A program made the position numbers and the translations under genes. Source: Eubacteriales bacterium (GTDB lineage Bacteria; Bacillota; Clostridia; Christensenellales; UMGS416). Taken from it: DNA of 64,000 nt. Positions 1-64,000 of this stretch are shown here, in pieces; the stretch's first letter is position 1, and each line of letters starts with the position of its first letter. Under the pieces are notes generated by a model. The model made no database searches and was not told the origin of the DNA. It saw nothing but the letters and a program-made list of their open reading frames with translations. The stretch covers positions 5,465 to 69,464 of the forward strand of contig JBFLKU010000006.1 of NCBI GenBank assembly GCA_040883315.1. The letters run 5' to 3'.

Positions 1-23
1 ACATATAATTGGAGAGCAAATAG

Positions 24-1076
24 ATGAATATAGTAGTACTTAGCGGCGGACTAAGCGTAGAAAGAGACGTTTCATTATGCACAGGGTCACTAGTGGCAAA
101 GGCACTTATCAGAAAGGGACATAATGCGGTGATGGTGGACGTTATCGGCGACTACGAAATAGAGGACGGCGACTGCAGGAAATATATTGAGACATGCAGG
201 CAGAGAGAGGCTATTACATATTCAGTGAAAAAGGAAGCTCCCGATGTAAAAAAGATGCGCGCAGAGGTGGAGAAAAAAGGGAAGGGCATATTCGGCAAAA
301 ATGTGCTTAACCTATGCATGGCATCGGATATGGTATTCATGGCACTTCACGGAGGCGAAGGCGAGGACGGCAGGATTCAGGCAGCGTTGGATTTGTTCGG
401 TGTGAAGTACACTGGCTCTAGTTCGCTGGGCAGCAGCGTAGCCATGAGCAAAAGGTTCACAAAGCAGGTGTTTGAAGTGAACAAAATACTATCTCCTGCA
501 TATAGAATGATACTGCAAAAGGACTACACAGAGGAGCTGCTAAACAGCACCAAAATGCCATGCGTGGTGAAGACAAGCGCAGGCGGCTCCAGTGTGGGCG
601 TATATATTGCACAGAATAAAGATGAGCTGAAAAAAGCACTGGACGAGGCTTTCTATCTGGAAGATACAGTGATACTTGAAGAATACATAAAAGGCGTGGA
701 ATACACATGCGGTGTGTTTGACGGCAAAGGGCTGCCGGTGGTGGAGATACGCCCCAACGAAGGCTTTTATGACTACGAGCATAAATATCAGGCGGGCACT
801 ACTGTGGAGATTTGCCCAGCGCCATCATTGGATGATGACCAGGCAAAAAAAATGCAGGATATAGCGGTGAAGGCACATAATGCACTGGGGCTGGATGTAT
901 ACTCTCGTGCGGATTTTATAATGAATGATAAGGGTGAAATGTACTGCCTGGAGGTGAACACGCTGCCGGGCATGACTCCTACTAGTTTGCTTCCTCAGGA
1001 AGCCGCTGCAATCGGCATAGACTATGATGAACTGTGCCACCAGATGATAGTACTTTCTATGGAAAAGTATAAATAA
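24..1076 (+). CDS. ddl: D-alanine--D-alanine ligase
   Basis: Motifs GGLSVERDVSL, ALHGGEGEDG, GGSSVGV, FYDYEHKY (Tyr-type omega loop) and LEVNTLPGMT; GGAG RBS upstream. Confidence 0.95.
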   Translation: MNIVVLSGGLSVERDVSLCTGSLVAKALIRKGHNAVMVDVIGDYEIEDGDCRKYIETCRQREAITYSVKKEAPDVKKMRAEVEKKGKGIFGKNVLNLCMASDMVFMALHGGEGEDGRIQAALDLFGVKYTGSSSLGSSVAMSKRFTKQVFEVNKILSPAYRMILQKDYTEELLNSTKMPCVVKTSAGGSSVGVYIAQNKDELKKALDEAFYLEDTVILEEYIKGVEYTCGVFDGKGLPVVEIRPNEGFYDYEHKYQAGTTVEICPAPSLDDDQAKKMQDIAVKAHNALGLDVYSRADFIMNDKGEMYCLEVNTLPGMTPTSLLPQEAAAIGIDYDELCHQMIVLSMEKYK

Positions 1077-1086
1077 GGCGGAGAAA

Positions 1087-2445
1087 ATGGAACCAATTAT
1101 TTTAAAAGACATATTAAAAGCCTGCGACGGAAAGTTTTTCGGCGACGAAAAAATTCTGGATAGGCAAATATACGAAATATCCACCAACAGCCGTGAAATC
1201 GTAGAGAACACATTGTTTGTTCCTATAGTCGGCGACAAATTCGACGGGCATGATTTCATAGACAACGCCTTTAAAGACGGGTGCTTGTGTGCGCTTTCCC
1301 ACAAAAAGCTGAACAGAGAAAACTATATTTTAGTGGAGGATGCGCTAAAATCATATAGAGACATAGCGGAATACTACAGAGGGCTTTTTGATGTAAAGGT
1401 GATTGCAATAACGGGCAGCGTGGGCAAAACCACAGCAAAAGAGATGATGGCATCGGTGCTGTCTCAAAAATATGATGTACTGAAAAACGAAGGCAATTTC
1501 AACAACGAGGTTGGGCTTCCAAAGACTTTGCTGAATCTGGCAAAACACCATGAAATAGCCGTAGTGGAGATGGGAATGAATAGCTTTGGAGAAATCAGCA
1601 GACTGAGCAAAACAGCCAGACCGGACATATGCATTATAATGAATATAGGCGATGCGCATATTGGGAAGCTAGGCAGCAGAGAAGGAATATTCAGAGCAAA
1701 AACAGAAATATTTGACTATATGAAAAAGGACGGTCAGGTGTTTTTATATGGCAATGATGATATGCTGGTGGCACTGAATGAAAGCGATCTAAATCCTGTT
1801 TTTTTCGGCGAGAGCAGCTACAATCATGTAAGCGTAAAAGGAATGCAGTCCTCCAATATAGAAGGCACAGAGATACAAGCCAATATAAACGGGGAGCTGG
1901 TGGACATAAAAATACCGGTACCGGGCGGATATATGGTGCCATCGGTGCTTTGTGCTGCAGCTGTTGGCAAATCGCTGGGATTGACTGACCGAGAGATACA
2001 GCAGGGCGTACTTTCATATAGACCTGCGAAGATGCGAAAAGAGATAATAAACACGGGCAATTTAACAATAATAAACGATGCATACAATGCCTGTGAGGAT
2101 TCAATAATTGCTGGGCTGGAGCTTCTGGAGCTGGCAGTGGGCAGAAAGGCAGCCATACTAGGCGACATACTGGAGGTAGGCGAGCACGGGGAAAGAGTGC
2201 ACTACAGTGTGGGGCAAAAGGCAGCAGAAAAAAACGTGGATATAATAATATGCTGCGGAGAGCAATCTTGGCATACATACAGGGGTATTACAGAAAACAG
2301 CGAAAAGAAGGCATACTATTTTGAGGACAAAGCTAAGATGCACCAAGAGCTGGATAAAATAATAAAAAAAGGAGATACAGTGCTGGTGAAGGCATCCAGA
2401 GGATGCAGATTTGAGGAGACAGTAGAGTATCTGAAAACACTATAG
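1087..2445 (+). CDS. murF: UDP-N-acetylmuramoyl-tripeptide--D-alanyl-D-alanine ligase
   Basis: AITGSVGKTT P-loop, NFNNEVGLP, EMGM, NDAYNA, LVKASRG; directly follows ddl. Confidence 0.95.
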   Translation: MEPIILKDILKACDGKFFGDEKILDRQIYEISTNSREIVENTLFVPIVGDKFDGHDFIDNAFKDGCLCALSHKKLNRENYILVEDALKSYRDIAEYYRGLFDVKVIAITGSVGKTTAKEMMASVLSQKYDVLKNEGNFNNEVGLPKTLLNLAKHHEIAVVEMGMNSFGEISRLSKTARPDICIIMNIGDAHIGKLGSREGIFRAKTEIFDYMKKDGQVFLYGNDDMLVALNESDLNPVFFGESSYNHVSVKGMQSSNIEGTEIQANINGELVDIKIPVPGGYMVPSVLCAAAVGKSLGLTDREIQQGVLSYRPAKMRKEIINTGNLTIINDAYNACEDSIIAGLELLELAVGRKAAILGDILEVGEHGERVHYSVGQKAAEKNVDIIICCGEQSWHTYRGITENSEKKAYYFEDKAKMHQELDKIIKKGDTVLVKASRGCRFEETVEYLKTL

Positions 2446-2457
2446 ATAGATTTTTAT

Positions 2458-2482
2458 GCCAGCGATATGCTGGCGTTTTCTT
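2458..2482 (+). terminator. Intrinsic terminator after murF
   Basis: GCCAGC-gatat-GCTGGC stem followed by GTTTTCTT. Confidence 0.7.
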
Positions 2483-2651
2483 AATATGATTTTAGTCATA
2501 CCAATTAAAAATTTTATATATGTTAATCAAATATTACTTTTTTTTAACAATTAACGTTTTATTTTTTTTGAATATCGTGTATAATTAATGCGATATAGAA
2601 AGTAGCAGCTTTTTTCAAAAAGCATAGTATAAAGCACAAAGTAGGTAAAAA

Positions 2652-3644
2652 ATGAAATCAAAGAAAAAGACAATTTCAGTTTTTTTAATAATAATAGCAG
2701 TAGTGGTTTTTTCTTTTTCAGGGTGCGGAAAGCATGAGATAAAGGAAATAATAGAAGAGAATGGTATGACCCCTGAAAACATAGCTGAGTGGACCATGGA
2801 TATAGTGTATATCAGCGAAACCAGAGGCACAGGAGACAAAATATACACTACTCTTGGCGGAGATAGTGACGCATTTATTTCAATATTGAATTCTATTTAT
2901 GCAGCAGATATAGCGGAAAAGCCAAAAACCATTTTTTCAGCAGAGGCAATGTGCCAATATAAAATAGAATTTTATCATACTGATAAAGAAAATCCGCAGA
3001 TGACTTTTTACTTTGTACAGGGCGCAGAGCAGACTTTGCTGACATATGTGACCAAAACCAAAGAAGGTGAAGAGACATACATAAATTATGAGTTCTTTAC
3101 GCCTTATGGGGACGTTGCCACTGTGCTGGCAGAGCAAAGAGCGGACGCATTTGTTCCAGAGGACGAGCTGGCAATCTCTTTTGTATCCAGAACAGAGATG
3201 ATGTCTACTATACAAGAGGCTGACCTAATATATTTCGTGCCTGAAAAAGAGCTGGAGAACAATGAGAGAGACAACACCGATATACCTTTTGAATTCTACG
3301 AGGGAGAACTGCCTGATGACAAGGCTACAAACTCTCAGCTATATTCCAGCAGAACAGTCGCCGGCATTTTGAGCGATGAATACCTGCTGACCTCACATGT
3401 GACCAATGATAAGGGGATATCCGAGGAGTGGTCAATTACAGAGGTCAGATACAATGATACATATACCTTGGTGCTGGTCACAAGGCCTCAATACGATATA
3501 TTGGATAGCCTAGGATTATCGCCAAGCAGTGCCATATTGCTGAAAAAAGCAGACCTGCCTTTGGATAAATGGATAGTATTTTTGGATATTGACAATGAAA
3601 ACAAGGTGGTGGATGTGATAGATCCAGAATTGGAACTTCATTAA
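2652..3644 (+). CDS. Hypothetical acidic lipoprotein
   Basis: Basic N-terminus, hydrophobic stretch and lipobox FSGC; no family recognised. Confidence 0.75.
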   Translation: MKSKKKTISVFLIIIAVVVFSFSGCGKHEIKEIIEENGMTPENIAEWTMDIVYISETRGTGDKIYTTLGGDSDAFISILNSIYAADIAEKPKTIFSAEAMCQYKIEFYHTDKENPQMTFYFVQGAEQTLLTYVTKTKEGEETYINYEFFTPYGDVATVLAEQRADAFVPEDELAISFVSRTEMMSTIQEADLIYFVPEKELENNERDNTDIPFEFYEGELPDDKATNSQLYSSRTVAGILSDEYLLTSHVTNDKGISEEWSITEVRYNDTYTLVLVTRPQYDILDSLGLSPSSAILLKKADLPLDKWIVFLDIDNENKVVDVIDPELELH

Positions 3645-3681
3645 TTAGATTTTTAAAAATTCGAATAGATAAGGATATTAA

Positions 3682-4686
3682 ATGGATCAAAATATTTTAT
3701 TAGCAGTCGTTCTTTTAGCAGTTGGATTTTTGCTGACTATTAAGGGCGGAGACTGGTTTGTGGATGCTGCAATTTGGGTGGCAGAGGTGACCAACATTCC
3801 GAAGATACTGATAGGTGCAACTATTGTAGCGCTTTGCACTACTATGCCGGAGCTGATGGTTTCCACATTTGCAGTAGCATCTGGAACACAGGACATGGGC
3901 ATAGGTAATGCGGTTGGTTCTATAATATGTAACACCAGCTTGATACTTGGAATATCTATCACTTTCCTTCCCAGCACAGTAAGCCGCAAATCATTCTGGA
4001 TAAAGTGTGCTTTTCTCGTAGGTTCCATTCTAACATTGGCAATCTTTGCACTTGACTTAAGAATTACGTGGATTGAAGGCTCGATTCTAGTTGTATTCCT
4101 CATCCTCTACTTCCTGATTAACGTTCGCACAGCTATGGACGCAAGAAGCGGAAATGTGATACATGAGAGCGTGGATACCACCAAAAAGACCGTGACAAAA
4201 AACCTGATGAAATTTTTGTTTGGAGTTGTTTTTATAATAATCGGTGCAAGGCTTTTGGTAGACAACGGAGTGATAATAGCAAAGGCATTGGGTGTATCAG
4301 ACCAGATAATCGGGCTGACAGTAATAGCATTGGGAACATCGCTTCCGGAGCTGATAACCACAATATCTGCTGTTGTGAAAAGAGAGTTTACACTATCTAT
4401 AGGCAATGTACTTGGCGCAAATATATTAAATATTTTATTGATAATATCCGTTTGCTCTATAATGACAGACAGCGGACTAGAAATATCGATGCAGAATGTA
4501 CCATTAATAAAGAGCCAGATACCTCAGTCGTTGTATTTGGATTTGCCAGTAGCACTAGCTGTTTCATTGATAGTCATGGTTCCTGCACTAATTACAGGAA
4601 AATTCAAAAGATGGCAGGGCATCACTTTGCTGGCTAGCTATGTGATGTATATAGGATATTTAAGTTTAGATTTATTTTTAGCATAA
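3682..4686 (+). CDS. Calcium/sodium antiporter (YrbG/CaCA family)
   Basis: Two alpha-repeats: GATIVALCTTMPE...GNAVGS and GLTVIALGTSLPE...GNVLGAN. Confidence 0.9.
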   Translation: MDQNILLAVVLLAVGFLLTIKGGDWFVDAAIWVAEVTNIPKILIGATIVALCTTMPELMVSTFAVASGTQDMGIGNAVGSIICNTSLILGISITFLPSTVSRKSFWIKCAFLVGSILTLAIFALDLRITWIEGSILVVFLILYFLINVRTAMDARSGNVIHESVDTTKKTVTKNLMKFLFGVVFIIIGARLLVDNGVIIAKALGVSDQIIGLTVIALGTSLPELITTISAVVKREFTLSIGNVLGANILNILLIISVCSIMTDSGLEISMQNVPLIKSQIPQSLYLDLPVALAVSLIVMVPALITGKFKRWQGITLLASYVMYIGYLSLDLFLA

Positions 4687-4704
4687 ATATAAAGGAGTAG
4701 GACT

Positions 4705-5196
4705 ATGAGAGTAAGTATTAAACAAAAAATCTTTTCTTTCGGAGATAAATTCTCGGTGAATGCTGAGGATGGAACACCTATAATTTTTGTAGAGGGCAAG
4801 GTATTTACAGTAGGCAACAAGCTGAATGTATACGATGCCAATGGAGACGAGCTATTTTATATTGAGCAGAAGCTTTTCAAATTGCTTCCTGAATACAGAA
4901 TTTTTTCTGGCGGGCAGGAAGTTGCATTTTTGAAGAGAGAGTTTACTATACTAAAGCCAAAAATCAATATTACAAGTACCTATGGCAATTTTTCTATTGA
5001 AGGTAATTTCATAGGCTATAACTTCAATATATTTAAGGATGGAAACGTGGTAGGAACTGTTAGCAAAAAGTTTGTGGCATTCTCAGACACATATACGCTG
5101 GATATCTTCGGGGAAGAAAATGTGCCGTTTTTAATCACTCTGACAATAGTTATAGACCAGATACTCCACGATGGAGACAAGAAAAGCAGTTATTAA
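4705..5196 (+). CDS. LURP-one-related / Tubby C-terminal-like (YxjI-type) protein
   Basis: IKQKIFSFGDKF start, V-x-GK, SKKF..SDTY and terminal helix TIVIDQ typical of the family. Confidence 0.8.
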   Translation: MRVSIKQKIFSFGDKFSVNAEDGTPIIFVEGKVFTVGNKLNVYDANGDELFYIEQKLFKLLPEYRIFSGGQEVAFLKREFTILKPKINITSTYGNFSIEGNFIGYNFNIFKDGNVVGTVSKKFVAFSDTYTLDIFGEENVPFLITLTIVIDQILHDGDKKSSY

Positions 5197-5205
5197 TAAA
5201 AACAG

Positions 5206-5240
5206 AAGCCTGAGAACTAAATTGGTTCACAGGCTTTTTT
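5206..5240. terminator. Probably bidirectional terminator between convergent genes
   Basis: AAGCCTGAGAAC / GTTCACAGGCTT stem with T-tract on + and A-rich tract upstream. Confidence 0.75.
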
Positions 5241-5248
5241 AATGCATT

Positions 5249-6556
5249 TTATTTTTCATCCAGCATTTTCGTCATGGCAGGCAGATAAATAATCAGCACC
5301 GCGAGACGGAGAAGGCCGGAGAGAGAAAAGAGAATCTTGTATCTGTCCAAATCTATAAAAGCAAAATGAAAATTCACATCTCCAAGAAGCTCTAGGAATA
5401 CTCCGCCCGTAAGGTAACCAAGAACTGTGGCAATAGAGGTTATTACGGAGTATATAGCTATATACATTGTTCGATTGTCTTGAGGCAGAGTGCTGATTAG
5501 CATTTTCTGGGCTGTAGTATTTATTCCTATTAGGGTCATGCCGTTAAATATTGAAAACAGTAAAAAAGCAACTATACTTCCTTTGGTAGAAAACAACATT
5601 ATCATCGGTATTATAGATGATACAACGCCTGCACGAATTAATACATGATGTGTGCCGGATTTATCCAGAGCATTCCCCCACATTGGAGCAGCGAAGAAAG
5701 CTACTGAGTTAAACGCTATCTGCCCAAAAACAGCAACCTTTATAAAAGAAAGCTCCAGTGCTGTAAGTGCATAAAGATTGTAGAAGGCTACAGAAAGGTT
5801 TAGGGTGAATGCCCACAATGACCAGAAGATTATATATCTTCTGAAGCCGGCAGAAGCGAAAGCCTTTTTGAAAAATGCTTTCAGAGGTGGGCGAGGCGCT
5901 ACATTCATGGGTATATCTGTTATAAAAACAAATCCAAGTATATCTATAATTCCAGCTACTCCTGCAATTGCAAAGACTATAGCGAAAGATTCATACGACG
6001 TATTATTATTTAGATATATAGACACCAGCAAAGTGGCAGTGACTGATACGATAGTGCCTATAGACTCTCTTAGCCCAAAATATCTTCCTATCATCTGTGG
6101 TGGTATAAGGTCGCCAATCCATGAGAAGAATCCAACTCCCAGCATGCTATTGGCGATTGATGAGATTATCATGAAGAAAAGTATATAGTATACGGCATTA
6201 GAGCCGTTGTTGGCTAGAACCAACAGAGGCACAAGCCCTATAGCCACCCATGAAAGCCTGGCGACTATTCCGCACGCAATGAATAGTGACTTTCTCTTTT
6301 TGGTTTTTTCCAATATTATAGATGCTGCTATCTGCAGGGCGTTGCCAAAGATAGGCAAAGCAATAAGCAGGCTGTAGAAAAAATCACCCGCACCTAGCTT
6401 GTCTGCAAATTTTGTGATAGGTACGCCTGTGGTTATAGGAAAAAATATATAAAAAGCCGCAAAGGAAAAAATAGTGATACTAATGTCCTTGCGGCGTTTT
6501 TTGTCTAAATTAAAATTGTCGTATAGTGATTTGACTGGTCCTGAGTATCTTGACAT
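5249..6556 (-). CDS. MFS transporter
   Basis: About 12 hydrophobic segments; SWIGDLIP...GRYFG and WGNALDKSG loop motifs. Confidence 0.85.
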   Translation of the reverse strand: MSRYSGPVKSLYDNFNLDKKRRKDISITIFSFAAFYIFFPITTGVPITKFADKLGAGDFFYSLLIALPIFGNALQIAASIILEKTKKRKSLFIACGIVARLSWVAIGLVPLLVLANNGSNAVYYILFFMIISSIANSMLGVGFFSWIGDLIPPQMIGRYFGLRESIGTIVSVTATLLVSIYLNNNTSYESFAIVFAIAGVAGIIDILGFVFITDIPMNVAPRPPLKAFFKKAFASAGFRRYIIFWSLWAFTLNLSVAFYNLYALTALELSFIKVAVFGQIAFNSVAFFAAPMWGNALDKSGTHHVLIRAGVVSSIIPMIMLFSTKGSIVAFLLFSIFNGMTLIGINTTAQKMLISTLPQDNRTMYIAIYSVITSIATVLGYLTGGVFLELLGDVNFHFAFIDLDRYKILFSLSGLLRLAVLIIYLPAMTKMLDEK

Positions 6557-6641
6557 TTAAATCGAGCCTCCTGAAAGTACAAAGATGATACTTTGCTTTC
6601 ACGCCGATTATAATACAAGATGCAAAAAAGTCAATTGTTTT

Positions 6642-7145
6642 TTATAACAATTCTTCATTGTCTTTCTTTAAAACTTTTTTGAGCACTAGCAGAAGCAATA
6701 TTCCCAAAACATAGCATGCTATCACTTGGCCTGCACCTACTTGCAGCATTAGGATAGGAAGAGAAATGGGAACCTGCACAACATAGTATAGAAGCAGCCC
6801 TACGACCACTGCATTTACTACAACTGGCGGCAAAGGAACCAAGAAAATGTGTTTTCTCAGCTTGTATGATAGCCATGCAGCTACAAGCGTGGCTAGAGAG
6901 CCGAAAATAATATCCAATATACCGGCGCTCAATCCTAGCATAGTACCAATTGTATTTGTAAGTATGCAGCCAATAAAAAGCCCGGGAATGGCACTAGGAA
7001 ACAATGCTGGAAGCACTGTTAAAGCCTCTGAAAACCTGATTTGAATGGGCCCGTATGATAGTGGCGCAACAGCAAGGCTGATGGCAGTATATGCAGCAGC
7101 AATAAGGGCTGCTTGCGTTATATATCTGGTATTTATTTTTTTCAT
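6642..7145 (-). CDS. queT: QueT-family queuosine precursor transporter (ECF S component)
   Basis: QAALIAAAY, PLSYGPIQIRFSEAL, GLFIGC..N, DIIFGSLAT; start placed at 7145 (MKKIN) after GGAG. Confidence 0.85.
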   Translation of the reverse strand: MKKINTRYITQAALIAAAYTAISLAVAPLSYGPIQIRFSEALTVLPALFPSAIPGLFIGCILTNTIGTMLGLSAGILDIIFGSLATLVAAWLSYKLRKHIFLVPLPPVVVNAVVVGLLLYYVVQVPISLPILMLQVGAGQVIACYVLGILLLLVLKKVLKKDNEELL

Positions 7146-7233
7146 GCTATTCTCCATATGATAAAAAGTATAATTACGGCACTAAAATAAAGTGCGGAAT
7201 AAGAATATCATAAAGAGGTTGATTTATCAACTG

Positions 7234-7261
7234 TTGATATTTAAAGGGGTTATGTTATAAT
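7234..7261 (+). promoter_or_regulatory. Sigma-A promoter of the GNAT-GtrA gene
   Basis: TTGATA-16 nt-TATAAT with extended TG. Confidence 0.55.
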
Positions 7262-7283
7262 ACCCAAAGAGAAGGTACTGCTT

Positions 7284-8237
7284 ATGGATTTGATGAAAAT
7301 TGATATAATTAAAGATAGCATAAGGCTTCGACCTATAAGGATGCAGGATAAGGACGATATATATGCAGAATTCACCGATGAAGTGGTGGAATACATGCTG
7401 CCAAATACGCCCAAAGACATAGATGAGACTATTGAGTTTATCGATGTTTCTATTGCTACGATGGAGGCGGGGTACAATATACAGCTTTGCATTGTAGACG
7501 CTGAAACAGATGAATTTTTTGGCTGCATTGGTCTGCACAGAATAGACAAGGATATCCCTGAATTTGGCATATGGCTGAAAAAGAGTGCCCACGGGAAAGG
7601 CATAGGCAAAAAGAGCATAAAAATGCTTTATGACTTTGCCTGTGAAAACCTGAAACACAAATACTACAAATACCCTGTGGATGAGAGAAACATACCGAGC
7701 AGTAAGATACCGGAATTTCTAGGCGGCGAGATAGCCGAACATGAAACATATGACAGAGAGGGCAGAGAGCCGCTGCGTGTGGTGGTGTATAAAATCCGTG
7801 CAAACAGGAGAAACCCTATGATAACGAAGGCAAAAGAAGTCTATATAAAGTATAGACAATTTATTTTGTTTTGCGTAGTAGGGGCAATGAACACTATAAT
7901 TACGCTGGCTGTATTATACGTACTGAATAGTATTGTAGGACTAAATCATATATTAGCATCTGATATTGGATATTTGTGCGGAGTGGTGAATGGATACATA
8001 TGGTCTACGTTTTTAGTATTTAAAAAGAAAAAAACAGTAAACAATGCAGTTAAGTTTATAATAGTAAATCTCATTGTGCTTTCTGCAAATACAGCGCTTA
8101 TGTATTTGTTTGTGGATATTATAGGAATGGAAAACTCGCTTAATTTAGGGAAACTGCCGGCACAAGCAATAACAATATGCTTTACGATGGTCATGAACTT
8201 TTTGCTAAATAAGTTCTGGACATTTAAGGAAAAATGA
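7284..8237 (+). CDS. RimJ/RimL-type GNAT acetyltransferase fused in frame to a GtrA-family membrane domain
   Basis: N-terminal GNAT (FFGCIGL, EFGIWLKKSAHGKGIG, NIPSSK); C-terminal GtrA (QFILFCVVGAMNT...NFLLNKFWTF) starting at ATG 7818. Confidence 0.8.
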   Translation: MDLMKIDIIKDSIRLRPIRMQDKDDIYAEFTDEVVEYMLPNTPKDIDETIEFIDVSIATMEAGYNIQLCIVDAETDEFFGCIGLHRIDKDIPEFGIWLKKSAHGKGIGKKSIKMLYDFACENLKHKYYKYPVDERNIPSSKIPEFLGGEIAEHETYDREGREPLRVVVYKIRANRRNPMITKAKEVYIKYRQFILFCVVGAMNTIITLAVLYVLNSIVGLNHILASDIGYLCGVVNGYIWSTFLVFKKKKTVNNAVKFIIVNLIVLSANTALMYLFVDIIGMENSLNLGKLPAQAITICFTMVMNFLLNKFWTFKEK

Positions 8238-8306
8238 CATATAATATGCAGGCAGTATAATAAAAAATTATGTTTTATAAATGCAAAACAAGACCATAAA
8301 AAGCTG

Positions 8307-8335
8307 TTGACTTGTAAATTATATGGTGTTATAAT
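8307..8335 (+). promoter_or_regulatory. Sigma-A promoter upstream of rpmG-secE-nusG
   Basis: TTGACT-17 nt-TATAAT with extended TG. Confidence 0.75.
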
Positions 8336-8458
8336 GTTAGCGGTGTCTTTTCAGAGAAAAGAGACCGTTTTTTAATGAAAGAATTATTTCTTTTTATCTT
8401 TACAGTTTTATATGATATATCGTTGTATCATTAAGGCATAGAAAGGACTTGAATAACA

Positions 8459-8608
8459 ATGCGTGTAGGAATAACTTTAGCATGTACAGAATGCAAACAA
8501 AGAAATTACGAAACAAAGAAGAACAAGAAAAACAATACAGACAGAATAGAGCTGAATAAGTATTGTCGTTTTTGCAAAAAGCAAACATTACACAGAGAAA
8601 CAAAATAA
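8459..8608 (+). CDS. rpmG: 50S ribosomal protein L33 (zinc-binding form); not in the supplied ORF track
   Basis: Translated by hand: [49 protein letters not shown]; AAAGGA RBS; precedes secE. Confidence 0.95.
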
Positions 8609-8631
8609 TTTTATTACGTTAGGATGTAATC

Positions 8632-8874
8632 ATGGCAAACACAAAAGTTAAGAAAACAGATAAGAGCAAGAAAAAACGCGGATTTCTAAGAAGAATCGGT
8701 CATTTTTTCAAGGAAGTTGTAAGCGAACTGAAAAAAGTAACTTGGCCTACAAAAAGAACAGTTGTATCATATACAATTGCTGTTGTAGTATTTGTAATCA
8801 TTATGATGGTTATCGTATTCTTTTTAGACCAAGGTGCAACAAAAGTATTTGACCTTATAGGCAAAATACAATAA
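8632..8874 (+). CDS. secE: Preprotein translocase subunit SecE
   Basis: FFKEVVSELKKVTWP motif plus one TM helix; lies between rpmG and nusG. Confidence 0.95.
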   Translation: MANTKVKKTDKSKKKRGFLRRIGHFFKEVVSELKKVTWPTKRTVVSYTIAVVVFVIIMMVIVFFLDQGATKVFDLIGKIQ

Positions 8875-9006
8875 TTCTGTTATATTTTGATACTTGTTTT
8901 CATCAAGCACTATTTAAAATTTGCTTGCTGCAGATAAGTATTGGCTAGACTTACACATGAGTTGAACTACTGGCAAAGGAGGCAAGGGTACTATATCCCT
9001 AATGTT

Positions 9007-9537
9007 ATGACAGAAAAAGATAAAGGCGCTTGGTATGTAGTTCATACGTATTCAGGTTATGAAAATAAAGTAAAATCCAACTTGGAAAAGGCCATCGAAA
9101 ACCAAAACCTGCAGGATCAGATTTTTGAAATCAAGGTTCCTATGGAGGAAGTTTTGGATGTAAAAAACGGCAAGAAAAAGCTTGTGATGAAAAAGGTCTT
9201 TCCGGGCTATGTGATGGTTAAAATGGTGATGAATGACGACTCTTGGTATGTTGTGCGAAATACAAGAGGCGTGACGGGCTTTGTTGGCCCAGGTTCAAAG
9301 CCTGTTCCTTTAACTGATGAAGAAGTAGTCACCATGGGAATGGAGCGCATTCCTATCAAGCGCACATTCGAGGTGGGCGACACCGTGCGAGTGATAAAGG
9401 GTGCACTGGAAAACTTCAATGGCGTAGTAGAGGAAGTATTTGAAGACAGGCAAAAGGTGAGAATATCGGTTTCTATGTTTGGTCGTGAAACGCCAGTGGA
9501 GCTGGAATTCTTCCAAGTAAAGAAAATAAAAGACTAA
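9007..9537 (+). CDS. nusG: Transcription termination/antitermination factor NusG
   Basis: WYVVHTYSGYENKV, FPGYV, VRNTRGVTGFVG, KOW domain and MFGRETPVEL; start placed at ATG 9007. Confidence 0.95.
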   Translation: MTEKDKGAWYVVHTYSGYENKVKSNLEKAIENQNLQDQIFEIKVPMEEVLDVKNGKKKLVMKKVFPGYVMVKMVMNDDSWYVVRNTRGVTGFVGPGSKPVPLTDEEVVTMGMERIPIKRTFEVGDTVRVIKGALENFNGVVEEVFEDRQKVRISVSMFGRETPVELEFFQVKKIKD

Positions 9538-9569
9538 AATGCATATTACACTTTTTTAAGTGTTTTATA

Positions 9570-9638
9570 GTGGGAGGGCTGGTTGCTCACAGGCTCGTCA
9601 TTCTGAGAGCGATGTCAATCTGACACCCGATTAACCAC
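9570..9638 (+). promoter_or_regulatory. L1-binding autoregulatory leader of rplK
   Basis: GTGGGAGGG...CCCGATTAACCAC, the Firmicute L1-site pattern, directly before the AAGGAGG RBS. Confidence 0.65.
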
Positions 9639-9658
9639 AATATAAGGAGGACAAAAAA

Positions 9659-10084
9659 ATGGCAAAGAAAGTAATGGGTCTAATTAAATTGCAAGTGCCA
9701 GCTGGAAAAGCATCTCCGGCACCACCAATTGGTCCGGCTTTGGGTCAGCATGGTGTAAACATCATGGGCTTTTGCAAAGACTTTAACTCAAGAACATCTC
9801 AACAAGAAGGTTTGATTATCCCTGTTGTTATCACAGTGTATCAAGATCGTTCATTTTCATTTATCACCAAAACACCACCAGCTGCTGTTTTGATAAAGAA
9901 AGCATGCAACATCAAGAGCGGTTCAGGCGAACCACACACAAAAAAGGTAGCAACAATAACACATGCACAACTGCAGGAAATCGCAGAGCTGAAAATGCCA
10001 GATTTGAATGCAGCAAGTGTTGAAGCAGCTATTTCTATGATTGCTGGCACAGCCAGAAGCATGGGTGTAGTAGTAGAAGGATAG
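9659..10084 (+). CDS. rplK: 50S ribosomal protein L11
   Basis: [38 protein letters not shown]. Confidence 0.98.
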
Positions 10085-10099
10085 TACAAATTTACAACT

Positions 10100-10128
10100 T
10101 GTGGAAGGCACAAGCCGATATTACCACA
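10100..10128 (+). promoter_or_regulatory. Second L1-binding site before rplA
   Basis: TGTGGAAGGC-acaa-GCCGATATTACCACA immediately before the GGAGG RBS. Confidence 0.65.
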
Positions 10129-10144
10129 TGGAGGATATGTTGAA

Positions 10145-10837
10145 ATGAAAAGAGGAAAAAAATATCAAGACAGCGAAAAGCTGATTGAGAACTTAAAGTT
10201 ATACGACACAGAAGAAGCTGTTGATTTAGTATTGCAGACTGCAAAGGCTAAATTTGACGAGACAATAGAAATATCTGCACGCTTGGGAGTAGACCCAAGG
10301 CACGCAGACCAACAAGTTAGAGGCACAGTAGTGCTGCCAAACGGTACTGGTAAAGAAGTTCGCGTATTGGTTGTTGCCAAAGGCGACGCTGCCAAAGCAG
10401 CAGAAGAAGCTGGTGCTGAGTACGTAGGTGTGGAAGAATACCTAGAAAAAATCGAAAAGCAAAACTGGTTCGATTTTGATGTTATGATTACAACACCTGA
10501 TATGATGAGATTTGTAGGAAAGTTGGGTCGTGTATTAGGACCAAAAGGACTGATGCCAAACCCAAAATCAGGCACAGTAACACCTGATGTTGCAAAAGCA
10601 GTTGAAGAAATCAAATCTGGTAAAGTTGAATACCGTGTTGATAAATCTGCTATATGCCACGTTATTATCGGCAAGGCATCATTCGGAAAAGAAAAGCTTG
10701 TTGAAAACTTAAATACTCTGATGGAAGCTATAGTAAAGGCAAAGCCTTCTGCAGCAAAGGGTACTTATCTAAAATCTTTAGTAGTATCATCTACAATGGG
10801 CCCTGGAATCAGGTTGAATGCTCAAAAGTTCATGTAA
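10145..10837 (+). CDS. rplA: 50S ribosomal protein L1
   Basis: [44 protein letters not shown]. Confidence 0.98.
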
Positions 10838-10865
10838 AAGAAGATTTAATTTATTTTTCAATTGG

Positions 10866-10891
10866 AGGGTTGTCTTTGGGACAACCCTTTT
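10866..10891 (+). terminator. Intrinsic terminator after rplA
   Basis: AGGGTTGTC-tttgg-GACAACCCT followed by T residues. Confidence 0.75.
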
Positions 10892-10909
10892 AACATTATA
10901 GGAGCATGT

Positions 10910-12313
10910 ATGAGTGAAAAGGCAGCAATAAAAACAGACAAAAAAAGAGGCATGATACTGAAAGGGAATCTATATAAAGTGATAATAACACTTTCTCTTC
11001 CTATTATGCTCTCAAATCTAATACAGACATTTTATAATCTGGCAGATAGCTATTTTGTATCTAGAATGGGCGAAATCGAGCTGAATGCAGTAGGTGTGGT
11101 ATGGCCTTTTGTATTCGCTATGATTGGGCTTGGAAGAGGGCTATCTTTAGGCTCTATAGCGCTTATTTCAAATCACGTGGGAGCGCAAGATGAGGAAGAG
11201 GCACGCAAGGCATCTGCTCAGAGCCTTTCATATTTATTTATTGTAGGGGTGATTATGGGAGTACTGGGGTACCTAGTATCTCCTGTGATTTTAAAATGGA
11301 TGCATATAACTGGGCAGACATACGAATATTCACTGCAGTACCTGAATATAATATTTATTGGTGCACCTTTTATGTACCTGTTCTTTGCCTTCCAGTCAAT
11401 ACAGCAGGCACAGGGAAATATGATACTTCCTATGATATTAAGCGGAGTATCGGTTATTATAAATATAGGGCTAGACCCGATTTTCATTTTTACATTGGAT
11501 TTGGGTGTAGAAGGCGCAGCATATGCCACAATACTGGCTAGAATACTTTTGGGAATTGTAAGCATTCTCTTCTATTTTCTATCAAAGAAAACCAAGTATA
11601 AGCCAAAGCTCAGTCAGCTGATTCCTGATATGAGGATAATAAAAGAGATAAGCAAAACAGGCGTGCCGGCATCTTTTGGTCAGGTGACATCAGCTGTGGG
11701 ATTCATGGCAATAAACTCACTGGTGTATTCTTATGGGGACAATGTATTGACAGCATTTTTGATAGGCAATAGAATAGTGTCATTGGTGATGATGCCGTGC
11801 ATGGGAATAGGCAACGCTCTGTCTACTATCGTAGGGCAAAACCTAGGAGCAGGAAACATATCTAGAACGAGAGAGGCATTGAAAAAATCTTTTATATCAA
11901 GTATGATGTTTGCATTGGTAGGCATAGTCTTTCTATTGATTCTAAGGGAGCCGTTTATCAGAGCATTTACAGATGACTTGAATGTAATAAATTATGCTAA
12001 TGCCTACGGTTTGATAATAACTCTTGCAATGCCGCTGATGACAATATTTAATGTGTGGACAGGCTTGTTTATTGGTGCCAATAGAGGGACTTTCTCTATG
12101 ATTATTATGATGACACGGCTGTGGATATATAGAATACCAACAATATTAATTTTGAAATATGTATTCCATGTAAATGAATATGCCATATGGATACCGCTGG
12201 TAATAAGCAACGTGCTAGCCTGCATAACAGGATGGGTTTTGTATAAGAGAGGCAATATTTTCGGCGGCTTCGCTAATAATGATTTTAAGAATGTTAGTAT
12301 AGAGGAGACATAG
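10910..12313 (+). CDS. MATE family efflux transporter
   Basis: LPIMLSNLIQTFYNLADSYFV, NIGLDPIFIF..GVEGAAYAT, VGQNLGAG; start placed at ATG 10910 after AGGAG. Confidence 0.9.
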   Translation: MSEKAAIKTDKKRGMILKGNLYKVIITLSLPIMLSNLIQTFYNLADSYFVSRMGEIELNAVGVVWPFVFAMIGLGRGLSLGSIALISNHVGAQDEEEARKASAQSLSYLFIVGVIMGVLGYLVSPVILKWMHITGQTYEYSLQYLNIIFIGAPFMYLFFAFQSIQQAQGNMILPMILSGVSVIINIGLDPIFIFTLDLGVEGAAYATILARILLGIVSILFYFLSKKTKYKPKLSQLIPDMRIIKEISKTGVPASFGQVTSAVGFMAINSLVYSYGDNVLTAFLIGNRIVSLVMMPCMGIGNALSTIVGQNLGAGNISRTREALKKSFISSMMFALVGIVFLLILREPFIRAFTDDLNVINYANAYGLIITLAMPLMTIFNVWTGLFIGANRGTFSMIIMMTRLWIYRIPTILILKYVFHVNEYAIWIPLVISNVLACITGWVLYKRGNIFGGFANNDFKNVSIEET

Positions 12314-12314
12314 A

Positions 12315-12902
12315 ATGAGATTAGTGATTGCGAGCAACAACAAGCACAAAGTGAAAGAGATAAAGATGATATTATCGGATTATTATGATGATATCGTCTC
12401 TATGGGCGAGGCTGGGTGCTTTGACGAGATAGAAGAATACGGAAAAACTTTTGAGGAGAATTCATATATTAAGGCAAAGTATGTCTTTGATAAACTCGGC
12501 TGTGCGGCGTTGGCAGACGATTCTGGACTGGAAGTGGATGCACTTGATGGAGAGCCGGGCGTCTATTCCGCCAGATATGCAGGGCAGCACGGCAAGGACG
12601 AGGCAAATAATGACAAACTGCTGGCTGTAATGGAAGAAATAGATGATGATAAAAGAGGAGCACAGTTTGTTAGCGTGGTGTCGCTGGTGCAGCCAGATGG
12701 CACACAGATTTCCGCAAAAGGCATCTGCAGAGGCAAGATTTTGCGGCAAAGACGGGGAGACGGTGGATTTGGATATGACCCGATATTCTATATTGAAGAG
12801 CTGGGCAAAACCATGGCAGAGCTGACTATGGAAGAGAAGAACAAAATCAGCCACAGAAAAAGAGCATTGCAGGGATTGAAAGAAAAATTACAGAAAAAAT
12901 GA
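12315..12902 (+). CDS. rdgB: Non-canonical purine NTP pyrophosphatase (RdgB/HAM1)
   Basis: ASNNKHKVKE, ADDSGL, PGVYSARY, GFGYDPIF, KNKISHR. Confidence 0.95.
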   Translation: MRLVIASNNKHKVKEIKMILSDYYDDIVSMGEAGCFDEIEEYGKTFEENSYIKAKYVFDKLGCAALADDSGLEVDALDGEPGVYSARYAGQHGKDEANNDKLLAVMEEIDDDKRGAQFVSVVSLVQPDGTQISAKGICRGKILRQRRGDGGFGYDPIFYIEELGKTMAELTMEEKNKISHRKRALQGLKEKLQKK

Positions 12903-13354
12903 AAACCATAATAGTAACATCAGATACCCACGGCAAAGTGGAAAATTTATATCATATATACAAAAAGAATAAAAAGGCAGATATGTTTATTCACCTAGGG
13001 GACTATGCTTCTGATGCCGTTGCAGCATCAGCTAGGCTGGGAACGAACGTGGAATGCGTGAAAGCAAACGGCGACATAGGCAGCCAGCTTCCGCTTGCAA
13101 AGGAATTTATAGTGGATAGAAATAAAATTCTGGCTGTGCATGGGCATGTGCAAAGGGTGAAATATTCACTATTGAGACTGAATTTTATGGCTAGAGAGGC
13201 GAATGCAGATATTGTGCTCTTTGGGCACACTCATATGTCGCTGGTGGAAAATAACGGAATACTGTTTGTGAATCCGGGCTTTGGATACAGGGGCGAATAC
13301 GCAGTTGTAACTATAGAAAAGGGCGTAGCCAATGCAAAAATAATGCAGCTATAG
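12899..13354 (+). CDS. YfcE/YsnB-family metallophosphoesterase
   Basis: SDTHG, HLGD, ANGD (GNxD variant), HGH, FGHTH, NPG; usual neighbour of rdgB. Confidence 0.85.
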   Translation: MKTIIVTSDTHGKVENLYHIYKKNKKADMFIHLGDYASDAVAASARLGTNVECVKANGDIGSQLPLAKEFIVDRNKILAVHGHVQRVKYSLLRLNFMAREANADIVLFGHTHMSLVENNGILFVNPGFGYRGEYAVVTIEKGVANAKIMQL

Positions 13355-14101
13355 CTCTATGTGATTTTCCAGCAGGCGAATACCTACATTTCTAAGTGTT
13401 GATATAGTGAACTCTGCATTGTGCTTAACCAGTGTTTTTCGCAGATCCATTAAATGAACATCAACTGTTCTGGAACTTAAATTTTCATTTTGGTTCCATA
13501 CAGCCTTCACAAATACATTTCTCTTTATTACCCTATTTTTGTGCTTTATCAAATAGAAGAGTATTCTCATCTCCATTGGCTTCAATGGTACTTTTTTGTC
13601 ATCTATATATGCTTCATATGTATCCATATTCACATACACATTTTTGCATCTGGTTGCTCCGGAGAATTTAAAAGCGTTTCTATACTCCTGCAGAATAAAA
13701 AGAATTTTCTCGCATGCATTCTTGTCATAGTTGTCGTTGTCGGATCGCAGAGTCAGCTCACAGCCGCCTATCTCCAGTGCATTTTTGCTGAGAATGCCCA
13801 GAATAGTGACAGATGAGAACTCACGGATTTTTTGCATAGCTCTTGTGAAACCAGAGCTTAATATAACTAAGTCCACAGGATTTTTCAGCAGAAATGTTAC
13901 AGCGTCCTTGGAGCTGGTAACATAATTGCATTTGCATCCTGTGGATATAAACGCACTTCGTGATACTGATAAATTGTCGCTGCTTCCGCCTATTAAAAGA
14001 ACAGAGTAGTCAGATGGATTATTCACCTTAATAGGCTTGTTTGCGTATGAATATTTATTTTCGGCAGATTTTTTATCGCTTTTTTTGTCCATACTTTGCA
14101 T
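13349..14101 (-). CDS. OmpR-type winged-helix regulator with a degenerate receiver domain
   Basis: C-terminal LKPMEMRILFYL...SRTVDVH..LRK.L...ISTLRNVG; the N-terminal receiver-like part has DLVILS where DLVILD is expected. Confidence 0.75.
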   Translation of the reverse strand: MQSMDKKSDKKSAENKYSYANKPIKVNNPSDYSVLLIGGSSDNLSVSRSAFISTGCKCNYVTSSKDAVTFLLKNPVDLVILSSGFTRAMQKIREFSSVTILGILSKNALEIGGCELTLRSDNDNYDKNACEKILFILQEYRNAFKFSGATRCKNVYVNMDTYEAYIDDKKVPLKPMEMRILFYLIKHKNRVIKRNVFVKAVWNQNENLSSRTVDVHLMDLRKTLVKHNAEFTISTLRNVGIRLLENHIEL

Positions 14102-14139
14102 AAGAATAATCCTTTTAGCTGCTCACAGAGCAGATGTTT

Positions 14140-15816
14140 TTATTGCTTATTTTCCAGCGTTCTTGCAAAAGAGTCTTTCAGGCTTACAGTTCTGTTGAAA
14201 ACCATTTTTTCGCCTTTGCTGTCTAGGCAATAGTAGCCTTGGCGCATAAACTGGAATTTGTCACCTATATTTGCATTCTCCAATGATTTCTCCGCCACTG
14301 CATTGTCTATTACTGTTAGGGAGCTTTCATTCAGCTGCTCGATATAGTCGCTGCTTTCTATGCTCTCATCTATTAATGACTCATAGTTTCTTATCTCAAC
14401 AGGCACATAATTGCTGGCGTCTACCCAATGGATAGTGCCTTTGATTTTTCTTCCTGCTGTTTCGCCGCCGGATTTGCTGGTGGCGTCATGGGTGCAGTGC
14501 ACTTCTATAACGTTGCCGTTTTCATCCTTTATTGCTTTTTCAAATTTTATTATATATGCATTGATCAGCCTTACTTCGCCGTCTTTTTTCAGACGATGAT
14601 ATTTGCCGGGTGCATCCTCCCAAAAGTCCATTTTTTCGATATATATTTCCTTAGAGAATGTAATATCCCTCTCACCCATTTCAGGGTGCATAGGATGATT
14701 GGTGCCTTGCACCACTTCGCTGCCCTCATAGTCTGTTATTACCACCTTCAAAGGCTCTGTAATAACCATTGCACGAGGTGCAGTGTTGTTCAGGTCTTCA
14801 CGCACGCAGTGCTCCAGCAGCTTGTAGTCAACCACTGAGTCAGCTTTTGCTATCCCTGCACGCTTTATGAAATCACGTATGGCATAGGATGTGAATCCGC
14901 GTCTTCTCAGCCCGCGTATTGTAGGCATTCTGGGGTCGTCCCAGCCGTCTACATAGCCTTCCTCTATCAGCTTTCTTAGGTATCTTTTGGACATTATAGT
15001 TCCGGTTATATTCAGCCTTGCAAATTCTATTTGTCTCGGTTTGTTTTCAAAACCGATTTCGTCTATCACCCAGTCGTATAGAGGGCGGTGTGCTTCGTAT
15101 TCCAAGGAGCACAAAGAATGTGTGATTCCCTCTAGTGCATCCTGAATAGGGTGAGCAAAATCGTACATCGGGTATATGCACCATTTGTCGCCGGCTCTCC
15201 AGTGCTCGGCGTGCTTTATTCTGTATATCACAGGGTCACGCATATTTATATTTGGGCTTTGCATGTCGATTTTGGCACGCAAAGTCAATGTGCCATCCTC
15301 ATGCTTGCCCTCTTTCATTTCTTCGAATAGCTTCAGGTTTTCTTCAATAGGTCTGTTCCTATATGGGCTGTCTTTTCCAGGCTCCGTCAGCGTGCCTCTG
15401 TATTCTCTGGTTTCCTCCGGGCTTAGCTCATCCACATATGCTTTGTCTTTTTTGATAAGCTCTACAGCAAATTCGTAGGTCTTTTCAAAATAATCAGAGC
15501 CGTAGAATACACCGCCTGTCCAGTTGAATCCCATCCATTTAATATCTTCCTGCTGAGAAATTGCAAACTCTACTTCCTCTTTTTCAGGGTTTGTGTCATC
15601 ATATCGAAGATTGCACAGTCCTTCGTACTTATCGGCAATAGAAAAGTCAATATATATAGCCTTGAGGTGACCTATGTGAAGATATCCATTTGGTTCCGGT
15701 GGAAAACGAGTGTGAATATGGTCTTTCACTTTTCCTTCTTCTATGTCTTCATTAATATATTTTTCTATAAAATTTGTTGCCTCTATAGGCATAGCCTTTT
15801 TTGGTTGGTATGTCAT
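14140..15816 (-). CDS. glnS: Glutamine--tRNA ligase
   Basis: TRFPPEPNGYLHIGH, MSKR, GWDDPRMPT, FQFMRQGYY. Confidence 0.97.
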   Translation of the reverse strand: MTYQPKKAMPIEATNFIEKYINEDIEEGKVKDHIHTRFPPEPNGYLHIGHLKAIYIDFSIADKYEGLCNLRYDDTNPEKEEVEFAISQQEDIKWMGFNWTGGVFYGSDYFEKTYEFAVELIKKDKAYVDELSPEETREYRGTLTEPGKDSPYRNRPIEENLKLFEEMKEGKHEDGTLTLRAKIDMQSPNINMRDPVIYRIKHAEHWRAGDKWCIYPMYDFAHPIQDALEGITHSLCSLEYEAHRPLYDWVIDEIGFENKPRQIEFARLNITGTIMSKRYLRKLIEEGYVDGWDDPRMPTIRGLRRRGFTSYAIRDFIKRAGIAKADSVVDYKLLEHCVREDLNNTAPRAMVITEPLKVVITDYEGSEVVQGTNHPMHPEMGERDITFSKEIYIEKMDFWEDAPGKYHRLKKDGEVRLINAYIIKFEKAIKDENGNVIEVHCTHDATSKSGGETAGRKIKGTIHWVDASNYVPVEIRNYESLIDESIESSDYIEQLNESSLTVIDNAVAEKSLENANIGDKFQFMRQGYYCLDSKGEKMVFNRTVSLKDSFARTLENKQ

Positions 15817-15929
15817 GAGTTTGCCTTTCCTTAAGTAAATTTCTAATTACAGTATTTTATCATATTTATTAATTTGAAACAATGTTTTTAAGCAGGATTA
15901 CATTACTATAAAAACTGAATAGAAAAGTT

Positions 15930-17048
15930 CTATATCAATTTCTTGTCATATATTCTGTATGTTTTCATGTATTCCATTCCAAGCTTTTCAAGGGCATTTT
16001 TTATTCTAAAATTGTCTTCCAAAATATAGTTGGCTTCCATTCGAATGTTCTTATGCTTTAGATGCCTATTTAGGTTGATGTACATCAGAGCATCCAGCGC
16101 CATGCCCTGATAATCAGGATGAACAGCCAGACCAAAAAGCCTGTAGTCTCGTATCTTCTTAACGCCAAATAATATTTTCGCCCATCCAAAAGGCAGAAGA
16201 TGACCGTTTATTTTTTTTAGTATAATATTGATATCTGGAAAGCCAAGGCAAAAGCCAACAGGCTTCTCATTGTCTTCCACTATCCACACGGCGTTTTCAT
16301 CCACTATCAGCTTCAGCTTCTTCAGCATGTCCTCCATCACTTCCAGATCCAGCGGCACAAAGCCCCAGTTGTCTGCCAGAGAGATGTTGCTGAGCTCCCA
16401 TATTATTTTAGCGTCTTGTTTCAGATTATGTGTGTTGAGCCTTCTAATATTTATATTTGGGTAGTGACTCATAAATTTATCGTAGAATTTCTCATATCTT
16501 TCGGGCAGAGTATAGCCTTTTTGCATGTCTACTTCATACACAAGCAAATCTTTAGTTTTTTCATATCCATTTGATGTGAAAAATTCGTGATAGTATTCGA
16601 AATTCCACGGAGACATATATACAGGAGGATATTCGTATCCATCGTATACAAAGCCCCAGTTTTCGGCTACGGGGTGAATGGGGCCGCGGATTGTGTCCAT
16701 GCCTCGCTCTTTCAGCCAGTTTTGTGCAGCGACTATCAGCATTTCAGCCGCCGCCTTATCATCTATGCATTCAAACGCACCGAAAAATCCTATTTTGGCT
16801 TTGTAGAATTCATTATGATTGTGGTCTATATAAACCAGATTTCTGCCAATGGCATTGCCTTCATCATCCAGCAAAAGCATAAGCTCAAAATCGGAGTTTG
16901 CAAGAATAGGATTATTCTTTTTGCTATATGCATTTTTTTCATCTATCCAGATGGGGGGAATGTAAAAATCACAGTTCTTATATATCTTTTTTGGAAGATA
17001 TACAAATTCTAATATTTCTTTTCTTGTTGTTGCAGATATTATTTTCAT
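15930..17048 (-). CDS. YghO-like double-GNAT acyltransferase (family including bacterial ceramide synthase bCerS)
   Basis: EF..LP..IY...YIPP, NP, GR, GFFGAFECIDD, IRGP, NWGFVP, PDIN....INGHLLPFGW, AVHPDYQG, ILEDN, KTYRIY. Confidence 0.75.
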   Translation of the reverse strand: MKIISATTRKEILEFVYLPKKIYKNCDFYIPPIWIDEKNAYSKKNNPILANSDFELMLLLDDEGNAIGRNLVYIDHNHNEFYKAKIGFFGAFECIDDKAAAEMLIVAAQNWLKERGMDTIRGPIHPVAENWGFVYDGYEYPPVYMSPWNFEYYHEFFTSNGYEKTKDLLVYEVDMQKGYTLPERYEKFYDKFMSHYPNINIRRLNTHNLKQDAKIIWELSNISLADNWGFVPLDLEVMEDMLKKLKLIVDENAVWIVEDNEKPVGFCLGFPDINIILKKINGHLLPFGWAKILFGVKKIRDYRLFGLAVHPDYQGMALDALMYINLNRHLKHKNIRMEANYILEDNFRIKNALEKLGMEYMKTYRIYDKKLI

Positions 17049-17219
17049 TATCTATTTTACCTCAGCATAAATATTGTTAATTATATCATATAACTTCTAT
17101 TTATTACACGAATGAAAACATATGCTCCAATTCTGTAATATATTATTAAATAAATTTTATCTATTAGTTGGTATTGATTTATGTTAAAATATGATTATTA
17201 AACCTATAGGAGCATGTAT

Positions 17220-17771
17220 ATGGAATATAAAACATACTTTGACAGAGCTAAAGTAGTGTGGCAGATGGAAGCAAGGTCAATACAGAAGCTGGAAAGAGGT
17301 ATAGACCCTATTTCATTTAACACCGTTGTAACTGAGATAAAAGAATGTCTGCAGAGAAAATGCAGAATCTATATCACAGGCAAAGGAACATCCGGAGCTG
17401 TTGGAGAAAAAATAGCTCATACTCTTTGCTGCGTGGATATACCAGCCAGTTTCATATCAATTGGTGTAGGTGTGAACGCGGCAATGGGATTGCTGCAAAA
17501 GGGCGATATACTGGTGATAATATCAAAGGGTGGAAACACAGAGGATGTGGTAAAGCTGATAAAGCCATGCGCCAAAAAGGGAGCCAAAGTGCTGGGAGTG
17601 ACATCCAACCCTGCATCACAACTAGGTCTGAAAAGTGATATTTTGCTAAAAGTATCAGTGGAGAGGGAAGTGGACGAGAAAAATTCGCTTGCTACAGCCT
17701 CAACAGTTGCTATGATTGCTGCATTTGATGCCATCGCAGTTGCTTTTCAGGAGATGGTGGATAAAAAATAG
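17220..17771 (+). CDS. SIS-domain sugar isomerase-like protein (KpsF-like, no CBS domains)
   Basis: TGKGTSG, KIAHTL, ISKGGNT, REVD....LATAST...AAFDAIA; start placed at ATG 17220 by RBS spacing. Confidence 0.8.
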   Translation: MEYKTYFDRAKVVWQMEARSIQKLERGIDPISFNTVVTEIKECLQRKCRIYITGKGTSGAVGEKIAHTLCCVDIPASFISIGVGVNAAMGLLQKGDILVIISKGGNTEDVVKLIKPCAKKGAKVLGVTSNPASQLGLKSDILLKVSVEREVDEKNSLATASTVAMIAAFDAIAVAFQEMVDKK

Positions 17772-17870
17772 CATATGCTTTGGAGCATATTAATGTATAT
17801 TTTGAAATAAAAATAATAAAAAAATATTTTAGATATTATACTAATGTAAAAATAGAAGGAGAAATACGAT

Positions 17871-18365
17871 ATGAAGTTTTGCAAAAACTGCTCTGCATCC
17901 CTAGAAGACGATGCGGTGTTTTGCACAGAATGCGGAATAAGCCTAGCTGATGATTTTTCTTCAGTGAAAGCAAGCAACGGAAACAATAGCTTTAGCAATG
18001 AAGGATACTCAGAAACCCAGCCTAAATACAGCAGTGACAATTCACAGACCGGTGCGAATGCAGGCAGCACTGTATACACCCAACAGCAATATAGTGCCCC
18101 AAAGGGAAACAACCCGGGCGTTCCATGGATGATAGTGTCTATAGTGATGCTATGCTGCTGCGTAAATGTTTTTGTTATTCCAGGGCTTGTTCTTTCGATA
18201 ATATCAATGAGCAGCTTTAATGCAGGTGACGTGGAAGATGCAAGAAAAAAGGCAAACACAGCAATGGTTCTGACCATAGTTGGCATAGTAGTAGGAATTG
18301 TTTTTAATGTTGTGCTTTTATTCGGACGTATTAATTCTGGAGCATTTGGAAGCACATATTATTAA
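17871..18365 (+). CDS. Zinc-ribbon + CD225/dispanin-family membrane protein
   Basis: FCKNC...FCTECG ribbon, low-complexity linker, then CCC....PGLV.SI.S......GD.E.AR..A..A plus TM helix. Confidence 0.75.
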   Translation: MKFCKNCSASLEDDAVFCTECGISLADDFSSVKASNGNNSFSNEGYSETQPKYSSDNSQTGANAGSTVYTQQQYSAPKGNNPGVPWMIVSIVMLCCCVNVFVIPGLVLSIISMSSFNAGDVEDARKKANTAMVLTIVGIVVGIVFNVVLLFGRINSGAFGSTYY

Positions 18366-18368
18366 TCC

Positions 18369-18776
18369 ATGAACAATAACATAAAAAAGATAATGGCAAT
18401 AGTATTGACTGTTGCCATATTTTCATATTTAGTGTATGTTTTCTTTGTGCCACCCACAGAGGGCGGAGCACATCTGCAGTGTGTATCAAAGACACTTTTT
18501 AACCTGAACTGCTTTAGCTGCGGCATGACAAGGTTTGTTTATTTTGCAATGCACGGCGATTTTGCATCAGCATTTCAGTACAATATTTTTGGGCCTATTC
18601 TGCTTTTAATGCTGGCTGTAGTATACTTATTGTTTATGAGATGGGCATTAAAAGGCAAAGCAATTCCCAACATACCAATGTGGGTAGTTTGGGCTTTTTT
18701 ATCTTTTATAATCGTGTATAGCATATTGAGAAATCTGCCCATTGAAGCTATCAAATTTCTCGCTCCGCCCTCGTAG
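18369..18776 (+). CDS. DUF2752 membrane protein
   Basis: C......NCFSCGMTR......GDF..AFQYN and terminal ILRNLP. Confidence 0.85.
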   Translation: MNNNIKKIMAIVLTVAIFSYLVYVFFVPPTEGGAHLQCVSKTLFNLNCFSCGMTRFVYFAMHGDFASAFQYNIFGPILLLMLAVVYLLFMRWALKGKAIPNIPMWVVWAFLSFIIVYSILRNLPIEAIKFLAPPS

Positions 18777-18792
18777 AATTTTATTATATTTA

Positions 18793-18827
18793 TTGCAATA
18801 TAAAAGAGTATAAACTATAATGGCTTT
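18793..18827 (+). promoter_or_regulatory. Sigma-A promoter giving a probably leaderless mRNA
   Basis: TTGCAA-17 nt-TATAAT-6 nt-ATG(18828), no SD. Confidence 0.7.
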
Positions 18828-19376
18828 ATGAATAATCAAAATAACAAAAATTTTTCAGTTAAGAAGCTAACTGTGTCAGCTATTTTCATTGCACTGATAT
18901 CTCTATTAACATCATTTTCATTTGCAATTCCGGGAGGACATGGCTACATACATCTGGGTGATAGTATGATATATACCTGCGCTTGGGCATTGGGCGGACC
19001 GATTGCGGGGATTGTAAGTGCGCTTGGGTCTGCGTTGACAGATGTCATGCTAGGATATACGCAGTATGTACCAGCAACATTAATAATAAAGTTTTTAATG
19101 GGGTACGTTGCTTATCTTATAATGAAAGCGTTCAAGTATAGATATTTTGCAGATATTTTGGCTATGATAGTATCTTCTATTATTATGGTTGCGGGCTACA
19201 CCTTTTTTGAATATCTATTAGATAAAGCAGGTGCTGTTGCTGTTATAGTTCCGAATTTAATTCAGGCCGTAGGAGGCGTGGTGACAGGGGCGGCTGTGAT
19301 TTTATTATTGGATAACATCTCTGCATTTTCACCATATATCTTATGGAAGGCAAACAAAGAAGATGAGCGGAATTAA
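18828..19376 (+). CDS. ECF transporter S component
   Basis: GYIHLGD, G.IAG...LGSALTD..GY..Y.PATLIIK, N.IQ. Confidence 0.85.
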   Translation: MNNQNNKNFSVKKLTVSAIFIALISLLTSFSFAIPGGHGYIHLGDSMIYTCAWALGGPIAGIVSALGSALTDVMLGYTQYVPATLIIKFLMGYVAYLIMKAFKYRYFADILAMIVSSIIMVAGYTFFEYLLDKAGAVAVIVPNLIQAVGGVVTGAAVILLLDNISAFSPYILWKANKEDERN

Positions 19377-20088
19377 ACTGACAGTATTGGGGAATCGCGG
19401 CGGATACCCCGGGCTGTATGAGGCATGCTCTGGATATCTGGTGGAAACAGCCAAGACAAAAATACTGCTGGACTGCGGCAGTGGAGTATACCAAAAGCTG
19501 ATGCAGCGAATAAAACTGGAGGAGCTGGATGCAATAGTATTGAGCCATTTGCACAGTGATCATATCTCTGACGCTTTGGTTTTGCGGTATGCACTGCAGA
19601 TAAAAAAATTGCCAAAGATCAAGCTTTTTATGCCGGAAAAACCGGAAGCTGAAAGTTTTATATTAAAAAACACAAATGAATTTGATATTACAATTATTAA
19701 AGAAAATGAAAAACATAAAATAAAAGATGTGATAATGGACTTTGCAAAGGTACGCCACAGTGTGGTGTCTTATGCCACAAAAATAAAGACTGCAACCAAT
19801 GTGGTGGTGTATTCAGGCGACACAGAGTATACACCTGCAATAGGCAAATTTGCAAAGTACTGCGATCTGCTGGTGTGCGACGCAGCATTCAATGAGGACA
19901 CATATTTCAAAGGTGCACCTCATGCCAGTGCAAAGCAGGCAGCCCAGATGGCACGTGAAGCTGAGGCAGCAAAGCTTTTGCTAACACATTTCACGCCTGG
20001 TACAGACACCGAGAGACATTTGATGGATGCAAAGGGTGAATTTAAATTCACTAGCTTGGCAAAACCTGACCTGACAATAAACGTGTAG
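19363..20088 (+). CDS. MBL-fold metallo-hydrolase (RNase Z / YhfI-like)
   Basis: LDCGSG, SHLHSDH, RHSV, YSGDT, PHAS, LLLTHF. Confidence 0.85.
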   Translation: MSGIKLTVLGNRGGYPGLYEACSGYLVETAKTKILLDCGSGVYQKLMQRIKLEELDAIVLSHLHSDHISDALVLRYALQIKKLPKIKLFMPEKPEAESFILKNTNEFDITIIKENEKHKIKDVIMDFAKVRHSVVSYATKIKTATNVVVYSGDTEYTPAIGKFAKYCDLLVCDAAFNEDTYFKGAPHASAKQAAQMAREAEAAKLLLTHFTPGTDTERHLMDAKGEFKFTSLAKPDLTINV

Positions 20089-20100
20089 TGAGGCTGCAAA

Positions 20101-22299
20101 TTGGCAGTATATAGTGACGCAAAGAAAATGAGATTTGTATTAATGAAAGAGCACCCTTTATTGGGCTATGCTCTTTCTTTTATGCTAGGTGCATTTCTGG
20201 CGATAGAGCTGGATATTCCGAATATAATATTTGCAGTGATATTACTGATATCATTTTCATTTGCTGCTGTTTTCGTATTTATGCAGAAAAGATCATGGCA
20301 TTTTGCTTTGATTATATTTCTGTGTGCAGGCTATCTGCTGGCGCAAAAAAGCATACCGAGCTGGTATAGCACCAGCTATGTGCCTCCTGAGAAAAGCCAG
20401 ATAATTGGCTTTGTGGAGAGCGTGGAGGAAAAAGGATATGCCAGTGAGTTTATATTGTCCGATGTATCCATTGGGAATGAAGAGATAGAATCCAGAATAG
20501 TGGTTAAAAATGTAACAGAGCAAAGCTATGTGAAGCCGGGGCAGAAAATAGCATTCAGCGGCATTTTGGAAAAGCCTGCCGCAGCACAGCAGGAGGGCAT
20601 GTTTTCAGAAGCCAGATATTATATGACCAAGAACATTCAATACAAATGCACATTGTTCAATGCTAAAATAACAATATTGGATGACAAACCTGAAATGGTG
20701 TCTGCCAATTATAAATGGCAGGAGAAAATATATAACCAGTTGGAGAAAGACTTCAGTCAGCCTGTTTTGGGCATGATATACTCCATAGGAACTGGAAACA
20801 AGGCTTATATGAATACACAGCTATATGCAATGTGTTCTGATTTAGGCATTGCTCATATCTTTGCCATATCCGGGCTGCATATTGGTGCATTGCTCATTTT
20901 GTGGGAATTCTACTGCAAAAAGCGAAAGAAAAGATTTTTGATAAAAATAGCAGGCAGTGCAGTATTAATATTTATATTGTATATAGTGGTAGGCAGCAGA
21001 GCATCCTTGCTGCGTGCAGCCGCCATGTGGGCACTGATAGTTGTGTACCAATATATAGGCGTTAAAGGGGACATGATAGATTTTTTAGCCATGGCAATGC
21101 TCGCACTATTGTTTATGAATCCTCTATATGCTATAGACCTTGGCTTTATACTTTCTATTACATGCGTGGGAGCTATAGGATTGGTTTATATTCCCCTCCT
21201 GAAAAAATATAAAGGCAGCAAGATATTTAATTTTTATCCAATTTCCATGTTCATTGTGTCTCTGTCGATTTTGTCATTTTCATGGATAATTACAGCCAAA
21301 GCCTTTGGACAGGTGGCTGTGATGTCACCCATATGGAATGTGATATTTGTTCCCATGGTAGTGGTTTTGATAGCCATGCTGATGGGATATGCTTTCTTGT
21401 TTTACGTTCCTTTTGTAAATACCGCAGTTATTTGGATTATTGATAATTTTACTAAGCTGATAATTAAGCTGGTTGATATATGCTCAAAGATTAATTTTCA
21501 GATAGCTACACCAAAAATCAGCTTTTTTGAGGCATTATTTATCATTATAGGGTTTTTGATAGCCGCGGATATATTAATAAAAGGAAGAAGAACCCTAAGA
21601 ACGCTGATAGGCACTGCGGTGATGGGAGTGACTATTTTATTTGTTATATTCACACCGCCCAAGGAGAGGCTGGATGTATATGCAGGCTACGATGCGCCGT
21701 TTGTGTTTATATATGAGGACGGCAAATCCATAGTTATTCTGAATGAAGATGACGGCGGAATAGAGAGAGTGCTGAAGGACATAGACCAAGATACAATTGA
21801 TATTTTTATATATACAGGAAATGATATATTGGATTTAGAAGAGCTTTTAGCAGATATAGAAAGCATTGAATTTAAAGAAATTATCGTGCATAAAGATTTG
21901 ATGGAAGAGTACCAAGGCGACATACAGTATACAACAGTGGAAACAAACGAAAAAGTATCCTATGGAGATGTATCCGTAGCGATAGCACCATTTAGAGCAA
22001 ATGAAAACGCAGTAGTTCATTATTACGCGGATATAAAATATTACGAAAGACAATTTGTATATATAGACCCACTAAGGCTGCGAGAAGGTGCAATAGAAGA
22101 CTGTGAAGTAATGATATCAACAGGATGGACAAAGCAAAGAATAGAAAATGCTGTCTATGCGAAGAGCAAATATGTTATAATAAATTCCAAGGATTATTTG
22201 ATGAACGAAATAATTGCAGATGAAAATGGCATGGCAATCCCAGAGTTCAACATTAATGAATATGGGTCATTCACCTACTATCATAAGGAGAAAAAATGA
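20101..22299 (+). CDS. comEC: ComEC/Rec2 competence channel protein with a degenerate C-terminal MBL-like domain
   Basis: GIAHIFAISGLHI, RASLLRA, NPLY..DLGFILS; upstream of holA as usual. Confidence 0.85.
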   Translation: MAVYSDAKKMRFVLMKEHPLLGYALSFMLGAFLAIELDIPNIIFAVILLISFSFAAVFVFMQKRSWHFALIIFLCAGYLLAQKSIPSWYSTSYVPPEKSQIIGFVESVEEKGYASEFILSDVSIGNEEIESRIVVKNVTEQSYVKPGQKIAFSGILEKPAAAQQEGMFSEARYYMTKNIQYKCTLFNAKITILDDKPEMVSANYKWQEKIYNQLEKDFSQPVLGMIYSIGTGNKAYMNTQLYAMCSDLGIAHIFAISGLHIGALLILWEFYCKKRKKRFLIKIAGSAVLIFILYIVVGSRASLLRAAAMWALIVVYQYIGVKGDMIDFLAMAMLALLFMNPLYAIDLGFILSITCVGAIGLVYIPLLKKYKGSKIFNFYPISMFIVSLSILSFSWIITAKAFGQVAVMSPIWNVIFVPMVVVLIAMLMGYAFLFYVPFVNTAVIWIIDNFTKLIIKLVDICSKINFQIATPKISFFEALFIIIGFLIAADILIKGRRTLRTLIGTAVMGVTILFVIFTPPKERLDVYAGYDAPFVFIYEDGKSIVILNEDDGGIERVLKDIDQDTIDIFIYTGNDILDLEELLADIESIEFKEIIVHKDLMEEYQGDIQYTTVETNEKVSYGDVSVAIAPFRANENAVVHYYADIKYYERQFVYIDPLRLREGAIEDCEVMISTGWTKQRIENAVYAKSKYVIINSKDYLMNEIIADENGMAIPEFNINEYGSFTYYHKEKK

Positions 22300-23321
22300 A
22301 CTGGCAGCAGCTAGAAAAAGAAATAGAGAGCAAAAAATTTTGTGGGGCTTGTTTGCTGTATGGCGATGAGGAGCATCTGAAAGATGCTGTGATAAAAAGA
22401 ACAATAAATATAAATGTTGCTGATGGCATGCAGGACTTGAATGTCAGCAAAATAGCAGTAGATGATATAGAAAAAATAAAAGAATCAGCCGATATGCTTC
22501 CCTTTATGGCGGAAAAAAGAATTGTTATTGTAGATAGCTACAAAAAATTCTATGTGCCAAAAGGACAATACAAGAGTGAGGACATGAAAGCCGCTGTAGA
22601 ACAGATAGGCGAAATAGCAGACAAAAAAAACAGCGATGCGATTATATTCTTTCTATGCAGGGGCAAGGTGGACGCCGCAAACCCGCTTTTTAAGGTATTT
22701 AAAAGCAAAGACCTGGAAGTATCCTACAACAAGATAACAGAAAAAGAAAAGGCAGAAGTACTGAAAAAAACAGCAGATGAAAACGGAATGGATATATCCA
22801 TATCTGTTATTAATTTTTTAATAAAATTCACTGGCGGAGATTTGCTGATGCTGGAAAACGAGCTGGCAAAACTTCAGGCATACAAAAAAGGTGCTATTAC
22901 TGCAAAAGATGTGGAGAGAGTATGCCATGCTAGTGCGGACTACAACGTTTTCAACATGATAAAGGCTATAGATGCCAAAAGAGAGCATGAAGCACTGAGG
23001 ATATTGAAGGACATGCTGCGAGGCGGAGAATACATAGGCGGCATAGTGTCGCTTATCGAGAGGCAATATCGTACCTATGCATTCATTGAAGATATGCAGA
23101 GCGAATTTGGCGGAAGCGTAAACTATGCGGAGATGGAAAAGCGCATAGGTGTAAAATCATTTGTTATAGAGAAAATGTATAAGCAAGGACTGAGAATAGA
23201 AAAAGAAAAGCGAGACAAAATATTGAGAATGTGCACAGATGCAGACTATCTGGCAAAGCGAGGAAAGATAAACGACGAAGCTGCGCTGGAAAATCTGGTT
23301 ATTAATCTGATGGCACAGTAG
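22296..23321 (+). CDS. holA: DNA polymerase III delta subunit
   Basis: LLYGDEEHL, LPFMAEKRIVIV, LENELAKL, D...K.G; comEC-holA synteny. Confidence 0.9.
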   Translation: MNWQQLEKEIESKKFCGACLLYGDEEHLKDAVIKRTININVADGMQDLNVSKIAVDDIEKIKESADMLPFMAEKRIVIVDSYKKFYVPKGQYKSEDMKAAVEQIGEIADKKNSDAIIFFLCRGKVDAANPLFKVFKSKDLEVSYNKITEKEKAEVLKKTADENGMDISISVINFLIKFTGGDLLMLENELAKLQAYKKGAITAKDVERVCHASADYNVFNMIKAIDAKREHEALRILKDMLRGGEYIGGIVSLIERQYRTYAFIEDMQSEFGGSVNYAEMEKRIGVKSFVIEKMYKQGLRIEKEKRDKILRMCTDADYLAKRGKINDEAALENLVINLMAQ

Positions 23322-23329
23322 GAGGAACC

Positions 23330-24493
23330 ATGGAAGAGAAATTAAACATTGGCTTAATAGGATATAAATTCATGGGGAAAGCACATTCCAGTGCTTTCAC
23401 GCAGCTGCCTATATATTTTGGAGAAGAATACAGAGTGAACAAGAAAATAATATGTGGCAGAAATGCGGACAGCTTGGGAAAGGCTGCACGTCAGTTTGGC
23501 TGGGAAGAGCAGGTGAAAGACTACAAAGAGCTGATAAAAAGAGACGATATAGATATTATAGATGTTACTACTCCCAGTAATTTTCATAAGGAAATAGTGA
23601 TGGAGGCATTGGAGGCAGGCAAGCATGTTTTCTGCGAAAAGCCGCTGGCACTGAATGTGGCTGATGCCAGAGAAATGCTGGAGGCTGCAAACAAAAGTGG
23701 AGTGAAGCACCAAATAGGATTCAACTATCGGTTTGTTCCTGCCATAAGACTGGCAAAGAAAATGATAGATGAAGACAGGCTGGGCAGAATATATCACTTT
23801 AGGGCAAGGTATCTGCAGGACTGGGCAACCAGCCCGGATTTCCCGCTGACATGGCGATTTGACAAAAGCATATGCGGCAGCGGAGCATTAGGAGATTTAG
23901 GAGCACATGCCATAGATTTAGCACACTTTTTGGTGGGGGATATAAAGACTGTTACAGGCATGAACGAGACGTTCATTAGGCAGAGGCCGATACTGCAGGG
24001 AGAGGGCGGGCTGGCTGCTAAGGCTGAAAAAAACGCACCATTAGGCGACGTGACGATAGACGATGCCACACTGTTCTGTGCACAGTTTGAAAACGGTGCA
24101 CTGGGCTCATTCGAAATGACAAGGTACGCAGCAGGCAACAAAAATGGAATGTTCTTTGAAGTGAATGGCGAAAAAGGCTCGGTTAAATTTTTCTTTGAAA
24201 GAATGAATGAGCTGATGTACTGCGACTATACAAATGAGAACGAGACACAGGGCTTCACTAGAATACAGACAACAGATTCTATGCATAGCTATGCGAAGTA
24301 TTATTATCCGGCAGGGCATGTGATAGGATATGGCGATACATTTACTTGCGAAATGTATGAATTTATAAAGGCTATAAAGGAAAACACAAAGGCTATGCCG
24401 GGCTTCGAAGATGGCGTGAAGACTGCACAGGTGATGGATGCAGTGGATTTATCTATAGCAAATAGAGCATGGGTCAACGTTAAAGAAATATAG
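23330..24493 (+). CDS. Gfo/Idh/MocA-family oxidoreductase
   Basis: IGLIGYKFMGKAHS, HVFCEKP, GFNYRF, GALGDLGAH. Confidence 0.9.
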   Translation: MEEKLNIGLIGYKFMGKAHSSAFTQLPIYFGEEYRVNKKIICGRNADSLGKAARQFGWEEQVKDYKELIKRDDIDIIDVTTPSNFHKEIVMEALEAGKHVFCEKPLALNVADAREMLEAANKSGVKHQIGFNYRFVPAIRLAKKMIDEDRLGRIYHFRARYLQDWATSPDFPLTWRFDKSICGSGALGDLGAHAIDLAHFLVGDIKTVTGMNETFIRQRPILQGEGGLAAKAEKNAPLGDVTIDDATLFCAQFENGALGSFEMTRYAAGNKNGMFFEVNGEKGSVKFFFERMNELMYCDYTNENETQGFTRIQTTDSMHSYAKYYYPAGHVIGYGDTFTCEMYEFIKAIKENTKAMPGFEDGVKTAQVMDAVDLSIANRAWVNVKEI

Positions 24494-24509
24494 AAAAACC
24501 GAAATGATA

Positions 24510-24542
24510 AAAGAGCTGTACATAATGTATGTACAGCTCTTT
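24510..24542. terminator. Bidirectional terminator
   Basis: Perfect 15-bp inverted repeat AAAGAGCTGTACATA-atg-TATGTACAGCTCTTT between convergent genes. Confidence 0.85.
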
Positions 24543-24559
24543 GCTTTGCGCTTTTGTTT

Positions 24560-26611
24560 TTATCGCGCCACTTCGTCTCGCAGGTCGGCGCCTGTGAACT
24601 GTGAATTATAAAGGTCAGCGTAGAATCCTTTTTGTGCCATCAGAGCTTCGTGGTTGCCCTGTTCTATCACTTCGCCTTCGTTCATCACCAGTATTGTGCT
24701 GGCGTCTTTTATTGTTGACAGTCTATGGGCTATTACGAAGTTTGTTCTGCCCTCCATTAGTGCTATCATTGCGTTTTGTATATATGCCTCTGTTCTGGTG
24801 TCCACGCTGCTGGTGGCTTCATCCAGTATCAGTATTTTTGGGTCTGCCAGCAGTGCACGCGCTATCGTCAGAAGCTGACGCTGTCCTTGTGATATGTTAG
24901 TTGCGTCTTCTTTGAGCACTGTGTCGTATCCGCCGGGAAGTGTCCTGATGAAGTGATCAGCATGCGCCATCTTTGCACATCTGATTATATCTTCTTCTGT
25001 AGCGTCAGGGTTTCCATAGGCTATGTTTTCGCGGATTGTGCCATTGAATAGCCATGTGTCCTGCAGCACCATTCCAAACTCCTTGCGAAGCTCGTTTCTG
25101 GAAAGCTCTGTGGTGTCTATGCCGTCTACTGTTATTTTGCCTTCGTCTATTTCATAGAAACGCATCAGCAGGTTTATTAATGTTGTTTTGCCTGCGCCTG
25201 TAGGTCCTACAATGGCTATGGTGTCTCCCGGTGCTACGTTCAGGTTCATATCCTTTATAATTGTCTTATTCTCTTCATAGCCGAATTTCACATGCTCAAA
25301 TGTAACTGAGCCCTTGGTATCTTTCAACACTTTTGAAACTGCAGGGTCTGCTATTTGCTCTGGTTCATCCAGTATTTCAAATACTCTCTCGGCAGCTGCC
25401 ACTGCAGACTGCATTACGTTGGCTATTTGTGCAGTTTGTGCTATTGGCTGGGTGAAGCGGCGGGAATATTGTATGAATGCCTGTACATCACCTATTGATA
25501 TTCTGCCGTTGATTACCAGAACACCGCCAACTACGCATACCAATACATAGCTCAGGTTGTTTACAAAGTTCATCAGCGGCATCATTATTCCGGACATAAA
25601 CTGCGCTTTCCAGCCCACATCATATAGTCTTTCATTTATCTCTTGGAATTTTTCCAAGGATTTTTGTTCCTGACCGAAAGCCTTAATTATCTTGTGCCCT
25701 GTGTACATTTCCTCTACGTGTCCGTTGATATTTCCTATTTCCTTTTGCTGACCTATGAAATACTTTTGGCTTTTCTTTATTATCTTTTGGCTGATAATAA
25801 CTGTTAGAGGAAGTACTATCAGGCTGATTAATGTAAGCCATCCGGAAATTGTAAGCATCATCACCAATATACCGATAATTGTTGCAAAGGCAGTGATTAC
25901 CTGTGTAACGCTTTGCTGTAGAGTATTTGATATGGTGTCTATATCGTTGGTCACTCGGCTTAGCACCTCTCCGTGTGTGCGTCCGTCAAAATATTTCAAT
26001 GGAAGTTTTGTTAGCTTCAGCTTCACTTCGTTACGCATTTTGTATACAATCCTTTGAGATGTATAGGCCATAATCAGCTGCTGAATGTAGGCTAGCAATG
26101 AGCTTACACCATATAGGCCGATAACCAGCATTATGATTTTTAATAGCCTGCTGAAATCGATGTCTACACTAACATACTGCCACAGGTTTCCGAATACTAT
26201 GCTTAGCTGTTCCTTTGTTTCTCTATCCTGAAAAACGCTAATTGCTGCATCTGGATCAGACTGCATATTTTTCAGTATATTCATGACTTCAGGATTTTCT
26301 GCCAGAGCCTGCTGTGTTTCAGGCTCGCTTAGCTTTGCTATAAACGCCTGGCTATCGAAGGTGAAGCCTTCTATTATTGTATCTGTTGCGTTTCCTAATA
26401 TTTTCGGTCCGAATATTCCAAAGACTGATGAAAATGCAGCAAGCAGCAGTACAAATATTAAAGATGTTCTTTTATCTGATAAATATCTTAATAGTCTCCT
26501 GAAAGAGTGTTTAAAGTTTTTTGGCTTTTCCACAGGGACTCCGCCGTGTCCTCCGGGACCCATGCCCCCACCACGAGGAGGTTTGACTTTTGTTTGATTT
26601 TGGTTACTCAT
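24560..26611 (-). CDS. Heterodimeric ABC exporter, consensus-Walker-B subunit (TM288-like)
   Basis: TMD plus GPTGAGKT, ISQGQRQ, ILDEATS, IAHR. Confidence 0.92.
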   Translation of the reverse strand: MSNQNQTKVKPPRGGGMGPGGHGGVPVEKPKNFKHSFRRLLRYLSDKRTSLIFVLLLAAFSSVFGIFGPKILGNATDTIIEGFTFDSQAFIAKLSEPETQQALAENPEVMNILKNMQSDPDAAISVFQDRETKEQLSIVFGNLWQYVSVDIDFSRLLKIIMLVIGLYGVSSLLAYIQQLIMAYTSQRIVYKMRNEVKLKLTKLPLKYFDGRTHGEVLSRVTNDIDTISNTLQQSVTQVITAFATIIGILVMMLTISGWLTLISLIVLPLTVIISQKIIKKSQKYFIGQQKEIGNINGHVEEMYTGHKIIKAFGQEQKSLEKFQEINERLYDVGWKAQFMSGIMMPLMNFVNNLSYVLVCVVGGVLVINGRISIGDVQAFIQYSRRFTQPIAQTAQIANVMQSAVAAAERVFEILDEPEQIADPAVSKVLKDTKGSVTFEHVKFGYEENKTIIKDMNLNVAPGDTIAIVGPTGAGKTTLINLLMRFYEIDEGKITVDGIDTTELSRNELRKEFGMVLQDTWLFNGTIRENIAYGNPDATEEDIIRCAKMAHADHFIRTLPGGYDTVLKEDATNISQGQRQLLTIARALLADPKILILDEATSSVDTRTEAYIQNAMIALMEGRTNFVIAHRLSTIKDASTILVMNEGEVIEQGNHEALMAQKGFYADLYNSQFTGADLRDEVAR

Positions 26612-26622
26612 TGTATACCTCC

Positions 26623-28356
26623 TTATTGTGCTTGTAGTTCTTCCACAGATAACTGGGAAGCAACTATCTCTTTGTATATGTCGCAGCTAGCCATCAGCTC
26701 CTTGTGGGTGCCTTGACCAACTATTTTTCCATTGTCTAGTACTATTATTCTGTCTGCGTGCATTACTGTGCTCACTCTTTGTGCTATTATGAACACTGTT
26801 GAATTTTTCGTATCTGCTTCCAGAGCCTTTCTTAGCTTGGCATCTGTTTTAAAGTCCAGTGCCGAGAAGCTATCGTCAAATATATATATTTCCGGTTTGC
26901 GTATCAGTGCTCTTGCGATTGATAGCCTTTGTTTTTGTCCACCGGAGTAGTTTGTGCCGCCTTGGGCAACAGCAGACTCTATGCCTTCATCCATTTCTGA
27001 AACAAAGTCATATGCCTGTGCTGTCTTTAGTGCAGCCATAATTTCCTCTTCTGTAGCGTCTTCTTTTCCGTAGCGGATGTTTTCTGCTATTGTGCCGTGG
27101 AAAAGATTTACCATCTGCGGAACAAAGCCTATCTTGCTGCGAAGCTCTTTTTGTGCTATGTCACGCACATTCACTCCGTCTATCAGTATCTCACCTTCCT
27201 GCGCATCATAGAACCTTGGTATCAGGTTTATAAGGGTAGATTTACCAGAGCCTGTGCCGCCGATTATAGCTGTGGTCTCACCAGGCTTTGCAGAGAATGA
27301 AATATTGCTGACTGCACATTCTGATGCACCATGGAATCTGAAACATACGTCTTTGAATTCCACATATCCTCTTTGGCTGTCTGCCTTTATAGGTATGCCA
27401 GCCTCTATTATCTCTTGCTCCATATCCAGCACTTCGTTTATTCTCTTTGCTGATGCACTGGCACGAGGCAGCATCACAAACATCATGGTCGCCATTATAA
27501 GTGACATCATTATCTGCATCACATATTGCTGGAATGCCATCATGTCGCCTATTTCCAGTCCGCCGTTTTGTATGCGATGTGAGCCAAACCATATGATTGC
27601 AACTGTTGTAATATTGAGTATCAGCATGATAGCCGGTATCAGTATACCCATCAGTTTATATACTTTTATTGAAGTATCTGTTAAGTCCTTATTAGACTCA
27701 TCAAATCTTTTTATTTCATATTCTTTTTTGTTAAACGCTCTGATTACTCGGATACCTGTCAGGCTTTCTCTAAGCACTAGGTTTACTCTGTCTATCTTTA
27801 GCTGTAAAGACTTAAACAGATTGATTGCCTTTGTGCCGACGAGCCCAATAAGTATGCCCATGGCCGCAACAACAGCTACTATTATCCAAGATAATGGCTT
27901 GTCTTTCTGTACTGCCAGGAACACGCCGCCTATGGCTGTGATGGGTGCTGCCAGCAGCATAGTCAGCATCATAACATATACATTAAGAAGCTGTGTAACG
28001 TCGTTTGTGCTTCTTGTTATCAATGAAGCTGTGCCTATTTTGTCAAACTCGTGCAGTGAATAGTTGGTAACTTTGTCGAAGATTGCACCTCTTATATCCT
28101 TTGCCATGCCTACTGCGGTTCTGGATGCAAAATATCTTGCAACTATTGTACATATGCTTACAATCAATGTGAATGCCAGCATTATTCCGCCAGTTTTTAT
28201 TATATAGGCGATGTCTTGGTTAAATACGCCTTCGTCTATTATATCCGACATTAAGTTCGGAAGATAAAGCTGACTGATGGCTTGAACAAATGTGAAAGCA
28301 ACAACCAAAATTGCCTGCAATTTGTAAGGTTTAAAAAACCTAAATAATTTTCCCAT
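26623..28356 (-). CDS. Heterodimeric ABC exporter, degenerate subunit (TM287-like)
   Basis: TMD plus GGTGSGKS, YSGGQKQR, FDDSFS (Glu to Asp), IAQR (His to Gln). Confidence 0.92.
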   Translation of the reverse strand: MGKLFRFFKPYKLQAILVVAFTFVQAISQLYLPNLMSDIIDEGVFNQDIAYIIKTGGIMLAFTLIVSICTIVARYFASRTAVGMAKDIRGAIFDKVTNYSLHEFDKIGTASLITRSTNDVTQLLNVYVMMLTMLLAAPITAIGGVFLAVQKDKPLSWIIVAVVAAMGILIGLVGTKAINLFKSLQLKIDRVNLVLRESLTGIRVIRAFNKKEYEIKRFDESNKDLTDTSIKVYKLMGILIPAIMLILNITTVAIIWFGSHRIQNGGLEIGDMMAFQQYVMQIMMSLIMATMMFVMLPRASASAKRINEVLDMEQEIIEAGIPIKADSQRGYVEFKDVCFRFHGASECAVSNISFSAKPGETTAIIGGTGSGKSTLINLIPRFYDAQEGEILIDGVNVRDIAQKELRSKIGFVPQMVNLFHGTIAENIRYGKEDATEEEIMAALKTAQAYDFVSEMDEGIESAVAQGGTNYSGGQKQRLSIARALIRKPEIYIFDDSFSALDFKTDAKLRKALEADTKNSTVFIIAQRVSTVMHADRIIVLDNGKIVGQGTHKELMASCDIYKEIVASQLSVEELQAQ

Positions 28357-28360
28357 TCTA

Positions 28361-28948
28361 TTATCCTTTCTGTGTTTTGCTGCTATCTGTCTTTATCGCA
28401 GTAATTGTTTTTTCCACCATCCAATTGAAATAGTCTGTTCCATCATCTGTTTTTTCCAATATAAACTTCCTCATTAAAAATCCAAAAACATTGGAAAAGA
28501 AATATTTTCTGCACATTATAGGCTCGTCTGAAATCACGCCCATATCATGCATTTTTTGAAAATATTCATCGGACAGGGTTCTTACTTTCATTTCCACTTT
28601 CGGCTTTGAGAATTCACTTATTTCCTCGCTATCTTTGTCCTTAATATGCATCTTCATCAGTTTTGCATTATCCTTATAAAGAGTGTAAAAGAATCCTGAC
28701 AATTTCTTAAGGTCGCGCTCGATATCATATGTAAGGTCTTTTTCAAAGAAGTTGATAAGAATATCCGCCTCAAAGGTGCTGTGAACAGCAACCATAAAAA
28801 GATTTCTCTTGCTTTCAAAGTGGCGAAAGAGTGTAACTTCGCTTATTCCCGCTTTGCCGGCAATGTCTTTCGTGGTTGTTGCTGCATATCCTTTGGTAGA
28901 AAACAATTCCTTTGCAGCATCTATTATTTTTTGTCTTGTATCATTCAT
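28361..28948 (-). CDS. TetR/AcrR-family transcriptional regulator
   Basis: TRQKIIDAAKELF..KGY..TT..DIA..AGISEVTLFRHF.SK; start placed at 28948 after GGAGG. Confidence 0.92.
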   Translation of the reverse strand: MNDTRQKIIDAAKELFSTKGYAATTTKDIAGKAGISEVTLFRHFESKRNLFMVAVHSTFEADILINFFEKDLTYDIERDLKKLSGFFYTLYKDNAKLMKMHIKDKDSEEISEFSKPKVEMKVRTLSDEYFQKMHDMGVISDEPIMCRKYFFSNVFGFLMRKFILEKTDDGTDYFNWMVEKTITAIKTDSSKTQKG

Positions 28949-28959
28949 TGAGCCTCCAA

Positions 28960-28983
28960 ATGTAAGTAAGTGCTTACTTACAT
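28960..28983. promoter_or_regulatory. Putative TetR operator
   Basis: Perfect 11-bp inverted repeat ATGTAAGTAAG-tg-CTTACTTACAT between the tetR -10 box and its RBS. Confidence 0.8.
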
Positions 28984-29012
28984 AATATATATTATACAAT
29001 TTGCTTTGTCAA
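28984..29012 (-). promoter_or_regulatory. Sigma-A promoter of the tetR-ABC operon
   Basis: TTGACA-17 nt-TATATT on the minus strand. Confidence 0.7.
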
Positions 29013-29129
29013 CGAATTTTGCATGAAGATTTTCTTATTATTTTCTTAATTATTGAACAGTATAGAATGGATAAAGATTAATATATTTAATATAAAATGC
29101 AATAAAAATAAATATATTTAAATATATGC

Positions 29130-29158
29130 TTGCAAAATATTAAATATTGTGATATTAT
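29130..29158 (+). promoter_or_regulatory. Sigma-A promoter of the DUF2089 operon
   Basis: TTGCAA-17 nt-TATTAT with extended TG. Confidence 0.65.
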
Positions 29159-29185
29159 TTATTCAATAATTGAATGGAGGGAAGT

Positions 29186-29548
29186 ATGAAAACATTTACT
29201 ATACCAAAGACTTGTCCTGTTTGCGGCAAAGAGTACTTTGTGAAGACACTGGAATGCAATGGATGCCATACTACACTAGATGGCAAATTTGCACTGGGCG
29301 TTTTTTCGAATCTAGACAGCGAACAGACGGAATTTGTTTTGATTTTCCTTAAAAACCACGGAAACATACAAAAGGTTGGCAAGGAGCTGGGCATTTCATA
29401 TCCTACAGTAAAAAATAGAATCAACAAGGTTTTGAAGGCACTGGGGCAGGAAACGCCAAATGAAAACGAAGATATATTGACTATGCTAAAAAATGATGAA
29501 ATCACACTGGATGAGGCAACAAAGGCAATAATGAATCAAAAAAAATAA
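29186..29548 (+). CDS. DUF2089-family zinc-ribbon/HTH regulator
   Basis: CPVCG, C..C.T..DGKF, F....GN....KELGISYPTVKNR, C-terminal IL.ML...EIT.DEA; start at 29186 after GGAGG. Confidence 0.9.
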   Translation: MKTFTIPKTCPVCGKEYFVKTLECNGCHTTLDGKFALGVFSNLDSEQTEFVLIFLKNHGNIQKVGKELGISYPTVKNRINKVLKALGQETPNENEDILTMLKNDEITLDEATKAIMNQKK

Positions 29549-29587
29549 TAAACTAATCTATATTAATATTTGACAAAGGAGATAGCT

Positions 29588-30205
29588 ATGAGTGACGCAA
29601 TTAATAAAGTATTACAAGACTTTAAAGACGGAAAAATCACCCATGAAGAGGCGGAGAAACTGCTAGAAGAGCTAGGATATTCCAGCAAGGCAGATGAAAA
29701 CGAGCCGGAAACAAACACAAAAAAGAATGAGAAAACTACATTTGAAACTGTAATTGATGATGTAGTGACAGGAATAACAGATACATTTAATAAAGCCAAA
29801 GATAACTACAACCAAAAGCACGTGTTTGAAGGAAACATCGAAGGGGATTACATTGGCGACCTGAAAGGCACAGTGAAAGGCAGCATAAAAGGCGATGTGA
29901 AAGGCAATATACTTGGAAGCGTAGAAGGTGATATTTTAGGTGATGTATTCGGAAACGTGACAGGCAGAGTGAAAGGCGACATAAAAGGAGACGTGAAGGG
30001 CAACCTGAGCGGAATAGTCGGCGGAACTGTCTTTGGCGACGTGAAGGGCAACCTGACAGGAATTGTGAAGGGCAACATAGAAGGCGACATCGACGGAGCT
30101 TTTGTAGGCTTTGTAAAAGGCAACATAAATGGTGAAGTCAAAGGTGCGACTGTAGGCACGGTGGGAAACAAGAAAAGCAAAGATGATGAGCAAGACACAG
30201 AATAA
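29588..30205 (+). CDS. SHOCT-like N-terminus + glycine tetrapeptide-repeat protein
   Basis: KVLQDFKDGKITHEEAEKLLEEL then about 28 G-x-(I/V/L)-x repeats; start at 29588 after AAGGAG. Confidence 0.75.
   Translation: MSDAINKVLQDFKDGKITHEEAEKLLEELGYSSKADENEPETNTKKNEKTTFETVIDDVVTGITDTFNKAKDNYNQKHVFEGNIEGDYIGDLKGTVKGSIKGDVKGNILGSVEGDILGDVFGNVTGRVKGDIKGDVKGNLSGIVGGTVFGDVKGNLTGIVKGNIEGDIDGAFVGFVKGNINGEVKGATVGTVGNKKSKDDEQDTE
29828..30166 (+). repeat. Degenerate 12-nt coding tandem repeat (G-x-hydrophobic-x)
   Basis: Recurrent GTGAA(A/G)GGC units; GACGTGAAGGGCAACCTGA occurs twice. Confidence 0.8.
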
Positions 30206-30257
30206 TATCTGCCCAAAACGAAATGATAATATTTCATTTCGGATATATTCTGTTTAA

Positions 30258-30285
30258 AAAATCACCGGTTTATGCCGGTGATTTT
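30258..30285. terminator. Bidirectional terminator
   Basis: AAAATCACCGG-tttatg-CCGGTGATTTT between convergent genes. Confidence 0.8.
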
Positions 30286-30287
30286 AT

Positions 30288-32102
30288 TTAGCTGCTTGGT
30301 TCTGGCTCGGTTGCCTTAGGTGTTGGCTCTGCCGTTTCCTCGGGAGTTGCCTCTGTGGTTGGTTCGGGCGTCGTCTCCGGCTCTGGCGGAGGTTCTATGC
30401 TGATGGAAAACATTTGACCAGTTAATTCGTTTTCCCCGTCTGATACACTGAAAATAAAGCTGTCGGTTTCGCTATCTGAGCCATTATGAATATATACCAC
30501 TTCGCCTGCTAAAATGTCAGCCATCGTAAAAGTTGAGGGGATGCTTCCGTTTTCCGGCATAGTAGTGATGGTGAATACTAAATCTTCATCTGCGATTTCT
30601 GCATCGCTGGCAGAAAGCAAACCTTGCAGCGAATGGGTTCCGCCATTGTCCAGTTCCATCCATTTATTCACGTCCACCACCGGCGGGCTGTCATCCACTG
30701 GCAGTATTCTTATTCCGAACAATCTAATTGAAGTTACGCTGGATTTATTAGTAACAGTAAACTCGAACCTGTCTTTAATGGTCTCCGAGCCATTGTGTGT
30801 ATATGTAATCACACCGTCATTCAGTTCTTTTTGCGTGAATTTCGTTTTGCTTAGTTCGCCGTTTATAGGCAAGGTGACTACTTCATATATTAAATTATCA
30901 TCATCAAATTTGGCATCTGTAGATACCAACAGTCCGGCTAGGGAAGCCTCTGCGCCTTCATTCAGCTGCAGCCCATCATTTATTGAAACAACGGGAGGAT
31001 CGAGCTTAGGCTTGGATGGGTCAGTTGGGTCCCAAGAGGGGTATGCGGGATCTATCGGTGGTTTTATGACTTTGTTTACTAGCGGTGAGCTATCCACTAT
31101 CTGTACAACTGTTCCGGCAGGGCAATTGTAATAAACCCACTGTGCCGCTTCGTATGTTGTTCTCAGGCAGCCTCCGCTGGCGGCTGTGCCTATTTCATTA
31201 TAGTAGCTCTTGTACATTGTGTTGTTCTTTTTTTCGTCATATAATGCTCCGTGGAAATATAGCCCGCTGGTGAAGCGAGTATAAAAAGGAGAATATGAAC
31301 CTGTACCCCAGCTTTTCCATTCGCCCTTGGAGCTTATTTCGAATGTGCCGTTAGGGGTCATTCTGGCAGATCTGCCTATTGCAGTTGGGAAGGCTTTTAC
31401 CAAAATGGTGTAGTCGCCTTTTTCATCATATGTAAATGCTGCAAAAGTAAAATCAGATTTATCTACAATTATCAGATATTTATTTAAAACTTTTTCTTCG
31501 GTGTTTTTTGGTGCTGGTGTTGCATCCGGTTCAGGGGTATCTTCCGCAGGGCTGATAATAGGCACCGAATATGTCTCTATCAGCTTGTCGTCCTCTGCCC
31601 CGTCTTCGCCCATGTCCTCATAGCAGAAAAGGTATAGATTGCCGTCCCGTATATCAGGAAGCATCCACTCGGAAATATCAGGCCACAAAATTTCCTTATG
31701 GTATACCACGTCTTTTTCGTTCATAGCACAGAAAACATAGTAGTCAGCATCCTCTACTACTTCCCAGGATACGCTTAATATGTCCTCTTGGTATTCGCTG
31801 ATGAGCGCATCTTCGTTTATTTCAATTTTTTTAACATCGGGTATTGGAAGCAACTCATTGGGATCGGGAATATATGCTTTTCTAATTGTGGGGCTAGGCT
31901 CCAGTGAGGGGGTGGATGTTGAAATAGGGGTTTTTTCTGGCGTTGTTACATCATCCAGAGCCATTGACACTGCACTGTCTTCTGATATTCTGGCATTATA
32001 TGCCGCATAAGCACCGGAAAGAAACATCAAAACAGAAATTATGATGACGGCAGTCAAGATAATTTTTTTGGCTTTCTTTTTTTTGCTCAAAGACTTTGCC
32101 AT
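30288..32102 (-). CDS. Membrane-anchored L,D-transpeptidase (YkuD) with two cadherin-like/CSPG repeats
   Basis: N-terminal TM; TAIG...TPNGTF, LYFHG, ASGGCLR; two repeats PPVV..N......G...FT...L.G...Y.HNGS....D.F.F.V. Confidence 0.85.
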   Translation of the reverse strand: MAKSLSKKKKAKKIILTAVIIISVLMFLSGAYAAYNARISEDSAVSMALDDVTTPEKTPISTSTPSLEPSPTIRKAYIPDPNELLPIPDVKKIEINEDALISEYQEDILSVSWEVVEDADYYVFCAMNEKDVVYHKEILWPDISEWMLPDIRDGNLYLFCYEDMGEDGAEDDKLIETYSVPIISPAEDTPEPDATPAPKNTEEKVLNKYLIIVDKSDFTFAAFTYDEKGDYTILVKAFPTAIGRSARMTPNGTFEISSKGEWKSWGTGSYSPFYTRFTSGLYFHGALYDEKKNNTMYKSYYNEIGTAASGGCLRTTYEAAQWVYYNCPAGTVVQIVDSSPLVNKVIKPPIDPAYPSWDPTDPSKPKLDPPVVSINDGLQLNEGAEASLAGLLVSTDAKFDDDNLIYEVVTLPINGELSKTKFTQKELNDGVITYTHNGSETIKDRFEFTVTNKSSVTSIRLFGIRILPVDDSPPVVDVNKWMELDNGGTHSLQGLLSASDAEIADEDLVFTITTMPENGSIPSTFTMADILAGEVVYIHNGSDSETDSFIFSVSDGENELTGQMFSISIEPPPEPETTPEPTTEATPEETAEPTPKATEPEPSS

Positions 32103-32233
32103 TTCAGCTCCTGTTACAGCAAAATGCCGATTCTTGTATAATTATATTATATCGGCATATCTGCAAAAAGCAAGGGAATAACATAGATACATAAAATACG
32201 GCACTTAAAATAGTAAGATACTATAATCTTTGC

Positions 32234-33004
32234 TTATAGGTCGAATATAAGTGTCTTAATAACTGCTAGAAATTCTCTGAGATATGAATTTATCCAAATA
32301 TACCAAGATGTTACAGAAGGCAGTCCTATGGCATCTAGTCCGTGATTTTTTGCCAAAAGCTTGGCTCTGAAAATATGGAAGTCGCTGGTGGCTATAGCCA
32401 CGGTTAGCTCTTTGTCGTACTCTAGCATTATTTCTTTTGAAAACATCAGGTTTTCGTTTGTGCTGGTTGATTGATCTTCTTCGATTATTCTGTCAGCACT
32501 GATGCCGCGTTCGATCAGATATTTCTTCATAGCGTAGGCTTCTGTAGTTGGCTCATTTGGGCCCTGACCGCCTGATACTATGCATATTGTGTTTGGGTGC
32601 TGCTCCAGATAGTCGTATGCCACATTCAGACGCCTTGCAAGGGAACGCGTCAGCATGCCATCGGGGAATATGCCGCAGCCTAAAACCACAACAAAATTGG
32701 TTTCCACTTTTTCATGCTGATGGGAGTATGCATTTGCCAGAAGTATTCCTTCTATTACTGCGAATATAGCAAAAAATATGCAAAATGATACAATTACGAA
32801 TATCCTGAATCCATTATGTGTGATTATGTGTCCGCCTTTTAGCCTCAGCTTCAATGCAGCATATATGATAAAAAGCACGCCGATTACTGCCGGTGCCACT
32901 GTGCCCACTGTCAGACTTATGTTGATTCGTGATACAAAAATTGTGTCGATTATTCCTAAAACACCTATAATAATTAGTGCTATATAAAATATTTTCTTAA
33001 ACAT
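32234..33004 (-). CDS. YdcF/DUF218 (ElyC/SanA-like) membrane protein
   Basis: VVLGCG, RRL, SGGQGPNE..TEA..M..YL, STSTNEN, TSDFHIFRA, LRE. Confidence 0.9.
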   Translation of the reverse strand: MFKKIFYIALIIIGVLGIIDTIFVSRINISLTVGTVAPAVIGVLFIIYAALKLRLKGGHIITHNGFRIFVIVSFCIFFAIFAVIEGILLANAYSHQHEKVETNFVVVLGCGIFPDGMLTRSLARRLNVAYDYLEQHPNTICIVSGGQGPNEPTTEAYAMKKYLIERGISADRIIEEDQSTSTNENLMFSKEIMLEYDKELTVAIATSDFHIFRAKLLAKNHGLDAIGLPSVTSWYIWINSYLREFLAVIKTLIFDL

Positions 33005-33039
33005 ATTGTAATAATAATGTAAAATTTAAGATGTGTCAA
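33005..33039 (-). promoter_or_regulatory. Sigma-A promoter giving a probably leaderless mRNA
   Basis: Minus strand TTGACA-17 nt-TATTAT-6 nt-ATG(33004), no SD. Confidence 0.7.
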
Positions 33040-33164
33040 TATAAACCATAATAAAATACTTGTTCTGTTTATTATTTTTTCAAAGCTTGTAAACATACTA
33101 TTCTTATGATACCCTTACATGTATAAAAAAATCTTATTAGAATGCTAAGGCTACAGGAGACTTT

Positions 33165-35114
33165 ATGGATGATTTGAAAAATATAGACGTTTTCCAAATG
33201 ATGCTGCAAAAGCAGTTTCCCAATAAGGCGTCGGCCTGCAGCGAGATAATAAACCTGAAAGCCATATTAAATCTTCCGAAGCCTACAGAGCACTTTATAT
33301 CTGATATTCATGGTGAGCACGAGGCATTTATGCACATGATAAAAAACTGCTCTGGAGTGATAAAGGACAAAATTAATCAAGAATTCGCAGCTTCTCTTTC
33401 TCCGGATGAAAAAGAAAGGCTGGCAATTTGCATCACTTACCCAGAAGAAACAATTCATTTGATGAAAGAAAAAGAGAATAATTTAGAGAGCTGGTATGTT
33501 AGGACCATTCAGCAGCTAATTATTATATGCAGAGTAGTATCTAGAAAATATACCAGAAGCAAGGTGAGAAAAGCACTGCCCGCTGAGCATAGATACATAA
33601 TAGAAGAGCTGCTGCATGAGACAGAGCACGGCGGCAACAAGAATGAATACTATCAGAGCATAGTGGATAGCATAGTGTCTGTAGGCACCGCTGAAAGCTT
33701 TATAATATCTATTTGCAAGGTGATACAAAGGCTGGCAATAGACAAGCTGCACGTGGTGGGAGACATATTCGACAGAGGCCCCGGTCCGCATTTTATAATA
33801 GATGAGATGATGAAGTACCATTCGGTGGACATACAGTGGGGCAACCATGACATAGTGTGGATGGGCGCATACTGTGGCAGCGAAATTTGCATAGCAAATA
33901 TTATAAGAGTGTGTGCCAGATATGGGCATCTGGATATTTTAGAGGAAGGGTATGGCATCAATCTGCGGCATCTTTCCACCCTTGCCAATTCTTTGTATGC
34001 AGACGATGAATGTATATGCTTTAAAACTGTGCTATCTGGCGATGTGAGCGACCAAGAAAAAATGCTGCTTCGCAGAATGCACAAGGCCATGGCAGTCATT
34101 CAATTTAAGCTGGAAGGACAGTTGATACAGCGCAGCCCTATGCTTGAAATGGATGGAAGGGGACTACTAGGGAGACTATCTGACGACAAAACTGCGGTAG
34201 AGGTAGACGGAAAAATACATAGTATGCTGGATAGCAATTTGCCTACTGTAGATGTGAATGACCCTTATGAGCTGACAGAAGCAGAAGAAAGCCTGATGTG
34301 CGGACTTAAGAAACTATTTTTATACAATGAGAAAATGACCAAGCATATGGAGTTTCTTTTAAAGAAGGGTGGAATGTATCTGAAGTATAATTCCAACCTG
34401 CTGATACATGGATGCATACCTATGAATAAAGACGGCAGCTTTGCGAAGGTTTCGTTCTTCGGGGAAGAATTATCCGGCATACATGCTATGGATGCATATG
34501 AAAACTGGGTGAGAGAATGTTTCTGCAATCGAATGCAAAATGACAACAACACGGATTTATTCTGGTATCTATGGTCAGGAAAAAACTCTCCGCTTTTTGG
34601 CAAAACAGAAATGAAAACCTTTGAGAGATATTTTATAGAAGATAAACAAACTCATAAAGAAGAGATAAACCCGTACTATAGCTTCTGGCAGGACGAAGAC
34701 GTCATAGATAGAATACTGGAAGATTTCGGACTGGATAAGGAATTTTCTCACATAATCAACGGACACATGCCGGTGCGTGCAATAGAGGGAGAGAACCCGA
34801 TAAAGGCAAAAGGCAAGCTTATTGTAATAGACGGAGGACTAAACCCTATTTATAATCCCGTTACAGGAACTGCCGGCTATACCTTGATATTCAATTCATA
34901 TGGGCTCACTTTGGCAGCTCATGAAAGATTTGAAAGCAAGACGAAGATAATTGATGAAAGCAAAGACATAATGACCTATTATGCCAGCTTTGACAGCAGA
35001 AAAAACAGAATTAGAGTGCAGGACACAGATGAGGGCAAGAAAATTCAGATGGAGATCCATGCTCTGGAAGAGCTTTGCAGGCTCTATTCTATTGGAAAAA
35101 TAAAGGAACTCTAA
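33165..35114 (+). CDS. fbp: Fructose-1,6-bisphosphatase class 3
   Basis: EIINLKAILNLPK.TEHFISDIHGE, GDIFDRGP, DIQWGNHD, HIINGH.P, IDGG. Confidence 0.95.
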   Translation: MDDLKNIDVFQMMLQKQFPNKASACSEIINLKAILNLPKPTEHFISDIHGEHEAFMHMIKNCSGVIKDKINQEFAASLSPDEKERLAICITYPEETIHLMKEKENNLESWYVRTIQQLIIICRVVSRKYTRSKVRKALPAEHRYIIEELLHETEHGGNKNEYYQSIVDSIVSVGTAESFIISICKVIQRLAIDKLHVVGDIFDRGPGPHFIIDEMMKYHSVDIQWGNHDIVWMGAYCGSEICIANIIRVCARYGHLDILEEGYGINLRHLSTLANSLYADDECICFKTVLSGDVSDQEKMLLRRMHKAMAVIQFKLEGQLIQRSPMLEMDGRGLLGRLSDDKTAVEVDGKIHSMLDSNLPTVDVNDPYELTEAEESLMCGLKKLFLYNEKMTKHMEFLLKKGGMYLKYNSNLLIHGCIPMNKDGSFAKVSFFGEELSGIHAMDAYENWVRECFCNRMQNDNNTDLFWYLWSGKNSPLFGKTEMKTFERYFIEDKQTHKEEINPYYSFWQDEDVIDRILEDFGLDKEFSHIINGHMPVRAIEGENPIKAKGKLIVIDGGLNPIYNPVTGTAGYTLIFNSYGLTLAAHERFESKTKIIDESKDIMTYYASFDSRKNRIRVQDTDEGKKIQMEIHALEELCRLYSIGKIKEL

Positions 35115-35123
35115 TTTGCAAAG

Positions 35124-36587
35124 CTATTCGCCTAAATACGCCCAGTGCCATGCTTCTTTGTAGTAATTATAGAATCCATATCGGTTGGCATTTTCATTTA
35201 GGTATTCATGAAGCTTGCTTCCCTTGAATGTTTTTAAGTCGTTAAAGTCTATGGCTATTCCATAGTTGTGGTTTGAAAAGCCTGGTACATAGCTGCTGCT
35301 CTGCCGGAAAAGGTGAACATAGTCTGCCCAGTTTGCAGCACTTCTCATTCCCTGTCCTTGGGAATAGAAAAGAGCTTGTTCGTCGTAGTCCCTGTAGCCG
35401 CTGCTGATATATAGACTCGGATATCCTTCGGGTATCTCTGTGGCTAGGTAGCAGAATGCTACTGCCGCATGCAATCCAAGATATCCGTGGAAAACTATTT
35501 CTACTATTGGCTCAGGGGGCACAGCGTATTTGTCCATATATTCCCTATTATCGTATGCAAACATAAATTTATTTTCGGCAATGGCATGGTTTATGTCTAC
35601 GCTTAGTTCATCATTCTCAGCATTTGCTTCGATTAGTTTGCTGTACTTTTCCTGAAACTCTTTGCTTTCATAAAGATAAGGATATTCTAAATATGATTCA
35701 TATGCTTCTTCGTCATTTTTAAGATTATCATATAAAAACTGCTCCGCATCAAATTGACCGCCTTTTTCATCATATACAGTATATTCATATAAAGTAGTAG
35801 GAGTGGGAACAAAAGGGCAGAAAAAATCAGTATATTCTATGCTATGCTCTACAGATATTATATCTCGTATTATATCCGCTGTTTCTTGGTCGTATAGGCC
35901 GTCTATTGCGCTCCAGTTGGTGTATCTGCCGTAGGAATTGAAGCTGTATTCAAATTTTATCTGGTTAAGCTGCAGAGTGTAGTTTTTTATTCCCAGATTT
36001 CCGCAGGACACATTTATCAGTTTTAGGGCTCGCTGCAAAGTGGCAATCATCTTTTTATCAGGCTTGTCGGGAAAGGCATCACCAACTATAGATTGATACA
36101 AAATCGCGTCTACTTCATCGTCTGTGTATATTTTTTCAGGTGTTGAAAAATCCAGATGATTTTTGGCGAATTCTTTTTCGCCTTCGTCTATATAGTATAA
36201 ATGCAGCTGATACTTTGTATCTGCATCTAAATCATTAATCTGTACGTAATATGCATTCTCATAAGGGATAGCTTCTAAATCGGAGATATCTTTGCCGTCG
36301 TCGGATTTCAGCATAAAGCCAACACTGGTAGACTGCATGCCATCGGGCAGCGTGGCGCAGAAAATGCCTCTGCTACTTCCTATTATTCTGGCAGGCAAAA
36401 ATTCTGCTTCTATTCTGGCATCTGGAGTGGGAGAGGGGCTGTAGCTAGGAGTAGATTCTTCAGTAGCCGCGATAGTGGATGCAGTGGATTCTGGCACTAT
36501 ATTTTGGAATTTGCATGCAGAAAAAACCAATGACAGCACAAGTATAATTAATATTGAAATTTTAGTTGATTTCGATATATATGACAT
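35124..36587 (-). CDS. Lipoprotein with a C-terminal M15B (VanY/LdcB-type) zinc carboxypeptidase domain
   Basis: Lipobox FSAC; SGYR...EQ, PGFSNHNYGIAIDF (SxHxxGxAxD), EAWHW; start placed at 36587. Confidence 0.85.
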   Translation of the reverse strand: MSYISKSTKISILIILVLSLVFSACKFQNIVPESTASTIAATEESTPSYSPSPTPDARIEAEFLPARIIGSSRGIFCATLPDGMQSTSVGFMLKSDDGKDISDLEAIPYENAYYVQINDLDADTKYQLHLYYIDEGEKEFAKNHLDFSTPEKIYTDDEVDAILYQSIVGDAFPDKPDKKMIATLQRALKLINVSCGNLGIKNYTLQLNQIKFEYSFNSYGRYTNWSAIDGLYDQETADIIRDIISVEHSIEYTDFFCPFVPTPTTLYEYTVYDEKGGQFDAEQFLYDNLKNDEEAYESYLEYPYLYESKEFQEKYSKLIEANAENDELSVDINHAIAENKFMFAYDNREYMDKYAVPPEPIVEIVFHGYLGLHAAVAFCYLATEIPEGYPSLYISSGYRDYDEQALFYSQGQGMRSAANWADYVHLFRQSSSYVPGFSNHNYGIAIDFNDLKTFKGSKLHEYLNENANRYGFYNYYKEAWHWAYLGE

Positions 36588-36623
36588 GCAACAAATTATA
36601 CAGCACATGAAGTATTTTATCAA
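36588..36623 (-). promoter_or_regulatory. Sigma-A promoter giving a probably leaderless mRNA
   Basis: Minus strand TTGATA-17 nt-TATAAT-7 nt-ATG(36587), no SD. Confidence 0.7.
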
Positions 36624-36733
36624 CAAATTAGACCAGTGAAAAAGTGCAATTATCACTGGTTGAATTTGGCTAGATGATAGATTATAATTAAACAAACAAG
36701 TAAAACACAATAAATGGAAAGAAAAGACTAATA

Positions 36734-37966
36734 ATGAAAAAAGCAGAATTACTAATGCCGGCAGGCAATTTTGATAAATTTGAAGTAGCCATCAATTATG
36801 GTGCGGACTCGGTGTATCTTTCTGGCAAAAGATACGGCATGCGAGTGATGGCGGGAAATCTGGATGAAGACGAGCTAAAAAAAGCCGTGGAGATAGCACA
36901 TGCAGTGGGAAAGAAAGTGTATGTGACAGTCAATCTTTTTGCTAGGGATGACGATTTTAATGACCTAGATAAGTATTTGGAATATCTGCAGTTTATTGAT
37001 GTGGATGCATTGATAGTGGCGGATCCGGGCATAATAGCATTTGCAAAAAAAACAGTGCCCAATATGGCTATACACCTAAGCACTCAGTCCAATACGTTAA
37101 ATTCCTACGCCGCCAACTACTGGCATGACATGGGAGTAAAGAGAATAGTGCTGGCAAGGGAGCTTTCACTGAAGCAGATAGAAAAAATAAGAAATTCCAC
37201 TCCTTCTTCACTGGAGCTGGAGGTATTTGCACATGGCTCTATGTGCATGGCATACTCGGGAAGATGTGCAATTAGCACATACTTAACAGGAAGAGAAGCA
37301 AACCAAGGATACTGCACTCAGCCATGCAGATGGGAGTTTTCGCTGACTGAGAGCAAGAGAGACGGCGAGGTATTCCATGTGGAGGAAGAGGATGCAAATG
37401 GAATGTTTTTTTTCAATTCGAAGGATTTGAATATGCTGCCCCATATAAAGGACCTGCTGGATACTGGGATAGACAGCTTGAAAGTAGAGGGCAGAATGAA
37501 ATCCGAGCTGTATGTGGCATCGGTGGGAATAGCATATAGAACAGAAATAGACAGATATTATGCCGATAAAAACTATAGCAGTCCGCTGGAGGAGTCATTG
37601 GAGCAGCTGGGAAAGGTGACATACAGACCATATACCACAGGCTTCAACTATGGCAGCCCGCATATGGAGGGACAAAGTGCCAAAAAATCTGAATACATAT
37701 CTAAATGGGAATATATCGCAAAGGTACTGGAAGAGACAGAAAATAAAAAAGTGGCATGGGTAAAGGAATTCAACCCGTTTGCAGTGGGTGATGTAGTGGA
37801 GGCGTTGAAAACGGACGGCAGCTGCAGCGATGTGAAAATATTATCTGTAACAGATGAAGACGGTGAGAAAATGGAGATTGTCAAGCTTCCAAAGCAAAAA
37901 CTTTTAGTAGAATTTGACAAGGAAGTAAGTAAGTTTTCTATTCTTAGAAAAAATACAAACCGATAA
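36734..37966 (+). CDS. U32-family peptidase-like protein (TrhP-type tRNA hydroxylation protein)
   Basis: ELLMPAG, HLSTQ, RIVLARELS, EVFAHGSMCMAYSGRC, CTQPCRW, SLKVEGRMKS. Confidence 0.9.
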   Translation: MKKAELLMPAGNFDKFEVAINYGADSVYLSGKRYGMRVMAGNLDEDELKKAVEIAHAVGKKVYVTVNLFARDDDFNDLDKYLEYLQFIDVDALIVADPGIIAFAKKTVPNMAIHLSTQSNTLNSYAANYWHDMGVKRIVLARELSLKQIEKIRNSTPSSLELEVFAHGSMCMAYSGRCAISTYLTGREANQGYCTQPCRWEFSLTESKRDGEVFHVEEEDANGMFFFNSKDLNMLPHIKDLLDTGIDSLKVEGRMKSELYVASVGIAYRTEIDRYYADKNYSSPLEESLEQLGKVTYRPYTTGFNYGSPHMEGQSAKKSEYISKWEYIAKVLEETENKKVAWVKEFNPFAVGDVVEALKTDGSCSDVKILSVTDEDGEKMEIVKLPKQKLLVEFDKEVSKFSILRKNTNR

Positions 37967-38124
37967 TATAAAAAGTAACAAATATGACAAGAAAAAAATA
38001 TATATGTTGTAGTAAGTTAAAATACTTTTTTTGTGTTTTAAAGGATTTGTAACAATAATAGTATATAATAAATGGTCGTATTTCAACTGTGCGGGATATT
38101 AATTTGCAGAAATGAGGGATAAAA

Positions 38125-39369
38125 GTGAGCCTATTAAAAACTCCGGGTCTTTATAAAGACGGTATTAAAAAAATGGACTGGGCACTAAACTATATGCCCG
38201 TTACTAGAAGCATACTGGAAGATTATAAAAAAACAATGCCGCTCTCTGGGCTCAAGGTAGTGACGGCTATGCGTGTGGACGCAAAAATGGGCAACTTTGC
38301 AAGAGTGCTGAAGGCTGCAGGCGCACAGGTATATGTGGCTAGTTCGTCTCCGCAGGCAGTGGAGGATGACGTAGTAGCAGGTCTTTATAATGAAGGAATA
38401 AACGTATTCGCACAGAGCAACGTGAGCCAGGAAATATATAAAAGACAGCTTATAGCAGCTGTTGACTGCAACCCAAACATTATGATAGACACAAGCGGAG
38501 ACCTGATGACATTGCTGCACAATGAGTGCAAAGTGAACAGCAAAGAGATAATAGGCGGCTGCGAAGAGACCACCACGGGAATACGCCGTGCAAAGGCCAG
38601 AGCACAGGCAGGCAAGCTGGATTATCCTATAATTGCAACAAGCAATGCGAAATGCCAAGCCCTATTTGACGATAGATACGGAACAGGGCAGAGCGTTTGG
38701 AGCTCTATTATGAGTGCGACAAACCTGATGCTGGCCGGCAAAAATGTTGTGGTAGCTGGCTACGGCTGGTGCGGCAGAGGCGTGGCGCTGCGTGCTATGG
38801 GACTAGGTGCCAATGTAATAGTATGCGAAGTAGACCCTGTAAAGGCGCTGGAGGCATCTATGGATGGCTGCACAGTGATGGTGATGGACAGGGCTGCAAA
38901 GCTTGGTGACGTATTTGTGACTGTTACAGGCTGCAAAGATGTAATCACAAAAGAGCATTTTGCTGCCATGAAAGATGGAGCATTGCTGACAAATGCAGGG
39001 CACTTTGACGTGGAGCTGAATGTATGCGAGCTCCAGGAGCTGAGCGTAGACAAAAAAATGATAGGTGACAAGCTGGAAACATACACATTAAAAGACGGCA
39101 GAAAGCTGAATCTTTTAGGCGAGGGACGGCTGGTAAACTTGGTAATCAGCGAAGGCGGAGCAGCAGAGGCACTGGATTTGGGCTTTGCTATTCAGGCAAA
39201 GTCGGCTGTGTATATTGCGCAAAACTACGAGAAGCTGAAAAAAATAGTGTATGAAATACCAAAAGAAATAGATTATGACGTGGCAGCAATCAAACTGAAT
39301 TCAAGGAATATCAGAATAGATGAGCTGACAAAAATGCAGTCGGATTACCTGAAAAGTTGGGAGGGCTAG
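38125..39369 (+). CDS. ahcY: Adenosylhomocysteinase-like protein with substituted active-site residues
   Basis: EETTTG, RYGTGQS, GYGWCGRG, EVDP, NAGHFDVE and EGRLVNL conserved; see findings for the deviations. Confidence 0.85.
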   Translation: MSLLKTPGLYKDGIKKMDWALNYMPVTRSILEDYKKTMPLSGLKVVTAMRVDAKMGNFARVLKAAGAQVYVASSSPQAVEDDVVAGLYNEGINVFAQSNVSQEIYKRQLIAAVDCNPNIMIDTSGDLMTLLHNECKVNSKEIIGGCEETTTGIRRAKARAQAGKLDYPIIATSNAKCQALFDDRYGTGQSVWSSIMSATNLMLAGKNVVVAGYGWCGRGVALRAMGLGANVIVCEVDPVKALEASMDGCTVMVMDRAAKLGDVFVTVTGCKDVITKEHFAAMKDGALLTNAGHFDVELNVCELQELSVDKKMIGDKLETYTLKDGRKLNLLGEGRLVNLVISEGGAAEALDLGFAIQAKSAVYIAQNYEKLKKIVYEIPKEIDYDVAAIKLNSRNIRIDELTKMQSDYLKSWEG

Positions 39370-39372
39370 TAT

Positions 39373-40674
39373 TTGAAAAGGCTTTTTAAGGGAGCTGTAA
39401 TAATCACTGCAAACGAGAACTTTGACATAATATATAATGGAATGCTGGGTATTAAGGGAAACGAGATAGTGTATGTCGGCGAATACAGCAGTGAGTTTGA
39501 AAAGGGATTTGACGCCGATTCTATTATACATGCAAATAACAAAGTCCTGATGCCGGGGCTCATTAATATGCACACACACCTTCCAATGACTCTCTTCAGA
39601 GGATATGCCAGCGACATGGCACTGGATGAGTGGCTGAGAGAAAAGATACTGCCTGCAGAAGAAAAAATGAGTGCAGCAGATGTGGAGATAGGCACAAGAA
39701 TTGCATGTGCAGAGATGATACTTTCCGGTACTACAATGTGCCTGGATATGTATATGCATGCAGACAAAATAGCGAATGTTATATATGATATGGGGCTGCG
39801 AGGCGCTGTTTCGTATTCGTATAATGATGATTCTGCAATAGAGAAAGCAATGAGCCTGACAGAGCATTGCAAGACATTGGAGGGCGGCAAGCTGAGGGCT
39901 ATTGCCTCGCTGAGCTTGGCTTTCGATGGAAATGATGACAAGCAGGCTGTAGAAAAATATATAAACGAATGCAGGGAAAACAACAAGAGAATTCATTTCC
40001 ATGTGGCAGACAACGATGCACAGACAAAAAGGTGCAAAAAAGCAACAGGCATGTCGCCTATAGAATATATGGAAAGCCTTGGCGTATTCAAAGCAAAAAC
40101 TATTGCCGTGCATTGCTTGGATATATCAGATAGCGATATGGATATTCTGAAAAACAATAATGTTTCAGTGGTGTATTGCCCCACCAGCGATGCAAAGATA
40201 GCCAGCGGATTCGCACCTGTTGACAAGATGCTGAAAAAGGGCATAAATGTGTGCATAGGCACAGACGGCGGAGCCAGCAACAACAATATGGATATGCTGG
40301 AAGAGATGCATATAGGCTCGGTTATAGCAAAGGGCATCAGCCGAAATCCTGCCGCTATGAATGCGCAGGAAACCATAAAGATGGCAACAATAAACGGCGC
40401 GAAAGCACTGGGAATAGATAATATACTTGGCTCATTGGAAAAGGGCAAAAAAGCAGATATGATTATGTTTAATCATTCCAGTCCGTTTTTCCTTCCCAAA
40501 AGCGAGCTGTGCAATAACATAGTGTATTCGGCCTCCAGAAACGAGCTAGAGATGACTATGGTAGACGGAAAAACATTGATGGAAAGGGGTCAGCTTCTAA
40601 ATAATAATTATGAACGCCTAGCAGCTGGATTTGAGGAAGCGGCAGCAAGGCTAACAGACAAAGAAAACGAGTAG
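39373..40674 (+). CDS. MtaD/DadD-like amidohydrolase with an altered substrate pocket
   Basis: PGLINMHTH, SGTT...DMY, HFH, VHC, GTDGGASNN, MATINGAKALG, GKKAD; TTG start after GGAGG. Confidence 0.85.
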   Translation: MKRLFKGAVIITANENFDIIYNGMLGIKGNEIVYVGEYSSEFEKGFDADSIIHANNKVLMPGLINMHTHLPMTLFRGYASDMALDEWLREKILPAEEKMSAADVEIGTRIACAEMILSGTTMCLDMYMHADKIANVIYDMGLRGAVSYSYNDDSAIEKAMSLTEHCKTLEGGKLRAIASLSLAFDGNDDKQAVEKYINECRENNKRIHFHVADNDAQTKRCKKATGMSPIEYMESLGVFKAKTIAVHCLDISDSDMDILKNNNVSVVYCPTSDAKIASGFAPVDKMLKKGINVCIGTDGGASNNNMDMLEEMHIGSVIAKGISRNPAAMNAQETIKMATINGAKALGIDNILGSLEKGKKADMIMFNHSSPFFLPKSELCNNIVYSASRNELEMTMVDGKTLMERGQLLNNNYERLAAGFEEAAARLTDKENE

Positions 40675-42495
40675 ATGAGGGTATTCAGAAACAAAAACAT
40701 TATATTTTTTATTATAATCATATTGCTGCTGGCAGGCTGTACAAATAAAGACAAAATAGATTCAACTGCAACATCAGCACCTGTAGCTACCGATGTGCCT
40801 TTTTTAAGCAATGAGATAATTATATCCGGAGGCGATGGACTGACCCATCAGAATTTAGCAGATATCCAAATAGAAAATTTAGAGAATGACAAAGTGCGTA
40901 TGACGCTTTCTTTTATGACGGGCTCCGGAGCTGCCATGATAGACCAGCGAGTGAGCAGCGGAGTTCCTAATTATTCTGTCAGCCATGTAGAGGGCGTGGA
41001 TAGAATGATGATTCAGCTGGATGGCATATCCAACTGGACATACAAGATATATGATGAAGAGATACAAAACAATTCTATAATACAGGGTGTATTGAAGCAG
41101 GAGCCTATCGACGGCAACAGCCTATATCTTTATGTATCCACAAAAGATGACTACAGCTACAGAGTGGACACCAATACAAATAAAATAGTGATAACGATGT
41201 ATCCCCATGAGCAAAGCACAAAATACAACTATTATATAAAGTTAAATGCATTTTTAGAGTACCAAAACGGATATTTCAAATCAGAGGATTTTTACCCATG
41301 CCTAAGCAGAGATGGGGTGAATGGAGTGCTACTATCATATCCATTTGATACGCTGGATGCAGCTAATCTATATCTAGATGAGCACAAGGAAGAGCTGGAA
41401 GCGGAAATAGACATACAAGATATTTCTGTTGTCTACCTTGCAAACAATGAGCTTCCTGAGTATAGCTATGAAAACCAGCTAGAGCAGATAATAAACAAGC
41501 CGATAGGATACAGAAGCGACGAATCGATTGTGGGGCTTCCACTGATAACAGATGGCAGATTCTTGACATGGGGAAAGACAAAGGACGACTTTGTATATGC
41601 TAGAGCGTACACATTGCTTGGCTCTCAGGTGGGGGATGTGTATTCCTATGAGGAGATATGGAAAAGACAAAAAGACAGCAGTGCCAGAATGATGGAAACA
41701 CAGTTTAATTCCGTATTGAATGCGGACTACTCATATGATAATAGATTTCTGGCATTTATAGACCAGAATGATGAAACAAGAATGCTGCAAATACTGGACA
41801 ACCTGACAGGCGACATATACTTGCCGGCTGATGACGGATTTGGAATAGACACTTCATCTTTTGTATGGTCCAACAATGATAATAGGCTCTTTGCAATAAC
41901 CGGAGAGCGGGAAAGCAAGCAGCTGCTGTGCTACGACATGAGAAATATACTGGATATATCCGTGTATGCGCTGACAGAAGAGGAATACATGGAAAGCAGC
42001 CTTTGCCTATTTGATGAGTATATATATTTCCTGAAGGCAGGTGAAGACAGCCTGACTACAGATATATACAGAGCGGATATTGAAACAGGGCATGCCAGCA
42101 AGTTTTTATCCGGGAATTCATTTATGCTTTCGCCCAAAGGAAACAAAATAGCGGTAAATGACATGCAGCAAAAAAATGCAGAACAATATAGCTTCTATTT
42201 GTATGATATGAATACAAAAAACAAGGAAGTCATCCAAACAGGCAAGATGATAATGGACTACACATGGAGCAGAGACGGCAGCAGAATATACTACACTGTA
42301 TATAAAAACGCTGGATGGGAAGATGAATATCCGCTGCAGCTGTATTACTATGATGTAGCCAAAAACAAGAGCTACTATGTGATGGACATGATAACAGGGG
42401 CATTATACCCTGCATATGATGAAGATCAAGTGCTAGTTATGAGCATATTCCAGCTGCAGGACAGGCAGATAACCATAACATATCAAGTGCAGTAG
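40675..42495 (+). CDS. Large lipoprotein with a C-terminal beta-propeller (TolB-like)
   Basis: Lipobox LAGC; blade motifs YSYDNRFLAF, WSNNDNRLF, LSPKGNKIAV, WSRDGSRIYY. Confidence 0.75.
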   Translation: MRVFRNKNIIFFIIIILLLAGCTNKDKIDSTATSAPVATDVPFLSNEIIISGGDGLTHQNLADIQIENLENDKVRMTLSFMTGSGAAMIDQRVSSGVPNYSVSHVEGVDRMMIQLDGISNWTYKIYDEEIQNNSIIQGVLKQEPIDGNSLYLYVSTKDDYSYRVDTNTNKIVITMYPHEQSTKYNYYIKLNAFLEYQNGYFKSEDFYPCLSRDGVNGVLLSYPFDTLDAANLYLDEHKEELEAEIDIQDISVVYLANNELPEYSYENQLEQIINKPIGYRSDESIVGLPLITDGRFLTWGKTKDDFVYARAYTLLGSQVGDVYSYEEIWKRQKDSSARMMETQFNSVLNADYSYDNRFLAFIDQNDETRMLQILDNLTGDIYLPADDGFGIDTSSFVWSNNDNRLFAITGERESKQLLCYDMRNILDISVYALTEEEYMESSLCLFDEYIYFLKAGEDSLTTDIYRADIETGHASKFLSGNSFMLSPKGNKIAVNDMQQKNAEQYSFYLYDMNTKNKEVIQTGKMIMDYTWSRDGSRIYYTVYKNAGWEDEYPLQLYYYDVAKNKSYYVMDMITGALYPAYDEDQVLVMSIFQLQDRQITITYQVQ

Positions 42496-42527
42496 CATAA
42501 GATAAACATATATGAAAATAATAATTC

Positions 42528-42555
42528 AGCCGCTTATCTATTTAAGTGGCTTTTT
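42528..42555 (+). terminator. Intrinsic terminator closing the ahcY-like operon
   Basis: AGCCGCTTA / TAAGTGGCT stem plus T-tract. Confidence 0.65.
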
Positions 42556-42645
42556 GATGCATGTATAATCTATAACTCAATAAAAGGTTTACAATGCTGC
42601 AAAAATATGTGTATAATTAGTCAATAAGCTTAGGGGAGAAACTGC

Positions 42646-43101
42646 ATGAATAAATGGGATAAAAGATTTATGGAAATGGCAGAGCTGATATCCACATGGT
42701 CTAGCTGCTATCAGGAAAACAGAAAAATAGGTGCTATAATAGTGAAAGATAAACGTATAGTAACCACCGGATACAACGGTGCGCCATCCGGCATAGAGAG
42801 CTGCGTGGAGCGAGGAGAATGCCTTCGCAGAAAAATGAATGTGCCATCAGGCACAAGGGCGGAGCTGTGCTATGCCATACACGCCGAGCAAAACGCCATA
42901 CTGCAGGCAGCCAGACTGGGGCTTTCACTGATAGATTCCACCCTATACTGCACCCATCAGCCATGCGTGATATGCAGCAAAATGATAGTGAATGCAGGCA
43001 TAAAGAAGGTGTGGTACAAGCATCCTTATCCCGATGAGTTTGCCATAAAAATACTAACTGAAGCTAATGTAGAATTAATTCAATACACGGAAGGCGAATA
43101 G
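42646..43101 (+). CDS. dCMP deaminase family protein
   Basis: WD..FM..A, TGYNGAP, HAEQNA, PCVICSK. Confidence 0.92.
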   Translation: MNKWDKRFMEMAELISTWSSCYQENRKIGAIIVKDKRIVTTGYNGAPSGIESCVERGECLRRKMNVPSGTRAELCYAIHAEQNAILQAARLGLSLIDSTLYCTHQPCVICSKMIVNAGIKKVWYKHPYPDEFAIKILTEANVELIQYTEGE

Positions 43102-43108
43102 AAAATTA

Positions 43109-43744
43109 ATGAAATATAAACATATAATCTGGGATTATAACGGAACGATACTGGATGATACACAGCTGGTTTTGGACATACTGAATAAAATGCTGGAAGA
43201 GAAAAGACTGAAGACCTGTACTATGGATGAATATAGAGAGGTGTTTGATTTTCCTATTATAGACTACTATATAAATGTAGGGTTTGATTTAGAGAAGTAT
43301 TCATTTGAGGAGCTGGCAGACCAGTTTACCGACATGTATGAGCAGATGTTTGAAAAGTCGAATCTGCGAAACGGAATAGTGGAGATGATGAAAAAATTCC
43401 ACGAGGAAGGATTCGAGCAAAGCATACTGACAGCAGGCAGAGAAAAAAATATTGGAAACGAAATAAAGGCTTTTGGGCTGGATAAATACATAAAGGAAAT
43501 AACAGGACTAAACAACAATAAAGCTGAGAGCAAGGTATTTCTGGCAGAGCAGCATCTGGAAAAGATAAAGGTGAAGCCGGAGGAAATATTATTTATAGGC
43601 GACACCACCCACGACTACTTGGTGGCACAGGAGATAGGCTGCGACTGCGTGCTGCTATCGGGCGGACACCAGAGCATGCGCAGGCTGCAGGCTGTATGCG
43701 AAATGGTGGCAGAGAGACCAGAGGACATAGAGAAATATTTATAA
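43109..43744 (+). CDS. HAD-family hydrolase
   Basis: WDYNGTILDD motif I; FIGDTTHD motif IV. Confidence 0.9.
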   Translation: MKYKHIIWDYNGTILDDTQLVLDILNKMLEEKRLKTCTMDEYREVFDFPIIDYYINVGFDLEKYSFEELADQFTDMYEQMFEKSNLRNGIVEMMKKFHEEGFEQSILTAGREKNIGNEIKAFGLDKYIKEITGLNNNKAESKVFLAEQHLEKIKVKPEEILFIGDTTHDYLVAQEIGCDCVLLSGGHQSMRRLQAVCEMVAERPEDIEKYL

Positions 43745-43751
43745 GCAAATT

Positions 43752-43781
43752 AAAAGCCCTTACCATTGGTAAGGACTTTTT
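43752..43781. terminator. Bidirectional terminator
   Basis: AAAAGCCCTTACC-att-GGTAAGGACTTTT between convergent genes. Confidence 0.65.
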
Positions 43782-43802
43782 AAAATCTAATTATATAATT
43801 TA

Positions 43803-43988
43803 TTATTCGTCAGATTCGTCTACGATGTCTGCAGCTGGGGCATTTTTCTTTACAGATTCGATGCCGTTTTTGCAGCCAGCTTTTGTTGTGTAGGCTTCAC
43901 TTGTTGCGATGATTTCGCCGTTGCCTGCTTTTAGGTTGAAGCGGAATTGACCGCCTTTATCTTTTTTAATAACGAATTTTGCACTCAT
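43803..43988 (-). CDS. YegP/DUF1508 family protein (single domain)
   Basis: KF.I.KDKGGQFRFNLKAGNGEIIATSE.Y..K....NGIESVK.NA; AGGAGG RBS. Confidence 0.92.
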   Translation of the reverse strand: MSAKFVIKKDKGGQFRFNLKAGNGEIIATSEAYTTKAGCKNGIESVKKNAPAADIVDESDE

Positions 43989-44108
43989 GTACTTCTTCCT
44001 CCTAAAGTAATTTATGAATTTATTATATCACAATAAAAAAATATGTATAGTGATTTGGTTACATTTATTACCCTAATTATAAGGTTTATACACCTGCATA
44101 TAAATATA

Positions 44109-44126
44109 GCCGGCAAAATTGCCGGC
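44109..44126 (-). terminator. Hairpin downstream of icd
   Basis: GCCGGCAA-aa-TTGCCGGC; weak U-tract. Confidence 0.5.
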
Positions 44127-44138
44127 CATATAATAAAA

Positions 44139-45338
44139 TTAAGCTAATTTCTCTGCAATAGCATCCATAAACTCTTTGGAGTTCACTTTCTTTGTTTCGC
44201 CTACTGCCAGTGCCAGCAGGTCGCCTGTCATCACGCCGCCCTCTATTGTGGCAACTGTTGCCTTCTCCAGCTTTTTGGCAAATTCGCAAAGCTCTGGGAT
44301 CTCGTCCATTTCGCCCCGCTTGTTCAGAGCACCAGTCCATGCAAATATTGTGGCTACTGGGTTGGTAGATGTCTCTACGCCTTCCAGATATCTGTAGTAG
44401 TGGCGTGTCACTGTGCCGTGTGCAGCTTCATATTCGTAGTATCCGTCCGGCGATATCAATACAGAGGACATCATTGCAAGGCTGCCGAATGCTGTGGCTA
44501 CTAGGTCGCTCATCACGTCGCCGTCGTAGTTCATGCATGCCCATAGCATGCCGCCGTTGCTTTTTATAATGCGAGCTACTATGTCGTCAATTAGTGTGTA
44601 GAAATATTCAATTCCCAGTGCTTCAAATTTCATTTTGTAGTGCTTGTCATATATCTCTTGGAACACATCCTTGAACTTGTGGTGATATATTTTGGATATG
44701 GTGTCCTTTGAGCCAAACCATAAATCCATTTTATGATCTAGTGCATACATAAAGCATGCATGTGCAAAGTGGTCTATAGATGATGTATCGTTGTGCATTC
44801 CCCTCACTACGCCGCCTGCATTTTGGAATGTGTGTATCAGCTGACGCTCCTCCTTGCCGTCTGCTGTGGTGTACACCAGCTCTGCCTTTGTGCCAGCTGG
44901 CACTTCCTTTTCTTCGCAGTTGTATATGTCGCCGTATGCATGACGAGCCATGACTATCGGTGATGTCCAGCCCGGAACATATGATTTAATGTTTTTGCAT
45001 AAAATAGGCTCTCTAAATACTGTTCCGCCCAAAATTCCACGTATTGTGCCGTTGGGGCTTTTCCACATTTTTTTCAGGTTATATTCTTCCACTCTTTGTG
45101 CATTTGGTGTGATGGTGGCGCACTTTACACCCACGCCATATTTTTTGATAGCTTCTGCACACTCCACCGTCACCTTGTCGTCGGTTTTGTCCCTGTTTAC
45201 CAGACCTAGGTCGTAGTATTCAGTTTTCAAATCCACAAAAGGCAGTATCAGCTTTTCCTTTATCTGCTCCCACAGAATGCGGGTCATTTCGTCGCCGTCT
45301 ATCTCCACAATAGGTGTTTTCATCTGGATTTTGGTCAT
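44139..45338 (-). CDS. icd: NADP-dependent isocitrate dehydrogenase (type II)
   Basis: [46 protein letters not shown]; start placed at 45338 after GGAGG. Confidence 0.96.
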
Positions 45339-45622
45339 TCGAGTATCCTCCGTATATAAAAATTTTAATTTGTTACAAATATGCATGTGGTTTTATAATA
45401 TACACCAAGATAGTATACATTAATATTGGCTATATATCAAGTGAGTAAAGGTGATGCAGAGAAATACAAATGCCTTTTTGAAATATACACAGATATAGGC
45501 AAATGAAGATATTTTAGTATCTCGCAGCATATAATATTTCTTGATAAAATAGATTTATTTGTATATAATCAAATAGTATATATGTCATAATATAATTTGA
45601 CAGAATAAAGGGTGATGCGTAT

Positions 45623-45961
45623 ATGAGCACAATAAATATACTTTGGACAACGGATTCAGCTGACACAGCAATGCTGTTTATCAATGAGTATGCACTAGGC
45701 TCTCTATCATATCAATGGTGGGACAAGGTTCGGGTAATTCTCTGGGGCGGCTCCGTGAGACTGATAATGAATAATAATTATATTCAGGTTTACATTATGC
45801 AGATGGTGCACAAAGGCGTGGAAGTGATTGCCAGCAAAAACTGTGCAGACGCAGTGGGGGCAACCGAGCTGCTGGAAAGCCTAGAGGTTCAGGTAATGTA
45901 TTTTGGAAAAGAGCTTACTGAAATCATCCAAGACAAAGATCAGGAATTAATCAGCGTATAA
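45623..45961 (+). CDS. DsrE-family protein
   Basis: NILWTT, YA..S....WWD.V..I.WG.S, A(S)KNCAD..G, YFG..LT. Confidence 0.75.
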   Translation: MSTINILWTTDSADTAMLFINEYALGSLSYQWWDKVRVILWGGSVRLIMNNNYIQVYIMQMVHKGVEVIASKNCADAVGATELLESLEVQVMYFGKELTEIIQDKDQELISV

Positions 45962-45968
45962 AAATATT

Positions 45969-45999
45969 AATGGCTTCACATTATTGTGGGGCCATTTTT
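45969..45999 (+). terminator. Intrinsic terminator
   Basis: AATGGCTTCACA-ttat-TGTGGGGCCATT plus T residues. Confidence 0.7.
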
Positions 46000-46023
46000 A
46001 ACTAAACCAAAGGAGACAAACAT

Positions 46024-46989
46024 ATGAAGTGGGCAATAATTGGAACAGGACAGATATCACATCAGTTTGCAACGGATGCAGGTGCTGCAAAAAGCGCAGA
46101 GCTGGTGGCAGTATGCTCCAGAGACATAGAGAAGGGTAAGGCCTTCGCAAAAGAGTTTAATATACCAAAGGTATATTCAGACTATGATGAAATGCTTGCA
46201 AATGAAGAGATAGATAATATTTATGCGGGAGTGCCTCACACAGCACATCAGGAAGTGGTGGAATATTTCCTGAAAAAGAAGAAGAATGTGCTATGCGAAA
46301 AGCCGCTGGGCGTGAACAAACGCCAAGCTGAGAGCATGATAAAAACAGCCAAGGAAAATGATGTGCTGCTGATGGAAGCGATGTGGACCATGTTTTTCCC
46401 TGCAGTTATAAAAGCAAAAGAGCTGATAGACGCCAAACACTTCGGAGAGATTAACTCCGCAGCTGGCTTTATAGGCTATGGATCAATGGGCAACCATGAC
46501 AGATGGAGATACTACAGCCATATGGCAGGCGGAGCACTTTTGGATATCGGCGTGTATCCGGTGCACTTTTTCCTGCATATTTTCGGAAAAACGCCTGATG
46601 AAACAGTCAGCTTGGCAGATATAAGAGACGGCGTGGACATGACAGACAAAGTAGCTTTCAAATTTGGAAATGCAGCCGCCAGCTTTGATGCCAGCATACT
46701 AAGCTCCTATGAGTGGAGATATGATATTTACTGTGAAAGAGGTTCAATCCATTTAAATAGAATAACAGCCCCATATACACTGACGCTGAAGCCATTTGAC
46801 GGAGAAGAAGAGGTGATAGACTTTGCCTACGAAAGAGGCGGCATGCAGTATCAGATAGATGCATTTGATGAAGCCAGCAAAAAGGGAATGAAAGAGCTTC
46901 CCCCAGTCACACATCAGCGTACGCTGGACGCTCTGGAGATAATGGATGAGCTGAGAGAAAAATGGGGATTGAAATATCCGATGGAGTAG
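46024..46989 (+). CDS. Gfo/Idh/MocA-family oxidoreductase
   Basis: KWAIIGTGQI, VLCEKP, LMEAMW, GGALLDIGVYP. Confidence 0.9.
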   Translation: MKWAIIGTGQISHQFATDAGAAKSAELVAVCSRDIEKGKAFAKEFNIPKVYSDYDEMLANEEIDNIYAGVPHTAHQEVVEYFLKKKKNVLCEKPLGVNKRQAESMIKTAKENDVLLMEAMWTMFFPAVIKAKELIDAKHFGEINSAAGFIGYGSMGNHDRWRYYSHMAGGALLDIGVYPVHFFLHIFGKTPDETVSLADIRDGVDMTDKVAFKFGNAAASFDASILSSYEWRYDIYCERGSIHLNRITAPYTLTLKPFDGEEEVIDFAYERGGMQYQIDAFDEASKKGMKELPPVTHQRTLDALEIMDELREKWGLKYPME

Positions 46990-47007
46990 AAAGATTAGGT
47001 ATAATTT

Positions 47008-47035
47008 AAAAACAGTCAAAAATGACTGTTTTTTT
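47008..47035 (+). terminator. Intrinsic terminator
   Basis: AAAAACAGTCA-aaaa-TGACTGTTTTTTT. Confidence 0.8.
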
Positions 47036-47038
47036 GTG

Positions 47039-47067
47039 TTGAAATGTATTTTTATGGTAGGTATAAT
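47039..47067 (+). promoter_or_regulatory. Sigma-A promoter of the two small membrane ORFs
   Basis: TTGAAA-17 nt-TATAAT. Confidence 0.65.
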
Positions 47068-47104
47068 AGTATAGAATATTACTTAAATTGAACAGGAGAA
47101 AATA

Positions 47105-47317
47105 ATGGTATTAATATTGACAGTGTTAGGTATATACTTAATTATTTATAAAAAAACAAGATTGGCAGGGCTTTGCATTTTAGGATACTCTATATTTTAT
47201 GATATTTCGAATATTCTAGTTTTACCAAATGCAATAATAACTAGCCTTGAAATCGTAGCTCTAGTTTTTAGTAGTGTTGGTTTATTCTATTTAAGTAGGT
47301 ATAAAGAAAATGATTAA
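47105..47317 (+). CDS. Small hypothetical membrane protein (AT-rich)
   Basis: AGGAG RBS, promoter upstream, three hydrophobic segments. Confidence 0.6.
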   Translation: MVLILTVLGIYLIIYKKTRLAGLCILGYSIFYDISNILVLPNAIITSLEIVALVFSSVGLFYLSRYKEND

Positions 47318-47678
47318 TTTATTAAGTGTTTTTAAGATTTGTGTTTATTTAGCAGTTGCAGTAATAATTTTTCTGAAGTATAGAAACAATATAGTTGGGA
47401 AACTATCGATATTGTGGCTAATTCTAAGAATATTCAGGATTCTTTCTTATTACGTATTCATATTTATGATTAAAAAAGATGTATTTATGCAGCTGACGCA
47501 ATCATTTAGAAAAGCTGCATATATTTTTAAGGTATATGATACGGTTTTGCTTTTATTGTTAGCGGCCATTTGCATAATTGTTATTGCTAAAGTGGAGAAA
47601 GAGAAGAAAAATGAGAAACTAAAAGAAAGAGAAGAAGCAATTTTAGCAGAAGCTAAAGAAAAAGGTATTATAAAATAG
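47310..47678 (+). CDS. Hypothetical membrane protein with a charged C-terminal tail (AT-rich)
   Basis: Overlaps the upstream ORF by 8 nt; three hydrophobic segments then an E/K-rich helix. Confidence 0.6.
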   Translation: MINLLSVFKICVYLAVAVIIFLKYRNNIVGKLSILWLILRIFRILSYYVFIFMIKKDVFMQLTQSFRKAAYIFKVYDTVLLLLLAAICIIVIAKVEKEKKNEKLKEREEAILAEAKEKGIIK

Positions 47679-47711
47679 ATTTTATCTTTAAAGTTATGTT
47701 ACAATAAGCAT

Positions 47712-48212
47712 ATGATAATACTAGGCATTGACCCGGGACTGGCCACAATTGGCTACGGCGTGATAGAAAAAGAAAACCAGAATATATCATTAATTGATTA
47801 TGGTATAATATCTACTCCTGCAAAAATGCCTCTGCCCAAAAGGCTGTCTATAATATACGAGGATATTCAGGAGATAATAAACACATTTAAGCCAGACAGC
47901 ATTGCATACGAAGAGCTGTTTTTCTATAGGAATGTGACCACTGCCATAGATGTGGGGCATGCCAGAGGAGTGTGCGTGATTGCTGGGCACAATGCCCTTG
48001 GCTCTGATAAGCTGTATGAATACACGCCCATGCAGGTGAAGCAGGCGGTTTGTGGATACGGCCATGCAGACAAAGTGCAGATACAGCAGATGGTGAAGAT
48101 ACTGCTTAATTTGAAGGACATACCAAAGCCCGATGATGCGGCGGATGCATTGGCAATAGCAATATGCCACGGGCAAAGCATCAGGCTGGGCGAAGGGTTT
48201 AAAATAAAATAG
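47712..48212 (+). CDS. ruvC: Crossover junction endodeoxyribonuclease RuvC
   Basis: ILGIDPG, EELFF..N, EYTP.QVK, PDDAADALAIA. Confidence 0.96.
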   Translation: MIILGIDPGLATIGYGVIEKENQNISLIDYGIISTPAKMPLPKRLSIIYEDIQEIINTFKPDSIAYEELFFYRNVTTAIDVGHARGVCVIAGHNALGSDKLYEYTPMQVKQAVCGYGHADKVQIQQMVKILLNLKDIPKPDDAADALAIAICHGQSIRLGEGFKIK

Positions 48213-48219
48213 GTGATAT

Positions 48220-48819
48220 ATGATTGATTATATTAAAGGTGAAATAGAAAGCAAAGATTCAGATATTCTGGTGGTAGAAAGTGCAAACATAGGCTATCAG
48301 CTGCATTGTTCCACGTCCACATTGGGGAGCATCGGCAAAAAGGGCGACAATGTGAAAGTATTTGTTCAGATGATAGTGCGTGAAGATTCCATGACATTGT
48401 ATGGCTTTATGACAAAGCAGGAGCGAGAGATGTTTAATAAAATAACCAGCGTATCAGGAATCGGAGCAAAGATAGCACTCAGTGTGCTATCCGCTATGAC
48501 TACAGCACAGCTGGCAATAGCACTGGTCACAGAGGACATCAGCACTATTACGAAGATAAAGGGAATTGGTGCAAAGACAGCAAAGCGAATGATACTGGAG
48601 CTGAAAGAAAAGGTAGACAACGACGAGCTGAGCGCATCGTTTGGCGGTGCTGCAGATGCTGTGAGAACGGAAGGCAGCATAGAAAACGAGGCGATATCCG
48701 CACTGATGGCACTTGGGTTTTCATCCATCGAGGCAAGCCGTGCTGTGGCATCTGTGCAGGATGAGCATGGCACAGTGGAGCAGCTGATAACAGCAGCACT
48801 TAGGACGAGAGGCGCATAG
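48220..48819 (+). CDS. ruvA: Holliday junction branch migration protein RuvA
   Basis: VREDS..LYGF, VSGIGAK.AL, GIGAKTAKR..LELK, EA..AL.ALGF. Confidence 0.96.
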   Translation: MIDYIKGEIESKDSDILVVESANIGYQLHCSTSTLGSIGKKGDNVKVFVQMIVREDSMTLYGFMTKQEREMFNKITSVSGIGAKIALSVLSAMTTAQLAIALVTEDISTITKIKGIGAKTAKRMILELKEKVDNDELSASFGGAADAVRTEGSIENEAISALMALGFSSIEASRAVASVQDEHGTVEQLITAALRTRGA

Positions 48820-48822
48820 CAG

Positions 48823-49854
48823 ATGATAGAAAACAGATATATGACACCGGAAAAAAGTGAAGAAGATATTGATATAGAGGTTAGCCTTCGTCCAAGTGTT
48901 ATGACGGAATACATAGGACAGGCAAAGGCAAAAAACCAGCTGGAGATATTTATCGGTGCTGCCAAAGAGAGAAAAGAATCCTTGGATCACGTTCTTCTAT
49001 ACGGCCCACCAGGGCTGGGCAAAACTACGCTTTCGAATATAATAGCAAATGAAATGGGTGTGCAGATACGTACGACATCAGGCCCTGCCATAGAGCGAAC
49101 CGGAGACTTAGCAGCTATTTTGACAAACCTTGGCGAAGGCGATGTGCTGTTTATTGACGAAATACACCGGCTGAATAATTCCATAGCAGAGATTCTATAC
49201 CCTGCCATGGAGGACTACAAGCTGGACATTATAATAGGGAAAGGACCTAGTGCCAGAAGCATACGACTGGATTTAAATAGGTTCACTCTGGTGGGGGCAA
49301 CTACCAGAGCAGGCATGCTGACATCGCCGCTCTATGATAGATTTGGCGTGATATGCAGGCTGGAAATGTACACTCCCGATGAGCTATCCACTATAATAAA
49401 AAGATCTGCAAAGATTCTGAGAACGCCTATATATGAAGAGGGTGCAATGGAGATAGCGCTGCGCAGCAGGGGCACACCGCGTATTGCCAATAGGCTGCTA
49501 AAGCGGGTGAGAGACTTTGCGCAGGTGAAAGCCGACGGCACAATTACAAAGGACGTGGCGTCTGCAGGGCTGGACATGCTGGAGGTGGACAGGCTGGGGC
49601 TTGATAACGTGGACAGAAACATACTCCATGCCATCATCAAAAAATTCGGCGGCGGTCCAGTGGGGCTGGATACATTGGCGGCGGCAACAGGCGAAGAAAA
49701 CATAACCATAGAGGACGTGTATGAGCCGTATTTGCTGCAGCTTGGGTTCATCAGCAGAACGCCAAGAGGCAGGGTGGCTATGCCTGCGGCATACGAGCAC
49801 CTAGGCATAAAACAAAATGAGAATAAGGATAAACAGTTAAGCTTTTTAAAATGA
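48823..49854 (+). CDS. ruvB: Holliday junction branch migration helicase RuvB
   Basis: [41 protein letters not shown]. Confidence 0.98.
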
Positions 49855-50882
49855 AAACAGAAGACTTTAAATATAATCTGCCGGAGAAGCTGATAGCACA
49901 AACCCCCCTGAAGGAAAGAGCGACTAGCCGTCTGCTGGTGCTGGACAAGGAAACAGGCAAAACAGAGCACAAGCACTTTACAGATATAATAGAATATCTG
50001 AAAGAAGGCGACGTGCTGGTGCTGAATGAAACCAAGGTGCTGCCGGCTAGGATATTCGGCAAAAATGCAGAGACAGACGGCAATATGGAGCTGCTGCTGC
50101 TGGAGCGACTGGAGGGGCAGGAGCGCACATGGGAGGTGCTTTGCCGCCCGGCGAAGAGAGCAAAAATAGGCAGGAAATTCATATTCGGTGACAACCTGAT
50201 GACAGGCGAGATAGTAGCAGAATTCGACGAGGGAATACGCCACATAAAGCTCGAATACGAGGGCATACTGGAAGAGGTGCTGGACGAGATAGGCACTATG
50301 CCGCTGCCACCGTATATCCATGAAACGCTGGAAGAGCAGGACAGATATCAAACAGTATATGCCAAAACCACAGGCTCTGCAGCAGCCCCCACAGCAGGGC
50401 TGCATTTTACGGATGAGCTGCTGGCAAAGATAATGGACAAGGGCATAAAAATAGTGAAGGTAACGCTGCACGTGGGGCTGGGGACATTTCGCCCGGTGAA
50501 GGTGGAGAACGTGCTGGAGCATAAGATGCACTCGGAATACTACCACGTATCAAAGGACGCAGCAGATGCCATAAACACAGCAAAGCGAGCAGGCGGCAAA
50601 GTAGTGTGCACAGGTACCACATCAGTGCGCACGCTGGAGACTGTGACCGATGAAAGCGGCGTGGTGCATGCAGGCAGCGGGCACACAGACATATTTATAT
50701 ACCCCGGCTACAAATTTAAAATAGTGGATAATCTGATAACGAATTTTCATCTGCCGGAGAGCACTCTGATAATGCTGGTGTCGGCACTGGCGGGCAAAGA
50801 AAACGTGCTGCGGGCATATGAGGAAGCCGTGGAGGAAAAGTATAGATTTTTCAGCTTCGGTGATGCCATGTATATTAAATAA
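49851..50882 (+). CDS. queA: S-adenosylmethionine:tRNA ribosyltransferase-isomerase
   Basis: [53 protein letters not shown]. Confidence 0.98.
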
Positions 50883-50974
50883 ATTAAAAATTTATTATAC
50901 GACACAATTATAAAAGCAAGACATTTATGGCGGCACATTGTGGCACAAGTATTTTTGAAAAAATGCTTTGATAA

Positions 50975-52126
<1,152 letters not shown>

Positions 52127-52146
52127 GACATTTGGGTTTATCAGGC

Positions 52147-52175
52147 TTGAAAAATGCCCTGTATTGTTGTATGAT
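52147..52175 (+). promoter_or_regulatory. Sigma-A promoter of yajC
   Basis: TTGAAA-17 nt-TATGAT. Confidence 0.6.
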
Positions 52176-52231
52176 ATCTTAATAGCGAAAAGCGTAAAAA
52201 AATACATTTATATAAGAGAAAGGTGAATGAT

Positions 52232-52558
52232 ATGATAGCATCAATAGCACTAGACGCAACTGCAGCACCAGGAACAAATCCAATAGTTAGCATTTTGTTG
52301 TTTGGCGGTTTCTTTGCAGTAATGTGGTTTATTATGATAAGACCTCAAAAGAAGCAGCAAAAACTAAGACAGCAAATGCTGGACAACCTACAAGTGGGTG
52401 ACAGAGTGACCACAATCGGCCGTTTCTACGGCACAGTAACAAAAATTAAGGACGATATTATCACAGTGAAAATCGGCCCTAATGACACAGAGCTTATGAT
52501 TGAAAAGCGCGGCATTGACTCAGTTAATGAGGAAGTGGACGCTGAGAGCATGCTTTAA
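52232..52558 (+). CDS. yajC: Preprotein translocase subunit YajC
   Basis: One TM then IRPQKK, L..GD.V.TIG..G; follows tgt; start may be 52223 (GTG) or 52232 (ATG). Confidence 0.92.
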   Translation: MIASIALDATAAPGTNPIVSILLFGGFFAVMWFIMIRPQKKQQKLRQQMLDNLQVGDRVTTIGRFYGTVTKIKDDIITVKIGPNDTELMIEKRGIDSVNEEVDAESML

Positions 52559-52578
52559 TTAATTAAACAAAAGAAATT

Positions 52579-52608
52579 AAAGGACTATCCGAAAGGGTGG
52601 TCTTTTTT
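52579..52608 (+). terminator. Intrinsic terminator after yajC
   Basis: AGGACTATCC-GAAA-GGGTGGTCTT stem with a GNRA loop and T-tract. Confidence 0.85.
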
Positions 52609-52689
52609 CGATATATGATATTTAATCATGATTGGCAAAAATGTTTTTAAGTTAACTTTTGAATATAAAACTTTAATTGGAGAATGCAT

Positions 52690-53913
52690 ATGACCTTAAT
52701 TGTAGCAAGACTAATTGATGATAAAATAATTATTGTGGGTGATTCTAAAAGAATATATTCACATAAATGTATAGAGCATTATGATCAAAATCAGCTAACA
52801 AAGGGTATTATAAAATCAATAATTTTATCTGATTATATTTGTTTGAACTTCGCAGGTAATATAAAATATTTGGAACGTGCAATAGCAGAAATAAACGCAA
52901 ATCAAATTATTGAAGATATAGTAAAAATATTAGAGAAAGTTAGTTATAATGCTATTAGCAAAAATGAAGAAGCACAATTTATTTTAGCTTACTACGATGG
53001 GGAATGTAAGCTATTAGAAATAAAGCACAATGAAACAAACAAAATTAGTGCTGGCTGGGTAGGTGACTATGAAGGGTTTAGAAAATTCCAAGAGGCATCA
53101 CTTTTAAATATAAATGTACAATCAGATGGTACGGATTGTTATATAAAACTGCGCAGACTTCCAGATGATTTTACAGATAAACAGTGCGATTTATATAGCA
53201 AGATGATCGAAAGCATGTCAACAGTAATAGATGAAGATTGTGTGGATAAGGTGGGTGGATTTGTTATACCAGTAATTTTTTCCGAAGGGAAATTCAAGTA
53301 TACAAGTTATTTAAATATTTTTAGAGGACCGATAAAGGAAAATGAAATGGGTGAGAATATTAAATTTACCACTAACGAAGACGGGGGGTTCAGTGCCAAT
53401 TTAGCTTCATCAATTGATAATAATATAGCAGTGTATATGTTCCAAGGTAAATTGGGTATAGTTTTTTGTAGAGAAATTAATGGGCTAATGTTACCTACTA
53501 TTTATAATAACATTGATGAACTAGATTTTTTCTATATAGCATTTACAAAGTATAATATTGAACCAACCTGTTTGTTGTTTTCGAGTGTTAGCAGCTATAT
53601 AAAGAAGGCAGAATCAAATTTTAATATTAATGAAGATAAAACATCTTATTTTCTTGAAAAAGCAATAAAAATGGCTGAAAAAGAATTTGAGAAAAAACAT
53701 GGACAAATTGTAAGTGAAGATATGCTACAAGAATATTGCTCAAAACTCAACAAAATTGATAGAGAAAACTACTCGAAGTGTTATTATAATTTAGGAGTTT
53801 CTCAAAGTAAATTAGGGAAAAAAGAGGATGCTATTAATTCCATTAATAAATCTTTAAAAATAAATCCAGATTTCGAGCAAGCAAAACGAATGTTGTTTAT
53901 TCTATCTAATTAG
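52690..53913 (+). CDS. Orphan AT-rich protein: proteasome-beta/HslV-like Ntn-hydrolase domain + C-terminal TPR
   Basis: Start ATG 52690 is 7 nt after GGAG and gives M-T; Thr1, Asp17, Lys-x13-Gly(AG), VGD, VGG; C-terminal YYNLGV.....G..E.A.....KSL.INP.F..A. Confidence 0.65.
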   Translation: MTLIVARLIDDKIIIVGDSKRIYSHKCIEHYDQNQLTKGIIKSIILSDYICLNFAGNIKYLERAIAEINANQIIEDIVKILEKVSYNAISKNEEAQFILAYYDGECKLLEIKHNETNKISAGWVGDYEGFRKFQEASLLNINVQSDGTDCYIKLRRLPDDFTDKQCDLYSKMIESMSTVIDEDCVDKVGGFVIPVIFSEGKFKYTSYLNIFRGPIKENEMGENIKFTTNEDGGFSANLASSIDNNIAVYMFQGKLGIVFCREINGLMLPTIYNNIDELDFFYIAFTKYNIEPTCLLFSSVSSYIKKAESNFNINEDKTSYFLEKAIKMAEKEFEKKHGQIVSEDMLQEYCSKLNKIDRENYSKCYYNLGVSQSKLGKKEDAINSINKSLKINPDFEQAKRMLFILSN

Positions 53914-53959
53914 ATTATTATACAATTTAGTATCATAAAATAAGATAGTTAAAAACCAG

Positions 53960-53987
53960 TTGAAATAATCCCAATCTACTCTATAAT
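53960..53987 (+). promoter_or_regulatory. Sigma-A promoter of gltX
   Basis: TTGAAA-16 nt-TATAAT. Confidence 0.55.
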
Positions 53988-54016
53988 ATATATGAGGTTT
54001 ACAAACGAAAGGATTT

Positions 54017-55663
54017 ATGATGGATTATAACAAATTAGCGGACTTATTATTTCCGAATATAAAAGAAACACCCGAAGATTATGAAAAAAAATACCCAGCC
54101 AGAGATTTGCCTGCTGGCGCAATGGTGACACGACTGGCACCCAGCCCAACAGGGTTTATTCACCTAGGCAATCTATTTGGTGCAGTGGTGGACGAGAGGC
54201 TGGCAACCCAAAGCGGCGGTGTATTTATCCTGCGCATAGAGGACACGGACGCCAAAAGAGAGGTGGAGGGTGCTGTGGAGCTGACCATCGACACCATGAA
54301 GCACTTTAACATAGAATTTGACGAAGGGGCAACAGCCGATGGCGAAACCGGCGACTATGGCCCATACAGGCAAAGACAGAGGAAAGACATCTATCAGGCA
54401 TTTGCAAAGTATCTGGTGCAAAGAGGATGTGCATACCCATGCTTCTGCACAGAAAGCGAGCTGGAGCAAATACGCGAAAAGCAGAAGGAAGCCAAGCTGG
54501 ATTTTGGCTACTATGGACAGTGGGCAAAACATAGAAATGCATCACTGGAAGATATAGAAAAAGAGCTGGCAGCAGGCACGGAATATGTTCTTCGCTTCAA
54601 AAGCGAGGGCGTGGCAGGCAAATATGTGAAGGTAGCAGACGGCATAAGGGGCGAGATAGAAGTGCCGGAGAATATTCAGGATATCGTTTTGCTGAAATCC
54701 GACGGAATACCCACCTATCACTTTGCTCATGCAGTGGACGACCACCTGATGAGGGTGACCCACGTGGTGCGTGCGGAGGAGTGGATGTCCACTCTGCCGA
54801 TACACGTGCAGCTATTTGACACACTGGGCTTTGAAAGGCCTATATACTGCCACACAGCACAGCTGATGAAGGTGGACAACGGCAACAAGAGAAAGCTATC
54901 CAAGCGCAAGGACCCGGAGCTGGGGCTTGATTATTACAGGAGCATAGGCTACACAGTGGATGCCGTGTGGGAATATCTGCTGACTATTCTTAATTCCAAC
55001 TATGAGGCATGGAGAGACAAGAACCCGGATGCAGACAGACGCGATTTTAAATTCACGCTGGATAAGATGACAAAATCCGGTACGCTTTTTGACATAATGA
55101 AGCTGAACAACATCAGCAAGGATGCCATAGCCAAAATGACAGCAGAGCAGGTATACGATGGGCTTTTGGGCTGGGCAAAAGAATACGACGAAGAATTTTG
55201 CGATATCATATCCAATGCACAGGCAAAGACAACAGCTATACTGAACATGGGCAGAAATGCCAAAAAGCCGCGTAAGGATATCGTCACATGGAGCCAGTGC
55301 AAGGAGTTTATCAAATATTTCTACAATGAATACTTTGAGGTGGAGGATGAATATCCGGATATCCCTGCGGAGAATATCAAAAAGATACTGGTGGATTATG
55401 TGGCATCCTATAGCCATACTGACGAGAAGAACGACTGGTTTGAAAAGGTGAAGGTGATAACAGAGAGCCTGGGCTACGCCACCAACACCAAGGAATACAA
55501 GCTAGACCCGGATAAATTCGGCGGCAGCATAATTGAGGTGACCACCATCATCAGGATAGCCCTGACAGGCAAGGCAAACGCACCGGACATATGGGAAATA
55601 CAGCAGATACTGGGCGAAGAAGACACCATAGGGCGCATGAACAACGCAATAAAAAAACTATAA
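54017..55663 (+). CDS. gltX: Glutamate--tRNA ligase (long clostridial type)
   Basis: RLAPSPTGFIHLG, LRIEDTD, PTYHFAHAVDDHLM, KLSKR. Confidence 0.95.
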   Translation: MMDYNKLADLLFPNIKETPEDYEKKYPARDLPAGAMVTRLAPSPTGFIHLGNLFGAVVDERLATQSGGVFILRIEDTDAKREVEGAVELTIDTMKHFNIEFDEGATADGETGDYGPYRQRQRKDIYQAFAKYLVQRGCAYPCFCTESELEQIREKQKEAKLDFGYYGQWAKHRNASLEDIEKELAAGTEYVLRFKSEGVAGKYVKVADGIRGEIEVPENIQDIVLLKSDGIPTYHFAHAVDDHLMRVTHVVRAEEWMSTLPIHVQLFDTLGFERPIYCHTAQLMKVDNGNKRKLSKRKDPELGLDYYRSIGYTVDAVWEYLLTILNSNYEAWRDKNPDADRRDFKFTLDKMTKSGTLFDIMKLNNISKDAIAKMTAEQVYDGLLGWAKEYDEEFCDIISNAQAKTTAILNMGRNAKKPRKDIVTWSQCKEFIKYFYNEYFEVEDEYPDIPAENIKKILVDYVASYSHTDEKNDWFEKVKVITESLGYATNTKEYKLDPDKFGGSIIEVTTIIRIALTGKANAPDIWEIQQILGEEDTIGRMNNAIKKL

Positions 55664-55668
55664 AATAC

Positions 55669-55700
55669 AGGCTGGCGGCAGATGTGCTGCCAGTCTTTCT
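55669..55700 (+). terminator. Intrinsic terminator after gltX
   Basis: AGGCTGGCGGCA-gatg-TGCTGCCAGTCT plus TTCT. Confidence 0.75.
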
Positions 55701-55806
55701 GGTTTTTTGACGTTTTGTAATTAAATTTGTATAATACAATCCGGTGCAGTATACAAAACAAAAATAATATATATAATTAATATATAAAATAAGTAAGGAG
55801 TAGATT

Positions 55807-56724
55807 ATGGAGATACAATTAAACGGCATAGTAAAAAGATTTGGCGAAAAGACAGCCGTAGACAATGTATCATTCACTGCTAAGGGAGGGCAGGCTTTCG
55901 GACTTCTGGGCAGGAATGGAGCAGGCAAGACCACAACCATGCGAATGATAATGGACGTTTTTAAATCCGATGAGGGCAGCATTACAATAGACAATGCAAA
56001 AATAGACAGAAAAAAAGTGCGCTTTGGATATCTTCCGGAGGAGCGTGGGCTTTATCCGAAGAAAAAGATAAAAGATCAGCTTTTGTATTTGGCTGAGCTA
56101 AATGACATGAACAGGAAAGATGCAATTGTCTCTATAGAGCACTGGCTGGAAAAGCTGGACATGAAGCAGCATATAGACAAAAAGCTGGATACGCTATCTA
56201 AAGGAAATCAGCAGAAAATACAGCTGGCATCAGTTTTGATGATAAATCCTGATATTATTATTTTAGATGAGCCTTTTTCAGGGCTAGATCCTGTTAATGC
56301 ATCTGTGCTGCAGGACATTGTGGACGAGCAGATAAAGCTGGGCAAGATAGTCATTTTCTCCAGCCATCAGATGAATAATATTGAGGAAGTGTGCGACGAT
56401 ATCATCATTTTAGATGAAGGCAAGGCTGCACTTGCTGGCAATTTGCAGGAGATAAAAAACTCTTACCCAAAAACACATATAAATATAACGGGTAAAGACA
56501 TAGGCAAGATAAAAGTGGATATCGAGAAAAAGCTGACGTCATTTGTGCGAGATATTGTAATGGATGAATATGAGCTGGATATACACCTGAAAAGCGAAAA
56601 GGGCAGAGACGAAATACTGGATATTATATCTGCCAACAGTTACGAGATAGATAGCTTCAGCGTGGTGAAGCCCACATTAAATGAGATATTTATAAAAGCT
56701 ACAAAGAGGGGAGAAGACAAATGA
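55807..56724 (+). CDS. ABC transporter ATP-binding protein (YhaQ/NatA-like)
   Basis: GRNGAGKTT, GYLPEERGLYP, LSKGNQQK, LDEPFSGLDPVN, SSH. Confidence 0.92.
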   Translation: MEIQLNGIVKRFGEKTAVDNVSFTAKGGQAFGLLGRNGAGKTTTMRMIMDVFKSDEGSITIDNAKIDRKKVRFGYLPEERGLYPKKKIKDQLLYLAELNDMNRKDAIVSIEHWLEKLDMKQHIDKKLDTLSKGNQQKIQLASVLMINPDIIILDEPFSGLDPVNASVLQDIVDEQIKLGKIVIFSSHQMNNIEEVCDDIIILDEGKAALAGNLQEIKNSYPKTHINITGKDIGKIKVDIEKKLTSFVRDIVMDEYELDIHLKSEKGRDEILDIISANSYEIDSFSVVKPTLNEIFIKATKRGEDK

Positions 56725-57974
56725 AAAAATTCTTTACAGTATTCAAGTTTGAGTTTTCAAACCTTGTAAAAAGCAAGCCGTTTATAATACTATCTATACT
56801 GGTTGTTGTGGGAATGGGCATCGCAATGTCATACCCAAGAATAAGCCAGATGATAGATGATGCAAAAGGCGATGATGTGCCTGTAGATGCAGCGATGACT
56901 ATGGCCTTGATAAATGAATCAGTTTATGATGACGACATAATAACAGGCATGTTTGCGTCTGCTATGCCGGACTATGAAATCCACAAAGAAACAGGAAGCA
57001 TAGACGATGCAAAGCAAATGATAAAGGATGAGCTATATGGATATGTACTGTATCTGGAAGGCGAAAATGACTATACACTGGTCACAGAGTCTATAGGACT
57101 AGAGAGCAGCATAACATACAGAGTGGACGGCATATTGCTGGACAACTACAAAGCCTATCTTTTGGCACAGCAGGGGCTAGAGCCCGATACAGCAAGCCAA
57201 ATACTGAAGGCATCAATGAATGCAGATGTATTTGAAACAGGAAAAAATCAATCAGAATCGTTTTTATACACCTATATACTGCTGTTTTTCCTATATATGA
57301 TAATAATAATATACGGACAGATGGTGGCAACCAGCGTGGCAACAGAAAAAAGCAGCCGTGCTATGGAAGTGCTTGTAACCACTATAGACCCTGTGCGCAT
57401 GATGTTCGGCAAGGTGCTAGGCATTGGTGCAGCAGCTCTTTGCCAGGTAGCTGTGGTGGTGGCATCCGGTGCATTCTTTTTTAATCTAAATCAGGATTAT
57501 TTAGGAGGCAAGGAGATAATCGGAACACTATTTAATATACCAACAGAAACGCTTGTTATTTCATTAATACTGATAGTGCTAGGATTTTTTGTATATGCAT
57601 TCCTGTATGCAGCAGTTGGCTCTCTGGTAAGCAGAATAGAGGATGTCAGCTCTGGAGTATTGCCTATAACATTCATATCTATCGGTGCATTTATGGCAGT
57701 TATGTTTTCTATGACATCAGGTAATCTAGACAGTGTGCTGATGAAGATATTCACGTATTTCCCGCTCACCTCGCCGTATGCTCTGCTGGTAAGGATGTCT
57801 ATGACGGATGTTGGACTGCTGGAGGGCGTGGGAGCTATAGCACTGCTATTGGTCACCTGCATAATAATCGGATATATAGCAGCCATGATATACAAGCTGG
57901 GCGTGCTGATGTATGGCAAGCCTCCAAAACTAAAAGAAGTATTTAAACTTCTGAAAACAAACAAAAAAGCATAG
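56721..57974 (+). CDS. ABC-2 permease (YhaP/NatB-like)
   Basis: N-terminal TM, large external domain, SVATEKSSRAMEVL, GKVLG, G.LMYGK.P. Confidence 0.9.
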   Translation: MKKFFTVFKFEFSNLVKSKPFIILSILVVVGMGIAMSYPRISQMIDDAKGDDVPVDAAMTMALINESVYDDDIITGMFASAMPDYEIHKETGSIDDAKQMIKDELYGYVLYLEGENDYTLVTESIGLESSITYRVDGILLDNYKAYLLAQQGLEPDTASQILKASMNADVFETGKNQSESFLYTYILLFFLYMIIIIYGQMVATSVATEKSSRAMEVLVTTIDPVRMMFGKVLGIGAAALCQVAVVVASGAFFFNLNQDYLGGKEIIGTLFNIPTETLVISLILIVLGFFVYAFLYAAVGSLVSRIEDVSSGVLPITFISIGAFMAVMFSMTSGNLDSVLMKIFTYFPLTSPYALLVRMSMTDVGLLEGVGAIALLLVTCIIIGYIAAMIYKLGVLMYGKPPKLKEVFKLLKTNKKA

Positions 57975-57981
57975 AATAAAG

Positions 57982-58019
57982 CAACCTCTTTATAGTATAA
58001 TAAAGGGGTTGATTTTTTT
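57982..58019 (+). terminator. Inverted repeat with T-tract after the permease (terminator or operator)
   Basis: CAACCTCTTTAT-agtata-ATAAAGGGGTTG then ATTTTTTT. Confidence 0.6.
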
Positions 58020-58045
58020 ATATCGGCAGAAGGTGATGAAGAAAG

Positions 58046-58837
58046 ATGGAACATAAAGTATTGAATACTCCTCGTGGAGATGTGCACTATTGGATAAATA
58101 GCAATTCAGCAAAAAGATGCATAGTTTTTACTCACGGACTGACTGCAAACCATAGGATGTTTGAAAAGCAGATAGAGCACTTTGAAGATAATTATAGAGT
58201 TATAGTCTGGGATGTGCCTATGCATGGGCTTTCCCGACCATATAAGGACCTTTCATATAAAAATACAGCACTCGATTTAAACTCAATTTTAGAAAATGAA
58301 AAAATAGAAAAAGCAGTTCTCGTAGGAATGTCTATGGGAGGATATCCAAGTCAGGAGTTTGCATCGATATATCCTGAAAAGGTAGAGGGATTTGTGGCAC
58401 TAGACACTACACCATTTGGACTAAAATATTATTCAAAATCGGATAAATGGTGGCTGCGGCAGGTGGAGCCTATGGCAAAATGGTTTCCGGACAAAATGCT
58501 TCGAGAAAGCATGGCGAAGTCTGTTTCTAAAACACAGTATTCATATAATATGATGAAAGAGATGCTAGAACCATTGAGCAAAGCAGACATAGCAGAGCAA
58601 ATGGGGATAGCATACAGCGGATTTTTGAAAGAAAACAAGGATGTAAAATTTGATTTTCCTGTCTTGATTCTGCTAGGGGAATACGATAAAACGGGCAAGG
58701 TGAAAAATTACTGTGAAGCTTGGGCGCAAAGCGAGGGATATCCGCTGCACATTGTTAAAGGAGCAGCACACATGTCCAACACCGATAATTACGAAGATGT
58801 GAATGCACAAATTGAACTATTCATAGAGAATTTATGA
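58046..58837 (+). CDS. Alpha/beta-fold hydrolase
   Basis: FTHGL, WDVPMHG.S, GMSMGG nucleophile elbow, GEYD, AAH. Confidence 0.9.
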   Translation: MEHKVLNTPRGDVHYWINSNSAKRCIVFTHGLTANHRMFEKQIEHFEDNYRVIVWDVPMHGLSRPYKDLSYKNTALDLNSILENEKIEKAVLVGMSMGGYPSQEFASIYPEKVEGFVALDTTPFGLKYYSKSDKWWLRQVEPMAKWFPDKMLRESMAKSVSKTQYSYNMMKEMLEPLSKADIAEQMGIAYSGFLKENKDVKFDFPVLILLGEYDKTGKVKNYCEAWAQSEGYPLHIVKGAAHMSNTDNYEDVNAQIELFIENL

Positions 58838-58847
58838 TTACGATTTT

Positions 58848-58876
58848 TTGACAAATTATATCATGAGTATTAATAT
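58848..58876 (+). promoter_or_regulatory. Sigma-A promoter of murC
   Basis: TTGACA-17 nt-TAATAT. Confidence 0.55.
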
Positions 58877-58912
58877 TAGATAGTTATAATAAAGGACAAA
58901 AGGATACATTTA

Positions 58913-60286
58913 ATGAAAATAACCGACTTTAAAAATGAGAAAATTCACTTTATAGGCATAGGCGGCATATCCATGCGTGGGCTGGCAAAGCTGCTGCTTT
59001 TGGATGGATACCAAGTGAGTGGCTCTGATATGAACTATGATGACTGCTTCGAGGGACTGGAAAAGCTGGGTGCGAAATGCTACAGCCCGCACAAGGCAGG
59101 GCAGGAAGAGGGAGCAGGGCTGGTGGTTATCAATTCTGCAATACCCGATAGCAACCCGGAGCTGGCAGCTGCCAGAGAGAAAGGCATACCTGTGATGGAG
59201 AGAACAGAGCTTTTGTCGCAGCTGATGGAGCGCGCAAGGATATCCTTTGGAGTATCTGGAATGCACGGCAAAACCACATGTTCATCTATGCTGGTCACTA
59301 TTTTGGAGCTTTGCGGCATGAACCCCACTGCACATCTTGGCGGAGAGCTTAGCCTGATAGACGGGGCGACAAAATATGGCGGAGATATATTTGTGGCCGA
59401 GGCCTGCGAATACAAAAATAATTATCACAGATTATCCCTTACAGGGGCAACTATACTGAATATAGATGAAGACCATCTGGACTTTTTTAAAGACTTGGAT
59501 GACATAATAGAATCATATCGTGTATACATAAACAAGCTGCCGGAAGACGGCATAGTGGTGCTTAATGCAGATGATGAAAATGTGCTGCTGGCTGCAGACC
59601 AAAGAAAATGCAAGGCAGTTACTTTTGGCATAAAAAACAATGCGGACTTCATCGCAGAGAACATAAGAAAAAAAGAGGACGCATGCTACGAATTCGACCT
59701 AGTGCATGATGGCAAAAAATATCCGGTCAGCTTAAATGTACCGGGGCGTCATAATGTGTATAATGCATGTGCCGCAATAGCCAGCGCTGCTGTGTGCGAG
59801 TGCGACATAGAGTGCGCCTGCAAAACAGTGGGTGAATACAAAGGGGCAAAGAGAAGATTTGAAAAAAGCGGAGTGCTGCAAAATGGTGCAGTAGTATACC
59901 ACGACTATGCCCACCACCCAATAGAGGTGAAGGCTACGCTAGGTGCAGCCAAGGACAGAGCAAAAGGCAAATTGATAGCTGTATTTCAGCCACATACATA
60001 CACTAGAACAAAGGCGCTGCTGGATGATTTTGCAGAATCGTTTGCTGATGCAGACCATGTGATTATAACGGATATATACGCCGCCAGAGAGAAAAACGAC
60101 GGTACTATACATTCCAAGGATTTGGTAGAAAAAATATCAGCAGTGAACAAAAATGTATATTACGCCGATTCATTTGAAACGGCTGCAAACAAGGCTTTTG
60201 AATTATCCCAAAATAGTGATATAATTATTACATTAGGTGCAGGCGACATTCAAAAAGTGAACAGGAAGTTAAAAGACTATGAGTAA
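58913..60286 (+). CDS. murC: UDP-N-acetylmuramate--L-alanine ligase
   Basis: HFIGIGGISM, GMHGKTT, EACEY, DHLDFF, DYAHHP.E, FQPHTYTRT, LGAGDI. Confidence 0.96.
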   Translation: MKITDFKNEKIHFIGIGGISMRGLAKLLLLDGYQVSGSDMNYDDCFEGLEKLGAKCYSPHKAGQEEGAGLVVINSAIPDSNPELAAAREKGIPVMERTELLSQLMERARISFGVSGMHGKTTCSSMLVTILELCGMNPTAHLGGELSLIDGATKYGGDIFVAEACEYKNNYHRLSLTGATILNIDEDHLDFFKDLDDIIESYRVYINKLPEDGIVVLNADDENVLLAADQRKCKAVTFGIKNNADFIAENIRKKEDACYEFDLVHDGKKYPVSLNVPGRHNVYNACAAIASAAVCECDIECACKTVGEYKGAKRRFEKSGVLQNGAVVYHDYAHHPIEVKATLGAAKDRAKGKLIAVFQPHTYTRTKALLDDFAESFADADHVIITDIYAAREKNDGTIHSKDLVEKISAVNKNVYYADSFETAANKAFELSQNSDIIITLGAGDIQKVNRKLKDYE

Positions 60287-61622
60287 TGAAACAAACAAAG
60301 TAATCAGCACGCTATCTATGGTGTATGACCATGTGCTCTCTGTGGACAAAGAGGGAAATGTTTTGGTTCCCAGCGATATTTTGCCTGATGGAAGCAGCAA
60401 TCTTTTCTCCATAATATCTCAGGTAGATGTTGCAAAAATGGAGCATTTTCTAAAGACTACTGACAAAAAAGTGGACGGAGTATTTGCTGTATTCAGCCCA
60501 AATCTAAAGATGAAATGGGCAAAGGTAGAGTGTCTGAAAGATGGAGATAACATATTCATAGGCATAACTGACTACACCGAGAAGCAGCAAAGCAGGCGAA
60601 AAGAGCAGCACACATCACAGTATGATATGCTGACAAATACCCACTACAGGCATAATCTGGACACTGCACTTTTGGAGCTGGACAGACCGGAAAATCTGCC
60701 ACTGTCTTTCATTATGTTTGACGTAAACGGAATGAAGCTGACAAATGATGCCTTCGGATATGCAGAGGGCGACACTCTTTTAAAAAAATGCACTATAATA
60801 ATAAATACAGCATCGCCTATGAACGGAAAGCTTTTCAGAATGAACGGCGATGAATTTTTGCTGGTGTGCCCAAACTGCAATGAAAACTGTCGTGAAGAAA
60901 TACTAAACAAGATAGAGGAAATGTGCGAGGAGGAAACGGAGTCTATGATACCTCCTAGCTTCTCGATTGGCATATCATACAAAGAAAACCCAAATCAAAG
61001 AACTACCCCGCTGCTGCAGCAGGCCGAGCAAAACCTATATGCAGACAGAATAAGAACAAGTGCGAAATTTAATGCATCCATCATCCAAAACCTTATGAAT
61101 CTTTTATCAAGGAAGAATTTTGAGACAGCAGCACATATATCCAGAGTGAAGGGGCTGGCACTATCTGTAGGGGATGAACTAGGGCTGAACCAAGAGCAAA
61201 GAAACACATTGTCTGTGGCTGCAGAGCTTCATGACATAGGCAAGGTATCTATTCCGGATGAGGTGCTTGGCAAGCAGGGGCCACTAACAGAGGAAGAGTG
61301 GGACATAGTAAAACAGCACCCTGTGACTTCATATAGAATAATATACGGTCTGGGCGACATGTACCATATAGCAGAGATAGTGAAATGCCACCATGAGCGC
61401 TATGACGGCACAGGCTACCCATCAGGGCTAAAGGGCGATGAAATACCACAGATAGCCAGAATACTTACTCTGGTGGACTCCTATGACAATATGCTGAATA
61501 GCCCATACCTGAAAAGGAAGAGAACACAGCAGGATGCTATAGAGGAAGTGAAACGCTGCACAGGCAGCCAGTTTGACCCCAAAATAGCCGAAGCACTGCT
61601 GAACATTATAAAGAAAAGCTAA
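60279..61622 (+). CDS. GGDEF + HD-GYP domain c-di-GMP turnover protein
   Basis: D.LT, DVNGMK.TND.FG..EGD, RMNGDEF; HD-GYP motifs ET..H..RV, LHDIGK, HHERYDGTGYP, QFDP. Confidence 0.9.
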   Translation: MSNETNKVISTLSMVYDHVLSVDKEGNVLVPSDILPDGSSNLFSIISQVDVAKMEHFLKTTDKKVDGVFAVFSPNLKMKWAKVECLKDGDNIFIGITDYTEKQQSRRKEQHTSQYDMLTNTHYRHNLDTALLELDRPENLPLSFIMFDVNGMKLTNDAFGYAEGDTLLKKCTIIINTASPMNGKLFRMNGDEFLLVCPNCNENCREEILNKIEEMCEEETESMIPPSFSIGISYKENPNQRTTPLLQQAEQNLYADRIRTSAKFNASIIQNLMNLLSRKNFETAAHISRVKGLALSVGDELGLNQEQRNTLSVAAELHDIGKVSIPDEVLGKQGPLTEEEWDIVKQHPVTSYRIIYGLGDMYHIAEIVKCHHERYDGTGYPSGLKGDEIPQIARILTLVDSYDNMLNSPYLKRKRTQQDAIEEVKRCTGSQFDPKIAEALLNIIKKS

Positions 61623-63335
61623 TTATATAATTTTATGAATTTTTGTTTTATTCATATAGTCATACAGCAAGATAGTTTCTTCTGCTACTATATCTTTGGA
61701 TAAAACATCGTAACTAAATATTTCGATATTGCATTGCCTGCTGATGGTGCTTGGGGACATACCCGCATAATTCGGCAGGTATTTTTCTATGTTTTCGGGG
61801 TTGCCATAAAATTCACGCATAAAGTCTTTCTTTTGCTCGCTGTATGCGTTCTGTATGCATTGGGGGTATACCCGCGGCTTGGAATTTGCGGCATAGTCAT
61901 GCAGAATTACCGACTGTAGAAAACCTGAATTGCAGTTTTTCATTTTGCAAATAAACTCAAAAAGCACATCATAATAATAGATGAATTTATGAGGTCTATT
62001 AAAATGCTCTCTTTCCATCAGAAAACTACAGAATGAATCGTAAAAATCATATGGCGTCTCAAACAAAGATATAGCATAATTTAGAGAGCTATTAAAATTG
62101 CCGGAATTGTAGTACGTGTCTACCAGGCTCTCTATTTTTTCCAGATAGCTAAGCTGAGCAAAGGATATATAATCAGATTTTAAAATTTTATATGGTGCAT
62201 ATTCCTGATATGCTATGCCGTGCTCTCCGGCAGTGCTCTGCATATAGGAGCCTTTTAGCACCTTCAGAAATCCTAAATGAACGCCGCCTGCATTCATTTT
62301 GTATACGTCATTAAATGAATTTTGAAATATCTCATATGTTTCATATGGCAGTCCTGCTATCAAGTCCACATATACTTTTATGTTTTCAAGCTTTGTAAGC
62401 ATGGTTATGTTTTCATATTGCTTAGCTAGGTCCACATCTCTCTTTATTGCCTGCAGTGTTTTGGGATAGGTGGACTGTATGCCGATTTCGAACTGCAAAA
62501 ATCCATACGGTGCTGTGGATAGTATATCTGCCAGCTCCTGTGTAATGAGCAAAGGGTTTAGCTCGCAGTGGAATGACGTTTGAGAATTTGGATACTTTTG
62601 CTTTAGCTCAAGCATTATTTTTATTATTTCGATGGCTCTTTTAACAGGATAATTAAATGTCCTATCCACCAGCTTCACTTGCTTGGCATCGTGCTGAAAA
62701 AACACTTCAAAACTTTCTCTTATCTTTTGGCTCTCCATCAGCTGCACGCCTTTTTCTATGCTGGATATACAGTACGAGCAATTGAAGGGGCAGCCTCTGC
62801 TTGTTTCGAAATATAGTATTCTATCTCTTACATCGGCTATATCATAGTAGGGAAATTTTTGAGTATTAATATCATATGTGCTGGCTATGGGATTGGTGAG
62901 GATTTCGCTGCCATCTCTGTAGCATATTCCCTCTACTGAGCTTAAATTATTTTCATGTATTCCTCTTTGCAGCTGTGGATATATAATCTCTCCGGTGCCG
63001 AAGCATACGATATCTACATTTTTGTTTTGCGATATTATATCCTGATATGTGTAGCTGACCTCCGGACCGGCCAGAACAATTATGGAATCTTCCAGCACTT
63101 TTTTTATGCTGGATACTAAATCGTAGACATAGTTTATGTTCCATATGTAGCAGGAGAATATAATGCATTTAGGATTTTGGGATATTATATCTTCCAGCAC
63201 TAAATCCATTTGATTGTTTATAGTATGTTCCAATACAATGGTATTGTTGTATATGTTAGTATTTTTTATCAGACGTACTGCCAGATTGGTATGTACGTAT
63301 TGTGAATTTAGAGCGACCAGACAGAAAGTGTTCAT
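61623..63335 (-). CDS. B12-binding radical SAM protein (DUF4080 C-terminus)
   Basis: ALNSQYVHTNLA, FSCYIWN, GPEVSY, ETSRGCPFNCSYC, VDRTFN, DLIAGLP.E. Confidence 0.9.
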   Translation of the reverse strand: MNTFCLVALNSQYVHTNLAVRLIKNTNIYNNTIVLEHTINNQMDLVLEDIISQNPKCIIFSCYIWNINYVYDLVSSIKKVLEDSIIVLAGPEVSYTYQDIISQNKNVDIVCFGTGEIIYPQLQRGIHENNLSSVEGICYRDGSEILTNPIASTYDINTQKFPYYDIADVRDRILYFETSRGCPFNCSYCISSIEKGVQLMESQKIRESFEVFFQHDAKQVKLVDRTFNYPVKRAIEIIKIMLELKQKYPNSQTSFHCELNPLLITQELADILSTAPYGFLQFEIGIQSTYPKTLQAIKRDVDLAKQYENITMLTKLENIKVYVDLIAGLPYETYEIFQNSFNDVYKMNAGGVHLGFLKVLKGSYMQSTAGEHGIAYQEYAPYKILKSDYISFAQLSYLEKIESLVDTYYNSGNFNSSLNYAISLFETPYDFYDSFCSFLMEREHFNRPHKFIYYYDVLFEFICKMKNCNSGFLQSVILHDYAANSKPRVYPQCIQNAYSEQKKDFMREFYGNPENIEKYLPNYAGMSPSTISRQCNIEIFSYDVLSKDIVAEETILLYDYMNKTKIHKII

Positions 63336-64000
63336 CTATTTCTCCTTTTCAAGAGATGCAATCTTCATTGCAACCTCTTGTGTGACTCTTGCTTTTATAT
63401 ATGTTCCTTCGTCTCTATATTCTTTTTCTATTATCTCTGCGTTTTCAAAGATATAGTTGGATAGTGTTCCGTTGGCATATGGAACTACTGTTTCAATCAC
63501 TTTTGTGTTTTCATGCAGGATTTTTTCTATTTCATCAAATAGCTTATCAAATCCTGTTTTTTGTGTTGCACTTATATGCACCACTATTTCACCCTCTTCA
63601 AAAAGAGGGATATTGTCTTCTTCTGCTAAATCCATTTTGTTTAGTGCTATTATTCTTTTTTTATCGCCTGCACCTAGTGATTCCAGCACCTTCTTCGCCA
63701 CGTCAAACTGCATCTCCATCTCTGGTGAGCTTCCGTCCACCACGTGAACCAGAATGTCTGCAAAGACAGCCTCTTCCAAAGTGGAGCGAAATGCATCTAT
63801 TAAATCGTGGGGAAGCTTATTGATGAAGCCTACTGTATCTGTCACCAAAATCTCTGTGCCCTTTGGCAGTGTCATGCTTCTGGTCACAGGGTCTAGTGTG
63901 GCAAACAATTTATCCTCTGCCGTCACGTCACTGCTGGTTATGGCATTTAGAAGAGTGCTTTTGCCTGCATTGGTGTAGCCAACCAGTGCAATTATCGGCA
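63336..64000 (-). CDS. hflX: GTPase HflX, 3' part (5' end lies beyond the window)
   Basis: The last bases read IIALVGYTNAGKSTL on the minus strand, then DKLFATLD, DTVGFI..LPH, AF.STLEE, NKMD, ISA. Confidence 0.95.
   Translation of the reverse strand, partial: PIIALVGYTNAGKSTLLNAITSSDVTAEDKLFATLDPVTRSMTLPKGTEILVTDTVGFINKLPHDLIDAFRSTLEEAVFADILVHVVDGSSPEMEMQFDVAKKVLESLGAGDKKRIIALNKMDLAEEDNIPLFEEGEIVVHISATQKTGFDKLFDEIEKILHENTKVIETVVPYANGTLSNYIFENAEIIEKEYRDEGTYIKARVTQEVAMKIASLEKEK

Follow-up and report, generated by a model that had tools for sequence, protein, structure and literature searches.

A gene inserted between yajC and gltX in a bacterial genome encodes a 407-residue protein that is best explained as a stand-alone Ntn hydrolase of the proteasome branch, horizontally acquired and most likely serving in conflict; this explanation as a whole is given a probability of about 0.6. 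The gene lies in a 64,000-nucleotide stretch of DNA from a Eubacteriales bacterium, and the whole of this stretch is called the window here. The window protein belongs to a real family of stand-alone, mobile proteasome-like Ser/Thr Ntn hydrolases. The family has conserved catalytic residues, a patchy distribution and no conserved partner gene.

The gene and its insertion site

The features of the locus are as follows.

52223..52558, + strand: yajC, the host gene upstream (Pfam YajC, 2.4e-26)
52627..53949, no strand: AT-rich inserted segment with a single gene, borders approximate (alignment to the yajC-gltX spacer of the same-genus genome G001, locus L003; GC 0.25-0.35)
52679..52682, + strand: Shine-Dalgarno sequence GGAG, 7 nt 5' of ATG 52690 (read off the sequence; homologues start M-[S/T]-L)
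52690..53913, + strand: coding sequence, 407 aa, for a proteasome-like Ntn domain, a β4-α subdomain and a TPR-like tail
53960..53987, + strand: gltX promoter-like site TTGAAA-16-TATAAT, downstream of the insert (conserved in G001)
54017..55663, + strand: class-Ic Glu/Gln-tRNA synthetase gene, the host gene downstream (Pfam tRNA-synt_1c, 2.2e-67; 84% identical to the G001 orthologue)

The listed open reading frame runs from 52684 to 53913 on the + strand. In the ORF listing, its second ATG, at 52690, opens the 407-residue product (MTLIVARLIDD...). The GGAG motif is spaced 7 nt from this ATG and 1 nt from the ATG at 52684. Among the matches listed, 128/149 homologues open with [M/V/L]-[S/T]-[L/F/I], and 52690 is therefore taken as the correct start. 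Together with the GGAG spacing, these N-termini bear out the start chosen in the initial annotation.

That annotation had also described the gene as more AT-rich than its neighbours and as situated between yajC and gltX, and both statements hold. The gene has a GC content of 0.29, against 0.45 in its 3-kb flanks; sliding GC is 0.25-0.35 over 52600-53999, compared with 0.48-0.55 in tgt and gltX. Pfam identifies the neighbours as RuvB, QueA, Tgt and YajC upstream, and as the class-Ic Glu/Gln-tRNA synthetase and an ABC transporter downstream.

The gene was inserted at this locus. In the same-genus genome, yajC and gltX are only 141 bp apart, with no insert between them; when the two spacers are aligned, homology ends past the yajC terminator region and restarts at the gltX promoter. 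The gene is thus missing from the gap in a close relative, and vertical conservation at the locus is not seen. Non-vertical inheritance, as proposed at the outset, is also borne out by wider sampling: no homologue was found among 40 relatives (a single match, at E 0.208, is at chance level), and the family was found in none of 400 further genomes from the host's phylum. The gene probably arrived as a single-gene, AT-rich insert through horizontal transfer. The insert is not marked by any integrase, transposase or direct repeat.

A 13-nt imperfect inverted repeat (52614-52626 / 53925-53937, 85% identity) lies around the insert. It was considered as an insertion mark and is regarded as chance in AT-rich DNA.

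Predicted fold and catalytic residues

The predicted protein features, all on the + strand, are listed below.

52693..53331: Ntn (proteasome β-like) domain, residues 2-214 (VIA-align Z 18.2-19.6 to 20S β subunits, model range 2 to 210-238; alignment columns; HMMER/hhalign register against HslV)
52693-52695: Thr2, putative nucleophile, within the Ntn domain
52741-52743: Asp18, within the Ntn domain
52813-52815: Lys42, within the Ntn domain; other motif residues of the domain are Gly56 of FAG, G125-D126 of GWVGD, and V188-G189-G190
53332..53574: family-specific subdomain, residues 215-295, a four-strand β meander plus helix with conserved G232 and G256 (predicted secondary structure, conserved columns)
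53575..53910: helical TPR-like tail, residues 296-407 (Pfam TPR_1 at residues 363-395, i.e. 53776-53874; model)

Run with the family alignment (n = 138), AlphaFold2 gave a model with a pLDDT of 94.1 and a pTM of 0.91. The predicted structure is a proteasome-type Ntn fold, an α-β-β-α sandwich with helices H1-H4. In a Foldseek search against the PDB, the best 50 entries listed were all proteasome entries (E 1.9e-8 to 5e-7); likewise, the best 50 listed by VIA-align were all 20S proteasome entries (Z 18.2-19.6, rmsd ~3-4 Å, 175-190 aligned residues). The best-aligned VIA-align chains carry mature β-type numbering that starts at Thr1, and model residue 2 is aligned to this residue in mature β5 and in Thermoplasma β. 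The Ntn fold that the initial annotation had deduced from motifs is therefore recovered in the model, with residues 2 to ~214 matching active 20S β subunits. Helices at 58-67 and 74-90 of the model occupy the H1/H2 positions, and a strand-containing extra insert is found between H3 and H4 (residues 140-162). A homodimer prediction with two full-length copies scored 0.00, which gives no verdict either way.

Folded alone, the middle subdomain reaches a pLDDT of 88.8. Searches for its fold gave no clear match (best E 0.54 with Foldseek; best Z 4.5 in the wide VIA search), which does not by itself make its fold new. Pfam TPR_1 matches residues 363-395 with 31.6 bits, above the gathering cut-off of 27.8, so that the C-terminal TPR proposed earlier stands; Pfam TPR families match 66/100 longer family members.

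Counting from Thr as residue 1, the window protein has Asp17, Lys41 and Gly55 of FAG (Lys + 14), followed by GWVGD and DKVGG; all parts of the motif layout described in the initial annotation are present, and they form the family's most strongly conserved columns. The family alignment (A2, n = 138) comprises the window protein and 137 of the 149 listed matches, 12 having been dropped because they lack the N-terminus. Residue 2 is Ser in 95 members and Thr in 41 (together 136/138), with a gap in 2. Asp18 is kept in 135/138, Lys42 in 137/138, Gly56 in 126/138 and G125 in 138/138, and the conservation expected of the nucleophile, Asp and Lys is thus observed. Secondary positions (those of Ser129, Asp166 and Ser169 in the proteasome) are less regular across the 138: at the Ser129-equivalent column, 66 members have S and 58 have D, VGG stands in place of SGG, and an equivalent of Asp166 is not evident. 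Taken together, a proteasome-like fold with an intact triad is highly probable for the window protein, and an active peptidase or transpeptidase is predicted with reasonable confidence.

At the sequence level, similarity to known proteasome-like proteins is marginal. The proteasome family PF00227 does not match the window protein even at E ≤ 10; it matches 2/100 longer members at E ≤ 0.01 (best 1.2e-4) and 13% of members in one Atlas cluster. The window protein is therefore filed in the proteasome-like Ntn superfamily (MEROPS T1-like), and not in that Pfam family. When the family profile is compared with PDB sequences, HslV (4hnz) comes out on top at E 0.2, with the Lys and FAG motifs aligned. 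An hhalign comparison of the family with 16 clostridial HslV proteins gives E 2.4e-4 and a probability of 44%; Thr2-Thr1 and Asp18-Asp17 are paired, and the Lys is one column off. PADLOC-DB v2 returns 0 families at E ≤ 10, and the window protein is unrecognised by NCBIfam, PADLOC and, TPR aside, Pfam.

Distribution, neighbourhoods and possible function

Exhaustive phmmer searching with residues 1-345 of the window protein returned 402 clusters at E ≤ 0.001, 178 at ≤ 1e-10 and 32 at ≤ 1e-30, and a chance ORF is therefore dismissed. The label 'orphan', given to the gene initially, needs to be divided: it holds in that a partner gene is lacking, and fails for the protein itself, since the family is large. 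This exhaustive search was needed to reveal the family. A word-indexed search with the window protein returned only itself and unrelated TPR proteins, and one with the N-domain profile only 3 matches; tblastn of residues 1-300 against plasmid and phage record collections, where a single divergent query is weak, returned nothing. Among Bacteroidota, 1/400 other genomes carries the family. Family loci were gathered with single-protein searches and a degenerate DNA pattern, whose matches were family loci in 11/17 cases in genomes, 1/2 in viral contigs and 41/57 in metagenomes; the other 6/17 genome matches were rejected as a chance 44-codon ORF in Rhodococcus.

GC is below that of the flanks by at least 0.03 in 32/56 family loci and by at least 0.10 in 12/56, and above it in 1. 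In 5/57 loci (L015, L018, L048, L050, L069), the family match is split over two ORF pieces. As part of the overall explanation, the family is probably rare, widely scattered, fast-diverging and mobile.

Across the 57 family loci, no neighbouring gene family recurs, save on near-identical contigs. Individual loci do place the gene near defence or mobile functions. In L011, it adjoins RT_UG14, a DRT (defence reverse transcriptase; 5.9e-198), and in L017 it follows a ThiF-JAB fusion and PDC-M48B (6.9e-136), a candidate defence operon beside it. In L010, it lies in an AT-rich island that encodes a Mutator transposase as well as a NERD protein and a TRADD-N-associated 2TM protein, and L030 is a phage contig in which the gene stands between TerS and an HNH endonuclease (packaging module). 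At 11 loci, 1/20 immediately adjacent genes has a PADLOC match at E ≤ 1e-5, and Pfam matches among 60 neighbours are mostly to housekeeping families. The window copy and L009 are flanked by housekeeping genes and have neither a mobile nor a defence gene next to them. The association with defence is therefore weak in numbers, and a conflict role (defence or counter-defence between mobile elements and hosts) is suggestive, unproven and to be held tentatively. In the collection of papers searched, none linked proteasome-like proteins with anti-phage systems; the defence papers found lack proteasome terms.

The proposed mechanism is as follows. Methionine aminopeptidase would remove Met1, as expected from the small Ser or Thr at residue 2, and would thereby leave Thr2 exposed as N-terminal nucleophile. 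A proteasome-type triad would be completed by Asp18 and Lys42, and Gly56 of FAG would supply the oxyanion hole; as there is no propeptide, no autoprocessing step should be needed. The enzyme would most likely cleave, and possibly transfer, peptide bonds in particular protein targets. These would be selected or gated by the conserved β4-α subdomain and the variable TPR tail, rather than by an AAA+ unfoldase feeding a chamber. A narrower version, possible and somewhat doubtful, is a new kind of one-gene conflict system, serving in defence or in counter-defence carried by phages: an unfoldase-free, chamberless Ntn protease whose TPR/subdomain would sense or capture a phage or host protein and whose enzyme would then cleave a specific target.

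TPR modules usually recognise a defined peptide. This, and the mostly housekeeping neighbours, including those of the window copy and L009, would also suit a connectase-like enzyme, which processes or ligates one cellular or element-encoded target sequence-specifically and has an accessory metabolic or maturation function instead of a role in conflict. Such an enzyme shares with the window protein the absence of a propeptide, extra domains on an Ntn core and the lack of an unfoldase partner, as described in PMC8665760. However, an enzyme dedicated to maturation should travel or co-occur with its target, and the 57 loci show neither a conserved neighbour nor a candidate substrate gene; an occurrence of ~1/400 genomes per sampled phylum, with the usual AT-richness relative to flanks, fits a mobile accessory gene. 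In addition, the model has H1 and H2 (58-67, 74-90), which are absent in connectase according to the same source (PMC8665760). This alternative is judged unlikely.

A second alternative, a self-compartmentalising protease of stacked rings like HslV or BPH, would degrade unfolded proteins in bulk, perhaps with a host unfoldase, with the TPR tails outside the ring. The closest folds are indeed ring-forming 20S β subunits, the model contains H1-H4, the ring-contact helices of proteasomes, and C-termini as a rule face away from the rings (PMC8665760), so that a tail could be accommodated. It is nevertheless improbable: the family's neighbourhoods share no AAA+ gene, a canonical HslV is already present in the host, and the model has an insert at 140-162, between H3 and H4, where inserts could prevent double-ring assembly (PMC8665760). 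The monomer pTM of 0.91 likewise indicates firm packing of subdomain and tail against the Ntn core. A third alternative, a passenger gene that is decaying or has lost catalysis and retains the Ntn fold only as a scaffold or TPR adaptor, is very improbable; the split copies in 5/57 loci and the secondary catalytic residues that are not all canonical point that way, but 126-137 of 138 members keep the nucleophile, Asp, Lys and Gly columns at ~25-35% identity, a pattern difficult to account for unless catalysis is under selection, and the window copy retains all four.

Proteasome-type proteases are usually viewed as chambered machines fed by ATPases. The family described here, with hundreds of clusters, combines retained catalytic residues with a private subdomain and a putative peptide-binding tail, in a single mobile gene. 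If active, it would represent the proteasome fold serving as a solitary, targeted protease, and a tractable entry (407 aa, no partners) to that fold working outside a ring. If the conflict reading is true, it would be the first proteasome-type protease to act as an immune effector in bacteria. The family also fills an annotation gap, as Pfam, NCBIfam and PADLOC at present see only a TPR protein.

Comparison with known systems

The 20S β subunits (PF00227, MEROPS T1; Thermoplasma β, 1pma, and yeast/human β5) share the predicted sandwich (Z 18-19.6, ~180/200 residues) and the nucleophile on Thr1. The equivalents of Asp17, Lys33 and Gly47 are kept; Lys is found at 41 in the window protein because of a loop insert of ~8 residues. 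Unlike 20S β subunits, the family has no propeptide and prefers Ser to Thr as nucleophile (95 vs 41 of 138). The window protein also has the extra H3-H4 insert, no α subunit, and ~190 further residues that make up the β4-α subdomain and the TPR tail.

The best sequence-level relative is HslV (ClpQ), with a common M-T start and common GD(T/G) and FAG motifs; like the window protein, it is bacterial and has no long propeptide. HslV is a single domain of ~175 aa that works with HslU, whereas the window protein has 407 aa and two extra modules. A PF00227 search of the host genome finds only canonical HslV, encoded elsewhere. With a separate host HslV, and no partner gene recurring beside the family, the contrast with HslV drawn in the initial annotation is sustained.

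Anbu, BPH, connectase and 22 families are described as divergent proteasome-like proteins of prokaryotes or phages that share this triad and lack a propeptide and an unfoldase partner (PMC8665760). Several carry C-terminal domains (RPC, DAH, DGH/GPH, FC4) or H3/H4 inserts (PMI-2 to PMI-6), and PPH and AAH are phage-borne (PMC8665760). The main text of Fuchs, Alva & Lupas 2021 (PMC8665760) mentions TPR 0 times, whereas the window protein has one. In its descriptions, H2 is missing from RPC and PPH, and connectase is without H1/H2 and carries a two-helix insert between S3 and S4 (PMC8665760); the window-protein model has both helices. The family may overlap with one of the 22, the candidates considered being PMI-4, DAH and GPH, and the word 'undescribed' in the initial annotation is therefore provisional. 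The window protein was also considered as a connectase itself, and rejected as such because helices 58-67 and 74-90 of its model fill the H1/H2 position.

A protease-plus-TPR conflict effector is known in TPR-CHAT (Csx29, 'Craspase'). Its fold is caspase-like with Cys/His catalysis, as opposed to the Ntn fold with Ser/Thr, and it needs partner genes, whereas none recur here. Like the window protein, it joins a peptidase to a TPR module of the kind that binds a partner or trigger, and the window-protein family is sporadic and mobile.

The window gene and its insertion site

An open reading frame is listed at 52684-53913 on the forward strand. The sequence GGAG (52679-52682) lies 1 nt upstream of its first ATG and 7 nt upstream of the second, at 52690; from the latter, the product has 407 amino acids and the N-terminus MTLIVARLIDDKIIIVGDSKR. 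The initial annotation was correct in its observation of this gene: the ORF is real, and the motifs read there as those of a proteasome-β/HslV-like protease are all present, with the spacing it described. The local gene content, assigned by Pfam, is as follows.

Upstream: RuvB, QueA, Tgt, YajC
52684-53913, + strand: ORF of the window gene
Downstream: class-Ic Glu/Gln-tRNA synthetase (gltX), ABC transporter

The gene has a GC content of 0.29, against 0.45 in its 3-kb flanks; sliding values are 0.25-0.35 over 52600-53999 and 0.48-0.55 in neighbouring genes. GC is also somewhat lower than in ruvB-tgt-gltX across the ABC transporter pair that follows gltX (55807-57974; 0.36-0.44). Judged by ORF sizes, the gltX-ABC transporter gene order appears to be shared with G001, a genome of the same genus.

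In G001 (locus L003), gltX, whose protein is 84% identical to that of the window, follows yajC after 141 bp, without the window gene, in keeping with the earlier reading of an insertion between the two. Homology between this spacer and the window runs to just beyond the yajC terminator region and resumes at a gltX promoter-like site (TTGAAA-16-TATAAT, 53960-53987). Thus, ~1.3 kb (roughly 52627-53949) is extra in the window relative to G001, and the window gene is the sole gene there. In a second genome of the genus (G002, 74% complete), pheT rather than yajC lies upstream of gltX, so gene order at this site varies within the genus. What lies 5′ of gltX in G002 (L004:43-1332) is the C-terminal portion of a gene resembling pheT.

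No homologue of the window protein was found in 40 relatives using residues 1-345 as query (the single match, E 0.208, is at chance level), and a profile of the N-terminal domain (A4) detected the family in none of 400 further genomes drawn evenly from across the host phylum. Inspection of ORFs and a repeat search revealed no integrase, transposase or convincing repeat marking the insert. A 13-nt imperfect inverted repeat (85%; 52614-52626/53925-53937) lies near both borders and is probably due to chance in AT-rich DNA.

Conserved residues and predicted structure

Sequence databases offer little annotation for the window protein. Pfam assigns one TPR (TPR_1, residues 363-395, 31.6 bits; cut-off 27.8), NCBIfam yields weak, sub-threshold TPR-type matches, PADLOC models give no match, and PDB sequences match on the TPR alone. 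A word-indexed homologue search found no family members. Phmmer, run exhaustively over 1.84 billion representatives, returned 402 clusters at E ≤ 0.001, of which 178 reach ≤ 1e-10 and 32 reach ≤ 1e-30. The term ‘orphan’ used in the initial annotation therefore fails at the level of sequence; it holds in that the gene is solitary and lacks a recurring partner.

The majority of matches align from residue 1, and 128 of the 149 listed begin with [M/V/L]-[S/T]-[L/F/I]. The other 21 include some in which this motif comes just behind a brief and probably miscalled extension, and some that are N-terminal fragments. The family alignment (A2) comprises the window protein and 137 of the listed matches, the 12 without an N-terminus being left out. 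Members share just 19-35% overall identity with the window protein, so the conserved columns are under strong constraint.

Conserved positions in the alignment of 138 family members (column counts)
Position 2: Ser 95, Thr 41
Position 18: Asp 135, Glu 3
Position 42: Lys 137
Position 56: Gly 126
Position 125: Gly 138
Position 188: Val 126
Position 190: Gly 126
Position 232: Gly 132
Position 256: Gly 127

AlphaFold2, supplied with this alignment, gives a model with mean pLDDT 94.1 and pTM 0.91. The best 50 Foldseek rows against the PDB are all proteasome entries (E 1.9e-8 to 5e-7), so the proteasome-type Ntn fold proposed earlier is borne out by the prediction. VIA-align, run on Foldseek's top 1000, superimposes 175-190 of ~200 residues with Z 18.2-19.6 and rmsd ~3-4 Å. 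Thr2 is predicted to occupy the place of Thr1, because the aligned range begins at residue 2 of the model and at residue 1 of mature β5 and Thermoplasma β chains.

Domains of the window protein in the predicted model
Residues 2-~214: Ntn domain
Residues 215-295: β4-α subdomain, a four-strand meander plus helix, conserved across the family
Residues 296-407: helical TPR-like tail

Within the Ntn domain, helices 58-67 and 74-90 are modelled at the H1/H2 position, a loop insert of lower pLDDT (residues 23-38) precedes the catalytic Lys in sequence, and an additional strand (140-162) lies between H3 and H4. The β4-α subdomain, modelled alone (pLDDT 88.8), has no convincing fold match (best Foldseek E 0.54; best wide VIA Z 4.5). 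Among the 149 listed matches, 103 have at least 340 residues, 35 have 260-339 and 11 fewer than 260; the shorter forms stop after the β4-α subdomain. In a set of 100 longer members (A3; the window protein plus 99 selected matches of at least 338 residues), Pfam TPR families match 66, and no other recurring domain was found with Pfam. The conserved unit of the family is thus Ntn plus β4-α, with a variable TPR tail.

At the level of sequence, the links to known proteasome-like proteins are weak but consistent. The A4 profile (36 sequences) places HslV 4hnz top among PDB sequences (E 0.2) and pairs the Lys and FAG motifs of the two. Aligned by hhalign with 16 clostridial HslV sequences (A8, from the genomes searched with PF00227), it gives E 2.4e-4 and 44% probability, pairing Thr2 with Thr1 and Asp18 with Asp17 but leaving Lys one column off. 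PF00227 itself matches 2 of the 100 longer members (best 1.2e-4). In the ESM Atlas, the neighbours belong to unnamed clusters of ‘hypothetical protein’, most often from Pseudomonadota, Bacteroidota and Actinomycetota, one of them with PF00227 on 13% of its members; clusters named as proteasome come next, with lower TM scores. Against the viral structure library, phage proteins of HslV-like or proteasome-like type match best (E 2e-6 to 4e-4).

Distribution and genomic context

Single-protein look-ups located members in a Christensenellaceae MAG (P0012, L009) and an Acidaminobacter MAG (P0013, L010), and a shorter relative in a Nitrospira MAG (L011). A degenerate DNA pattern built on the motif at the N-terminus, which catches 45 of 150 family sequences, gave 17 loci in genome contigs (11 true; the other six are a chance ORF in Rhodococcus), two in IMG/VR (one true) and 57 in metagenomes (41 true). 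The true genome loci are mostly from Chitinophagales and other Bacteroidota, with further ones in a Verrucomicrobiia MAG, a Gammaproteobacteria MAG (L019, of a genome flagged as unpublished, which enters the counts only) and another MAG (Ca. Egaibacter). The family occurs in one of 400 other Bacteroidota genomes.

The pattern also caught a second protein of 237 residues, with an MSLVIA...AADTKLT start and an FVG motif (L040:8351-9061, L042:12586-, L047:321-; fragments in L072 and L075). The family profile scores it at only ~18 bits, so it probably represents a further proteasome-like family that is as yet uncharacterised.

GC content is lower than in the flanks by at least 0.03 at 32 of 56 loci, by at least 0.10 at 12, and higher at one. 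The family match is split over two ORFs in five of 57 loci (L015:2219-3405, L018:5291-6162, L048, L050, L069); this suggests a frameshift or decay of these copies, or errors of assembly.

When the neighbours at 57 loci (56 plus the window) were compared all against all by BLAST, shared families occurred solely between near-identical contigs. As in the window, the gene of L009 is solitary, AT-rich (0.30 versus 0.48) and flanked by housekeeping genes. Other settings are of conflict type:

L011: defence reverse transcriptase (6348-7886; PADLOC RT_UG14, 5.9e-198) directly upstream of the Nitrospira member, within a lower-GC stretch of ~4.5 kb
L017:93-3496: ThiF(E1)-JAB fusion (606 aa), unknown protein (230 aa) and PDC-M48B protein (6.9e-136), with the family gene 70 bp downstream on the same strand; the upstream genes may form a defence operon of the ubiquitin-like-conjugation type
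L010: AT-rich island with Mutator transposase, NERD-domain protein and TRADD-N-associated 2TM protein
L030:1-7169 (IMG/VR): phage packaging/head module (portal, capsid and S78/prohead protease, TerL, TerS, HNH), with a 298-aa member without TPR on the opposite strand between TerS and the HNH endonuclease, a position that may be likened to that of a moron

Conflict settings of the kind suggested initially do occur at these loci, but other evidence, including the housekeeping surroundings of L009 and the window copy, speaks against a strong tie to defence. PADLOC (E ≤ 1e-5) matches just one of 20 immediately adjacent genes (11 loci). Sixty neighbours scanned by Pfam are mostly housekeeping genes, with two phage-type integrases and one rve_3 integrase; AbiLi, AriA, PDC-M12A, JAB and E1-E2 are matched once each by PADLOC, the last two from L017. 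Sporadic occurrence, AT-richness, fast divergence and occasional carriage on phages or islands fit a conflict gene, in numbers too small for a claim, and a role in defence is possible but rather unlikely.

Proposed mechanism and relation to known systems

The core of the initial interpretation is supported: the model shows a proteasome-type Ntn fold, and the sequences and loci show conserved Ser/Thr, Asp, Lys and Gly rightly placed, no propeptide, no conserved partner, and mobility. Methionine aminopeptidase removes Met efficiently before Ser or Thr. In the window protein, Met1 would be removed, and residue 2, through its freed amino group and its side-chain hydroxyl, would attack a peptide bond, as in the proteasome, HslV and connectase. 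The outcome could be hydrolysis or transpeptidation, by a monomer or a ring. The β4-α subdomain and TPR tail, packed firmly on the core in the model (pTM 0.91), may select or gate the substrate.

The host already carries a canonical HslV (C12:109248-109769, locus L095; PF00227 5.9e-30), and a PF00227 search of 31 genomes, host included, finds one in 29; the window gene is thus an addition, not a replacement. That the proteasome-like superfamily is diverse, and such homologues abundant, is known already. Fuchs, Alva and Lupas (2021; PMC8665760) describe 22 further families that share the triad and lack propeptides. Some of these have inserts between H3 and H4 or C-terminal domains whose fold is unknown, and some are carried by phages; the authors report no informative gene context, and their main text does not mention TPRs. 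Judged by described distribution and inserts alone, their PMI-4, DAH or GPH could overlap with the present family. Pfam, NCBIfam and PADLOC carry no annotation of the Ntn-β4-α-TPR architecture or of the mobile single-gene behaviour, and a literature search found no report of either.

The window protein differs from HslV in its size, its extra modules and the lack of hslU, and from connectase in having H1/H2 in the predicted model. Unlike 20S β subunits, the family has neither propeptide nor α partner, and prefers Ser. It constitutes a clean, testable and unannotated family of predicted proteases that puts the proteasome fold to an unusual use.
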